Origin: Candidatus Pelearchaeum maunauluense
GTDB taxonomy: Archaea > Thermoproteota > Nitrososphaeria_A > Caldarchaeales > Caldarchaeaceae
Assembly (NCBI GenBank): GCA_030059675.1
Contig: JANVYQ010000011.1
Location: forward strand, 1-51,454
Direction: 5' to 3'
DNA length: 51,454 bases
Shown here: piece by piece, positions 1 through 51,454 of the stretch
How the letters are laid out: the number at the start of each line of letters is the position of its first letter
Position numbering within the stretch: the stretch's first letter is position 1
The notes under the pieces: model-generated
What the model was told of the DNA's origin: nothing
What the model saw: only the letters and a program-made list of their open reading frames with translations
The model's database searches: none
Program-made: the position numbers and the translations under genes

Positions 1-195
1 TACGTCCTTTTTCAATTCTCCATTTACCTCTAAGGAGACCACTTCTCTCCATCTTCGTAAGAACTACGTAGATATAATTAGATCGTGGCTCGATACCTTC
101 ATTTTTAAATCGTTTATAATCTCATAACCTGTTGCTTCTTTGTGATCATGAAGAATTCTTAAAATATGCTTCTCAAGCTCATATCTGCTTAACAT
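1..195 (-). pseudogene. PadR-like winged-helix regulator, frameshifted (runs off window start)
   Basis: Manual translation from ATG 195: MLSRYELEKHILRILHDHKEATGYEIINDLK, then a frameshift in an A-run near 102-106, then NEGIEPRSNYIYVVLTKMERSGLLRGKW. The GYEI and IYxxLxxMExxGLL motifs are typical of PadR. Confidence 0.6.
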
Positions 196-262
196 GTAAG
201 AATAGTTACTTCATAATTGAGACGTATCTTGTTATATATAAGCGTTCATAAAAACACCGAAT

Positions 263-879
263 ATGTTAGTAGGAATGGGTTATAGAGGTTCGGAGGTTAA
301 CTTTGCTTTGTCGAATAAGGCCGTTTCAACTATTGTAGCGGTAAGCTTAGCGGTAATACTTTTAGTTGCTGGGTTTGCAGCTGGATTCTTAATAAGTTCT
401 AGCTCTTCTCAGTCTAGAATAGATTATTTGATGTCTGAGAACGAAAGCCTGAAGTCACGAGTGGATGTGTTAAAGACATCGCTGGAAGAATACAGTTATC
501 CTAGGAGGATAAGCTTACCGCCTGGTTATCAGCCTACCGGGCCAGTCGTTCCAACGATGGGGTAGCATGCGATAAATCCTGAGAAGATGCCGCTGGGGCC
601 TAAACTGCTCCTTGGCAAGGAGGCTCTCTTATAGGCGTTGAATACATGTTTACGCAAGACATGCTTAAGGAGGTGAAGATACAGACACCTGCAGGGCCTG
701 AGACAATATTTGCGCTTGATGGACTCCCAGTAAGTATCCCTGAACTCGGTATTAAAGCGGTTGTGAATCACATAAACATAGAATACTTACCACATGGTCA
801 TGAAGGATTCGAAGTGCTTCATTTTGATGTTCACATATACTTTGTTGACGCGGAAACGTTAGCTAAACTTACTACCTAG
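263..879 (+). pseudogene. Membrane-anchored His-rich protein (TTHB210/DUF5602-like), split by a stop and a frameshift
   Basis: ORFs 263-565 and 646-879 join through TAG 563-565 (VPTMG*HA) and a frameshift near 625 (LIGVEYMF). C-terminal PHGHEGFEVLHFDVHIYF motif. Confidence 0.5.
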
Positions 880-884
880 CTAGG

Positions 885-1385
885 TGATAAAACTGGTCGA
901 CGTAATTAATCTAGTATTAGGTTGGTTGCATTAATTAACGGTTATTGTCTGCATCGGGGTGCGATATTCTTTGATGTGATATTGCAGCCAGCTCTAAAGC
1001 CAGGCAATCATGACAACACTTTCTCACCGGAACAGGTTGGCCGAATTAATCAAGCTATCGTAAAGCGTTTTATGCCCCTCGTCTGGGGCGCAATAATACT
1101 CATAGCTATAACAGGCTTGGCAAGGCTGGTCACTTAGGCATTCTTACGTTAGGCACAATATTAGGAACCACTTACGGATTGGTATTATTAGCAAAGATGT
1201 TTATTTTCTTAATCATGGTAACAATAGGGCTTATCTTAACTAGGATAGGACTAAAGCTAGCTAAGGGAGCCTCTCCTGAATACGCGCAGAAAGCGCAGAA
1301 AAACATAAAGGTCTTATCAGAGATAAACATAGTTCTAGGCGTTGTAGTCATCTTACTAGCTGTGGCACTAAGGGTAGGAGTATAA
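885..1385 (+). pseudogene. CopD/DUF4149-like membrane protein, disrupted
   Basis: ORFs 922-1137 and 1179-1385 are hydrophobic fragments of one gene (WLH*..., GAIFFDVILQP, YGLVLLAKM) with internal stops and frameshifts. Confidence 0.5.
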
Positions 1386-1391
1386 ACCAAA

Positions 1392-2294
1392 TTAACCCTC
1401 TTTTGCAACTATTTCCACTACATTCCCATCTAGATCTTTCACTGTTATTCCCGTATAGTTATCTATTCTATTGAAAAGGGATTTACTAATTTCGTAATTA
1501 AACGCCTTTAGTTGATTTACTAGAAGATTTAACTGTTTCATCATGCTGAGTTTGATGGAGAAGCTTTTAAGCTGCACGCATTCGCTAGGCGTTGGAGAAG
1601 CGTTTACACCAGCCCATATGTTGGCTCCTATGTGGTGATGATACCCGCCCGCAGACATGAATAATGCACCTGGGTACCTTCTCATAGTTATGTCAAATCC
1701 TAAGATGTTATGGTAGAATTTTTCTGCTTTTTCTAGAGATGATACGTGGAGATGTATATGGCCTATCTTTGTCCCGCTAGGCATCACCCAGTCTTTGCTT
1801 AGTATATCCTTGGCTTCTCCCCGAACTTCTTTTAGCAGGTCATCTAGGTTTAGTGGGAGTGTTGCCATCTCTATTTCGTTAAGCTTATTATACCGCCATT
1901 TCTCGGCTGGTTTATCTGCATATATCTCGATTCCATGTCCGTCTGGGTCATGTAGGTATAGGGCTTCGCTTACTATATGGTCTCCAAAACCCTCAAAGTC
2001 CCAGCTATGGGCTATCCTTACGAACATCCTCGCCAAATCTCTGCGGCTCGGGAGTAGGATGGCATAGTGATATAGCCCTCTTGTGTTAGGTGGCTTAGGC
2101 TTCCCCCCTCTTTGCTCATACAATATAACCAGAGGCTCATTATCTTCAACACCCAGTCCAACACCTCTGTCGTTTACTTCACATACCCTTCTCAAACCCA
2201 GTAATCCAATATAGAAGTCTAGGGATCTATCTAAATCGGAGACGGTCAAACTAACCCATCCAATACCAGCAAGAGTATCAATCCTATACATCAC
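1392..2294 (-). CDS. VOC/glyoxalase family catechol 2,3-dioxygenase (CatE-like)
   Basis: [43 protein letters not shown] and [12 protein letters not shown] motifs. Confidence 0.9.
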
Positions 2295-2314
2295 AAATCA
2301 CACAATACTCCCAT

Positions 2315-3181
2315 CTAGGAATCGCAGGTTAATGCTATCTTTGCTTTCCAGAAATAGTCGTTCCCAGCTTTATTACCGTAGATCAGACCTTTGTCGCTCA
2401 TGGACTTTAGCATCTCATATGCTTTATTCTTAGTTATATCCAGTAACGTTGCTACTTCCTGTGTAGCCACCTTACCCCACCGTCTAATGAAGCCTAAAAC
2501 CTCTTCCTCGCTCTTCTCTATTCTCTTCTTCTCTAGAGAGTTACCAGTGATTTCATCCAGCAACCCCTCGAAGTATTCATATCTCCTATACCCATGAACT
2601 AGATGCGCTCTGCCGTTTTCTAAGTTCTTTACAAGGAATGTCGGGAAGCCCGTTATCCCGGTGGACCTGCACTCCCGTAGATCTTCAAGAAAGGCCGCTT
2701 CAGCCCTTCTATTACGTATGTCCTCTACGAACTGATTAGCATCTAATCCAACCTCCTGCGCAAGCTCCGCCTGCACCTCAAGCCTATGTATATGCTTCCT
2801 CTCAGCAGCGGCAGCCTCCCTAAGCCTCCGAAGATACCGTTTAGCCAGTTCCCCATTCTGAAGCTCAGCAGCCTTAACAGCTATGTTGGCTGGGTAGGTT
2901 GATGTGAAGCTGTCCTTTATCTCGTAGAAAACCCTGCCATCCACAGGCATGCCGTGCCTACGTGAAGCATCCTCCCAGTGAGCTGCAACCTGCTCATACC
3001 AACGCTCACCGCCAATCTCGTTAAACGGATCATAGAAATCACGAATATCCCTGACCAACCCACCCATCTTATAAGATATCTCCGCCTGATCACCATAAAC
3101 CTCCTTAATCTTCCTCAAAATCGGCTCACTGCCCCAGCACCACGTGCAGTATGGATCTGTGTATTCTATTATCTCTATCAC
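2315..3181 (-). CDS. DsbA/YjbH-like thioredoxin-fold protein with C-terminal wHTH
   Basis: YTDPYCTWCWG CxxC and GITGFPT cis-Pro motifs. Confidence 0.85.
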   Translation of the reverse strand: MIEIIEYTDPYCTWCWGSEPILRKIKEVYGDQAEISYKMGGLVRDIRDFYDPFNEIGGERWYEQVAAHWEDASRRHGMPVDGRVFYEIKDSFTSTYPANIAVKAAELQNGELAKRYLRRLREAAAAERKHIHRLEVQAELAQEVGLDANQFVEDIRNRRAEAAFLEDLRECRSTGITGFPTFLVKNLENGRAHLVHGYRRYEYFEGLLDEITGNSLEKKRIEKSEEEVLGFIRRWGKVATQEVATLLDITKNKAYEMLKSMSDKGLIYGNKAGNDYFWKAKIALTCDS

Positions 3182-3207
3182 TGGAACAGTTGCATCATCA
3201 CCTCCTG

Positions 3208-3684
3208 TTATAGTCCTATGAGAGCATCTATGGAGAATGCGCCCCCTCCTAGGATTAGCGTTGCTATTGCGGCTGCTAGTATTACTGTGTCAAGCTCCCA
3301 GCCTGAGACGCCTGCCATATAGCCCCGCATGAAGTTTCTTGAAGCCTGTACCATCTGTGTTAGCATTTCAGGAGGTGGGACTTTTTTCCCGAGCTTCGTG
3401 AGGTAGAGTAGTGTTGTGCCTATCATTTCTAGGATGAAGAGTATCGAGACTATCCTAGTTAGGAGACCCAGTAAGAGAAATAGCCCTCCTAAGAACTCTA
3501 GTATGGCAACTAGGTCGAATAGGCCTCCAGGTATCCCAAGCTGCTGCATCATTCCCCGCATCTGGGACCTTGCCGGGCCCGCTAGCTTGGGTAATCCATG
3601 AATCATCATTAATACACCAACGGCTATCCGAACGGCGAGGGAAGCAACATCTGTGTAAGCTGTTAGGAAATCTAACAACGCCAT
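3208..3684 (-). CDS. DoxX family membrane protein (CatD-like)
   Basis: RIAVGVLMMIHGLPKL, EFLGGLFLLLGLLTR, GWELD and GGGAFSIDA motifs. Confidence 0.9.
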   Translation of the reverse strand: MALLDFLTAYTDVASLAVRIAVGVLMMIHGLPKLAGPARSQMRGMMQQLGIPGGLFDLVAILEFLGGLFLLLGLLTRIVSILFILEMIGTTLLYLTKLGKKVPPPEMLTQMVQASRNFMRGYMAGVSGWELDTVILAAAIATLILGGGAFSIDALIGL

Positions 3685-3733
3685 GTCACTCACCTTGTGC
3701 TATCTACTATACAAATGCAACTATATAAGCTTG

Positions 3734-3755
3734 TAACTGACATTTTTGTCAGTTA
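3734..3755. promoter_or_regulatory. Perfect inverted repeat TAACTGACA-TTTT-TGTCAGTTA, probable HxlR-family operator
   Basis: 9-bp perfect IR next to a TATA-like CTATATAAG (3721-3729), between the divergent doxX and hxlR genes. Confidence 0.75.
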
Positions 3756-3758
3756 GAT

Positions 3759-4145
3759 ATGAGAACTCAAAGGAAAATAATAAAGGAAGTGAATGATGAA
3801 ATATGTCCAATAGTTGAGTCTCTAATGAGAATCAAATCTATATGGAGACTTGTAGTTATACGATTTCTGCTAGACGGCCCTAAAGGCTTCAACGAACTAC
3901 TTAGAACAATCCCAGAGATAAATCCGAAAACGTTATCCAGAGCTCTTAAAACATTGCAAGAGGATGGATTAATTGAGAGGAAGATAATAAATACACGACC
4001 GTTCCTAGTTAAGTATCAGTTAACACAGAAAGGCTTAGAGCTTAAACCCACGCTAGTAAGCCTTAGAAGATGGGGAAATAAATGGGTTATAGAAGAAGCA
4101 ACAAATACTCCTAAGAGCAAAAATAAAGTTAAGCATTTTACGTAA
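3759..4145 (+). CDS. HxlR/DUF24 family redox-sensing regulator (YodB/CatR-like)
   Basis: N-terminal CPI, W, FNELLRTIPEINPKTLSRALKTLQEDGLIER and YQLTQKG motifs. Confidence 0.9.
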   Translation: MRTQRKIIKEVNDEICPIVESLMRIKSIWRLVVIRFLLDGPKGFNELLRTIPEINPKTLSRALKTLQEDGLIERKIINTRPFLVKYQLTQKGLELKPTLVSLRRWGNKWVIEEATNTPKSKNKVKHFT

Positions 4146-4184
4146 ATAGATGAAAGACTTAAACATATCTATGCATAAACTAGG

Positions 4185-4766
4185 ATGAAGCACATGAGTC
4201 TTATTGGCAAGAGGGTAGTAATAGTAGCTTTCTTGGTATTAGCCGTTGCAGTAGCCTCTTCTATTCTTTATTTAAGACAACCTTCTCCCGAGCGACAAGA
4301 AATAATAACCGCAGGAGAGGGATTTATCCTTCGAAGCCCCGCGTTTAAAGAAGGTGAAAGAATACCAGTCAAGTTTACATGTGATGGAGTGGATGTTTCA
4401 CCTCCTTTAGAGTGGCGCGGCATACCCAGAAATGCACGAAGCCTAGCAATCATAGTGGAGGATATAGACGCTCCAGCAGGAATATTCACCCACTGGATAC
4501 TATATAACATACCTGCGAATGTGGAAAAGATAGGAGAGAACGCGATACCGCCAAACGCTAAAGAAGGCATAAACGACTTCGGGAGAACAGGCTACACAGG
4601 GCCCTGCCCTCCCTCCGGTAAGCCGCACACATACGTGTTTAGGCTCTTAGCTCTAGATTTAGAAGGTTTAGCCATAAAGAAAACGCCTAATAGAGATACC
4701 TTCTTAAACACCATTAAAGGACACATTATAGCAGAAGCTAGGCTAACTGGGATATATTCCCGTTAA
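4185..4766 (+). CDS. YbhB/YbcL (PEBP/Raf kinase inhibitor-like) protein, membrane anchored
   Basis: TCDGVDVSPPL, DIDAP, FTHWILYNIP and GYTGPCPPSGKPHTY motifs. Confidence 0.9.
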   Translation: MKHMSLIGKRVVIVAFLVLAVAVASSILYLRQPSPERQEIITAGEGFILRSPAFKEGERIPVKFTCDGVDVSPPLEWRGIPRNARSLAIIVEDIDAPAGIFTHWILYNIPANVEKIGENAIPPNAKEGINDFGRTGYTGPCPPSGKPHTYVFRLLALDLEGLAIKKTPNRDTFLNTIKGHIIAEARLTGIYSR

Positions 4767-4929
4767 ATTCACGTTATAACACATTGGACTTAAGATATGC
4801 AACACGGATAAAAGCGAAACCTCCTTTAGCGAAAAATACTCTTTTTCAGCAAGTCTCATCATTATTTATCTTAACAACATGGCTAATAATTCAATTAGAA
4901 TTACTGCTTAGACGCTCGTGCTTCTACCA

Positions 4930-5208
4930 GCTATGCTAGGACCTGCCAGAGAGGAGCCATGCCGCGTCTGAAGCCAGCTATCTCCTGAACGATCTCTGTA
5001 ATCCTCTTTTCTAGCGATTCAAACCTCTTATCCAGAGAATTCCCCTCTTGCTTCAATTCTACCTAAGTTCATATCATATAGAAGTATTAAAGAGGCCTCT
5101 TGAACGATTAACTTTCTCTTAGCGGCCTTCTCTAAAATGGTCTCCAGCACAGGCTTGATAAGAGTATCAACAGCTACGTCAACAACCCTCTTAACTAACC
5201 TATCTCAT
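4930..5208 (-). pseudogene. Remnant of a coiled-coil (PaREP-like) gene
   Basis: Interrupted reading DRLVKRVVDVAVDTLIKPVLETILEKAAKRKL...LDKRFESLEKRI; no intact ORF. Confidence 0.3.
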
Positions 5209-5298
5209 ACGAATAACGTTGAAAGAGATACATAAATCTACCGTGAAAGCAAAATAAGCATTAATATTTTTTTCCTGCGCGGGTTAGACTCTCCTTGT

Positions 5299-6003
5299 AT
5301 GAGGACTACGGTCTCTGTCATAAAAGCGGATGTTGGAAGTGTTGCTGGTTATCACAGGCCGCACCAGGAGATGCTCGATTATGCCGCTAAGAAGCTGAAG
5401 GAAGCAGAAGAAACAGGGCTGCTCGGTTCAGGCTACGTAACGCACTGCGGAGACGACATTATATTGGTTATGACTCATAACAAGGGAGAGAATAAACCTG
5501 AGATTCGTCGTCTTGCGTGGAACATCTTCAAGGAAGTAACAGACAAGGTATCGAAGAAGCTTAAACTATATGGCGCTGGACAAGTTTTGCTGAGTGATGC
5601 TTTCAGCGGAAACGTGCGTGGATTAGGGCCTGATGTAGCTGAGCTAGAGTTTAACGAGAGAGGCTCGGACCCGATAGTAGTCTTTGCTGCTGACAAAACA
5701 GAGCCAGGAGCATGGAATATTCCGTTGTATAGAATCTTCGCATCACCAGACAACACAGCAGGCCTCGTGATAGACCCAAGACTACACGACGGATTCAAGT
5801 TTGAGGTTCTGGATTTGATAGAATCACAAGTCGTAACTTTAAAGACACCCGAAGAGATGTATGATTTGATTGGTCTGATCGGCACTCCTGGACGCTACGC
5901 CGTCTCAAAGATTTACCGCGCAGTCGACAACGAGCCCGCAGCCGCAGCCAGCACCACGAGGCTAAGTCTAATCGCCGGTCGCTATGTTGGAAAAGAGAAT
6001 TAG
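5299..6003 (+). pseudogene. fbp: Truncated second copy of fructose-1,6-bisphosphate aldolase/phosphatase
   Basis: Protein nearly identical to the first 232 aa of the copy at 10825, but stops at YVGK-EN*. It carries substitutions at conserved sites (GHH>GYH, GQD>GQV, GPG>GPD). Confidence 0.9.
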
Positions 6004-6155
6004 TGGTAGTAGTAAACCATTATAAAATTAGCTAACACTTAGTTAAGCCCTTTAAATCATTATAAACACGCTATCTTGCTAGCTTGTTACTGTTATAGTG
6101 CGGGGACGAATATTGTTTAAAACTGATATATGTATGCGCATACATATGTAGAGGT

Positions 6156-6380
6156 ATGACAAAGGTTATATCGCTCTCGGATGAGGCTTACACGGCCCTT
6201 AAAAGAATAAAGAGAGAAGGGGAGTCGTTTTCCGATGTAATACTACGCCTCGTGGGTCAGGTGAAGTATAGGCCCTTGTCAGAGTTTGCTGGCAGATGGG
6301 CTGGCAACGACATAGACAACGTGTTTGAAGAAATCCTGCGTGAAAGAGAAAGAGCCAGGTCAAGAGAGGTTTCCATCTAG
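6156..6380 (+). CDS. VapB-type antitoxin (DUF217-like)
   Basis: KVISLSDEAYTALKRIKREGESFSDVILRL motif, upstream of a PIN gene. Confidence 0.85.
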   Translation: MTKVISLSDEAYTALKRIKREGESFSDVILRLVGQVKYRPLSEFAGRWAGNDIDNVFEEILRERERARSREVSI

Positions 6381-6772
6381 ATGGTATGCCTAGACACCAT
6401 ATAATCGTAGCCCTACTCCGCGGAGATAATAAAGCTGTAGAAACTATAGAGGAGCTGCAAAGAACAGGTGAGCAACTTAAAACTACAATGATAACTGCCT
6501 ATGAGCTTCTTAAAGGCGCAGCCATCTCAAGTAAAGCAGCTGAGAATATCAAGACGGTGAAGGAACTCCTCCATAATGTAACCATACTGGGACTAGACAT
6601 AGACGCTTGCGAAAAAGCAGGCTTGATATACAGCGACTTAAGGCGGAGCGGAAAGATGATTAGCGAGTTCGACATATTAATAGCAGCCATAGTCCAACAT
6701 AACAGAGAAACGCTAATAACCAGAGACAAACACTTCCAAGAAATCACAGCAATTAATATAAGACAATGGTAA
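6381..6772 (+). pseudogene. vapC: VapC PIN toxin with 5' frameshift
   Basis: ATG 6381 reads MVCLDT, then a 1-nt deletion gives ATA TAA. The rest (IIVALLRG...TAYEL...FDILIAA...LITRDKHF) is in another frame, so the first catalytic Asp is disconnected. Confidence 0.8.
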
Positions 6773-6932
6773 AAATTCATGTCGTAGCTGAATTATTTTT
6801 AATTAAGATTACCTTTTTGGAGGTGCCATGATTTCTCTGTGCTAATGGATGTGAGTGTAAATGTTTAATGTCAGTAAAGGGGCGGGTAATTGTTTAAAAA
6901 TAGTTATGGTGTATTGTTTTGAGTGACGGTTG

Positions 6933-7235
6933 TTGGATTTAATACTTTCTAGGCATGCGAGTGAGAAGATTAAGCTGAGAGGGTTGAGTATGGAGCTTAT
7001 TAAGCAGGTATGAAATAACCCTGAACAGCTTTACTTTGACGTTGTTACGAGGCTTTATGTAGCTATTAGACATGTAGAGTTTCATGGTGAGAAGATTCCT
7101 ATGGTAGTTATTTACAGAACCGAGAAGGGCAGACATTATATCGCTATGGCATATCCCTGCAAGGAATTCAAAGAGGAAGCTGAGAGAAAAGTTAAAAAGG
7201 GAAGATGGATAAAGGTAGGTGTAAGAGAAGCATGA
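6933..7235 (+). pseudogene. DUF4258 (RelE/BrnT-like) toxin with in-frame TGA at 7011-7013
   Basis: Manual translation LILSRHASEKIKLRGLSMELIKQV*NNPEQ...AMAYP...KKGRWIKV. The stop overlaps the ATG of the DUF2283 gene. Confidence 0.75.
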
Positions 7236-7450
7236 AGGTAACCTACGACCCTGAAGCAGACATTATTTACGTGGCCTTAAGAGATGGCGAGGTCTATGAT
7301 AGCAGAGAGGAGAATGAGGATATTAGGTTGGAATATGACAAGGAAGGACAGCTAATAGGAATAGAGATAATGAACGCAAGAGCAAATCTCATAGCAGCTA
7401 TTGCAAAGGAAATATCAAGAGAAATAAACAACAATCTACAGATAAGATAA
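7232..7450 (+). CDS. DUF2283 putative antitoxin
   Basis: MKVTYDPEADIIYVAL...EYDKEGQLIGIEIMNA. Confidence 0.85.
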   Translation: MKVTYDPEADIIYVALRDGEVYDSREENEDIRLEYDKEGQLIGIEIMNARANLIAAIAKEISREINNNLQIR

Positions 7451-7510
7451 TTTTACTTAACCAACAACATCATCCTCGCGAACAAATATTCCTAAACTTT
7501 TTTCCTACAA

Positions 7511-7723
7511 TCATGTTATTATGGCGCCTTCTGCTTTTAGCGTTTTCTCTAGGGTTTCTTTTCCTAGAGTTGATGATGCGTCTAGGATTTCTATCGCGAG
7601 TATTCTACCTTCACCGTCAATGTCTATTATTACGTTCTCGTTTATCTCTTCGCTGTAAGCGTAGCTCCCGTCCCTAATCCTTATGTAGAGGACATCAGTA
7701 TCTCTATCATACTCCACGATCAT
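7511..7723 (-). CDS. DUF2283 putative antitoxin
   Basis: MIVEYDRDTDVLYIRI...DIDGEGRILAIEILDAS. Confidence 0.85.
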   Translation of the reverse strand: MIVEYDRDTDVLYIRIRDGSYAYSEEINENVIIDIDGEGRILAIEILDASSTLGKETLEKTLKAEGAIIT

Positions 7724-7986
7724 GCTCGCCTCACCCTCCTATACCTCTCGGGCCTTGCCCAATAAGCCGTAACAACGATCTTCTCTCCCTCCCTCTCCTC
7801 ATATACTACGCTTATGAGTAGATTTCCAAGACCTGCTTTTAAATATTCCCTCTCAGCTATCAAACGTCCTCGTCTACCCTCAATCACATCATCAGGATTC
7901 TTTTAGACCTCATCTATTAAGGAATCAGGGATATTCCTTAGGGCTATCTTCCTCCTAACACCCTCAGTAGCGTAACGCCAAACCAT
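7720..7986 (-). pseudogene. DUF4258 toxin with in-frame TAA at 7905-7903
   Basis: MVWRYATEGVRRKIALRNIPDSLIDEV*KNPDDVIEG...VVYEEREGEKIVVTAYW. ATGA overlap with the DUF2283 gene. Confidence 0.75.
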
Positions 7987-7999
7987 AGCAAAGACAACC

Positions 8000-8847
8000 C
8001 TACTAGGTAGTATCGCGTTTTTTGAAGTAGTTCGTGAAGCTTTTGTTTAACAGCAGTTGCAGATTGTAGATCACTATTAGGCCTCTTAGCCTTAGTGTAA
8101 AAGAACGCTGTAACAAATATTGTATTCCAAGGTATATATTCTTCAGTCCACAACGCTCTGCCTTTCACGGTCTTTCTCTCTATCTAGCGCTATCCTAGTT
8201 ACCCTAACCAAAGATCTTTCAAGCGCTCTTAATGCATCATTATCATTAAGCAAGACTATTCTTCCCTGTTATATTCCAAGAAGATTCTCAAGCTGCTCAA
8301 TATCATTTGATCTATCAACTTTACATTCTAAATCTATTTCTTCGTTAATAACTATCTTATTTATAGCAGCAATTTTAAGCAGACTTTCAGCTTTTTGCGA
8401 AGCTTTACATTCACCATAGTTTATAGATAATTTTGATAAATTCTGCATGTAGTTGTATTCTATTCCAATCATATTCAATAATTCATTAAAACGATTAAGC
8501 AATAAAGGAGAAGTAACATATGCATATACACCTTCTAAGCTTCTAACCGGGAACACTAATGTAAAAGCATCAAGTATAGCTACTGCTGAGGTAAATTTTT
8601 CCTCATCCTCAAGGTCAGGCCCAAACAAGGTAATTGCAGCATTCCTGTCGAATTGCCATAACGCACTCTTTAAAACGCCTTTAAGGCTAGAGGAATATAT
8701 TATGGGAAAGCCTAAGTTATCCTTTTGGACCGGCAGGTCAACTATTCCGCCTGCTCTGCCTACACCTGGATGAAGGTTAGTTAACGATTTCAATAGAACT
8801 ATTTCAGAGGCCTCATAAGGACTTATAACAGGATGTTGCGTGCTCAT
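8000..8847 (-). pseudogene. cmr4: Type III-B CRISPR RAMP Cmr4, broken and 3'-truncated
   Basis: LHPGVG, VDLPVQKD, PIIYSSSLKGVLK, LFGPD, FPVRSL; stop at 8269; continues VTRIALD...LWTEEYIP in shifted frames; lacks the terminal G-rich loop. Confidence 0.85.
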
Positions 8848-8851
8848 TTTC

Positions 8852-9652
8852 TTAACCTCCGAATAGAACATGGTATAGAAGTCTTCCTATAGGCATAAGT
8901 TCATAGTAACCATCAACCTCTTTTATTAACCAATAATCATTCTCCATCTCGTCAGCTATCTGTTCTCCAAACTTGCGATGAAACTCCTCTTTAGGTATTC
9001 TCTTATTAATAAGCTCAATTAACGCAGCCGAATATTTCTTCATTATTTGGTAATTCCACTCCACCGGAAGTCCTGGAATAGCAATGTGTGTTCTAAAGGT
9101 CTCATGTCTGTAGTAAACAGAAACTCCGTGAAGATTAGCAATTAAAGTAACAATCGCGGTTTCTGGTTTAAATCCACCAGTAGCACATATATAAACTCTA
9201 TCACTCTCCTTATGCTTCTTTATTAAATCCCACACCCTCATAGCGAGGTTAGCTAAACCTTCCTTAGAAAACGCAATTTCATCTCTATACCCATTTACTT
9301 TTACAGTTTCAACATGTAAGCCATATCCATTTCGTAAATAAGAGCTAAGAACACGCGAGCATAAGTCACCTACCTCTGTATCAGTATAGAGAAGGTAGGC
9401 AAAGTCTATCTTCTTTTCTTTTAAAAATTTAGCCATACTAGCAATCTCTGCACTAGCTTCATCGCCTCTCTGCTCTAAGAATCTAATCAACTTTTTGAAT
9501 AATTCATTTTTGTTTACTTTACTGTTTCTTAACTTCTCTTCTATTTGGTCGATCCTACTTGTTCCTAGCATATTTTTAATTTCTTCATAATTAGCAGCGT
9601 TTGTGAGAAGGCTAGCTCCGACGGTAACTATATGGATGCGCTTCCTAACCAT
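8852..9652 (-). CDS. CARF-domain CRISPR-associated protein, APE2256/Sso1393 family (Crn1-like ring nuclease)
   Basis: IVTVGASLL, SAEI, YTDTEVG, ATGGFKPE and YYRHE motifs, plus C-terminal wHTH-like region. Confidence 0.8.
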   Translation of the reverse strand: MVRKRIHIVTVGASLLTNAANYEEIKNMLGTSRIDQIEEKLRNSKVNKNELFKKLIRFLEQRGDEASAEIASMAKFLKEKKIDFAYLLYTDTEVGDLCSRVLSSYLRNGYGLHVETVKVNGYRDEIAFSKEGLANLAMRVWDLIKKHKESDRVYICATGGFKPETAIVTLIANLHGVSVYYRHETFRTHIAIPGLPVEWNYQIMKKYSAALIELINKRIPKEEFHRKFGEQIADEMENDYWLIKEVDGYYELMPIGRLLYHVLFGG

Positions 9653-9809
9653 TAATAATCAGCTCATAAAACTCATATATAAGCGCTTAACACTATAAAG
9701 CTTAATTTCTTAATGTTTGTTTAATAATGCATGGCAATAAACATCCTATTTCCCATTCTAACATTCTTGATAAGAATGCTTTAATATATTTTCTACATAA
9801 GGTGCTTTT

Positions 9810-10538
9810 ATGCCATCACGTATAAACTGTGATGATATTTACAATGTCCTTGTTAAACTCCTCTCGCGATACTTTGATCCCTTTGAAGAGATTTCAGCAA
9901 GTGAATATCTTGAAATTGCTCGCAGTCTTTTAGATCTTTACCGCTGCGAGAAAATGAAAAGATTAGATAGGCAGGAACATGAGAAGATCAGTGATACATT
10001 AGCTATATTAAGTAAATTAATTCGTCTTTCAAAAGACGTTGTTGTAGAGAAGTATAGGAATATAAAATATCGTGAGAAATTAAGAGAATATATACGCCTT
10101 TCTACTGAAAGTGAAATAAAGATTTTACAAGATTATATCAAGCAGGGTTTACAAATAGCAGGACTTAACATACCTTCCTTAGCTCCATTTATAGCTGACA
10201 AAATATTCTTATCGTATATTGGAACTACTATAAAATTATCTGCCTTAATAACTCTTGCTATAAAAAAGCATTGGAGTCAAAGAGAGATTCGTAAATTCTC
10301 AGTCCATATGGAAAACATTGCAAACGAAGTATTAAAGAAGACGAAAGAGCTCTATGAGGATTATGATGAATCTAAGCGTATAATTGGCAATATTACTGAA
10401 AAATCATTAAACGAATATTATTTGGAGGAATTGACAAAAAGACTATATCAGGAATCAATATATTCAAACACACCCGAGGTAATAGCATTAGCTACAGAAC
10501 TGCAGAAATTACGCCAACAATTGTTAAAAATAAAGTGA
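9810..10538 (+). CDS. Hypothetical AT-rich helical protein
   Basis: 242-aa ORF; no recognised motif. Confidence 0.55.
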   Translation: MPSRINCDDIYNVLVKLLSRYFDPFEEISASEYLEIARSLLDLYRCEKMKRLDRQEHEKISDTLAILSKLIRLSKDVVVEKYRNIKYREKLREYIRLSTESEIKILQDYIKQGLQIAGLNIPSLAPFIADKIFLSYIGTTIKLSALITLAIKKHWSQREIRKFSVHMENIANEVLKKTKELYEDYDESKRIIGNITEKSLNEYYLEELTKRLYQESIYSNTPEVIALATELQKLRQQLLKIK

Positions 10539-10824
10539 AGTTTATTCATGAATTTTATTTATCGCATTCTATAGAATTTTGAAACAGTCAAATGTTATAT
10601 AGCCATCAAGCTAGGCGAATATGAGTATAGTTTTTACGTTGACGAAAAGATGAACAGACGCTGTTAGAAGAAAGATAAATTAGTATTGTTGAAGTACTGT
10701 GGTTCTACGCTCTTTAGAGAGTTTACTGTAAAATGAGATGATAAAGTGTTATAAAAGAATGATAAGCTTGTAGGTCATTACATAAGTGAACCTTTTTATC
10801 CTGCGAGGATTGGTCTCTCCTTGT

Positions 10825-11967
10825 ATGAGGACTACGGTCTCTGTTATTAAGGCTGATGTTGGCAGTGTGGCTGGTCATCATAGGCCGCATCAGGAGATGC
10901 TGAACTATGCTGCTAGGAAGCTTAGGGAGGCGGAAGAAACAGGGCTACTCGGATCAGGCTACGTAACGCACTGCGGAGACGACATAATCTTAGTCATGAC
11001 ACACAACAAGGGAGAGAACAATCCAGAGATTCATGGTCTTGCTTGGAGCATCTTCAAGGAAGTAACAGAAAAGGTGTCTAGGAAGCTGAAGCTCTATGGT
11101 GCTGGTCAAGACTTACTAAGTGACGCATTTAGTGGAAACGTTAGAGGATTAGGGCCTGGTGTAGCTGAACTTGAGTTCAACGAAAGAGGCTCTGACCCAA
11201 TCGTTGTCTTCGCAGCAGATAAGACAGAGCCAGGGGCATGGAACATACCTTTGTATAGGATATTCGCATCACCCGATAATACAGCGGGGCTGGTCATAGA
11301 CCCAAAACTACACGACGGATTCAAGTTCGAGGTTCTTGACTTAATCGAGTCTCAAGTTGTGACGTTGAAGACGCCTGAAGAGATGTATGACTTGATTGGG
11401 CTGATTGGAACCCCTGGCCGCTACGCCATCAGCAAGATCTACCGTGCAGTCGACGACGAGCCCGCAGCAGCCGCAAGCACCACCCGTTTGAGCTTGATAG
11501 CCGGTCGCTATGTCGGAAAGGATGATCCTGTGCTAGTTATTCGTTGCCAAGCTGGTTTTCCTGCTGTAGGGGAGGTGTTAAGTGCATTCGCCGTCCCACC
11601 CCTTGTTTCCGGCTGGATGAGAGGTAGCCACAGGGGGCCATTAATGCCTGTTTCCTTCCGCAAAGGCCAGAATGTGGTAAGTTTCTTCGACGGCCCGCCG
11701 AGGGTCATGGCTATGGGCTGGCAGGTTTCGAATGGACGATTGGTTGGCGTGGAGGGTATAGAGCCTGCTGACCTGTTTGAAGATCCGTTCTGGGAATATG
11801 CAAGACAAAAGGCCGCTGAGCTTGCTGTCTATTTAAGGACGATGGGTGAATTCGAACCAGCCCGGTTAAGCCATGAAGAGATGGAATATACAACGCTTCC
11901 GCAAATATTGGAGAAACTAAAACCAAGGTTCAGGCCAGTAGAGGAGAAACAGGTAACAGAGAAGTAA
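10825..11967 (+). CDS. fbp: Fructose-1,6-bisphosphate aldolase/phosphatase (FBPase class V)
   Basis: IKADVGS, CGDDI, LYGAGQDLLSDAFSGN, ADKTEPGAWN, YVGKDDP, GWMRGSH, FDGPPRV and EMEYTTLP motifs. Confidence 0.97.
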   Translation: MRTTVSVIKADVGSVAGHHRPHQEMLNYAARKLREAEETGLLGSGYVTHCGDDIILVMTHNKGENNPEIHGLAWSIFKEVTEKVSRKLKLYGAGQDLLSDAFSGNVRGLGPGVAELEFNERGSDPIVVFAADKTEPGAWNIPLYRIFASPDNTAGLVIDPKLHDGFKFEVLDLIESQVVTLKTPEEMYDLIGLIGTPGRYAISKIYRAVDDEPAAAASTTRLSLIAGRYVGKDDPVLVIRCQAGFPAVGEVLSAFAVPPLVSGWMRGSHRGPLMPVSFRKGQNVVSFFDGPPRVMAMGWQVSNGRLVGVEGIEPADLFEDPFWEYARQKAAELAVYLRTMGEFEPARLSHEEMEYTTLPQILEKLKPRFRPVEEKQVTEK

Positions 11968-11980
11968 CAGTCTGCTTAAT

Positions 11981-11990
11981 CCCCTTTTTT
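11981..11990 (+). terminator. Oligo-T archaeal terminator candidate after fbp
   Basis: CCCCTTTTTT 14 nt after the stop codon. Confidence 0.4.
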
Positions 11991-12125
11991 ATAATATATA
12001 CAATTAACCATATAGAACTATATTTCAGGAATTTAGTCCAATTAAAATGGAAAAATGGGAGATTGGTGGTCGGGCATGATTATCTAAGAACATAAACTAT
12101 GATGATCGCATAGCTTTTATCAACT

Positions 12126-13416
12126 TCAGCCTCTGCCTTTTCTGTTAATGGTAACCAGTGGGCTTACGCTATTAATGGAATTCATAATCGTTGAATTGTT
12201 AACGCGCAAAATGTACAGAACCTTTTGTACAGCGTTCGTCACTTTATTCTTCCCCTGCTTATTAGGAACTCTAATCGATCTTGATCTCACACCATAGCGG
12301 ATTCCCAGTTTATCCAAGGCTACAGAAGCTAGCAGAGGATCACGAGTTCGTTTGTATTAGCGAATTCTACGTCATATCTTGTTTTCCAACCGTTAACCTG
12401 TGGACGTGTAAAGTATACTGTTCCCTCAGCGTCGAATAGACCAGCTAGGAATTCTGCAGGGAAGCTTAAAGCGATCGGTATAAGCAATGGAGGGTTTATC
12501 TTTGACACATATACTAGGCCTGAAAGTATTCTATTACATGTGCAGCACGCTAGTTGGTTATTATTTTTTTCTGTCCACGATTATCCACATCTTGATGTCT
12601 CTAAAGCTGAGGCGGCGTCTCTCTGCAAAAGCCTTAACAAAACTTTTGTCGACAGCTTCCAATCTAGCACGAATATGATCCATGTCCTTAAGAGAACTGC
12701 CATCGCCTATTAGAGCCCCTAAAATATAAGCGAGTTTAGCGTTAAAGAGAGGTAAACACTTGAATCGCTTCATAGGAGGTAAGCATTGTCTATTAAGCCA
12801 ATTAGTTATTTTAACCTCATTGACTTCATAGCCTAATCAATGCCTTAGCCAAGCTTTAACGTACCAGTGGGGTCTATTACGTATTCTACGTGTTTCGTAG
12901 TACAGTATTATTTTCCTAATAGGATCGTGCGGCTTAACTTTACCTTGATTTGCGGCCTGAACAAAGCACCTAAGCTCATCTATAGTGTAAATGTTGATTA
13001 TGCTTGATTCACTCTTCTTTAACTCAAGGGCTTCTATGAAGTGATTAAGTTCTTCCGGTCTAAGGTATTCCGTAAGCTTCAGGTCTCCGTAGAGTCTAGA
13101 TATTCCATCATTAATACGACTTGGAAGATATCGTTGAAACTCCTTAAGTATTAGCCCACGATTCTTCAACAGCAACTTTATGTTAATATGTTCTTCGTTC
13201 GTGTGATATCTTACGATATCTTCAGGTTTGATGCGGGTGTCCCTGTATTGTCTAATACGTTCCGCGATAATTTTCGCGTTTTCCCAGTCTAGTCTCCTTT
13301 TGTAGGAGTATGCTCTTCCAAGTATTCGGGCCTCGATATAGGTTAGAAGTTTTTGCTCATCTACTTCTTCTATTCTTGGAGGCTATCCCGGGGATTTTTA
13401 TCGGCGGGAGGTGCAT
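12126..13416 (-). pseudogene. Two-motif LAGLIDADG endonuclease-like gene with N-terminal extension, multiply frameshifted
   Basis: LAYILGALIGDG (about 12700-12735) and, in another frame, FLAGLFDAEG (about 12422-12451). Fragments 12837-13175, 12561-12773 and 12126-12317 are collinear. Confidence 0.7.
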
Positions 13417-13481
13417 TGCCCAAACGCCAGACCCGAAGGGGAGGGACGGGCTCTCCTCCCGCCTTGCAACTCCCCCTCGGG
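13403..13481 (-). other. GC-rich structured element (12-bp stem plus crossing 9-bp stem)
   Basis: 13432-13443 pairs with 13470-13481 (one G.U pair on the minus strand); 13403-13411 pairs with 13455-13463. Confidence 0.5.
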
Positions 13482-13482
13482 G

Positions 13483-13689
13483 CTAGGGTCTAAGCTTGAC
13501 TTCGTTCTTCACTAAGAATCTATAGATTGGCATGGGAGATGCGTCTATGCCGTGTTTGTCTACTAGCCAGGGGCGTATTTGATATATTCACTTCTTCTCT
13601 TTTAGATAAAGCCTTAGTATCTCGTTAGAATACGCTGCTAATCTAGTTTGATGGTTGGCTTTCTTTCCGCGTTCAACCTTGCCAGTCAT
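13483..13689 (-). pseudogene. Small HTH-like DNA-binding protein with in-frame TGA (13590-13588)
   Basis: MTGKVERG...EILRLYLKEKK*IYQIRPWLVDKHGIDASPMPIYRFLVKNEVKLRP. Confidence 0.5.
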
Positions 13690-14490
13690 CTTCCTTGCCT
13701 CCTTTTCGATAGTATTCAACGGGGTTTCTTATCTTCGGGCATACTGCGCCGTTTTCTACGCATAGTCCTAGTGTCCTCATTTTATCGCATGATGGCGGCA
13801 GGTATCTTGTCCCTGAGCCTCTAAGTCCAGCTATGTGCTCAATTTGATACCTAGCTATCCTTTCGTCGAAGTCAGCCCTTGCTTTAAAGATCTCCAGAAC
13901 CTCGTTTACGCCGTAGCCCTTTCGAGGTAGATAAGCCGCTAGGCTGAAGCTCTCCATATGCGTGGCGTCTGACAACCTCGCTGCTATCGCCTTCATGTAA
14001 GGAGGCCACTCCTCAGCGGTTGCAGGAATGACTACTGTCCTAGCCCTTCTATCCATAAGCTTCTGCTTTAGCTTTTGGGATACTGCTAGAAGCTCCTCAG
14101 GAATTATTATCTCTCTAGGCGTTATCTCGTTAAGACTCTCAAGGAACTTGTGATATATTGCTTGTCTGAGTAGCCTTATAGCCCTAGCCTTGCCGAGATA
14201 GACATATCCTCTCTCAATTCTCTGGTCTGCGAGAGACCATGACGGCTCGCTTAGCAGCTCCCAAGCAGACTTGAGGTATTCAATCCACCTGACCTTATAG
14301 TCTCCATCCCCCTTCTATCCTCAGCGGCGACCGCCTAACCAACTCTAATAGCATATCCTCGTCCTCCACGTGTAGTAGCTTCTCACATCTAACGGCTTCC
14401 GCGAGATTCCACCTACGCTTAAACCAGCTATCGCCTAATTAAGCAAAACCCACCTTAACAATAGGAAACTAAGTAAATCGACTAGATTGA
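13673..14490 (-). pseudogene. priL: DNA primase large subunit, degraded copy
   Basis: FDERIARYQIEHIAGLRGSGTRYLPPSCDKMRTLGLC; PPC motif reads PPY; upstream fragments (SFPI, RRWNLAEA, WSLADQRIERGYVYL) are separated by a stop and a frameshift. Confidence 0.85.
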
Positions 14491-14563
14491 CCACGTTCTT
14501 ATTTAAGCCAGACTTTCGTTAAAATAAGAATTGAAGATTTTATGACCATAAGGAAGTTGCAGG

Positions 14564-14890
14564 TTAAATAGTCATTAGTTTCAGATTTGATATTTGTGTA
14601 ATATCTTCAAAGTCCTTGTCGTTTGTTAATAGTTCTTCATTTCTGTTTATGCATATTGCTGCTACCAGTAGGTCTGAGAAAGGCTTTGGTTTTCCTATTT
14701 TCATAAGCGTTAGCTGTAGTTTATAAGCTAGTTCATAATCTTCTGGAATATGATAAACAGTTCTTCCTGTGAACTTTTTATAACTGAGGATTTGAGGGAA
14801 TTCTACAATTGATACAACAGTTATATCCTCCGCTATTTCATTCCGCTTTCTAACGAAGTCCACTAGCATACTGGTATCTAGTATTGTCAA
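14564..14890 (-). CDS. vapC: VapC PIN-domain toxin (appears intact)
   Basis: ILDTSML, SIVE, SDLLVAAICI and LLTNDKDF motifs. Confidence 0.85.
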   Translation of the reverse strand: MTILDTSMLVDFVRKRNEIAEDITVVSIVEFPQILSYKKFTGRTVYHIPEDYELAYKLQLTLMKIGKPKPFSDLLVAAICINRNEELLTNDKDFEDITQISNLKLMTI

Positions 14891-15093
14891 TCAATTATCC
14901 TCTTCTTCTCCTTTTCCCTTATACTACTAACGTGATCATTAACATCTATTTCTTCTTTAAGCTCACTGATGCCGAATTTATTACGTAGATGCTCTACAGG
15001 GACATAGGAGAATGTGTATGCTATCTCCTTTACCCTCTTCCTAACCATCTCCTCATCAACCCAATCTGGGACCTCAACCCAAACTCTCTTCAT
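14887..15093 (-). CDS. Putative VapB antitoxin
   Basis: Small ORF (MKRVWVEVPDWVDEE) overlapping the start of vapC. Confidence 0.7.
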   Translation of the reverse strand: MKRVWVEVPDWVDEEMVRKRVKEIAYTFSYVPVEHLRNKFGISELKEEIDVNDHVSSIREKEKKRIID

Positions 15094-15339
15094 ATCTATG
15101 AAACTAAACACTTAGCAGCTATTTGAATATCCTCACCTAGATAGTTTCGCATCATATTAGCCAAGAGGTGTTAGAACATTAATTAAATAGATAACAATAC
15201 TCCTGTTTTATTAGTTAGAGCACAGGCTGGTTTCCAGCGGTTGGGGGTATACTACTCTGCCGCAGATATTGAAGAAGTTGAAGCCGCTATTCAAACCGCT
15301 GGAGAAAGTAGGGTTAAGGCTGAGAAATACTTGTTTATT

Positions 15340-15483
15340 CTATTCAGGTTTTTTGTTAACGAATAAGCTTGCATATGCATGGGGACAGGTACGCGTCTTC
15401 TCGCTAGTATATCCTTCCATCACGTATTTTATCTCTGCCCATCCCTCGGGCTTTCCCCAGGAGGCTATGAGCACAGACCGCAT
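15340..15483 (-). pseudogene. csx1: 5' stub of CRISPR-associated CARF ribonuclease Csx1
   Basis: MRSVLIASWGKPEGWAEIKY resembles the Pyrococcus-type Csx1 N-terminus (VLxxxWGNPxxWxxIxY); it stops after 47 codons. TATA-like box near 15505-15514. Confidence 0.65.
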
Positions 15484-15763
15484 CTCAAGCTGATATGAAG
15501 CGGCTTAAATATATCACCTTCCCCATCGATATATAAGATAGCAGAGATCTAGGCGGGTTTAGCCTGTTAGGCCATTGTAGAATGCTCTCACATTGTTTGT
15601 AATTGTTCTAATCCTCTTCGGCTAGAGTCTCGTTCTTCGCATAGAAATCACTGTATCGCCGTTATCTGGCTTTGAGCAGCCTAGGTTTGGGAGTTATCTC
15701 AAGATATGGTAGGGGTAGGCCTACAACATATATTTAGCAAGCTTTACCAACAGATGTGGAAGT

Positions 15764-16810
15764 ATGCTTAGGCTTGGGTACTGGGCTGCGCAGGAGCAAT
15801 ACGACCCTGAGCGGCTGCTTTCCTTTGCAGTTCATGCTGAGGCTGTGGGTTTTGACATCATAGTTACCAGCGACCATTTCCATCCGTGGAGTGATACTGG
15901 CGGTCAGTCTGGTTTTCCTTGGGTATGGCTAGTGGCTGTTGCTGAGAAGACTAAGAAGGTTGAGGTCGGCACCGCCGTAACTACTCCGCTCTTTCGCTAC
16001 CACCCAGCCATAGTCGCCCAAGCATTCGCCACGCTGGATTATCTCTATCCTGGTAGGATATTCATAACCGTCGGAACAGGCCACGCTATGAATGAAACGC
16101 CCCTGGGCTATAAGTGGCCAGGTTTTAAGGAGAAGGTTGAACGCCTCCGCGAGGCTGTGGAGATTATCCAGCTTCTTTGGAAGGGTGATTTCGTTGATTA
16201 TGAGGGGAAGTACTACCAGCTCAAGACGGCTAAGCTATACACGAAGCCTAAGACGAAGATACCGATGTATGTGGCAACGTCTAACGCTAGGGTTGCTGAG
16301 ATGGCTGGCGAGCTTTGTGATGGTATCTTAACGAATCCGCGTGGTCTTGAGAGGTTTCTGGAAATAATAGATGCGATGGAGCGGGGTGCGCGCAGGGCTG
16401 GGAGAGACCCCGCGCGGCTAAGCAAGGCTATGGAGTTTAAGGTCTCGTATGACGTTGATTATGATAGGGCTTATAGGTCTGCTCTCTTCTGGGCGCCTAC
16501 AGCTATTCCGCGCGATAAGCGCGAGCATGTCTCAGACCCGAGGCAGCTTGAAGCTCTTGTCGGCGAGAACGAGAGGCGGAAGATAAAGGAAACCTGGCTC
16601 ATAACAACCGATTCTGACGACATATACAAGGCTCTGGCGAACTTCCTCAAGATGGGTTTTGACAGGGTTTATATCCACAGCGCAAGCCCTAACGAGGAGA
16701 AGTTTCTAAACTTGTTGGGCCGTGAGATACTGCCGTGGGCTCGCGAGTTCTTCGCTGAGAAGGTGGAGCCCCGAATGCGCTACAGGCCCCTGCGTATGCG
16801 TGTTGAGTAG
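15764..16810 (+). CDS. F420-dependent LLM-class oxidoreductase, G6PDH family
   Basis: AQEQY, SDHFHPW, GTAVTTP, RYHPAIVAQAFATL and GTGHAMNE motifs. Confidence 0.9.
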   Translation: MLRLGYWAAQEQYDPERLLSFAVHAEAVGFDIIVTSDHFHPWSDTGGQSGFPWVWLVAVAEKTKKVEVGTAVTTPLFRYHPAIVAQAFATLDYLYPGRIFITVGTGHAMNETPLGYKWPGFKEKVERLREAVEIIQLLWKGDFVDYEGKYYQLKTAKLYTKPKTKIPMYVATSNARVAEMAGELCDGILTNPRGLERFLEIIDAMERGARRAGRDPARLSKAMEFKVSYDVDYDRAYRSALFWAPTAIPRDKREHVSDPRQLEALVGENERRKIKETWLITTDSDDIYKALANFLKMGFDRVYIHSASPNEEKFLNLLGREILPWAREFFAEKVEPRMRYRPLRMRVE

Positions 16811-16824
16811 AAGGGGATGTAGTG

Positions 16825-18060
16825 TCAGGATGTTACTGATTGGTGCCATCTGATAATGTACTCTGGTAGCCTGAAGCCTGCCTGCTCCAGCCGCTCAACT
16901 AGGAATATAGGCAGCGGACTCAGGGCGAATGCCGCCTGCATATAGAATCTGCTCGGCCTCCCAGGCTCCTTCTTCGTAGGTATCGCAAGAACTATATCAG
17001 CCATCGAGGCTATCGTGCTGTCTGGGTTTCCGACTACCGCCGCTATAACGCCGCCTAGTCGTTTGAAGTTCTTACACCACGCGGCGACTATCTCGGTCTC
17101 TCCGCTGTTGGATATTACTATGAGGAGGTCTCCAGGCCTGGGTGCTGGCGTGCTTGTCTCGCGTGCTACGAAAACTTGGTCTCCTATGGCGCGTTTGATG
17201 TGTCCTATCCTGACGGCGGTCATCCTAGCTACCTCATGGCTACTTCCGAGGCCTGCGAAGAAGCAGAGGTGTCGCGCCTCAAGTCTGTCTGTAACGAACT
17301 TGTAGAAGTCTGAGGTCATGCTGCTCTCTATGAACGCGGCGGCCTCGCGTAGGGTTTCAAGCGCATACTCATATGCTTTGCGGGGGAGCGCCTCGTCATA
17401 AAGCGCCTCAGCTATCCCGTGGAAGAGAAAACCACTACCAAGGACGAAGGTATCCTCAAGTATCCCCACATCCCTAAACTCACGCGCCTCATCAGGCTCT
17501 TCATCAGCCTCACGCCCCTTCAGCAGAAGCGTGTTACCATACTTACTAGCCAGCCGCGCAATAGGTGAGTCAAGGTCAGACGTAACTAAGTCAATACGAT
17601 AGTCGCGGTGGTTTCCCGTCTTCGCTATATAGACGGCTAAGTTCTGTGCGTCAAGTAGTGGGCTCATAGACCTTCCTGAGCCTGAGTTGATTAGCAGGCA
17701 GACCTGGCCGAAGCGTTGCTTCAGTATTGGCGCCGCCTCGCCGACCTCTCTGCCAGGAAATCCAATATCGCCTCTATCCACCACGAGCTTGCCGCGCTGC
17801 ATCTTGGCCAGCTCGCTACAAGCGATGCTCAACGCGCCCTTAGACCTGCCTTCACCAGAGGGTATTAGAACACCAGCCGACTGTATATCATGGTAAAGCC
17901 GCTCAAGCTGCTCAAGGTCAACAGAGCTCAGGTTGCTGTATATCCTGTTGACATAGCCGAGGCTGGAAATCACCTGCTCCATGCCCAACAACCAGCGTTG
18001 AAAATCTCCTAAACGCAGGCTATAAGGCTGATAATGGCCGTCAAATATATAGTAAGACAT
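16825..18060 (-). CDS. Tandem SIS-domain sugar-phosphate isomerase (PHI/HxlB-like duplication); true start may be further downstream
   Basis: Two SIS repeats: GEGRS...NSGSGRS and GLGSS...GDLLIVISNSGET. Confidence 0.75.
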   Translation of the reverse strand: MSYYIFDGHYQPYSLRLGDFQRWLLGMEQVISSLGYVNRIYSNLSSVDLEQLERLYHDIQSAGVLIPSGEGRSKGALSIACSELAKMQRGKLVVDRGDIGFPGREVGEAAPILKQRFGQVCLLINSGSGRSMSPLLDAQNLAVYIAKTGNHRDYRIDLVTSDLDSPIARLASKYGNTLLLKGREADEEPDEAREFRDVGILEDTFVLGSGFLFHGIAEALYDEALPRKAYEYALETLREAAAFIESSMTSDFYKFVTDRLEARHLCFFAGLGSSHEVARMTAVRIGHIKRAIGDQVFVARETSTPAPRPGDLLIVISNSGETEIVAAWCKNFKRLGGVIAAVVGNPDSTIASMADIVLAIPTKKEPGRPSRFYMQAAFALSPLPIFLVERLEQAGFRLPEYIIRWHQSVTS

Positions 18061-18075
18061 AGAGAAGATACTACT

Positions 18076-18402
18076 GGTGGCGGCGGGAAGGGCCGGGGTG
18101 CTAGCCCTACCCTGTCACCTGAAACGGGCTACATGCAGGGGCCAGATAACCTGTGGGGCGCTTAGGCAGCCGCGCTGGCTGCCAGCCTTTAGGCCATGAA
18201 GACGCGCCGAGGTGGGGCGCCGTAGGCGGGCAAGGCATCCGTAGGGATGCCCCAAACCGCCGAACACGCCGAACTGTGTTAGGCCCGGGAGGGAGCGGCA
18301 CTAAGGCGTGGCGGTGCAGCCTCCTCATAAGCGCGTCCGAGCCACAGGGCTGGATAAACCAGCGCGGTGTCGCCTCTGCCACCCACGGGGGCCGCCGCCA
18401 CC
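18076..18402 (+). ncRNA. ffs: Archaeal SRP (7S) RNA
   Basis: Terminal helix GGTGGCGGC/GCCGCCACC; Alu-like CCCTGTCACCTGAAAC; helix-8 motif AGGCCCGGGAGGGAGC; about 327 nt; TATA-like box at 18043-18052. Confidence 0.92.
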
Positions 18403-18440
18403 TTATAATAACCAAGACCCAAAAAATAATAGAAGGATGT

Positions 18441-18995
18441 TTATGCTGTTTTTCTCTTCCAAGTTATCACGTATCCGAGGCCGCCTAGTAGTAGGCCTAT
18501 CATGAGAAGCGCTAGGAATACTGTTATTGGTGGTATTAGTGGGGCTAGTAGCTCGTGTGCCTGTGCGGCTGTCCAGCCTTTCCCGCCTACCTCCACTGGG
18601 AGCATGTTGCCGCCAGCTACGTATCCGCCGTATATCATAAGCCAGGTGGCGCCCAGTGCGCCTACATTCATGAAGATTAGGTGTATCCACGCGAGGGCTG
18701 AAGCCACGCCCCTATACTGCTTGCCTAGTGTTACCTCAAGATGATGGTAGAAAAGAGCTGTAACAGCCACCCCGACCACGCCAACTATGATATAGCTTAG
18801 GTAGCCTACCGTAAACCACTGGCCAGCTCCGCCGCTGGCTATGACCCGCGAGAACGCCGGCTTCAGCCAGCCGAAGGTCTGGCCGCCGACGAAATAAGAA
18901 GTGAGTAGCGTGGCGAGAAGACCTTGTGTGATTGCCGCGACTATGAAGCGCGAAGACCACTTACTTTCCAGTTTTACTTCTGTTGTATTCATCAT
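18441..18995 (-). CDS. Four-TM membrane protein of unknown function
   Basis: Hydrophobic ORF with LAWIHLIFMNVG motif. Confidence 0.75.
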   Translation of the reverse strand: MMNTTEVKLESKWSSRFIVAAITQGLLATLLTSYFVGGQTFGWLKPAFSRVIASGGAGQWFTVGYLSYIIVGVVGVAVTALFYHHLEVTLGKQYRGVASALAWIHLIFMNVGALGATWLMIYGGYVAGGNMLPVEVGGKGWTAAQAHELLAPLIPPITVFLALLMIGLLLGGLGYVITWKRKTA

Positions 18996-19080
18996 AATTT
19001 AAGGGGCTGTCTTCATGTTAAAAAAGCTTCTGTATTTATAATAAATACTTCCTTCATGAAAACATAATTATTCAGCTCTT

Positions 19081-19386
19081 TTATTGCCACGCGGCCCATG
19101 CTAGGAAGCCTACAGCTAGGAGTCCTGCTAGGCTTATGAGCATGGCGGGTGTTCCGACCTCTGGGCCGAAGCGTGTCGCTAGCTGCGTGAAGCTGGCTAG
19201 GGCTATCAGGCTCTGGGCTAGTATGAGAAATGCGAAGAGCACATGGCCTAGCGTTATGCGCGAAACACCGAAGCGCAGCGCCCTGAGATATAGGTAGAGA
19301 ATTAGCACTGTGAGTATCGCCGAAATACCTGCCATTGTTATTGCGCTCATCCAGATTACTCTGACCACCTTTCCACACCACCACAC
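19081..19386 (-). CDS. Small 3-TM membrane protein (start uncertain)
   Basis: Hydrophobic ORF downstream of an ArsR-like gene. Confidence 0.65.
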   Translation of the reverse strand: MWWCGKVVRVIWMSAITMAGISAILTVLILYLYLRALRFGVSRITLGHVLFAFLILAQSLIALASFTQLATRFGPEVGTPAMLISLAGLLAVGFLAWAAWQ

Positions 19387-19411
19387 CTATCGGGCCGCTT
19401 CCAATCTTAGC

Positions 19412-19687
19412 TCAAACCTCATCAAAAATATCCTTATTGTCCTCAAGTATCTGCGAGGGAAAATAAACCACGTTATACCTTAGTCCCTCTGCTGTTATAA
19501 GCCCGTGGGCGGCTAGAATCTCTATGTGGTGTTTTATCGTTTTGTAGTCCATGCCAAGACGCTCCGCCAATTGGTTTATATTGGCAGGTTCTTTCATCAG
19601 CTCCCTTACCAGCCTAGCCCTAGTAGAGCCTCCGCGGGAAGCTATTAAGAGATACCAGAAAAGATTGCGGAGCGCCCTCTCAGCCAA
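19412..19687 (-). CDS. ArsR-like winged-helix regulator
   Basis: WYLLIASRGGSTRARL, PANINQLAERLGMDYKTIKHHI motifs. Confidence 0.85.
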   Translation of the reverse strand: MAERALRNLFWYLLIASRGGSTRARLVRELMKEPANINQLAERLGMDYKTIKHHIEILAAHGLITAEGLRYNVVYFPSQILEDNKDIFDEV

Positions 19688-19775
19688 CTTCGCAACGTCA
19701 TTAGAGTTATTTCAGCGTATTTGACTCTTTCACCAAAATAAAGGAAGTGATTTATTGCGCATCACCAGCTCGTTG

Positions 19776-20633
19776 CTACATCCCAGAAATCTTAAACTTC
19801 ACTAGAACGACCTTATCGTCCAGCTTGACGGGCCCGTCTGGTCCTGGAAAGTCGTAAACGCCGTCGCCGTTGTCGTAGTGCAGCATCGCTATAAGCTCCT
19901 CCTGTCCCTCATAGCCCTCAACACGTATAGGTACGCGTATATTCTGCCCCACCAGCAAGCCAGAGTTCCCAATCACAGGCCCAGGCTTGCCCTCCTCTGT
20001 AACTAGGTGTATAGCCACAAAGCCTGGCTTGTCTAAGAACAGGCCATCTATGATTACTAAGCCGTTCTTAATCTCCTGGTCGCTCACAGCTATGCTGGGC
20101 ATTTCGTTGGTTATTTTGAAGAGCGTTTGGACTATGGCGTTGTTCTTAACGACTGGCTTGTCGGGGCCTGGGAACGAATACATTCCATCCCCATCGTCAT
20201 AATGTAGCATGGCGTAGAGCTCTCCTCTCCCCTGATAGTTCTGGAGGCTTATCCTAACATCTTGATGGACTCCCTCTTGTAGTAGTTCTGAACGGCCGCT
20301 AACCATGCCTGGCTTGCCTTCAAGGGTTACGATGTGTATGACCACGTAGCCTGGCTTGTCCAGATATACGGTCTTAACGGTTATCGTATCATTTTCTACC
20401 GCCTGATTTGGAACTACCACGCTGGGTATCGTCTCCATCATCGTAGGCTCTTCCATCATGGTTACTGTTGTGGTCATCATAGCTTCAACGGTCGTTGTAA
20501 CCTCGCGTGTAACCGTCTCTGTTACGGGCTGGAGAGCTGTGGAACCCGCACCGTATCCCGCTAGAACACCAACAACAAGCGCAACTATTATCGCGGCTAT
20601 GGCTATGGATGTTGATAATCCCCTAATAGACCA
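19776..20633 (-). CDS. Surface protein with N-terminal anchor, Thr-rich linker and two repeated His-containing beta domains (DUF7282-like)
   Basis: Duplicated LDKPG(Y/F)VxIH...EL(Y/I)AMLHYDxGDGxYxFPGPD. Confidence 0.8.
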   Translation of the reverse strand, partial: WSIRGLSTSIAIAAIIVALVVGVLAGYGAGSTALQPVTETVTREVTTTVEAMMTTTVTMMEEPTMMETIPSVVVPNQAVENDTITVKTVYLDKPGYVVIHIVTLEGKPGMVSGRSELLQEGVHQDVRISLQNYQGRGELYAMLHYDDGDGMYSFPGPDKPVVKNNAIVQTLFKITNEMPSIAVSDQEIKNGLVIIDGLFLDKPGFVAIHLVTEEGKPGPVIGNSGLLVGQNIRVPIRVEGYEGQEELIAMLHYDNGDGVYDFPGPDGPVKLDDKVVLVKFKISGM

Positions 20634-20740
20634 CATACCGGCATAACGATATTGAGGTAATTTAGCAGATTCTCCAAATAGGCCCCTAATAATTCCCAGA
20701 TTACTACCCAAAGTATTCTAATTCCAGCACATCAAACACT

Positions 20741-21169
20741 GTGCGAGCTGGTTTGACTGGCCCAGCTTTCGGAAAGCTCTTACTTGAAGGCGCATACGTA
20801 AAAATTAGGCGCAACACCAGTGTTGAGACCTTGGAGGATGCGGAGGTGTATATCCATGTTAAAGGCTATGCGCTCGCCCGCGTTACGCATCTTGACATAG
20901 AGCACGGGGCTCTTAACGGCCTTATAGCTGGTAAGGGAGGGTTCTTCACGGTTAAGGGAGTAGATGGCGGCGGTGTATTGATAATCCTTGATAAAAACCT
21001 CAGAGTTGAGGTCAGACATCCATTACTTATAAAGGTCATCACACCTGGCATGATTACGCGGACATGGGTAGGCCAGAAACAAGATGGGATATACGTGGGG
21101 TTTAGAAGGGAGCAGGTGAGGGCTCTGGAAGAGATAGCGCGCCAGGTATATGGGATAGAGCCAGCATGA
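20741..21169 (+). CDS. Hypothetical protein
   Basis: 142-aa ORF with core-like codon usage; start uncertain. Confidence 0.65.
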   Translation: MRAGLTGPAFGKLLLEGAYVKIRRNTSVETLEDAEVYIHVKGYALARVTHLDIEHGALNGLIAGKGGFFTVKGVDGGGVLIILDKNLRVEVRHPLLIKVITPGMITRTWVGQKQDGIYVGFRREQVRALEEIARQVYGIEPA

Positions 21170-21216
21170 TAGTAAAACGGGAAAAGGGTTTATAGAGTGT
21201 CTGATGTATATCCTGG

Positions 21217-21792
21217 TTGTCTGCCTTGTCGCTACATGGCGATGAGCAGGTCTATCTAGTCCTTGACTGCTGGAGGCGTGTCTTCTCTCTAAGAACCTTA
21301 GGAGGAGGTGTGCGGCGCTACTTCTTAATCTTCAGCGAGAGGCGCCTGATAGAGCTGGAGACAAGCCACGTAGCTAACGTCCTCCCCTCAGAATCATCTC
21401 TCGCCAGATATATGGGAAGCACCTACAACGACCCCTATCGTACCTCTTCTGGGGAGCAGTAGAGATAATCATCCAAGAAACGCTGAACACCCGCGAGAAA
21501 GCGGAGCAACATGACGCATTAATAGCATCTCTCAGCCAACAGAAGCTATCATATATCCTAACATTCATCAAGAACACGCTAAAGAATAAGCTCAAAATCC
21601 ATAAGATTGAAGAGAGGATAACAGCATACTACTATGAGGTTGAATCTCCTAAAGTAAAGGTCTCTGGCTCTACTGTGGAGTTGGAGATGCGTATAAGAGG
21701 TAAAAACATAAAATATTACGCGCCTTTTAGCTCGCGGGAGAGAGCCGCCGAAGCAGCCCAAAAACTCAAGACGATTCTCAACAGAAGCTAAG
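21217..21792 (+). pseudogene. Disrupted hypothetical gene
   Basis: ORF 21217-21462 continues past TAG and frameshifts to about 21790. Confidence 0.35.
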
Positions 21793-21865
21793 TGAGCTGT
21801 GGGAAGACCTCCATAAGGTTAAATCCCACTTAGCAACCTCACCAGCCAGGTAGGTAAACGAGCGA

Positions 21866-21950
21866 GCTGGGGTTCCCTAGCCCGGTATGGGGGTGGCCTG
21901 CTAAGCCACTGGCCCAAAAGGCCGCGCGGGTTCAAATCCCGCCCCCAGCG
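21866..21950 (+). tRNA. tRNA-Ser(GCT)
   Basis: Acceptor GCTGGGG/CCCCAGC; anticodon arm GTGGC-CTGCTAA-GCCAC; long variable arm; GCGGG-TTCAAAT-CCCGC; no encoded CCA. Confidence 0.95.
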
Positions 21951-21960
21951 TCTTCAGCAT

Positions 21961-22821
21961 TCACATATTAGTAAGTAGAGTGTATGCAGCCCTGTACAGC
22001 CTGTTCATACCTCTGTAATTTTCGCGGATAATCTCCTGTTGCTGCTTTATGTATGGTGTTTTCTTTAACAGTTTTTGGATTGTTCTCGTGTATTGTTGGT
22101 ATGCCTGTTTGGTGTATGGGTTCTCTTTTATTATCTGTGTTAGGAGTGTTGGTGATTCGTTGAGTAGTGTTGATGCTGCTAGGAGTAGTAGTTTTTGGGA
22201 TGTGGTTTGTGGGATGTTTCTGTATGGTTGCCAGCATTTGAGGAGGGCGAGTAGTGAGAGGCGTGTGAGTGCCATTAAGTAAGCCATGGCGCGGTCGTGC
22301 TCCCGTATGTTCATCACAATCACACGAGCCCACGGAAAGAGGGAACGTAGAACCCGTTTCTCGCGCACTGCATCTCTAAGCGGCGTCAATACGATGGTTT
22401 TTTCCATCCGCTTCCCCGCGCCTGGACCAAAGAGTGGATGAAGCAGCAAGACAGTATTCCCCGTCTTCTTCAGTTGGGGCATGATTCGCGCGAGTGGGGC
22501 TTTAACCGAGGATAGCTCAACTACAATTGTTGAGCTACTTATTGTTTTTAAGACCTGTTTTATTGTGTTTGGTGTCTCGCTTATTGGGACGGCGATGATT
22601 ACGGCATCAACGTCCTTTAAGGCGTTTTCTATGCTTTGGGTTGATGCGCATCCTATGCGTCGTGCAGCTCTTGTGGCGTTTTTCCTCTCCTTATCAAATA
22701 GCACTATCCTGTGGCCTTGCTTCTTTAGGTCTTGTGCGAACCAGCAGCCCATCGCGCCTGCTCCGATGATGGCTATCCTCAACCACCGCAGCACCTCTCT
22801 AGAGTATTTTCCTAACCACAC
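21961..22821 (-). CDS. tyrA: Prephenate/arogenate dehydrogenase
   Basis: IIGAGAMG, IAVPI, ELSSVK, LHPLFGP and EHDRAMA motifs. Confidence 0.9.
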   Translation of the reverse strand: MWLGKYSREVLRWLRIAIIGAGAMGCWFAQDLKKQGHRIVLFDKERKNATRAARRIGCASTQSIENALKDVDAVIIAVPISETPNTIKQVLKTISSSTIVVELSSVKAPLARIMPQLKKTGNTVLLLHPLFGPGAGKRMEKTIVLTPLRDAVREKRVLRSLFPWARVIVMNIREHDRAMAYLMALTRLSLLALLKCWQPYRNIPQTTSQKLLLLAASTLLNESPTLLTQIIKENPYTKQAYQQYTRTIQKLLKKTPYIKQQQEIIRENYRGMNRLYRAAYTLLTNM

Positions 22822-22878
22822 TTAACTTATCTAAGTTATTCGGAGACCTTATCTCCATCCGATTAACAGCTTCTAAAC

Positions 22879-23826
22879 ATGCGCGAGAGTATTCTATACC
22901 TGCTGGTGGGCGCTGGCTCGTTTGTCCAAGCTGGCTCAGGGTGGTGGGATGTGTTCTCTCATAGGATTGAGTTTGTGGATTTTGACCCCTGGTGGAACCC
23001 CGCGCACACGGGGCTTTACGCTGGGGCGCTCCTGATACTCCTGGCTGTGCTACGCGCATCAAAGACTGGCACAAGCTATGCGTGGCTGCATGCAATCAAG
23101 GCGGCGGCTTTATTGCAGCTCGTAGCGGGAGGCCTAAATGAGGTTGTCCATAGAGTCCCCAGCTTGGAGGCGTATCTGGATTTTACGGTTCATTCACTAT
23201 TCACTCTGGGGATGCTTATCATTGCACTCACGCTCTTTACTGGATTATCCATCCACTCCACGCTTGTAGGTAGGATGCATGGTGCCGTGATTGCTGCGCT
23301 CATACTCTCTGGGGGCTCCCTCTGGCTGGTCTCCTCTGGCTCGGTCATGTATCTATTCAGCAGCAACCCAGCGTTTGTACTCGCTCTCCTCGCTTTCATC
23401 TCCTCCACGATAACGATAACGGCGGTTAGCGCTGTTGGTGCTGCGGGAGTCTCATTCCTGGTTTGGCTTGCTTATGTAGCTGCCGTCTATGCGGTGTTTG
23501 TGGGCTACGCTGGGGAGCCGCCATATATACCACTCGGAGTAGCTTCTGTAATCGCCGCAGAAGCAGCAATCCGTGTAGCCGCGCGCAAGCATAGAGAGGT
23601 TTTAGGCATGTTTATTGGTGGTGCGCTGCTTGGAGCGGCGCTGCGCCTAACATACTACCCGCTAACGGAATATTATTACAGGCTCTACGGCGGTGGTGTG
23701 GATTTCCTCGCGGCAGGGTTATTGGGCGGTTTGGCTGGCAACATACTCATAATGGTCGGTGGGAAGATTCTCATAGAACGGGGAGTTTTACCATATCCAC
23801 ATGAAAGCGGGAGGAGAGCTATGTAA
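22879..23826 (+). CDS. Multi-pass membrane protein with WDxxxH...H motif
   Basis: About 9 TM segments; WWDVFSH-x14-H. Confidence 0.75.
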   Translation: MRESILYLLVGAGSFVQAGSGWWDVFSHRIEFVDFDPWWNPAHTGLYAGALLILLAVLRASKTGTSYAWLHAIKAAALLQLVAGGLNEVVHRVPSLEAYLDFTVHSLFTLGMLIIALTLFTGLSIHSTLVGRMHGAVIAALILSGGSLWLVSSGSVMYLFSSNPAFVLALLAFISSTITITAVSAVGAAGVSFLVWLAYVAAVYAVFVGYAGEPPYIPLGVASVIAAEAAIRVAARKHREVLGMFIGGALLGAALRLTYYPLTEYYYRLYGGGVDFLAAGLLGGLAGNILIMVGGKILIERGVLPYPHESGRRAM

Positions 23827-25225
23827 GCCCCTTCTCATCCAGATACTCCTTCACACGCCTGATTCCCTCTGCTATATCCTCCTCAGAAGCGCCTAGTGAG
23901 ATTCTAACGTATTGTGGATAATCTCCAAATGCTGTTCCAGGAGCTAGGCCGACGTTCTTGCTCTCAAGTAGGTTCATGGCGAATTCTGTTGTATCCAGTC
24001 CCTCTATGTTGAATCGCGGGAATACATACATGCCGCCCTCTGGCTTATGGTATGATGCTGGCAACTTCTCCAGCTCTCGCACTGCTACCTCCATCCTGCG
24101 GCGCATTATCTCCGCATAACGCCTAGCCTCGTCGGCTAGCTCTAGAGCCTTCATTCCAGCCAGCTGGACAAACTCTGGAACACAGGTTATTATGAGCGAC
24201 ATGACCTGAGCCATCCTTGAGACAACCTCAGCATCGGAGACTGCGAAGCCCATCCTGTAGCCAGTCATGCCCCAACTCTTGGAGAACGAGGATATGAGCA
24301 CATACTTAACATCCCCCTCTTGCTGTAGTACTGAGACATGCTCACCGTTAAAGCTATAGTCTGCATATACCTCGTCGCTTATGACGTATATTCCATACTC
24401 GCGTGCTATGTCAACTAGCTTTTGGAATGCTTCGCGGCTTATCACCCTGCCCGTTGGGTTGTTGGGGTAGTTTAGTACTATTGCGCGGGTTGCTGGGGTT
24501 ATCTTCTCCTCCACCTCCTCCGGCCTGGGCGTCCACGCGTCTTCCAGCCTGGTCTTTACACGCACAGGCCGCGCTCCTATGAACTCTGCGCACTGGGCAT
24601 ACATGGGCCATGAAGGGTCTATGATTATTATCTCATCACCCAGCGATGCGAGGCTCTTCATAGCCAGGTATACCGCGAACCTCCCGCCTGGTGAGACGAC
24701 TATGTTCTCCGGGTTTACCCCTGCTCCGAAGCGCGTCTCTAGGTATTGGGATATTTTCTTCCTTAGCTGTGGAAGCCCTTTGGCGTCGCTGTAACGTGCA
24801 TAGCCTTCGCGTATTGCTTGTATTGCTGCGTCGGCAACTTGTTGGGGAGCTCCCAAGTCTGGCTCGCCCACCTCTAGGCGGATGACCTTCCTACCCTGTC
24901 TCTCCAGCTCTTTAGCGCGGCGGAAAATATCAAAATGAGTTATCTGCTTCCCTTTCTTATGCTCCTGAACCTTGACGGACTCATTAAACATTAGCGTGGC
25001 TATCTTATTCACTAGGGCCTCGGATAGGTTGTTTGCCCGTGCCTCCTCAATCATGGCGCGTCTAAGCTCATGCTCTGCGCCACTCTGAACAATCTCTATA
25101 CCAAGCTGCTTCTTCAGCTCGCCTACACGTCTGGCGAGTTCTGCTCTACGGGCTAGAAGCCTAATGACCTCAACTGACACGGACTTAAGCTCTTCGCGGA
25201 GCTTCTCCAGCTCTTCGCCGCTCAT
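23819..25225 (-). CDS. Chorismate mutase (AroQ-type) fused to class I/II aminotransferase
   Basis: N-terminal LREEL...LLARRAELARRVGELKK; then GEPD, NYPNNPTG, SDEVY and SFSKSWGMTGYRMG. Confidence 0.9.
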   Translation of the reverse strand: MSGEELEKLREELKSVSVEVIRLLARRAELARRVGELKKQLGIEIVQSGAEHELRRAMIEEARANNLSEALVNKIATLMFNESVKVQEHKKGKQITHFDIFRRAKELERQGRKVIRLEVGEPDLGAPQQVADAAIQAIREGYARYSDAKGLPQLRKKISQYLETRFGAGVNPENIVVSPGGRFAVYLAMKSLASLGDEIIIIDPSWPMYAQCAEFIGARPVRVKTRLEDAWTPRPEEVEEKITPATRAIVLNYPNNPTGRVISREAFQKLVDIAREYGIYVISDEVYADYSFNGEHVSVLQQEGDVKYVLISSFSKSWGMTGYRMGFAVSDAEVVSRMAQVMSLIITCVPEFVQLAGMKALELADEARRYAEIMRRRMEVAVRELEKLPASYHKPEGGMYVFPRFNIEGLDTTEFAMNLLESKNVGLAPGTAFGDYPQYVRISLGASEEDIAEGIRRVKEYLDEKGLT

Positions 25226-25406
25226 CTCCAGCAACGCTAAGACGCCTCCTCATAAGCGTTATCAGCTAATAAAAATGGTCAAGCATCCGCAACCTGATTG
25301 ACACACCCCCCTAAAGCCGCTGGCGTTATACGACGTTGACGCCTAAGGTTTTTAAGTAGCGTGGGGCGTAGGTTGTGGATTAGGCGGGCAAGGAGGTGTT
25401 CATGCA

Positions 25407-25718
25407 ATGCCGCAGATGGTCAGGATTAAGCTGACGAGCACAAAGCTGGAGAAGCTGGAGCAGGTATGCGCCGAGATTAAGGACATAGCGGAGAAGACAG
25501 GGACGCGCCTTTCGGGGCCAGTTCCACTACCAGTGAAGAGGCTCGTCCTGCCTGTGAGAAAATCACCATGCGGCGAGGGCACCAAGACCTGGCGAAAACA
25601 CGAGATGCGGATACATAGACGGCTCATAGACCTGGGAATATCAGACCAACGCGTAATGCGCCAGATAATGCGCATCCAGATACCAGATGACGTAAGCGTA
25701 GAGATGACCGTAAGATGA
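25407..25718 (+). CDS. rps10: 30S ribosomal protein S10 (uS10)
   Basis: GPVPLP, RKSPCGEGTKTW and MRIHRRLID motifs. Confidence 0.97.
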   Translation: MPQMVRIKLTSTKLEKLEQVCAEIKDIAEKTGTRLSGPVPLPVKRLVLPVRKSPCGEGTKTWRKHEMRIHRRLIDLGISDQRVMRQIMRIQIPDDVSVEMTVR

Positions 25719-25777
25719 AACACGTAACAAAAGAAAAGAATAAAGAATTTGATTATTAAATGCTTGGGAGATTTCTC

Positions 25778-27073
25778 TCATGCTTGTTCTGTTATCTCTT
25801 TGACGACGCCTGCAGCAACCGTCATGCCGCTGTCGCGTATGGCGAATCGTCCCAGGTCAGGTGATTTGCTGTACGGCTCAAGAGCTATCGGGTTGAGTGG
25901 CCGCAGCTTAACCACCGCAACATCACCAGTCTTGATGAATGATGGGTTCTTCTCAACGACCTGGCCAGTCCGCGGGTCCATCTTCTGCAATATCTCCACG
26001 AACTTTACCGCTGTCTGGGCTGTGTGTATGTGCATGACTGGCGTGTAGCCTACTGCTATCGCTGTTGGGTGGTATATCACGACTATCTGGGCTAGTATCT
26101 CCCTGGCAACTGGGCATGGGTTATCAGGATGGCATACAACCATCCCCCTGGCTAGCTGGCTCTTCTCAACACCCTTCAGGGCGAAGCCGATGTTATCGCC
26201 TGGCACGGCCTGGGGCAGAGGCGAGTGGTGCATCTCTATGCTCTTCACCTCAGCCTTCACGCCTGCGGGCTGTATGAGAACCACATCACCAGCCTTGAGG
26301 ACGCCTGTCTCAACCCTCCCAACAGGCACGGTGCCAACGCCCTTGATTGAATAGACCGCCTGGATAGGTATCCTCAGCGGCTTATCAATCGGCTTAGGCG
26401 GCTCCTGCAGCTGGTCTAGAGCCTCCTGAACAGTAGGCCCATTATACCAGGGCATGTTCTGGCTCTTCTCCACCAGGTTGTCGCCGAGCCAGCCTGAAAC
26501 AGGTATGAAGGGTATCTTGCTCACGTCGTAGCCGATGGTCTTAAGCAGGTCGCTCACACCCTGCTTAACCTCCTCATAACGCTCCTTGGACCAATTCACG
26601 GTCTGGTCGTCCATCTTGTTAACCAGCACCACCAGCTGCTTGATCCCCAGCAGGAACGCTAGATACGCGTGCTCGCGCGTCTGACCGCCTGGGGCTATGC
26701 CGACCTCAAACTCGCCCTTCTTGGTAGAGACCACCAGAATAGCCGCATCCGCCTGACTAGCGCCAGTAATCATGTTCTTGACAAAGTCGCGATGACCTGG
26801 TGCGTCGATAAGCGTGAAGAAGAACTTCTTGGTCTCAAACTTCTGGAAAGCCAGGTCTATGGTAAGACCGCGCTCACGCTCCTCCTTAATCCTGTCCAGA
26901 ACCCAGGCGTACTTGAAGGTCTCCTTCCCCATCCTCTTGGCCTCCTCCTCGAACTGCGCCAGCGTACGCTCGTCAATGGCACCCAGCTTATACAGGAAGT
27001 GCCCCATCGTCGTGCTCTTCCCGTGATCTACATGGCCTATTACTACTAGGTTAAGGTGAGGCTTCCCCGACAT
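25778..27073 (-). CDS. tuf: Translation elongation factor EF-1alpha
   Basis: MSGKPHLNLVVIGHVDHGKST, ERERGLTID, DAPGHRDF, NKMD; start at ATG 27073. Confidence 0.98.
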   Translation of the reverse strand: MSGKPHLNLVVIGHVDHGKSTTMGHFLYKLGAIDERTLAQFEEEAKRMGKETFKYAWVLDRIKEERERGLTIDLAFQKFETKKFFFTLIDAPGHRDFVKNMITGASQADAAILVVSTKKGEFEVGIAPGGQTREHAYLAFLLGIKQLVVLVNKMDDQTVNWSKERYEEVKQGVSDLLKTIGYDVSKIPFIPVSGWLGDNLVEKSQNMPWYNGPTVQEALDQLQEPPKPIDKPLRIPIQAVYSIKGVGTVPVGRVETGVLKAGDVVLIQPAGVKAEVKSIEMHHSPLPQAVPGDNIGFALKGVEKSQLARGMVVCHPDNPCPVAREILAQIVVIYHPTAIAVGYTPVMHIHTAQTAVKFVEILQKMDPRTGQVVEKNPSFIKTGDVAVVKLRPLNPIALEPYSKSPDLGRFAIRDSGMTVAAGVVKEITEQA

Positions 27074-27217
27074 GTTAGGAGTCGTTTCTTGATTCTCAAA
27101 TATATACTTAATATTCTTGACGGTTACTATGCGGCTCAGATGGCTGTTTTGGCGGGATTTTGGGCTGCTTGGGTTGCTGATATATATTAGGGCTACATCG
27201 GTGGCTGTTTGGTGGTT

Positions 27218-28429
27218 ATGCTTTTGGCGCAGGGTGCTTTGTCTGGTGTCCGCGTTATTGAGCTCGGTACTGCGATAGCTGCGCCTATGTGTGGTATGCT
27301 GCTGGGCGAGATGGGTGCTGAGGTCATCAAGATAGAGACGCCTGGCCGCGGTGATGATGCGCGCAACTGGGGGGACAAGGTGGGGGGCGAGAGCCTCTAC
27401 TTCTTCCACTACAACAAGAACAAAAAGAGCTGCGCGCTCAACCTCAAGGATGAGCGCGGTAGAGAGGCCCTCAAACGACTAGTGGAGCGGAGCGATGTTC
27501 TTATTGAGAACTTCAGGCCAGGCGTGATGGATAGGCTCGGCCTCTCCTACGAGAAGCTCCGCGAAGTAAATCCACGCCTCATCTACTGCTCTGTCTCAGG
27601 CTTCGGCCAGTGGGGGCCGTATAGCCAGCTCGGAGGGTATGACGTCATTATACAGGGCATGAGCGGCCTTATGTCAATCACAGGCGAGCCTGAAGGCGAG
27701 CCCCTCCGCGTGGGTCTTCCAATAACAGATATACTCGCAGCACTTTACGCGGCCTACTCGGTAGCGCTCACCCTCTTCTGGCGCGAGAAGACTGGCGAGG
27801 GCCAGCGCATAGACATATCGCTCTTTGAAGCTGCGGTGGGGGCTATGGGGCAGTGGATAAGCATCTACTCAGGAACAGGCCGCGTGCCCAAGAGGTTTGG
27901 AAACAGGTATCCGCTAATCTCGCCCTACGAGCCCATAAGGACACGCGACGGCTACGTGATTGTCGCAATAGGGAATGAAGACCTCTGGAGACGTTTCTGC
28001 AAGCTGATTGGCCGCGAAGACCTGGTTTCAGACCCGCGCTTCGCAACCAACCAGGATAGGATAAAGCCTGAGAACAGGCGCGCTCTGCTGGAGATTCTCT
28101 ACTCCGTGATGAGCGGCCGCGACTCGCGGGACTGGCTTAAGGAGCTTTGGAGGGAGGGAATACCCGCTGGCCCTATAAACAGCGTGGATAAGCTGCTGGA
28201 GGATGAGCATCTCCGCGAGAGGAGGATGTTCGTCAATCTCAACCATCCTACGATAGGAAATATAACAGCGGTGAATGTTGTTCCCAAGCTTAGCGCAGCA
28301 GGGGGTAGCGTTAGGGCTCCCTCGCCGCTTCTGGGGCAGCATACCCGCGAGGTCCTAAAACTAGCGGGCTACAGCGACGCTGAGATAGATGAGCTGGTAA
28401 AGGCGGGCGTGGCGCAGGAAGCTGGATAA
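27218..28429 (+). CDS. CaiB/BaiF family III CoA-transferase
   Basis: GAEVIKIE, NKNKKS, ENFRPG, SVSGFGQ and GYDVIIQ motifs. Confidence 0.93.
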   Translation: MLLAQGALSGVRVIELGTAIAAPMCGMLLGEMGAEVIKIETPGRGDDARNWGDKVGGESLYFFHYNKNKKSCALNLKDERGREALKRLVERSDVLIENFRPGVMDRLGLSYEKLREVNPRLIYCSVSGFGQWGPYSQLGGYDVIIQGMSGLMSITGEPEGEPLRVGLPITDILAALYAAYSVALTLFWREKTGEGQRIDISLFEAAVGAMGQWISIYSGTGRVPKRFGNRYPLISPYEPIRTRDGYVIVAIGNEDLWRRFCKLIGREDLVSDPRFATNQDRIKPENRRALLEILYSVMSGRDSRDWLKELWREGIPAGPINSVDKLLEDEHLRERRMFVNLNHPTIGNITAVNVVPKLSAAGGSVRAPSPLLGQHTREVLKLAGYSDAEIDELVKAGVAQEAG

Positions 28430-28563
28430 AGGTTTTAACGTAAGGTCGGAGACGCTAGGCTTAAGAAGAGTCATGAAAAAGTGTTAAAAGGAGGGTTTTT
28501 GGCTTGGGCTGGGGCAAACAAACCAACCACAAGAGAACCCAACAAGAACCGGCGTTTAAGGAT

Positions 28564-30090
28564 ATGGCAGACGACGCTGAGAAGCTCATACTAGAGGCCG
28601 TCTCAATAACCAAGAGGTTTGGGAATGTAGTAGCCAACGATAAGGTTGATTTCAGGCTTAGGCGCGGTGAGATTCACGCCCTCTTGGGCGAGAACGGCGC
28701 TGGGAAGACCACGCTATGTAGTATATTGTATGGCATGTTAAAGCCCGATGAAGGCTGTATCAAGGTGGATGGGAGGGAAGTATCGTTCCGCTCACCGCGC
28801 GACGCGATGGCAGCTGGTATAGGAATGGTCCATCAAGAATTCATGCTAGTCCCCAACATGATGGTGGCTGAGAACATCGCATTAATGTTGGATAGCGGGA
28901 ATAAATTCCTAGTAGACCTGGATGCTGTTGAGGAGAGGATTAACAGCGTGGCTAGGCAGTATGGGCTTAGCGTAAAGCCGCGCGCCCTAGTTTCACACCT
29001 CTCGGCAGGGGAGAAACAGCGGGTTGAGATACTAAAAGCCCTACTACGGGGGGCTGACGTGCTAATACTTGACGAGCCCACCTCCGTTTTAACACGAATA
29101 GAGACACGCGAGCTATTCAACTCACTGCGCCAAATGGCGAGTCAGGGCAAGTCAATAATCTTCGTAACGCATAAGATTGATGAGGCCATGGCGCTGGCTG
29201 ACAGGGTTACGGTGCTTAGACAGGGTAAAGTTGTCGCCACAGTTGATACAAGCTCGGTTGATAGGCAGCAGCTTGCTAGGCTAATCGTGGGGCGTGAGGT
29301 CTTGCTCAACGTTTCCAGAACGCATACACAGGTTGGTGATGTGTTGCTTGATGTGCGCGATGTTACCGCTATGGGTGACCTGGGCGTCCCTGCTCTCAAG
29401 AATGTCTCGCTCCAGGTTAGGGCTGGAGAGATACTGGGCATAGCTGGTGTTGCTGGTAATGGTCAGCGCGAGCTCGTGGAGGTAATCACAGGTCTCCGCC
29501 GCGTTGTTTCGGGAAAAATAATAATCGCTGGCAAGGATGTGACAAACCTAGACCCAAATAAGATAAGAAGCCTAGGAGTAGCGCATATACCAGAGGAGCA
29601 GAAGACTGGCCTAATTTTTGACTTCACCCTCTCTGACAACCTCGCCATGCTGCCTCACTTGGCTGAGCGTTTCAAGAAGGGCATACTGCTTGATGGGCGG
29701 CTAGTTAGGAGTAAGATGAACGACCTCATGCGTATGTATGAGATTAAGGCCAGCTCGCCTGATGTTAAGGCCTGGACACTCTCAGGCGGAAATAAGCAGA
29801 AAGCAATCTTGGCGCGCGAGCTTTGGTGGGGGCCTAAGCTGATAATAGCCAATAACCCCACTAAGGGGCTAGACCTGGCGGCTACGGACTATGTACGTAA
29901 TGTTCTGCTGAGCGCGAAGAAGGAGGGTAAGGGAATACTTCTCATATCAAGCGAGTTGGATGAGGTTCTTGATATGAGCGATAGGATAGCCGTGATGCAC
30001 GACGGGCGCGTGGTGGGCGTGTTTGACCACAGCCAGATAGACTTGGACGCGATAGCGAGCCTAATGCTATCTGGAAAGAGGGCAGCCTAG
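28564..30090 (+). CDS. Nucleoside/sugar ABC transporter ATP-binding protein (two NBDs)
   Basis: GENGAGKTT, ILDEPT and LSGGNKQK motifs. Confidence 0.93.
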   Translation: MADDAEKLILEAVSITKRFGNVVANDKVDFRLRRGEIHALLGENGAGKTTLCSILYGMLKPDEGCIKVDGREVSFRSPRDAMAAGIGMVHQEFMLVPNMMVAENIALMLDSGNKFLVDLDAVEERINSVARQYGLSVKPRALVSHLSAGEKQRVEILKALLRGADVLILDEPTSVLTRIETRELFNSLRQMASQGKSIIFVTHKIDEAMALADRVTVLRQGKVVATVDTSSVDRQQLARLIVGREVLLNVSRTHTQVGDVLLDVRDVTAMGDLGVPALKNVSLQVRAGEILGIAGVAGNGQRELVEVITGLRRVVSGKIIIAGKDVTNLDPNKIRSLGVAHIPEEQKTGLIFDFTLSDNLAMLPHLAERFKKGILLDGRLVRSKMNDLMRMYEIKASSPDVKAWTLSGGNKQKAILARELWWGPKLIIANNPTKGLDLAATDYVRNVLLSAKKEGKGILLISSELDEVLDMSDRIAVMHDGRVVGVFDHSQIDLDAIASLMLSGKRAA

Positions 30091-31028
30091 CCAGCGCGCC
30101 TATAAGGCTGCAACAACGCGGCAGGCGCTTGAGCCTTCCTCCCAAATATCGGTATGAGCGCGATAACCGTTATCCAGGGTAGCATGTTGAGGAAGTAGTA
30201 CTTAATCCCAACGCCTACTGATTGCAGGCCAAGCTGGAGCGAGTCCACGTAGTTGAAGATTAGTATGGGTATGAGCGCTCTATAGGGGTTCCAGTTGCCG
30301 AAGTATATCATGGCCAGCGCTATGAATCCTCTCCCGAATGTTATGTTCAGAACGTAGCTGCTGAGGAATGCTGTAGTGAAGTAGGCTCCTCCAAGCCCAG
30401 CGAGCATGGAGCCTATCAGCACCGCTATCATCCTTGTTCTATAGACGTTTATGCCCATGGAGTCGGCTGCCCTAGGGTTCTCGCCAACCGCGCGTATTCT
30501 CATGCCTAGGTTTGTCCTCTTGAGGAAGAGCGCCACCGCGGGAACGAGGAGGAGCGATAGATAGACCAGGGGGTTATGGTTGAAGAGTATAGGCCCTATT
30601 ATGGGTATGTCGCTCAGAACTGGAATGGGCATCACACCTATTGTATTGACTGTGGGCGACGCAACCTCTCTGAAGAAGATTCGGTATAGAACGTCTGAGA
30701 GCCCGAAGCCCGCGAGCCATATTCCTAAGCCGACGACTACTTGGTTCACGCCGCCGTATACTGTTAGTACTCCGAAGACCATGCCTATGAGCATTCCGAC
30801 CAGCATGGCGCTTAGCGCGCCCATCCAGGGGTTTCCCGTGATGAAGGATACTACGAAGGCCGTGAAGGCGCCTAGTAGCATGATGCCCTCCACACCTAGG
30901 TTGAGGACGCCGCTCTTCTCAGTTATCAGCTCCCCCATACTAGCTATGAGTATGGTCGGCGCTATCCTCATCGTGATAGCTAGAGACGCTATGAAGAAAT
31001 CCAACGTCAAGACCTCGTGAATGGCCAT
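30087..31028 (-). CDS. Nucleoside ABC transporter permease
   Basis: EKSGVLNLGVEG, RAVGENP and GRGFIALA motifs. Confidence 0.92.
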   Translation of the reverse strand: MAIHEVLTLDFFIASLAITMRIAPTILIASMGELITEKSGVLNLGVEGIMLLGAFTAFVVSFITGNPWMGALSAMLVGMLIGMVFGVLTVYGGVNQVVVGLGIWLAGFGLSDVLYRIFFREVASPTVNTIGVMPIPVLSDIPIIGPILFNHNPLVYLSLLLVPAVALFLKRTNLGMRIRAVGENPRAADSMGINVYRTRMIAVLIGSMLAGLGGAYFTTAFLSSYVLNITFGRGFIALAMIYFGNWNPYRALIPILIFNYVDSLQLGLQSVGVGIKYYFLNMLPWITVIALIPIFGRKAQAPAALLQPYRRAG

Positions 31029-32068
31029 GAGATTACACGCTCCCTTCTAACCAGGTACTGCGATATTGTGAGGCTTACGAGCATTATCCCGATTATTGCG
31101 TAGACGAGTGGGAATGGGACTTGGACGGCTCGTTGCATTGCTTGCGCGCCTATCATTATGTAGCTGAAGAAGAATGAGGAGAAGAGTATCCCTATGGGGT
31201 GCGCAGCCCCCAGCATCGCCACAACTATAGCGATATACCCGAAGCCCGTCTCCGCATAGCCAGCGTCCATCCTATATAGAACCCCCATGACGTGAAGCCC
31301 TCCAGCAAGGCCTGCCAGCGCGCCCGCTATGAGGAGTGAGAGTACGGTTATCTTCGGTATGCTTATTCCAGCATAGCGCGCGGCCTCTGGGTTTTTGCCC
31401 ACAGCCTTCACCGCTAGGCCGAAGTGCGTCCTCTCGGCCAAGATATACATAACCACCACAAGCGCAAGCGCTATGAAGACCGCGACGCTCAAGCGTGTTT
31501 CTGGTATTAGTAGTGGAAGCCTAAGCTCAGGCGGTATTACGTCGCTTATCAAATAGCCCGCGGAGAACCTGCCCCTGATGGGGCCGTCAAGCGCCCAGAA
31601 GAGCATCCCGACAGCAACCAGGTTGAGCAGTAGCGTTACTACTATCTCGTTGCTGCCGAACTTGGCCTTGAGTATGGCTGGAACCGCCACCCAGGCGACG
31701 CCGCCGAGAGCAGCTGACAAGAGCATGAGCACAATCATTATGGGCGGGGGTATTCCGTAGCCGCCCAAGGCCTTCCAGCCAATCATGCTCATAATGCTGC
31801 CGATTAGAAACTGTCCCTCCCCACCAACATTCCACAGGTTAGCACGCAGCGCGAAGCCTATGCCCAGCGAGATTATGAGCAGCGCGGTGAACCAGACGAA
31901 TATCTCCCCTATGTTGTAAGCGTCTGAGAATGGATAAAAAATTAGGATGTTTAGGGCGAAGCCCACGTCAGCCCCAGTCGCGGCGACCACAACAAGCCCC
32001 GCGGCTAGCCCTATGAGGGCCGCGAGGACGTTGAAGACCGTTAGCCGCAGTATGCGCTGGGGCTGCAT
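31007..32068 (-). CDS. Nucleoside ABC transporter permease
   Basis: WNVGGEGQ, NEIVVTLLLN and NPEAARYAGI motifs. Confidence 0.92.
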   Translation of the reverse strand: MQPQRILRLTVFNVLAALIGLAAGLVVVAATGADVGFALNILIFYPFSDAYNIGEIFVWFTALLIISLGIGFALRANLWNVGGEGQFLIGSIMSMIGWKALGGYGIPPPIMIVLMLLSAALGGVAWVAVPAILKAKFGSNEIVVTLLLNLVAVGMLFWALDGPIRGRFSAGYLISDVIPPELRLPLLIPETRLSVAVFIALALVVVMYILAERTHFGLAVKAVGKNPEAARYAGISIPKITVLSLLIAGALAGLAGGLHVMGVLYRMDAGYAETGFGYIAIVVAMLGAAHPIGILFSSFFFSYIMIGAQAMQRAVQVPFPLVYAIIGIMLVSLTISQYLVRRERVISWPFTRS

Positions 32069-32080
32069 CGGCTCGCCTTC

Positions 32081-33310
32081 TTACAGACCCTCTATCCTAG
32101 CAGCGGTAGGCTTACACTTGTCCTGGTCTGGGTTGTCAAAGCAGCTGTAGTCAAAGGTTATCTTGACCGCCCCCTGTAGTATCTTATTGTATAGGTCCAG
32201 AATCTCCTGCCTAACGTCTTCTGGAATGTTCTTGCCTAGGCTTATCGTTACTATGCCCGCCGCCATCGTGGCTGTCAGGAGACCGTTCTTCCACGTTCCG
32301 CGTACATAGTCCATGAACGCGGCTGCGAGCGGTATATCCCATCGGAATACTATGGAGCCCATCAGCTTCTCTATCTCAGGCCTTATCTTCGGCAGGTCTG
32401 CATATACCGTAGAGGTCCAGAAGCCTTTCTCCAGCGATGCCTCCACTACGCCTACATCTATCCCGTCGCCGCTACTTGCTATGACGTCGGCGCCTTCTGC
32501 GAACATGGTCTCTGCCGCTTTCTTGGCTCCCGCCACGTCTGCCCATGAGAGCGCCATATAGGCCTCTCTAACCTCCGCATCTGGGTTGGCTAGCTTCACG
32601 CCCGCCTTGAACGCTTCATGCCCCTCCCAGATGGAAGGAACACGGCCACCGCCCACTATGCCGACCAGATTACTCTTAGTGAGCTTCCCAGCTATGTAGC
32701 CCATCAGGAAACCGCCCTCGCCGAGGGTCATCCAGATATTATAGACGTTCTCGGCAACCTGGGCACCTGGCTCAAACACACCAACCAGCGCTGGGTGGCA
32801 GTCAACGCAGATGAACATCGTATCAGGGAACTGGGGCGCAATCTTGTGGAACATCACCATATACTGTATCCCCTGGCCTATGATTATGTTATAGCCCCGC
32901 TTCGCATAGTCAACCGCATAGGGCTCCGCCTTAGTTCCGTCAAACAGGTTCCTCTCTACGGCTAGCTCAAAGCCGAGCTGCTCCTGCAGCCTCTTAACAG
33001 CATCGAATGCCGCTCGGTTCCACGAGTTGTCCTTCTCGTCTATCGGGAGTATTAGCAAGACCTTGAGTTCTGAGAATGGGGTCTTCCCAGCTACTGTCTT
33101 TGTCTCGGTAACCGTAACCGTGGCTCCCGCCGTCTGGGTTACTGTTGATACTACCGTCTCCGTGACTACCTGGGCTGGCCTGGCCCAGCCCCACGCAGCT
33201 ATGCCTGCGAAAATTATCACAAGCGCCACTAGAACGGCCGTAGCCTGCGTTATTCCCGTAGCGTTTCTCCTATTCCGCAACATGATTCCTAATCCCTCGT
33301 CATTTGACAA
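32081..33310 (-). CDS. BMP/PnrA family nucleoside-binding protein
   Basis: N-terminal TM, Thr-rich linker, DNSWN, GYIAGKLTKSN and GADVI motifs. Confidence 0.9.
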   Translation of the reverse strand: MSNDEGLGIMLRNRRNATGITQATAVLVALVIIFAGIAAWGWARPAQVVTETVVSTVTQTAGATVTVTETKTVAGKTPFSELKVLLILPIDEKDNSWNRAAFDAVKRLQEQLGFELAVERNLFDGTKAEPYAVDYAKRGYNIIIGQGIQYMVMFHKIAPQFPDTMFICVDCHPALVGVFEPGAQVAENVYNIWMTLGEGGFLMGYIAGKLTKSNLVGIVGGGRVPSIWEGHEAFKAGVKLANPDAEVREAYMALSWADVAGAKKAAETMFAEGADVIASSGDGIDVGVVEASLEKGFWTSTVYADLPKIRPEIEKLMGSIVFRWDIPLAAAFMDYVRGTWKNGLLTATMAAGIVTISLGKNIPEDVRQEILDLYNKILQGAVKITFDYSCFDNPDQDKCKPTAARIEGL

Positions 33311-33401
33311 AAAGCATTTACTTAAAACGCTTTCGGGGAATTTCCGTAAGTCTTTTCTTGTTATGGTGGCTGGGTTAATGTTGTATGTGAGTGAGAGGAA
33401 G

Positions 33402-33560
33402 ATGGATAGGACTATTATTAGTGTGAGGAACGACGGGCCTATGTCGCGTATTCGTGTAGACGTGGGTTATTCTCCTTCTCATAACATCACACACTTAAAC
33501 TCCCATAAGTGGAGAGAATTAAGCGTATGATGTGTTTGGCCTATCTTAATTTAATTGTTT
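33402..33560 (+). pseudogene. Possible TOBE-domain remnant
   Basis: IISVRNDGPMSRIRVDVG...IT...S..EL resembles a TOBE C-terminus; no intact gene. Confidence 0.25.
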
Positions 33561-33693
33561 TTATACTTTTTCAGGCCGCTATACTCGGCGTAGTCGCTAC
33601 ATTATCGGAATACGCTTCTAAAGGCTGGGTCTGCTATTGATAAGTCGGGTTTAACCTTAATTAGAGAGGACGGGCATAGGTGGGAGTGGTTCT

Positions 33694-34359
33694 TTGGGAA
33701 CATATTATGGCGGTAGGGTTTACGTGGTTGACCACCCCTATGCGCATATGGTTTTGACGCGGATACGCGACAGGGGGACTGGGCAGATAGAGTTTCGGAA
33801 GGGCTTGGTAAAGCTGGGTAGGCTGCTGGGCTTTGAGATTGTTAGGACGTTCAACAAGGTGGAGAAGACGGTTATAACCCCCTTGGGGAAGGAGGCGCGC
33901 GGCGTAGAGATACCCGACATAGATAACGTTATACTCATAACGGTTCTACGCGCGGCTATGCCTTTGACCGAGGGGCTTCTGAAGGTCTTCCCGAACGCTA
34001 AGCAGGGTGTGGTGAGCGCGCGGCGTGTTGAGGAGACGTATAAGGGAGGGCTGGAGTTTGAGATAGAGCTGAACTATGTCAAGATACCAGAGTTCCACGG
34101 GCACGAGGTCGTGATTGTAGCAGACCCTATGCTAGCTACAGGCTCCACGATGACTAGGATACTTGAGGAGGTGCGTAAGCGCGGTAGGCCTAAGAGGATT
34201 GTCTTCGCCACGATTATCTCCACAAAGCCAGCTATTGAGCGCCTCCTGGCTGCGGATGAGCGGGCTGAGATATTCACCGTAGCTATAGATGAGGGGCTTA
34301 ATGACAGGGGCTTCATTGTGCCTGGGCTTGGCGATGCTGGGGATAGGGCGTTCGGCTAG
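33694..34359 (+). CDS. upp: Uracil phosphoribosyltransferase
   Basis: VLRAA, DPMLATGST and IVPGLGDAGDRAFG motifs. Confidence 0.96.
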   Translation: MGTYYGGRVYVVDHPYAHMVLTRIRDRGTGQIEFRKGLVKLGRLLGFEIVRTFNKVEKTVITPLGKEARGVEIPDIDNVILITVLRAAMPLTEGLLKVFPNAKQGVVSARRVEETYKGGLEFEIELNYVKIPEFHGHEVVIVADPMLATGSTMTRILEEVRKRGRPKRIVFATIISTKPAIERLLAADERAEIFTVAIDEGLNDRGFIVPGLGDAGDRAFG

Positions 34360-34820
34360 CGTGAGGCCTCTGCCACGACGCCGCCGACGGCGCGTAGTAG
34401 CTCGCTGACCCTAATCCTGAGGAGCGTGTCCTCCGAGCCGCCTGATGCGAAGACCTCCTCAAAACGTAGAACCGACTTATCCACGAATGTCCTTACCTGC
34501 TCCGCGTGGCCGAAGGGTGGGACGCCTCCAACGGGGTAGCCTAGACGCGCAAGCACCTCGTCAGGCTTTGCCAGGCTGAGCTTCTCCCCAACTATTGCTG
34601 AAGCCTTGGCCAAATCAACGCGCTTATCCCCAGAGAGGATGAAGATGTAGAGCCCTTGCTCCCCCTTGAGCACTATGCTCTTCGCTATCTGGGCGACGTC
34701 GCATCCAACAGCCTGAGCTGCCGAGGCTGAGGTCTTGGCTGCGCTGGGGCTTAACGTGATTATCTCCCCAGAAACGCCCCGCTCTCTCATGAACCCAGCT
34801 ACCTGCTCTGGACCGCGCAA
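34356..34820 (-). CDS. YbaK/EbsC aminoacyl-tRNA editing domain protein
   Basis: AQIAKSIV and GYPVGGVPPFGH motifs. Confidence 0.9.
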   Translation of the reverse strand: MRGPEQVAGFMRERGVSGEIITLSPSAAKTSASAAQAVGCDVAQIAKSIVLKGEQGLYIFILSGDKRVDLAKASAIVGEKLSLAKPDEVLARLGYPVGGVPPFGHAEQVRTFVDKSVLRFEEVFASGGSEDTLLRIRVSELLRAVGGVVAEASR

Positions 34821-34878
34821 GGCTGGGAAACGTTGTCTATTGTTGAATTAAGGTTTTAGGCGTTGGAGGCCTTGATGG

Positions 34879-36021
34879 ATGGTGCTTATGGAGTTCTTCG
34901 CCACGACTGTGGCTGGGCTTGAAGACATAGCTGCGCGGGAGGTGGAGGAGCTTACGGGTGTTAAGGCCTGTCCAGACGTGGGTAAGGTGCTCTTCAGCTC
35001 AGGCATACGCGAGGCAGCCACACTAAACTACGCGGCAAAAACGCTGCACAAGATATTCCTACTCCTAAAGCGATGCGAGGTGGAGACGCTGGATGATATT
35101 GAGCGCGCCGCCCGCGAGGTGGATTATAGCCAGCTCATAAGCCCAGAACAGTCTTTTGCCGTACGCGCAGAGAGGCACGGAGAGCATCCATTCATAAGCC
35201 CGCAGATAGCAGCGAGAGTAGGCCACGCTGTCATAGAATCGTACAAGGCGTCAAGGGGTGTTAGGCTGCGGGTAAACCTGAACGAGCCAGATGCGGAGAT
35301 ATACGCGCTTGTTCGCGGCAGGGAACTCTTCCTGGGGCTTAATACTACTGGTAGCTCGCTCCACCGCCGCTATTATCGCGCATGGCATCACCGCGCGGCA
35401 ATACTCCCCACCATAGCGAGCGCGATGATAGAGTTGAGCGGCTGGCGTAGGGAGCAGGTGTTCTTAGACCCATTCTGCGGTGGTGCCACAATTCCGATAG
35501 AAGCTGCTCTAAGAGCGCTTAGAATAGCGCCAGGCCTGAGAACCGAGCAAACGATGAAGAGGCTCATAATATTCGACGAACATCTACTTATGGAGATAGC
35601 TCAAAAACTGGCGCAGAATGAAGAAAAACCAGGCGAGGCTGTCCTCTCAATATATGCTGCTGACGCCTCATCCAAGGCTCTTGAGGGCGCTGACACCAAC
35701 ATTAGGAGGGCTGGGCTGGAGGGTGTGATTAAAGTAAGGCTGGGAGACGCCAGATACATAAGCAAATGGCTTGATACCCAGCCTGATGTGGTGGTCACGA
35801 ACCCGCCCTTCGGTGTGCGCCTAGGTCTGAGCAACCCAGAGCTATTCTATGTAGAGACGTTCAAGGCGCTTGCTGGGATTAGAGTATCCAAGATAACATT
35901 GCTGACCAACAAGCTTACAGTGATTAGGCGTAGCCTGGAGTCGGCTGGATGGAGCATAGTTAATCAGAGAAATATAATCTATGGAACGCTTACAGCAGCC
36001 ATATTCACGGCTGAGAGGTGA
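34879..36021 (+). CDS. trm14: tRNA m2G6 methyltransferase (THUMP + methyltransferase)
   Basis: GLEDIAAREV, SLHRRYYR, LDPFCGGATIPIEAA and VTNPPFG motifs. Confidence 0.88.
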   Translation: MVLMEFFATTVAGLEDIAAREVEELTGVKACPDVGKVLFSSGIREAATLNYAAKTLHKIFLLLKRCEVETLDDIERAAREVDYSQLISPEQSFAVRAERHGEHPFISPQIAARVGHAVIESYKASRGVRLRVNLNEPDAEIYALVRGRELFLGLNTTGSSLHRRYYRAWHHRAAILPTIASAMIELSGWRREQVFLDPFCGGATIPIEAALRALRIAPGLRTEQTMKRLIIFDEHLLMEIAQKLAQNEEKPGEAVLSIYAADASSKALEGADTNIRRAGLEGVIKVRLGDARYISKWLDTQPDVVVTNPPFGVRLGLSNPELFYVETFKALAGIRVSKITLLTNKLTVIRRSLESAGWSIVNQRNIIYGTLTAAIFTAER

Positions 36022-36068
36022 GTCTAGGAATAGTAGTATAAGGGGAAAAATTTGTTTAGGGGGGTTGT

Positions 36069-36860
36069 TTAGCTGCGGTTGCTCCTATACTCGGAGAATA
36101 CCCGCGACTTGAGTGATTCCAGCGTTAACTCAGTCCAGAAAAGCCCCTCACGCCCCGTTATGTGTAGGCAGCTATCGCTGTTAATCTTGCCCGTAGAGTC
36201 TGAAAGTATTACAACAGCCCTCCCCTCATTCTTGATTAGCAGGAAATTAACTGGGACAGCGGTTAGCGAGATATCACAGGTGGTTACAAGCTCCTGCGTC
36301 TTCTCCTCAATTTCCTCAACGTAGGGTAGTATTACCTCCACCTGCTCAAGCCTATTAAGCGTGCCTGACTCTTCCGCCTCTTTAAGCACCAGTTTGGCCA
36401 CATCAGTATTAGGAGCTGCCATCTTCAGCTCCTTCTGCGCCGATTTGGCCACATCCAAGCTCATTCTATACCCTATACTCAGCCCAGTCTCCACCTGCGC
36501 GTTCCTAATCTCACCCAGAAGCATAAGCGAAGCTAGGGGGAGAACATCTACGTTATGCATGTTGAGATACTCGCTCAGACGCGCGAGCGATTCTATAGAG
36601 TCTACATACTTCACCAATATGAAGCCCACTTCAGTGAGCTTGAGACGCGAAGGCCCAAGCCTACAGACTAGCCCAGCCTTCTCAAGACGAATAACATGGC
36701 GGGAAATCTCCTGTATTGAGACCCCGCATATATCAGCTAGCTCGCGGAGCCTTATTCCTCTATTCGCGGCGCTACTTTCAAGAATCAGCGGAGAAGCCTC
36801 CTACGCAGAGGCATACTAACAGAAGATAGTAAACCTTATAGCCTTATTCTCAACATTATC
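36069..36860 (-). pseudogene. Winged-helix regulator (DUF1724-like), 5' part frameshifted
   Basis: The frame of ORF 36069-36629 extends upstream to RLRELADICGVSIQEISRHVIRLEKAGLV...KLTEVG, then breaks near 36790. Confidence 0.55.
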
Positions 36861-37086
36861 AGAATCATGCTCCTCCGCTACAAACTGCCGCTCCCGCGTA
36901 TTCGATTTTGTAGCGTAAGTTATGCCAGTGGATTAAATGATAAATGCGAGAGATAATTAAGTATTTCCCGCATTACTACAGAGATAATTGCGGAATATAT
37001 AAGACAAAAACTCATCAAATCATTCAAAAACTTCAAACTTGATCCAATTTTGCAGTTGAAAAACCACAACTGCGTATATATTTTGA

Positions 37087-37356
37087 ATGATTAACATACT
37101 CTTTCGTTGGTATCAAATAAACGTTGTTCAAAAAGCGGGCGCGATGCTTGTTATCGCTGTAGAATTGACAGAATACGCTGGACTTAGACGGCTAGAACTC
37201 GGCTGCCCTGATAAACCCCTATTTTCATTTGAAGCTGAGATGGGCGACTTAGTGGAGTCAGAGTTTATGAACGGTGGTCTCGTGCTGAAATTTAAAAAGG
37301 GTATGGTGATGGTAGACCTACGGCTTGATGAGCTGTGCGACCTAGTGGAAGACTAA
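37087..37356 (+). CDS. Small hypothetical protein (start probably 37144)
   Basis: Short ORF ending KKGMVMVDLRLDEL. Confidence 0.5.
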   Translation: MINILFRWYQINVVQKAGAMLVIAVELTEYAGLRRLELGCPDKPLFSFEAEMGDLVESEFMNGGLVLKFKKGMVMVDLRLDELCDLVED

Positions 37357-38284
37357 GAAGCGTCTATAGGGAGTTTTCCCAGCAGGAATGGCTTTATCAC
37401 GGCATCCCAGGGTGTAAGTATCATGTTAGTATTCTCAACAAAGAGGCATCCTGCTGGACTTCTATAAATCTCCCTCCATGTCTCCGAAACATCCATACCT
37501 ATCTCAGCTACACCAGCCTCAACCATGGGTAGCTCCTCTACAGGCATGGAGAAGAACTTCTCAGGCGAGTCGCGCATGGCTGCCAGGCTCTCGCTACTAA
37601 ACGTATATTGTATAACCCCCATATCATTTATTACCCGCTTCTCGCCGCCATCCTCGAATATAACGCGCCTAACTCCCCGTGTGAGCATTAGGTCAATAAC
37701 ATCCAGCAGCGTAGAGTCCCTAGAGACCTGAATAACCGCCCTAGAAGCCACCTCGCCAGTCTTTACGCCTGTATCAATAAGCTGCGAGTACGCGTACCTA
37801 ACTATATCGCGTAGAGAAATTATGCCGACGAGGGAATCCTCCTGAAGTAGGCACACATTCCCGAACTTTGTATAGAACATATAGTTGAGTATGTTGCTTA
37901 CCGTTAGGTCGTAGAGCGGGAGAGCCACATCGCGGCGTAAAACCAAGCCAGGGCTATTCTTGGGAGTGCAGCGCAGAAGCGACGCCACGCCCTCCTGTCT
38001 AATTCTCCTTAGAAACTTAATAATCTCATAAGACGTAACTACACCAGCGAAACACCTTCTCCAGCTACTGGTATGCAGTCAACGCCCTTAAACGCCATGA
38101 GCATACCAGACATTATTATAGGGTCGTTCTCTGTTATCCGCGTATTGTCAGGCCTGAAAATCCAAGGAAACAACTGCAAAATCTGTATGGGCTCCACACC
38201 AGTAGGGTGAGAATCTCTAGACAAGGCCATATCTATATTAACGGGGCCTCCAGCAGGCCGCTCCAAGGGTATGAAGTAGGTCAT
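37353..38284 (-). pseudogene. CBS-domain protein, frameshifted
   Basis: ORFs 38039-38284 and 37353-37988 join by a frameshift near 38050; LVGIISLRDI and DVIDLMLTRGVRRV are CBS motifs. Confidence 0.6.
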
Positions 38285-38521
38285 GGCTCCACTTTACGCC
38301 TAAAGAATTTTAAACATCGTTCAACGATTATTGCTAAGATTCAAGCACAGATGTTAATGTTTTCGGACAGACGCAAAACTACACAGCTAGAGACAATACT
38401 CCTTTTAAATATTCTCAAACCCCAAACCATCAAAGTGGAAAGAAAATGATGCCAAAAAACACCGAAAATAACGTTGTTTTTGTTGGGAAAATCAGGAATA
38501 ATGTGGGGTGGTGGGTGAGGT

Positions 38522-39055
38522 ATGGGTGAGTCTAATGGTGTTATATTCGAGTCTGTTATGCTAGCAGCGCTAGGCCCCTGGGACTTTGACCCATTCCATT
38601 TTGACTGGCGCATGGCTACGATACCCGTGAATTGGCAGGGAATATACATAGTCAGGGGAGTGACGTACTTGGTTAAGTTCTCCTCCATAGATTAGATGGA
38701 TAGCTCCAACTGTGATGCGGGGACTATACTTAGGCTAAGGCTGAAGAAGACTAGGCGCGCCCTCTTCCTGTTATCTCCCAGCGAGACTGCAGCGCAGCTC
38801 CGCAACGTCGTGGGGACTATGATGAAGGAGCGGCTGGGTATAGAGGAGGTTGACCTAAAGATACTCGCCCTCCTAAACTCTGGTGTTAGGGATGAAGCCA
38901 GCCTAAAGGCGGCGCTGGGCGAGGAGATAATGCAGAGGATAAACCAGATGAGGGAAGCAGGACTGCTGGACAGCTCCCTAAAGCCCACCCAAGCGCTAGC
39001 CAGGAAGCTCGCCGAAACAATAGCTGGAGAGACAGGCAGCTGGACGAAGGCCTAA
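38522..39055 (+). CDS. Hypothetical protein with C-terminal wHTH-like region; upstream 57 codons separated by an in-frame TAG (38693-38695)
   Basis: ATG 38522 is in frame with ATG 38696; C-terminal DLKILALL...MREAGLLD. Confidence 0.5.
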
Positions 39056-39131
39056 AAAGCCCTCTTCCCCCAAAATTATAAAGCCTGCGCCGCTTACGTT
39101 TATTACATCCTATTCCAGCGGAATTCGCCAA

Positions 39132-39231
39132 GGGCCCATAGCTCAGTCAGGTAGAGCGGCCGGCTCTTAACCGGCAGGTCGAGAGCCTCTGAGGCGAGGG
39201 GGCCGATAGGGTTCAAATCCCTCTGGGCCCG
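39132..39231 (+). tRNA. tRNA-Lys(CTT) with a 26-nt intron at non-canonical position 51/52 (39184-39209)
   Basis: GGGCCCA/TGGGCCC acceptor; GCCGG-CTCTTAA-CCGGC anticodon arm. Removing 39184-39209 restores GAGGG-TTCAAAT-CCCTC. Confidence 0.9.
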
Positions 39232-39308
39232 TTGTGGCCTGGGGGCTTTGGGGTGCTACCCCCTGGGCCCATAATTTACCCAAAACAGTGGCTGGGTTAG
39301 ATTTTTAA

Positions 39309-41534
<2,226 letters not shown>

Positions 41535-41552
41535 GCTGGACGGTGGCAATGC

Positions 41553-42398
41553 ATGGCTAACGATACAGGAGTTGGTGTAGGGCTGGACCTAGGGATACTG
41601 TTCTGGTTCGTTATACTGATGCTCTTCATCTATCCACAGCTCAGACACCGCATACTGGAGAACGAGAGACTAAAACTAATACAGCGGATAGAAGGCAAGA
41701 CAGGCTCGCGCGTAGTTACGATGATTCACCGACAGGAGAGGATAACGTTCTTCGGCATACCGTTCTACCGCTACATAGATGTGGAAGACTCGGAGCAGGT
41801 TCTGCGCGCCATCAGGATGACGCCTCCAAACAGGCCTCTCACGCTTGTCCTCCACACGCCTGGGGATTAGTTCTGGCCGCGGCGCAGATAGCGCCTGCTC
41901 TAAAAGACCACCCAGCCAAGAAGACCGTTATAGTCCCACACCGCCGCCATGAGCGGCGGCGCGCTCATAGCGCTGGCTTCTGATGAGATAGTCATGGACA
42001 AGCACGCGGTTCTAGGCCCAGTTGACCCGCAGTTGGGCGACCCGCGCGGCGGCGCCATGCCCGCCGCCTCTATTCTTAGGGTTGTGCAGGAGAAGGGTAG
42101 GGAGAGGGTTAGGGACGAGACGTTGATTAAGGCTGACATAGCTGAGCTAACCCGCGACAGGCTGGGCGAGGAGAAGGCGCGCGAGCTGGCCAGGATAATG
42201 GCCTCAGGGACATGGACGCATGACTACCCCCTGACCGTCAAACGGCTACGGGAGCTTGGGATAAACGTCAACACAGAAGTCCCCCGAGAAGTCTATCAGC
42301 TAATGAGCCTATACCCACAGCCAGCCCAGGCTAGGCCCTCGGTAGAGTTCGTCCCAGCCCCATACACGCCGACCAGGCCCAGGCAGGCCTCAAGATAA
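41553..42398 (+). pseudogene. SDH/ClpP-fold serine protease (DUF114-like), frameshifted
   Basis: IHRQE, LHTPG|GLVLAA, AMSGGALIALASDEI and GTWTHDYPL motifs, spread over several frames. Confidence 0.85.
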
Positions 42399-42459
42399 TG
42401 AAGGGCTGGATGAAGCTTTAAGAGGCAGCGCATACTGCAAGGAGGCAGGGAGCTTAGAG

Positions 42460-42759
42460 ATGGAGTACATCTACGCAGCGCTACTACTGCACAAGGCTGG
42501 AAAGCAGATAGACGAGGAGGGTGTGAAGAAGGTTCTCACGGCCGCGGGTGTTACGCCTGACGATGCCAAGGTAAAGTCGCTAGTAGCAGCTCTCTCTGAG
42601 ATAAACATAGAGGAGACCCTTAAGCAGGCTGTTATGGCTCCAGCGGCTGTGGTAGCCGCTCCAGCGCCAGCCCAGGCACCGCAGGCGCCTGCGAAGGAGG
42701 AGAAGAAAGAGGAGAAGAAAGAGGAGGCCATCGCGGGCCTCAGCGCCCTCTTCGGATAA
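42460..42759 (+). CDS. rpl12: 50S stalk protein P1/L12
   Basis: [11 protein letters not shown]...GLSALFG. Confidence 0.97.
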
Positions 42760-42942
42760 ACGCCCTAGCAACGTCTCCACAGGTGTGGTGGAGCTAGCCC
42801 TGCCTGTGGAGAGTATATAAATTCTTTAGGACGAAACACGGCCTCGGCGAGAAGGAAGCCAGTAGTGATTGGAAAGTTTTAAAGACAGCACCAGCGTTGG
42901 TGGTGTTGCATTAATGCATGAAGTGCATGACGGAGAGGAGGC

Positions 42943-45687
42943 ATGAAGTTCGCTGCCGAGCATTACCAGCTTAGCTTCTTCCTCAATAACGGGTTTGTCA
43001 GGCGTAAGTGCAGGGTTTGTGGCGAGTTTTTCTGGACGCTCAACGCAGAGCTTGATGTTTGTGGAGAGTCTCCCTGCGTGCCATACCAGTTCATTGGCCA
43101 GCAGCCTACGAGTAGGCGTATGAGCGTCCGCGAAGCGCGGCAGGCTTTCCTAGACTTCTTCGCCCTGAAGGGGCATAAGGTGATTAAGCCCTATCCAGTC
43201 GTGGCACGCTGGAGGACAGACCTCTACCTTGTCCACGCCTCCATAGTGGATTTCCAGCCCTGGGCCACCAGCGGCATAGCACCCCCACCAGCCAATCCAC
43301 TCGTCATAAGCCAGCCATGCATAAGGATGGTGGACATAGACAAAGTAGGCCTCACGTTCGGTAGGCACTTAACAATCTTTGAGATGGGCGGCCATCATGC
43401 GTTTAACTCGCCTGACAACAAGATATACTGGAAGGATGAGACGACAGAGTATTGTCATGAGTTTATGACGGGCATCCTCGGCATAGATCCGCTCTCCATA
43501 ACCTATAAGGAGGCCGCTTGGGCTGGGGGAGGTAATGCTGGTCCGTGTCTTGAGGTTATCTCAGGCGGCCTGGAGCTGGCGACGCTTGTCTTCATGCAGT
43601 ATAAAACGGATGGGGATGAGCTGACCGAGATACCCATACTCACGGTTGATACTGGGTATGGGATAGAGCGTCTGGCCTGGTTCAGCCAGGGGACGCCCAG
43701 CTGCTTTGATGCGATATACGGAGAGCTGTATCCGAAGGTTTTGGAGAATATTCCTGTTGAGTGGCCTTCTGAGGAGCTTTTGGCTAGCTACGCCCCGCAT
43801 ACGGCGCTGGTGGTTCCCAAGAGCGATGTAACGGTCGCCGAGGCCAGGCGGCAGGTCGCGGCTGCTGCTGGAATCCCAGTTGAGAGGATAGAGGCCGAGA
43901 TAGCTCCGCTGGAGAGACTATACGCTGCTCTTGACTTTACGAAGGCTATAGCGTTCATAGTATCCGAGGGCGTAGTCCCCAGCAACGTCAAGGCGGGCTA
44001 CCTAACTAGGCTCCTTATAAGAAAGACATACCGCCACCTAAGGAGAATGGGGTATGCTGATAGACTGCTTGACCTGCTTGACTTACAGCTCGGCTATTGG
44101 TCGCGCGACTTCCCGCACCTTGCCGAGATGCGCGACGAGGTGTTGGACATAGTTGGGCATGAGGTTGAGAAGTTTGAGGACACGCTTGCTAAGGGGGTTA
44201 GCGCTGTTGAGAGGGAGCTGTCAAGCCTCAAGAAGCGTGGCGAGCAGCTCTCGGCAGAGACGCTCGTCAGGTTCTATGATGAGCGTGGCATAACGCCTGA
44301 CATCGTATCTGAGGTGGCTGAGCGTCTAGGCATGAAGGTAGAGACGCTTGAGAACTTCTACGAGCTTGTGGCAGCTCGTCATCTCCGCGAAACGGCACCA
44401 CAGGAGAAAGCCAAGCTCGTTGATGATGAGGAGCTTAGACAATTCCCACCCACTAGAAAGCTGTACTATGAAAAGCCATTCACATACTCCTTCAACGCCA
44501 CCGTCCTAGGCGTGGTTAATGGATACGTCATACTTGACCAGACTCTCTTCTACCCTGAGGGAGGCGGCCAAGTCGGGGATACTGGAGAGCTAATCTACGG
44601 CGGCGGTGATTGTAGGGTTGTGGATACCCAGATAGTTAATGGAGTTATACTGCATAGGGTAGAGGGAACGCCGCCGCGTGTGGGTGAGCAGGTAGAGGGG
44701 GTGGTTGATAGGGATAGGAGGCTGAGCATCATACGCCACCACACAGCGACGCATATAATGATTGGGACTGTTCGCCGCGTGCTGGGGCAGCACGCATGGC
44801 AGGCAGGCGCCAAGAAAGAGCCCGACAAGGCCCGTCTTGACATCTATCATCATAAACGGCTAACTCCTGAGGAGGTGCGCGAGCTTGAGCGCGTAGCTAA
44901 CAGTGTAGTAGCGCGTAGGATGCCTGTTCAGATAAGCTGGCGGGACAGGAACGAGGCTGAGCAGACCTATGGATTCTTCCTATACCAAGGTGGTGAGGTG
45001 CCATCAGCTCAGATAAGGGTTGTTGAAATAGTCGGCTGGGATGCCGAGGCGTGTGGAGGGATACACTGCGAGAACACTGAGGACGTGGGCTTCATCAAGA
45101 TAATCAAGACTGAGCGCATACAGGATGGTGTTGAGCGGCTCATCTTCGCAGCAGGCCCAGCGGCGCTCCAATACGTGCAAAGCGCCGAGATGATACTTGA
45201 GAACGTCGCAGGCACGGTCTCGGCCAGCTACCAAGAGCTGCCGCGCAAGATTGAGGAGCTTGAAGAGGAGATTAGAGAACTACGCAGGTCTGTTAAGCGG
45301 TTGCAGGAACGTATAATACCACAGCGAGTACGCGAGATTCGCGAGATAGCCTTCAAGGTTGATGATGCTGTAATCTACACATCCTACGAAGATATTGACG
45401 ACCAGGAATACTTGATTAAGCTGGCGGCAGAGGTTGTGAATAGGCCTGGCCCTGCTGTCTCGCTTGTTGCGGCGGGGAAGCCCACCGCGCGTGTTGTGTG
45501 TTATGTGAATGACGAGGCTGTGAAGCGTGGGTATAAGGCTGGCAGGATAGTTGCGCAGTTCTGCCAAGCCCTCGGCGGGAGAGGCGGCGGGAGGGATAAC
45601 CTAGGCCAGGGCGCCGTCCCCTACCACGAGGGGATAGAGGAGCAGCTCAACGCGGTTATACAGTTCGTCCAGCCAGTCAGCCGCTGA
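42943..45687 (+). CDS. alaS: Alanine--tRNA ligase
   Basis: QPCIRMVD, FEMGGHHAFN, DTGYGIER, HHTATH, ACGGIH and GGRGGG motifs. Confidence 0.97.
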   Translation: MKFAAEHYQLSFFLNNGFVRRKCRVCGEFFWTLNAELDVCGESPCVPYQFIGQQPTSRRMSVREARQAFLDFFALKGHKVIKPYPVVARWRTDLYLVHASIVDFQPWATSGIAPPPANPLVISQPCIRMVDIDKVGLTFGRHLTIFEMGGHHAFNSPDNKIYWKDETTEYCHEFMTGILGIDPLSITYKEAAWAGGGNAGPCLEVISGGLELATLVFMQYKTDGDELTEIPILTVDTGYGIERLAWFSQGTPSCFDAIYGELYPKVLENIPVEWPSEELLASYAPHTALVVPKSDVTVAEARRQVAAAAGIPVERIEAEIAPLERLYAALDFTKAIAFIVSEGVVPSNVKAGYLTRLLIRKTYRHLRRMGYADRLLDLLDLQLGYWSRDFPHLAEMRDEVLDIVGHEVEKFEDTLAKGVSAVERELSSLKKRGEQLSAETLVRFYDERGITPDIVSEVAERLGMKVETLENFYELVAARHLRETAPQEKAKLVDDEELRQFPPTRKLYYEKPFTYSFNATVLGVVNGYVILDQTLFYPEGGGQVGDTGELIYGGGDCRVVDTQIVNGVILHRVEGTPPRVGEQVEGVVDRDRRLSIIRHHTATHIMIGTVRRVLGQHAWQAGAKKEPDKARLDIYHHKRLTPEEVRELERVANSVVARRMPVQISWRDRNEAEQTYGFFLYQGGEVPSAQIRVVEIVGWDAEACGGIHCENTEDVGFIKIIKTERIQDGVERLIFAAGPAALQYVQSAEMILENVAGTVSASYQELPRKIEELEEEIRELRRSVKRLQERIIPQRVREIREIAFKVDDAVIYTSYEDIDDQEYLIKLAAEVVNRPGPAVSLVAAGKPTARVVCYVNDEAVKRGYKAGRIVAQFCQALGGRGGGRDNLGQGAVPYHEGIEEQLNAVIQFVQPVSR

Positions 45688-46546
45688 AGCCAGCCTTCGC
45701 AGCCAGCGCAGAGGCAAGCAGCTCAGCGCGCAGTAGAAGGTTCTTAATCGTATCCTTATCAGCGTAGCCCGCCTCAATCGCCAGCTCCATAGCCTGACGC
45801 GCAGCAAGCATGATTATCGGCTTAATCGTCTCAGGCGTAACGTATGCTGCGGAGACCGCTATGTTAATCGCCTGCTGAGCTGCCTCAAGTATCTGCTGCC
45901 TAAACGCATCCAAGTCTAGCTTGAGGTCCTCCGCCTTGATTACCACGCCATCCTCGTAGGCTGCTATGAGCGCTAGGCCTCGGAGGACAGCCTTTATGTC
46001 CAGCTTTACTAGGAGGCTCGCGAGTAGGTGGCTTATCTCCTCACCCTTCTTCGCAACCAGCGTGTCCTTCGCAATCCATATCTGGCCGCCCTCTATACGG
46101 GTGGGTATCTTCAGCTTGCCGAAGTCGCTCAACACGGGGCCAGGCGGCAGGCCAGTGTTGGTCTCAGGAACCCAAATGTCAAAGTCGGCCCTCTCACCAG
46201 CGCGGGCATGCATGGGAACTTTATTCTGGTCTATGAGTAGGCTGAGCTTGAACGAGTTTATCTTGCTGAATATGAAGCCCACAGGCTTGTTTATTCCTTC
46301 AAGTAGCTTCTTAACATCTGGCCGTCCAGCCTTATATGCTGCTAGGTTGAAGAGCGTCTTCTTAGCAACGCGCACGACACAGGTGTCGCGGAGCTTCTGC
46401 CGCATCTCGTGGATTATGTTGGCGCGCGTCCCCGTGAGGTCAAAGACAGCTATAACTGGGTAGTTTTTTATCAGCTCCGCTAGCTCCGCTACCTCCTCCT
46501 CTTTCCAGCCATAGCTCTGCCGCGTAACCAGGCGTTGGGCTGACAT
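45677..46546 (-). CDS. rpl10: 50S ribosomal protein P0/L10 (uL10)
   Basis: WKEEEV, VAKKTL and NTGLPPGP motifs. Confidence 0.95.
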   Translation of the reverse strand: MSAQRLVTRQSYGWKEEEVAELAELIKNYPVIAVFDLTGTRANIIHEMRQKLRDTCVVRVAKKTLFNLAAYKAGRPDVKKLLEGINKPVGFIFSKINSFKLSLLIDQNKVPMHARAGERADFDIWVPETNTGLPPGPVLSDFGKLKIPTRIEGGQIWIAKDTLVAKKGEEISHLLASLLVKLDIKAVLRGLALIAAYEDGVVIKAEDLKLDLDAFRQQILEAAQQAINIAVSAAYVTPETIKPIIMLAARQAMELAIEAGYADKDTIKNLLLRAELLASALAAKAGFSG

Positions 46547-46653
46547 GGCTCTAACAACCAGGGCTATAATCCCGCCCAACAGATTACTTAATAAAGATGC
46601 AGCGAGCCTGGGGCTGGATACTCTGGAAAGAAGAGCCTGAAAACCTAGGCGTA

Positions 46654-46788
46654 TCAGATGGCTATGTAGCGGACCACGTTTCTATCTGTTATCGGCTTCC
46701 TTATGGTTTTCTTCTTCTCACATCTAGATTTGTGTCTCCGCCATCTTTTGTGGCTTATAATCTTCTTGCACTTGGGGCAGACTGGCAT
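46654..46788 (-). CDS. Small basic C2HC zinc-finger protein (44 aa), absent from the ORF track
   Basis: MPVCPKCKKIISHKRWRRHKSRCEKKKTIRKPITDRNVVRYIAI; ATG begins 5 nt after the rpl1 stop, same strand. Confidence 0.7.
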   Translation of the reverse strand: MPVCPKCKKIISHKRWRRHKSRCEKKKTIRKPITDRNVVRYIAI

Positions 46789-46793
46789 AATGG

Positions 46794-47465
46794 TTATTCA
46801 CGCGCGGATAGATTAACCTTCACGGGCTTGCCCATGGTTGTCTTGACATAAACCGACGCCACGTTCCGCTGCCGCTTCTCCAGCTTCTCAATCACGCGCG
46901 AGAGTACGGCCTCAGCGTTCTCCGCGAGCTTCTCATCATCCATCTCCTCAGTACCTATCAAGGCGCTTACCTGTGGTATCTTCCTCAGCCTTACTGTAAC
47001 GCTGTTGGCGTGCCGCTGGACCAGCTTCTCCAAGTCCTGGCCTGGTGGTATTGGTATAGGGGCCTTCCCGCGCGAGCCCAGCGCAGCTCCTAGGACGCGG
47101 GCTGCTAAGCCCATCAGGGGAGGCTCTACTAGGAAGTAGTCGTAGCTGCTGGCCAGCTTCTTGGCTTCGCGCTTATTCCCGACCAGAGTCTCCAGCTCCT
47201 CGCGCTCAATAACCCTATCAACGCCTTGTATTCGCCTAGCCATAAGCGCTGTGTTGCCGCTTGCTATAACGCATATCTTGCGCCTCTTCTTCCCAAGGTC
47301 GTGGGGGAGCTCTATAACCTCATTAAACCTGTTCTCAGGCTTGCTTAGGTCAACGCCCTTGATATTCACCGTTATCTCCAGCGATTGGATGAATTTCCTC
47401 TCGCCCTTATTCTGTTTAGCCTGCCTGATTGCTTCCAGCATCCTTGAGGTGAGTGCGCGCATCAT
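46794..47465 (-). CDS. rpl1: 50S ribosomal protein L1
   Basis: RKFIQSLE, LGSRGK and VYVKTTMGKP motifs. Confidence 0.96.
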   Translation of the reverse strand: MMRALTSRMLEAIRQAKQNKGERKFIQSLEITVNIKGVDLSKPENRFNEVIELPHDLGKKRRKICVIASGNTALMARRIQGVDRVIEREELETLVGNKREAKKLASSYDYFLVEPPLMGLAARVLGAALGSRGKAPIPIPPGQDLEKLVQRHANSVTVRLRKIPQVSALIGTEEMDDEKLAENAEAVLSRVIEKLEKRQRNVASVYVKTTMGKPVKVNLSARE

Positions 47466-47947
47466 GGCCTGCTCAACAGCTCGTCATACTTGCCCTGTTC
47501 AACCTCCTTAATAACCTCCTTCGGGTTCTTATTATCCACCAGGACGCCCATACTGACGCATGTGCCTAAAACCTGTTTGACAGCCGCCTTAAGCGTCTTG
47601 GCGCGCATATCCTCCTGCTTGGCCGCCGCTATCTTGACTACGCTCTCCATGCTTATAGAGCCAACGAAGTCGTGCCCAGGTGTTCCAGAGCCTTTCTCAG
47701 CGCCAGCCTCCTTTACTATAAGCGCAGCTGTGCTGGGAGTCCCAACCTTAACCGAGAACTCCTTAGTATCAGTATCTACCGTAACCTCAACAGGTACGCG
47801 CATCCCCTTATACTCGGCGGTCGCCTCGTTAATCTTCTCAACCACTTGCATCACGTTAACGCCAAGCGGGCCTAGAGACGAGCCTATAGGCGGCCCTGCC
47901 GTGGACTTCCCACCCTCAACTAGGAGGCGTAGCGTCTTCTCTGGCAA
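47462..47947 (-). CDS. rpl11: 50S ribosomal protein L11
   Basis: GGKSTAGPPIGSSLGPLG and GTCVSMGV motifs; TTG start at 47947. Confidence 0.96.
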   Translation of the reverse strand: MPEKTLRLLVEGGKSTAGPPIGSSLGPLGVNVMQVVEKINEATAEYKGMRVPVEVTVDTDTKEFSVKVGTPSTAALIVKEAGAEKGSGTPGHDFVGSISMESVVKIAAAKQEDMRAKTLKAAVKQVLGTCVSMGVLVDNKNPKEVIKEVEQGKYDELLSRP

Positions 47948-48161
47948 GACTCTGTGCACCGCGAGCGGAGAGCTAGCTGCCTGCATTAATAAATATATAG
48001 CCAGCAGTGGTGAGGGCTGGGATACTGGGTTTCTAGCAGTGCTACGCTGCCTATGCGGCGGCGTAATGCGCTGCTGGAGCTACCGCGGCCATTAGCGTAG
48101 AATTACTTTTAGAAGAGGGGGAAAATCTCCACGATTTACGGCCGTCGTACGGCTACGACAA

Positions 48162-48172
48162 CCTTATATATC
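48162..48172 (+). promoter_or_regulatory. TATA box candidate for the ubiquitin operon
   Basis: CTTATATAT about 40 nt upstream of the Ub ATG. Confidence 0.5.
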
Positions 48173-48210
48173 CTCTAAAGCGGTGCTGGCTTAGAAGAGG
48201 TCTTACGTAG

Positions 48211-48468
48211 ATGAAAATCAAGATTGTTCCCGCAGTTGGTGGAGGGGCGCCGCTGGAGCTGGAGGTCTCGCCCAACGCTACGATAGGCGCAATTAGGACT
48301 AAGGTGAGCGCGATAAAGAAGCTCCCACCAGATACGACTAGGCTCACCTACAAGGGGAGGGCGCTTAAGGATACCGAGACTCTCCAGAGCTTGGGTATCC
48401 AGGATGGTGATAAGCTGGTTCTGATAACGCGTACGGTGGGGGGTTGTGGCGGTGGAGGGCTATGCTGA
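48211..48468 (+). CDS. Eukaryote-like ubiquitin precursor (78-aa mature form ending RTVGG, plus 7-aa propeptide)
   Basis: Beta-grasp with RLTYKGRALKDTETLQSLGIQDGDKLVLITRTVGG-CGGGGLC; closely resembles Caldiarchaeum subterraneum Ub. Confidence 0.95.
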   Translation: MKIKIVPAVGGGAPLELEVSPNATIGAIRTKVSAIKKLPPDTTRLTYKGRALKDTETLQSLGIQDGDKLVLITRTVGGCGGGGLC

Positions 48469-48970
48469 GCTCCCAGAGGCGATGTGGTATAAGAGGCTCA
48501 GCATAGAATACTCCCTAGTCCAGGAGCATGAGCCGAACTTCAGCCCAGTTGATGGAGACCTAACCCACTACGAGGGCGTGATAATCGGCTCGGGCCTCTA
48601 CGAGTCAGGCTACTTCCGCGTGGAGATATTCATACCACGCTCATTCCCATTCCACCCGCCAGACATTGTATGGCACACGCGGATATGGCACCCCAACTTC
48701 TCCGACGAAGTCCCAGCACGGGTATGCGAGTCCATCATTAAAGACCACTGGTCGCCCTCACTCCACGTGATAACGGTCATAGAGGCTCTGCGAAGCCTCT
48801 TGAACGACCCCAACCCAGACGACCCGCTTAACGCAGTCGCGGCCATGGAGCTTAAGATGAGGCCCGACATATTTGAGGCGCGGGTTCGCGAGTATATTGC
48901 CCGGTTCGCAACCCCTGAGCAGGCGTTCTACGATGGTAGGAGAAGGTGGAGACTGGTCAGCCACGGCTAG
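48446..48970 (+). CDS. Ubiquitin-conjugating enzyme E2
   Basis: FPFHPP, TRIWHPN, catalytic Cys in RVCESII, WSP and PNPDDPLN motifs. Confidence 0.96.
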   Translation: MAVEGYAELPEAMWYKRLSIEYSLVQEHEPNFSPVDGDLTHYEGVIIGSGLYESGYFRVEIFIPRSFPFHPPDIVWHTRIWHPNFSDEVPARVCESIIKDHWSPSLHVITVIEALRSLLNDPNPDDPLNAVAAMELKMRPDIFEARVREYIARFATPEQAFYDGRRRWRLVSHG

Positions 48971-48977
48971 GCTGGTT

Positions 48978-50150
48978 TTGGAGAGATACGACAGGCAGCT
49001 CCGCCTCCAGGGCTGGGACCAGTCCAAGATACAGGCCGCCACCGTGCTTATTGCTGGTGTGGGCGCTCTAGGCTGCGAGGTATCCAAGAACTTAGCCCTA
49101 ATGGGGATAGGGAAGCTGGTGCTGGTTGATAATGATGTTGTTGAGCTCTCCAACCTGAGTAGGCAGATGCTCTTCGCTGATAGCGATATAGGTATGCCGA
49201 AGAGCGTGGTTGCTGAACGTAGGCTACGTGAGATGAACCCCCACGTGGCTACCAAAGCCCTCAACGGAGATGTTAGACAACTATCGCAGGAGCTCTTCAA
49301 AGATGTTGATGTGATATGCGCGTGCGTGGATAACTGGCCCACCCGTAGGTGGCTCAACTCGCTGGCGGTGGAGCTGGGCAAGCCGCTTGTGGATGTCGCC
49401 ATGGAGGGCTTCTACGCCAACGTCCAGGTCATAATCCCTGGAAAGACAGCGTGTATAGAGTGTCATGGAGACTCAATAATACCGAAGGAGGTGCAGGTAG
49501 CTGAGTGCACGTTGAGGAAGCGTAAGCCCGAAGACTTGGTTAATGAGCTCAAGCAGCACGGCGTCGAGATAAGCATGGAACATGCTCAAGCGCTCTTCAA
49601 GGCTGGGATAAAGACGGTCTTTGATATAAAATACACTCCCCAGGCTAGTATGTCTGAGCTTGACGGCGAGGTTGTTGGATTGGTTAATAGGCTGAGGAAG
49701 GAGCTTAGGCCCAAGATGCCCGCTCTTCAGAGCGTTGCAGCTGCCATCTCTGGAATAGCCTCGGTGGAGGTTGTGAAGCTACTACATCAGGGCAGCCTTG
49801 GCAAGCCTTTCAGCGGCCTCATAATATACGACGCCCTGGCGGCGCGCTCTACGCGAGTCCCACTCAAGAGGAATAGGGAGTGCTTCGTCTGCGGCGACTA
49901 TGTCAAGACTTCTGGAATCACGATACACCTGAAGAGTGACGAAACTGTTCTGGATCTGAAGGAGATTCTTGCTAGTAGCTACATGTATCCAGACGCGGAG
50001 ATACAGCATAGGACGCGCCTGTTGGCTGATGATGTACGCCTTTCCGAGCTAACGATTGAAGCTGATGAGGTGCTATACATACACACTACGCGGCGGGCGC
50101 AGCCGCTAGCGCTTAAGGTGGTGCTGGATGAGGATAGTGATAGGCGCTGA
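48978..50150 (+). CDS. Ubiquitin-activating enzyme E1 (single subunit; start 48978 or 48933)
   Basis: RYDRQ, GVGALG, DNDVVELSNLSRQ, CIEC, catalytic-type ECTLR, CFVC, and a C-terminal ubiquitin-fold-like domain. Confidence 0.95.
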   Translation: MERYDRQLRLQGWDQSKIQAATVLIAGVGALGCEVSKNLALMGIGKLVLVDNDVVELSNLSRQMLFADSDIGMPKSVVAERRLREMNPHVATKALNGDVRQLSQELFKDVDVICACVDNWPTRRWLNSLAVELGKPLVDVAMEGFYANVQVIIPGKTACIECHGDSIIPKEVQVAECTLRKRKPEDLVNELKQHGVEISMEHAQALFKAGIKTVFDIKYTPQASMSELDGEVVGLVNRLRKELRPKMPALQSVAAAISGIASVEVVKLLHQGSLGKPFSGLIIYDALAARSTRVPLKRNRECFVCGDYVKTSGITIHLKSDETVLDLKEILASSYMYPDAEIQHRTRLLADDVRLSELTIEADEVLYIHTTRRAQPLALKVVLDEDSDRR

Positions 50151-50364
50151 GAGGTCGCTGGGCTTCTGGGACCCCTACTACGAGGAGCAGCGGAAGAGGC
50201 GGATGGAGCCATGCGTGGTCTGCGGCCTAGAGCTTGGAGAGCAGACAATATACTCATGCCCGCACTGCTCGGCAACGGGGCACGAGTCATGCTTCGACGA
50301 CTGGCTCCGAATAAGGAACGCCTGCCCGCTGTGTAGGAGGCCGATACTAGAGGAGGTGGGCTGA
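50128..50364 (+). CDS. Small RING-finger E3 ligase (srfp-like)
   Basis: CVVC...CPHC...HESC..W...CPLCR. Confidence 0.92.
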   Translation: MRIVIGAERSLGFWDPYYEEQRKRRMEPCVVCGLELGEQTIYSCPHCSATGHESCFDDWLRIRNACPLCRRPILEEVG

Positions 50365-50366
50365 GC

Positions 50367-50690
50367 ATGTCGGAGCAACGTAAGCGTAATGAGGATGTCG
50401 TGGAGATTGACCTAAGCTATGTTGAGACTCCACGGGGCAGGGTCGCGGCGTTTGAGACAGTGAAGCAGCTCGCCAACGCCATAGTACTGCTAAACGAGGA
50501 GGAGGAGAACATAAGAAACGAGCTCAGACGAATAGAGCGGGGCGCCGTAGATGAGCAGCGTGTAAAGAGTATTGAGGAGAGGCTGGAGAGGATTGAGCAG
50601 AGATTGGATGACATGATGACGACGCAGGACTACATACTCGACACTCTACAGGAACTTGTCAACGCTGTAGCTGGGTTGAAGAAGAAGTAG
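50367..50690 (+). CDS. Small acidic coiled-coil protein
   Basis: Starts 2 nt after the RING stop; heptads IEERLERIEQRLDDM. Confidence 0.8.
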   Translation: MSEQRKRNEDVVEIDLSYVETPRGRVAAFETVKQLANAIVLLNEEEENIRNELRRIERGAVDEQRVKSIEERLERIEQRLDDMMTTQDYILDTLQELVNAVAGLKKK

Positions 50691-50703
50691 GGGAGAAGCT
50701 GGT

Positions 50704-51454
50704 TTAGGAGGTTAGGATTGCTCTCCTCATCTCGGTTATTACCTCCTCTAGGCGTGCTCTCCTGGATTCCAGCTCATTAACCTCTTCCTGCAACTGCTTC
50801 TTCCGTGCTTCTAGGTTTGTGAGCTCATTCTTCAGACGTGTGGCGTCTGCCTCAAGCTTCCGCGCCTCTTCAAGCTGCTGCTCCAGAACAGCTAGTTTGG
50901 AGTCCAACTCCTTCTCCTTCCTTATCAGCCGCTCCATCCTTATCTCACGCAGCTTAATCATCTTTTCCACGCGCCTAATCTCCTCGTCAAACCTGCTCCG
51001 CGTCTCCTCAAAAGACGCGAGATACTTCTCCTTCAGCTCGCGTATCTCCTCCTCAAGCTTCTCCTTACGCTGCTGCAAGTACTTCAGCGTCTCCTGCGTC
51101 TGGGCTATCTGCCGCTCGTTCCTCTCAAGCTCAGCTCTCCACTGGTCAACCTCCTCCTTAAGCCGTCTCAGGTTGTTCCGCTCAGTCTCAAAGCGTCGTA
51201 TATCCTCGTTGAGTAGCATACGCTCCCTTTCTAGCGCGTTGATAATCTCCATAACAGCTTCTTGCATGGACTTAATCTGGGAACCATAATCCTTCAGGCT
51301 TGTGAGCGAGGAATAAACCTCCTCAGCCCTCTTGAGGAGGGCGTCCATCCGGCTTGTAACCGTCATGGGGGAGGATGTCTGGGCTATTACCGTCCGCACA
51401 TCATCATTAAGGTTGACCAACGCCACCTCAAGCAGGGATACCTTCTCCTCAAGC
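50704..51454 (-). CDS. Long coiled-coil protein (5' end outside window)
   Basis: Continuous E/K/R/L heptads; the frame stays open to the window end. Confidence 0.8.
   Translation of the reverse strand, partial: LEEKVSLLEVALVNLNDDVRTVIAQTSSPMTVTSRMDALLKRAEEVYSSLTSLKDYGSQIKSMQEAVMEIINALERERMLLNEDIRRFETERNNLRRLKEEVDQWRAELERNERQIAQTQETLKYLQQRKEKLEEEIRELKEKYLASFEETRSRFDEEIRRVEKMIKLREIRMERLIRKEKELDSKLAVLEQQLEEARKLEADATRLKNELTNLEARKKQLQEEVNELESRRARLEEVITEMRRAILTS

Follow-up and report, generated by a model that had tools for sequence, protein, structure and literature searches.

At the end of the contig analysed here, genes for a ubiquitin-like modifier, an E2, an E1 and a small RING finger protein lie head-to-head with a set of ribosomal protein genes. 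The locus raises the question of whether these genes belong to the ubiquitin system already described for Caldiarchaeum subterraneum and, if so, whether the ribosomal neighbour speaks for a link to the ribosome or simply for a rearranged chromosome. The window, by which we mean the whole stretch of 51,454 nucleotides, is the entire contig C12 of the 21-contig draft genome of Candidatus Pelearchaeum maunauluense (G000). The end of C12 and the start of contig C16 share a unique 29-nt overlap, and joining the two restores an open frame of 282 codons.

The ubiquitylation operon

ORF calls and motif reading place four co-directional ORFs at 48211-50364, encoding Ub, E2, E1 and a small RING-H2 protein (srfp), which overlap successively by 23, 38 and 23 nt (Table 1). 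This order, with overlapping genes on one strand, is that of the Caldiarchaeum-type operon. A further gene, cc107, starts 2 nt past the RING stop and within a few nt of the srfp stop in the loci of relatives inspected; it follows the RING gene directly in 16 of the 20 loci of 16 kb. Judged by sequence, the five genes in 48211-50690, for pro-ubiquitin, E2, E1, a small E3 of the RING-H2 type and a coiled-coil protein of 107 aa, form one operon, which is the orthologue of the ubiquitylation system of C. subterraneum.

Table 1. Positions of the features discussed, in the window unless another contig is named
Feature	Position	Strand	Details
Ribosomal protein L10 (P0)	45677..46579	-	Pfam Ribosomal_L10 2.4e-19, RL10P_insert 2.7e-19
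Ribosomal protein L1	46794..47465	-	Pfam Ribosomal_L1 2e-49
Ribosomal protein L11	47462..47947	-	Pfam Ribosomal_L11 2.6e-25, L11_N 2e-23
A/T-rich TATA-like element upstream of rpl11	47987..47999	-	39 nt upstream of TTG 47947; putative role
G+C-rich hairpin, middle of the 263-bp spacer	48031..48078	.	computed fold
TATA-like element of the Ub operon	48162..48171	+	39 nt upstream of the Ub ATG; putative promoter
Pro-ubiquitin	48211..48468	+	85 aa; Pfam ubiquitin 5.3e-14
E2 ubiquitin-conjugating enzyme	48446..48970	+	174 aa from GTG 48446 (alternative GTG 48452); Pfam UQ_con 3.1e-30
E1-like activating enzyme	48933..50150	+	405 aa from ATG 48933; Pfam ThiF 4.2e-61
Small RING-H2 finger protein (srfp, E3-like)	50128..50364	+	78 aa; zf-RING_2 1.1e-08
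cc107, fifth operon gene	50367..50690	+	107 aa; N-terminal TP.G.V motif, then coiled coil
cc240, convergent coiled-coil gene	50704..51454	-	ORF open at 5' end, cut by window end
Rpn11 orthologue	G000:C16:129258-129971		PDB 6FJU (CsRpn11) 5.1e-78; Pfam JAB 2.1e-19
Other JAMM genes	C16:15611-15955; C11:31957-32253
cc278, coiled-coil protein adjoining Rpn11	C16:128417-129253		278 aa

By tblastn, all of Ub, E2, E1 and RING are found in that order in 21 of the 30 loci of relatives. The misses comprise three loci where E1 gave no match (L015, L020, L031) and six further loci where RING gave none (including L010, L016, L017, L025 and L030), one 3.5-kb locus ending with E1; several of these misses fall where the locus or the contig ends. 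Three DNA sequencing runs of one study showed small shares, of 0.06-0.11.

The modifier has the ubiquitin fold, the Gly-Gly end and the precursor tail of the Caldiarchaeum-type protein, and matches the C. subterraneum-type Ub chains deposited as 'Ubiquitin-like protein' in PDB 2MQJ and 6FJ7 (1e-43 and 2.1e-41, respectively). Its mature part ends at TVGG (residues 75-78), followed by a tail of seven residues encoded within the overlap with the E2 gene. A variable tail follows TVGG in the Ub genes of 29 of 30 relatives, locus L027 being tail-less, and the tail of the relative G006 is the published nine-residue propeptide.

The E2, with its UBC fold, carries the HPN motif at residue 82 and a candidate catalytic Cys94, both of which align to the HPN and Cys of E2-25K, and its closest solved relatives are the eukaryotic E2-25K/E2 K proteins (1e-23). 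It is the single UQ_con match in the genome. All 41 genomes examined from the order encode an E2, and a phylum-wide sample has one in 43 genomes of the order plus five others.

The longest ORF of the E1 gene spans 48873-50150 from a TTG at 48873, and the ATG at 48933 was chosen by alignment with relatives. The protein combines a GVGALG loop as the ATP loop, two CxxC pairs, a loop cysteine (Cys192 in AEC(T/S)L) and a C-terminal ubiquitin-like domain (UBL), as in the Caldiarchaeum-type E1. An alignment of 12 orthologues shows no variation at G42-G47, C174/C177, C192 and C317/C320. The UBL is the weaker part of this assignment: the Pfam ubiquitin model matches residues 347-406 of the long ORF at 0.0018, below its cut-off, and Ub used as a tblastn query matches the E1 C-terminus in relatives. 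The NCBIfam models MoeB, ThiF and UbaA also match the E1 below their cut-offs.

The zinc ligands of the RING protein, found by regular expression at residues 29-69, are spaced C-X2-C-X11-C-X2-C-X4-H-X2-C-X10-C-X2-C, a pattern identical to that printed for CSUB_C1477 in PMC3082918. Across 15 srfp sequences, 15 columns are invariant, including all eight ligands and Trp59. A predicted complex of RING with cc107 scored 0.13 against a mark of 0.32, in a run without controls, a value that speaks neither for nor against their interaction.

The first-pass annotation had described a complete Ub-E2-E1-RING operon of four overlapping or abutting genes with intact catalytic motifs, and a Ub propeptide; the Pfam matches, the motif positions and the seven residues past TVGG bear this out. 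It had also regarded the system as being of the C. subterraneum kind, hence not new, and orthology to the characterised cascade agrees: this gene set is a genuine copy of a system already known from Caldiarchaeum-type archaea, and is not new in itself.

Rpn11, rpl11 and the rearranged neighbourhood

In the Caldiarchaeum-type operon, an Rpn11-like JAMM gene is juxtaposed to Ub and divergent from it. No JAMM gene adjoins the operon here, as had been annotated, since a Pfam search over the whole window gives no JAB or Prok-JAB match on C12. The genome search proposed at the time recovers three JAMM genes on other contigs, two on C16 and one on C11, and one of them is the orthologue of the C. subterraneum enzyme, CsRpn11. 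This protein is identical to 6FJU over the segment with the His-x-His, Ser and Asp positions, which we take to be the JAMM motif, and after CsRpn11 its closest solved JAMM relatives are proteasomal Rpn11 and CSN5. Its gene lies about 133 kb from the Ub operon, behind Spt5, on the adjoining contig C16. The protease is not missing: the component is in the genome and the linkage alone has been lost.

Of 30 loci of relatives, 27 have Ub and the Rpn11-like gene side by side in divergent orientation; with G018, G026 and G027 included, this arrangement is seen in 29 of 33 genomes. The four genomes without this arrangement are G000, its congener G001, G004 and G027, and only in the first three was the Rpn11 gene itself found again elsewhere. 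L11 adjoins Ub in just two of the 30 E2 loci, those of G000 and G001 (2/41 genomes by contig and position). In 25 of the 28 loci outside the genus, Spt5 precedes L11; G000 and G001 instead have Spt5->JAMM->cc278. When compared with G006, the two places prove to have exchanged partners: C16 125.8-129.9 kb maps to 1432.9-1436.9 kb of G006 and C16 130.1-135.8 kb to 157.9-153.0 kb, C12 42.3-47.4 kb to 165.9-158.8 kb, and the Ub operon to 1437 kb.

The ancestral arrangement, kept in most of the order, would be that of Rpn11 divergent beside Ub. For this genus, a single double break of the inversion type would have hit the divergent promoter region between Rpn11 and Ub together with the spacer between Spt5 and rpl11, and the exchange of partners would have left two reciprocal junctions, Spt5->Rpn11->cc278 and rpl11<-|->Ub. 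The derived spacers measure 263 and 108 bp, against about 140 and 20-60 bp for their shorter ancestral counterparts. At the breakpoints there is no repeat or other recombination signature, as blastn-short between the junction spacers returns only chance words of 7-8 nt, and neither spacer is found elsewhere in the G000 genome. The adjacency of JAMM and Ub has been lost in G004 and G027 too, without involvement of L11; the spacer between them is simply break-prone.

We initially described the event as one chromosome arc undergoing a single simple inversion, and revised this once C12 was seen to abut C16, since more inversions are then required. With the two contigs joined, the present-day gene order calls for at least one additional inversion, and a comparison of G000 with G006 shows the region broken into a mosaic by many other rearrangements. 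The claim of one event thus rests on the reciprocity of the two junctions and not on whole-genome collinearity.

On the rpl11 side of the new spacer, the longest L11 ORF extends to an ATG at 47986, and the homology-supported start is the TTG at 47947, preferred because relatives align from residue 14, G004 likewise starts with TTG-Pro-Glu-Lys-Thr, and the ATG has no counterpart in G001. The rpl11-rpl1-rpl10 set therefore lies directly upstream of Ub and divergent from it across 263 bp (224 bp from the ATG), close to the 260 bp that had been annotated for the head-to-head arrangement. On the Ub side, CYTTATATAY matches once in the window, which is not significant alone given a chance expectation of 0.6; its core CTTATATA recurs at the same place in the Ub upstream regions of 5 of the 9 relatives inspected. 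A/T-rich stretches comparable to the element upstream of rpl11 come after the Spt5 stop in relatives, and the A/T element near the JAMM gene resembles, by eye, that of G002 and G005. Between the Ub and L11 elements, which are separated by 162 bp, the interval 48002-48160 has fold z-scores of -2.58 (plus strand) and -2.94 (minus strand), and in G001 the hairpin is interrupted by a 27-nt insertion. Rfam gave no match at E <= 1 on 47800-48400, and a bacterial promoter and terminator scan, with models not applicable to archaea, remained at shuffle level.

Given the reciprocal double break, the rpl11 adjacency and the 'missing' JAMM gene become two faces of one rearrangement. No new regulatory coupling need be assumed, because Ub and L11 keep their own TATA-like elements, as Rpn11 apparently does by eye. 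On this comparative sequence evidence, the operon is very probably orthologous to the C. subterraneum system, with the rpl11 adjacency and the unlinked Rpn11 gene arising from a single genus-specific rearrangement that brought no new regulatory coupling.

The first-pass annotation had instead seen in the head-to-head arrangement a hint of co-regulation with ribosome synthesis or of a role in ribosome quality control, and had itself counted an rpl11 linkage unique to this genome among the signs against that reading. A selected arrangement of this kind could draw on the mere 263 bp between the divergent gene sets, common to both genomes of the genus, on the stable hairpin in the new spacer, and on a conserved neighbour at the other side of the locus, where 17 of 20 loci carry a gene for a class II aminoacyl-tRNA synthetase of the glycyl type. 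The linkage is, however, limited to one genus (2/30 loci, 2/41 genomes), whose two genomes are not independent as evidence for selection, and it is the by-product of the same reciprocal break that put Rpn11 behind Spt5. The TATA-like elements, 162 bp apart, are each its own gene's in relatives, and housekeeping neighbours are commonplace in compact genomes. The hint finds no support here, the rearrangement accounting for the adjacency, and we consider selected coupling to the ribosome unlikely.

Loss of the linkage might also be taken to mean that pro-Ub is matured by another protease or by one of the two other JAMM proteins in Table 1, or that the tail is dispensable, in keeping with a tail that is short, glycine-rich and different from that of C. 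subterraneum, and with its lack in L027. This is highly improbable in view of an intact Rpn11 orthologue that keeps the 6FJU residues; moreover, as passages of PMC6043591 and PMC5654768 report for C. subterraneum, a second JAMM protein did not cleave pro-Ub and the E1 did not activate the full-length precursor. Finally, that the junction of L11 and Ub is an assembly chimera of a metagenome bin, with Rpn11 truly beside Ub, is barely credible even for a draft whose contig here ends inside a gene, because the independently assembled G001 shares the L11|Ub and Spt5->JAMM junctions, with sequence differences that argue against misassembly (spacer 84% identical with a 27-nt indel, proteins 95-96% identical), and because E2, L11 and the Rpn11-like JAMM are each single copy in G000.

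Conserved coiled-coil and RING neighbours

Beyond the published genes, the locus has a conserved neighbourhood, cc278<-Rpn11 | Ub-E2-E1-srfp-cc107 -> <-cc240 | RING2->, kept across four families with its parts in 16-17 of 20 loci. RING2 is a second RING protein, four-helix and membrane-anchored. Once C16 is joined, cc240 reaches a full length of about 280 aa, as in relatives (about 277-314 aa), and it is present in 17 of 20 loci. The gene for cc278 starts 4 nt past the Rpn11 stop here, and some 35 nt past it in the two relatives checked.

These accessory proteins resemble little that has a name. For cc107, Pfam gave only sub-threshold coiled-coil matches and NCBIfam no match; a word-indexed profile search, with 8000 candidates scored, yielded just 16 clusters at E <= 0.001, none with a name other than 'hypothetical', and the Atlas search only unnamed clusters, under 0.9. 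Matches of cc240 and cc278 in Pfam (coiled-coil) and NCBIfam are likewise sub-threshold, and PDB profile searches of the accessory proteins returned coiled-coil or prefoldin-like noise only. AlphaFold models cc278 confidently (pLDDT 80.9), with helices at 65-278. Foldseek on this model found nothing at E <= 0.001, VIA-align gave a top Z of 10.8, within the range expected of helical bundles, and Atlas no usable feature match. An identity of cc278 with CdvA was rejected: the PF18822 search of the genome (E <= 0.1) matches only C3 and C20, below cut-off, and not C16:128417-129253, and the likeness to the CdvA structure lacks specificity (9s9g at VIA Z 10.2, one of many helical matches; Atlas TM 0.46/0.53).

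The distribution of cc278 is sharply bounded. An exhaustive profile search among 1.84 billion found 14 representatives at E <= 1e-30; the gene occurs in 71 of 76 genomes of the class and, in the phylum sample, in all 43 genomes of the order and in none of the 258 others. As E2 occurs in five genomes outside the order, cc278 is specific to its lineage and does not accompany archaeal E2 systems universally; its distribution is inseparable from phylogeny.

We tentatively suggest that the ubiquitin system of the Caldarchaeales might be larger than the five published genes, with the coiled-coil proteins as possible adaptors or native substrates and, through RING2, part of the system perhaps at the membrane. 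Physiological conjugates of this system are described as not available by Fuchs 2018 (PMC6043591), and cc107, cc278, cc240 and the membrane RING2 offer concrete candidates for native partners or substrates. PMC5654768 reports that, in vitro, lysines in the Rad50 coiled coils were modified by the C. subterraneum cascade.

Comparison with known systems

The C. subterraneum locus is described as rpn11l | ubl-e2l-e1l-srfp, CSUB_C1473-C1477 (Nunoura 2011, PMC3082918; Hennell James 2017, PMC5654768; Fuchs 2018, PMC6043591), and its proteins have been reconstituted: Rpn11 cuts pro-Ub behind the GG, and Ub conjugation is carried out by E1, E2 and srfp (PMC5654768, PMC6043591). By orthology with that system, the Rpn11-like JAMM here would first remove the seven-residue tail to expose Gly-Gly; E1 would adenylate Ub and then form a thioester with it; Ub would be handed to Cys94 of the E2; the RING protein would promote transfer onto lysines; and the same JAMM would reverse the modification. 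ATP-dependent Ub conjugation and cleavage by Rpn11 after GG are in this way inferred for the present organism from the C. subterraneum proteins.

This organism represents a different genus of the same family. Like that of C. subterraneum, its locus has overlapping Ub-E2-E1-srfp genes, TVGG plus a propeptide, the same RING ligand spacing and an E1 with a C-terminal UBL, and identities to G006 are 88% for Ub, 68% for E2, 52% for E1 and 55% for RING. Unlike C. subterraneum, it has Rpn11 far off behind Spt5 and rpl11 in its place, and its glycine-rich propeptide has seven residues against the published nine. The Rpn11|Ub linkage, lost in 4 of the 33 genomes examined, is not obligatory. Since the system is a textbook archaeal forerunner of eukaryotic ubiquitylation, a further copy adds little; its value is rather as a caution on guilt by association, the locus being no argument for a ribosome link. 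Hua et al. 2018 (PMC6053391) reported a ubiquitin system for each of their six Aigarchaeota bins, in agreement with the presence of E2 throughout the order; gene order, accessory coiled-coil genes and rpl11 linkage are absent from the available portion of that text.

The system resembles the eukaryotic E1-E2-RING cascade with Rpn11/AMSH-type JAMMs, as the best solved relatives are eukaryotic for the E2 and Rpn11/CSN5 for the JAMM, and the chemistry is presumably the same. Unlike the eukaryotic cascade, it is single-copy and operon-encoded, with a minimal 78-aa E3 that has no substrate-binding domain, and with a JAMM that, according to PMC6043591, acts alone and also matures the precursor. With SAMP/UbaA and the bacterial ThiS/MoaD-MoeB systems, it shares a ThiF-fold E1 and a beta-grasp modifier with a Gly-Gly end; whereas those systems have neither E2 nor RING E3, a UQ_con E2 and RING proteins are present here.

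The ubiquitylation operon

Five genes, coding for ubiquitin (Ub), E2, E1, the small RING-H2 E3-like protein srfp (RING) and the coiled-coil protein cc107, occupy positions 48211-50690 of the plus strand, with overlaps of 23, 38 and 23 nt along Ub, E2, E1 and RING, and 2 nt between the RING stop and the start of cc107. The start of E1 was placed at its ATG since the E1 of the relatives begins just ahead of a conserved ERYDRQ motif. In E2, Cys94 and the HPN at residue 82 align with the active-site cysteine and the HPN of human E2-25K; the features of E1 that are invariant among 12 aligned orthologues comprise a glycine-rich loop, two CxxC pairs and the cysteine of an AEC(T/S)L loop; and the ligand spacing of the RING protein is the pattern printed for CSUB_C1477. 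The C-terminal part of E1 is weakly ubiquitin-like, with a Pfam match below the cut-off (0.0018) and tblastn matches of Ub in several relatives.

Features of the operon and of the regions discussed with it (positions in the window unless a contig is named)
Feature	Position	Strand	Details
Ub	48211-48468	+	85 aa; Pfam ubiquitin 5.3e-14
Ub propeptide	48445-48468
E2	48446-48970	+	174 aa; Pfam UQ_con 3.1e-30
E1	48873-50150 (longest ORF)	+	405 aa from ATG 48933; Pfam ThiF 4.2e-61
RING	50128-50364	+	78 aa; Pfam zf-RING_2 1.1e-08
cc107	50367-50690	+	107 aa; no Pfam family above cut-off
Ub upstream element	48162-48171		core CTTATATA; 39 nt upstream of Ub ATG
Spacer hairpin	48031-48078		G+C-rich; z-scores -2.58 and -2.94
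L11 upstream element	47987-47999		A/T-rich; 39 nt upstream of L11 TTG
L10, L1, L11	45677-47947	-
Acidic ribosomal stalk protein	42460-42759	+	Pfam Ribosomal_60s 2.9e-13
ClpP-like SDH-type serine protease	41553-41870 and 41949-42398		PF01972, profile positions 12-102 and 131-280
Cdc48-type AAA ATPase	39333-41534
Rpn11-like JAMM	C16:129258-129971		237 aa
Spt5	C16:130080-131003 (L001:1936-2859, minus)		307 aa; Pfam Spt5-NGN 6.2e-16, KOW 5.6e-05
Second RING	C16:269-967	+	about 232 aa; C-terminal RING-H2

After its TVGG, Ub carries seven further residues, a propeptide coded wholly inside the overlap with the start of E2. Among 30 relatives its sequence varies freely and its length ranges from 0 to 20 residues, being absent in one; the start region of E2, which shares these nucleotides, may largely determine the sequence. 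The sister-genus genome G006, assembled as one contig, has a Ub tail identical in all nine residues to the published C. subterraneum propeptide.

Separation of Rpn11 from the operon

The first-pass annotation had pointed out that no JAMM gene adjoins the operon, and none was found anywhere in contig C12, of which the window is the full extent; a search of the genome recovered three JAMM genes, all outside the window. The Rpn11-like one lies on contig C16, 108 bp downstream of Spt5 on the same strand and 4 nt ahead of the gene for the 278-aa coiled-coil protein cc278, an order (Spt5, JAMM, cc278) also present in the congener G001. The final 29 nt of C12 (51426-51454) are the first 29 nt of C16 (1-29), a 29-mer found nowhere else in the assembly, and bridging the two contigs yields a 282-codon open frame for the convergent coiled-coil gene cut at the window end, with an N-terminus like that of the relatives. 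Therefore, Rpn11 and Ub most likely share a replicon, at a distance of about 133 kb.

Loci around E2 and around L11 were compared in the relatives. Divergent placement of the Rpn11-like JAMM upstream of Ub was seen in 27 of 30 loci and is lacking in the source genome, G001 and G004; with larger loci added (present in G018 and G026, absent in G027), the count is 29 of 33 genomes. L11 and L1 adjoin Ub in two of the 30 loci, those of the source genome and G001. In 25 of 28 loci outside the genus, the gene immediately ahead of L11, on its strand, is Spt5; of the other three, L046 is rearranged and neither L058 nor L064 gave an Spt5 match.

All ORFs of C12 and C16 were mapped onto about 420 kb of G006. 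The segment at C16 125.8-129.9 kb, with Rpn11 at its end, corresponds to 1432.9-1436.9 kb of G006, and the next genes (C16 130.1-135.8 kb), Spt5 first, correspond to 157.9-153.0 kb; C12 42.3-47.4 kb, with L11 at its end, maps to 165.9-158.8 kb, and the Ub operon to 1437 kb onward. The ancestral Spt5/L11 and Rpn11/Ub adjacencies were cut and then joined crosswise in inverted sense, which is the outcome expected of one inversion. The same map contains many further small rearrangements between the two genera, and the present order, with C12 joined to C16, requires at least one more inversion, so we claim a single event for the two junctions, the whole region excepted. No repeat common to the two junctions was found. 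In G004 and G027, the Rpn11/Ub adjacency was lost by other routes.

In the family of the source genome, Spt5 reaches about 300 aa through a beta-sandwich insert of about 150 aa within its NGN domain; in families f3 and f4 it has the usual 153-169 aa. The best Foldseek match of its model (pLDDT 87.6) is Thermotoga NusG, followed by archaeal Spt5 chains. The NusG proteins of Thermotoga and Aquifex themselves have an inserted domain.

The rpl11/Ub spacer and the proposed ribosome coupling

L11, L1 and L10 are transcribed away from Ub. For L11 we favour the later start, TTG 47947, because the alignment with the relatives begins only at residue 14 of the longest ORF (ATG 47986, 224 bp from Ub), this ATG is not kept in G001, and TTG-Pro-Glu-Lys-Thr at 47947 is the same start as in G004. 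The gap to Ub is then 263 bp, in line with the roughly 260 bp first estimated.

The core of the Ub element recurs at the same place in five of nine relatives' upstream regions inspected (G006, G007, G002, G005 and G033) and not in the other four (G004, G028, G019 and G020). A single occurrence in the window is in the range expected by chance (0.6), so the argument for a Ub promoter rests on this positional conservation. The L11 element, 162 bp from that of Ub, resembles an A/T-rich stretch after the Spt5 stop in the relatives, and the relocated Rpn11 gene has retained an upstream element similar, as judged by eye, to that of G002 and G005. From sequence, we infer that the three elements are promoters. 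The hairpin in mid-spacer, between the Ub and L11 elements, has no match in Rfam, and in G001 it is interrupted by 27 inserted nt. The rearrangement may have left it behind as a scar.

The head-to-head arrangement with rpl11 had initially been taken as a hint that ubiquitylation is co-regulated with ribosome synthesis or ribosome quality control. This reading finds no comparative support, since the linkage is limited to one genus and the predicted Ub and L11 core promoters appear separate; the linkage is instead best explained as a by-product of the break, which equally accounts for the absent JAMM.

Elsewhere on the rpl11 side, the stalk protein gene lies on the strand opposite L10, L1 and L11, with an alanyl-tRNA synthetase gene in between. 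The ClpP-like protease is split into two ORFs, which could be due to a frameshift, to misassembly or to breakage of the gene, and the AAA ATPase gene lies just ahead of it.

Conserved neighbours and the known cascade

Among twenty 16-kb loci from eight genera, cc278 follows Rpn11 in 17 and cc107 follows srfp in 16. A convergent coiled-coil protein (about 277 aa) is present in 17, as is a class II aminoacyl-tRNA synthetase, and a second RING protein, combining four hydrophobic helices with a zf-RING_2 domain (1e-10) at the C-terminus, is likewise present in 17, its gene standing right behind the convergent coiled-coil gene. No known family was found for the coiled-coil proteins around the system, whose distribution is confined to this lineage. 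In the source genome, the second RING gene lies just past the window end, right after the convergent coiled-coil gene and followed by the synthetase gene; Fuchs et al. refer in passing to 'a second E3 protein' (PMC6043591).

The view that the system is not new, being of the C. subterraneum kind (operon described in PMC3082918), is borne out by matches to proteins of solved structure and by its spread. Ub has matches of 1e-43 to 1e-40 to 2MQJ, 6FJ7 and 5ZEW, solved chains named 'ubiquitin-like protein', and the best JAB-domain protein of the genome matches CsRpn11 (6FJU; 5.1e-78). E2 was found in all 41 genomes sampled from the order, in agreement with Hua et al., who state that each of their six Aigarchaeota bins carries the system (PMC6053391). 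For the C. subterraneum orthologues, it has been described that Rpn11 cuts pro-Ub after Gly-Gly, that uncleaved pro-Ub is not activated, and that Ub is conjugated by E1, E2 and srfp (PMC5654768, PMC6043591).
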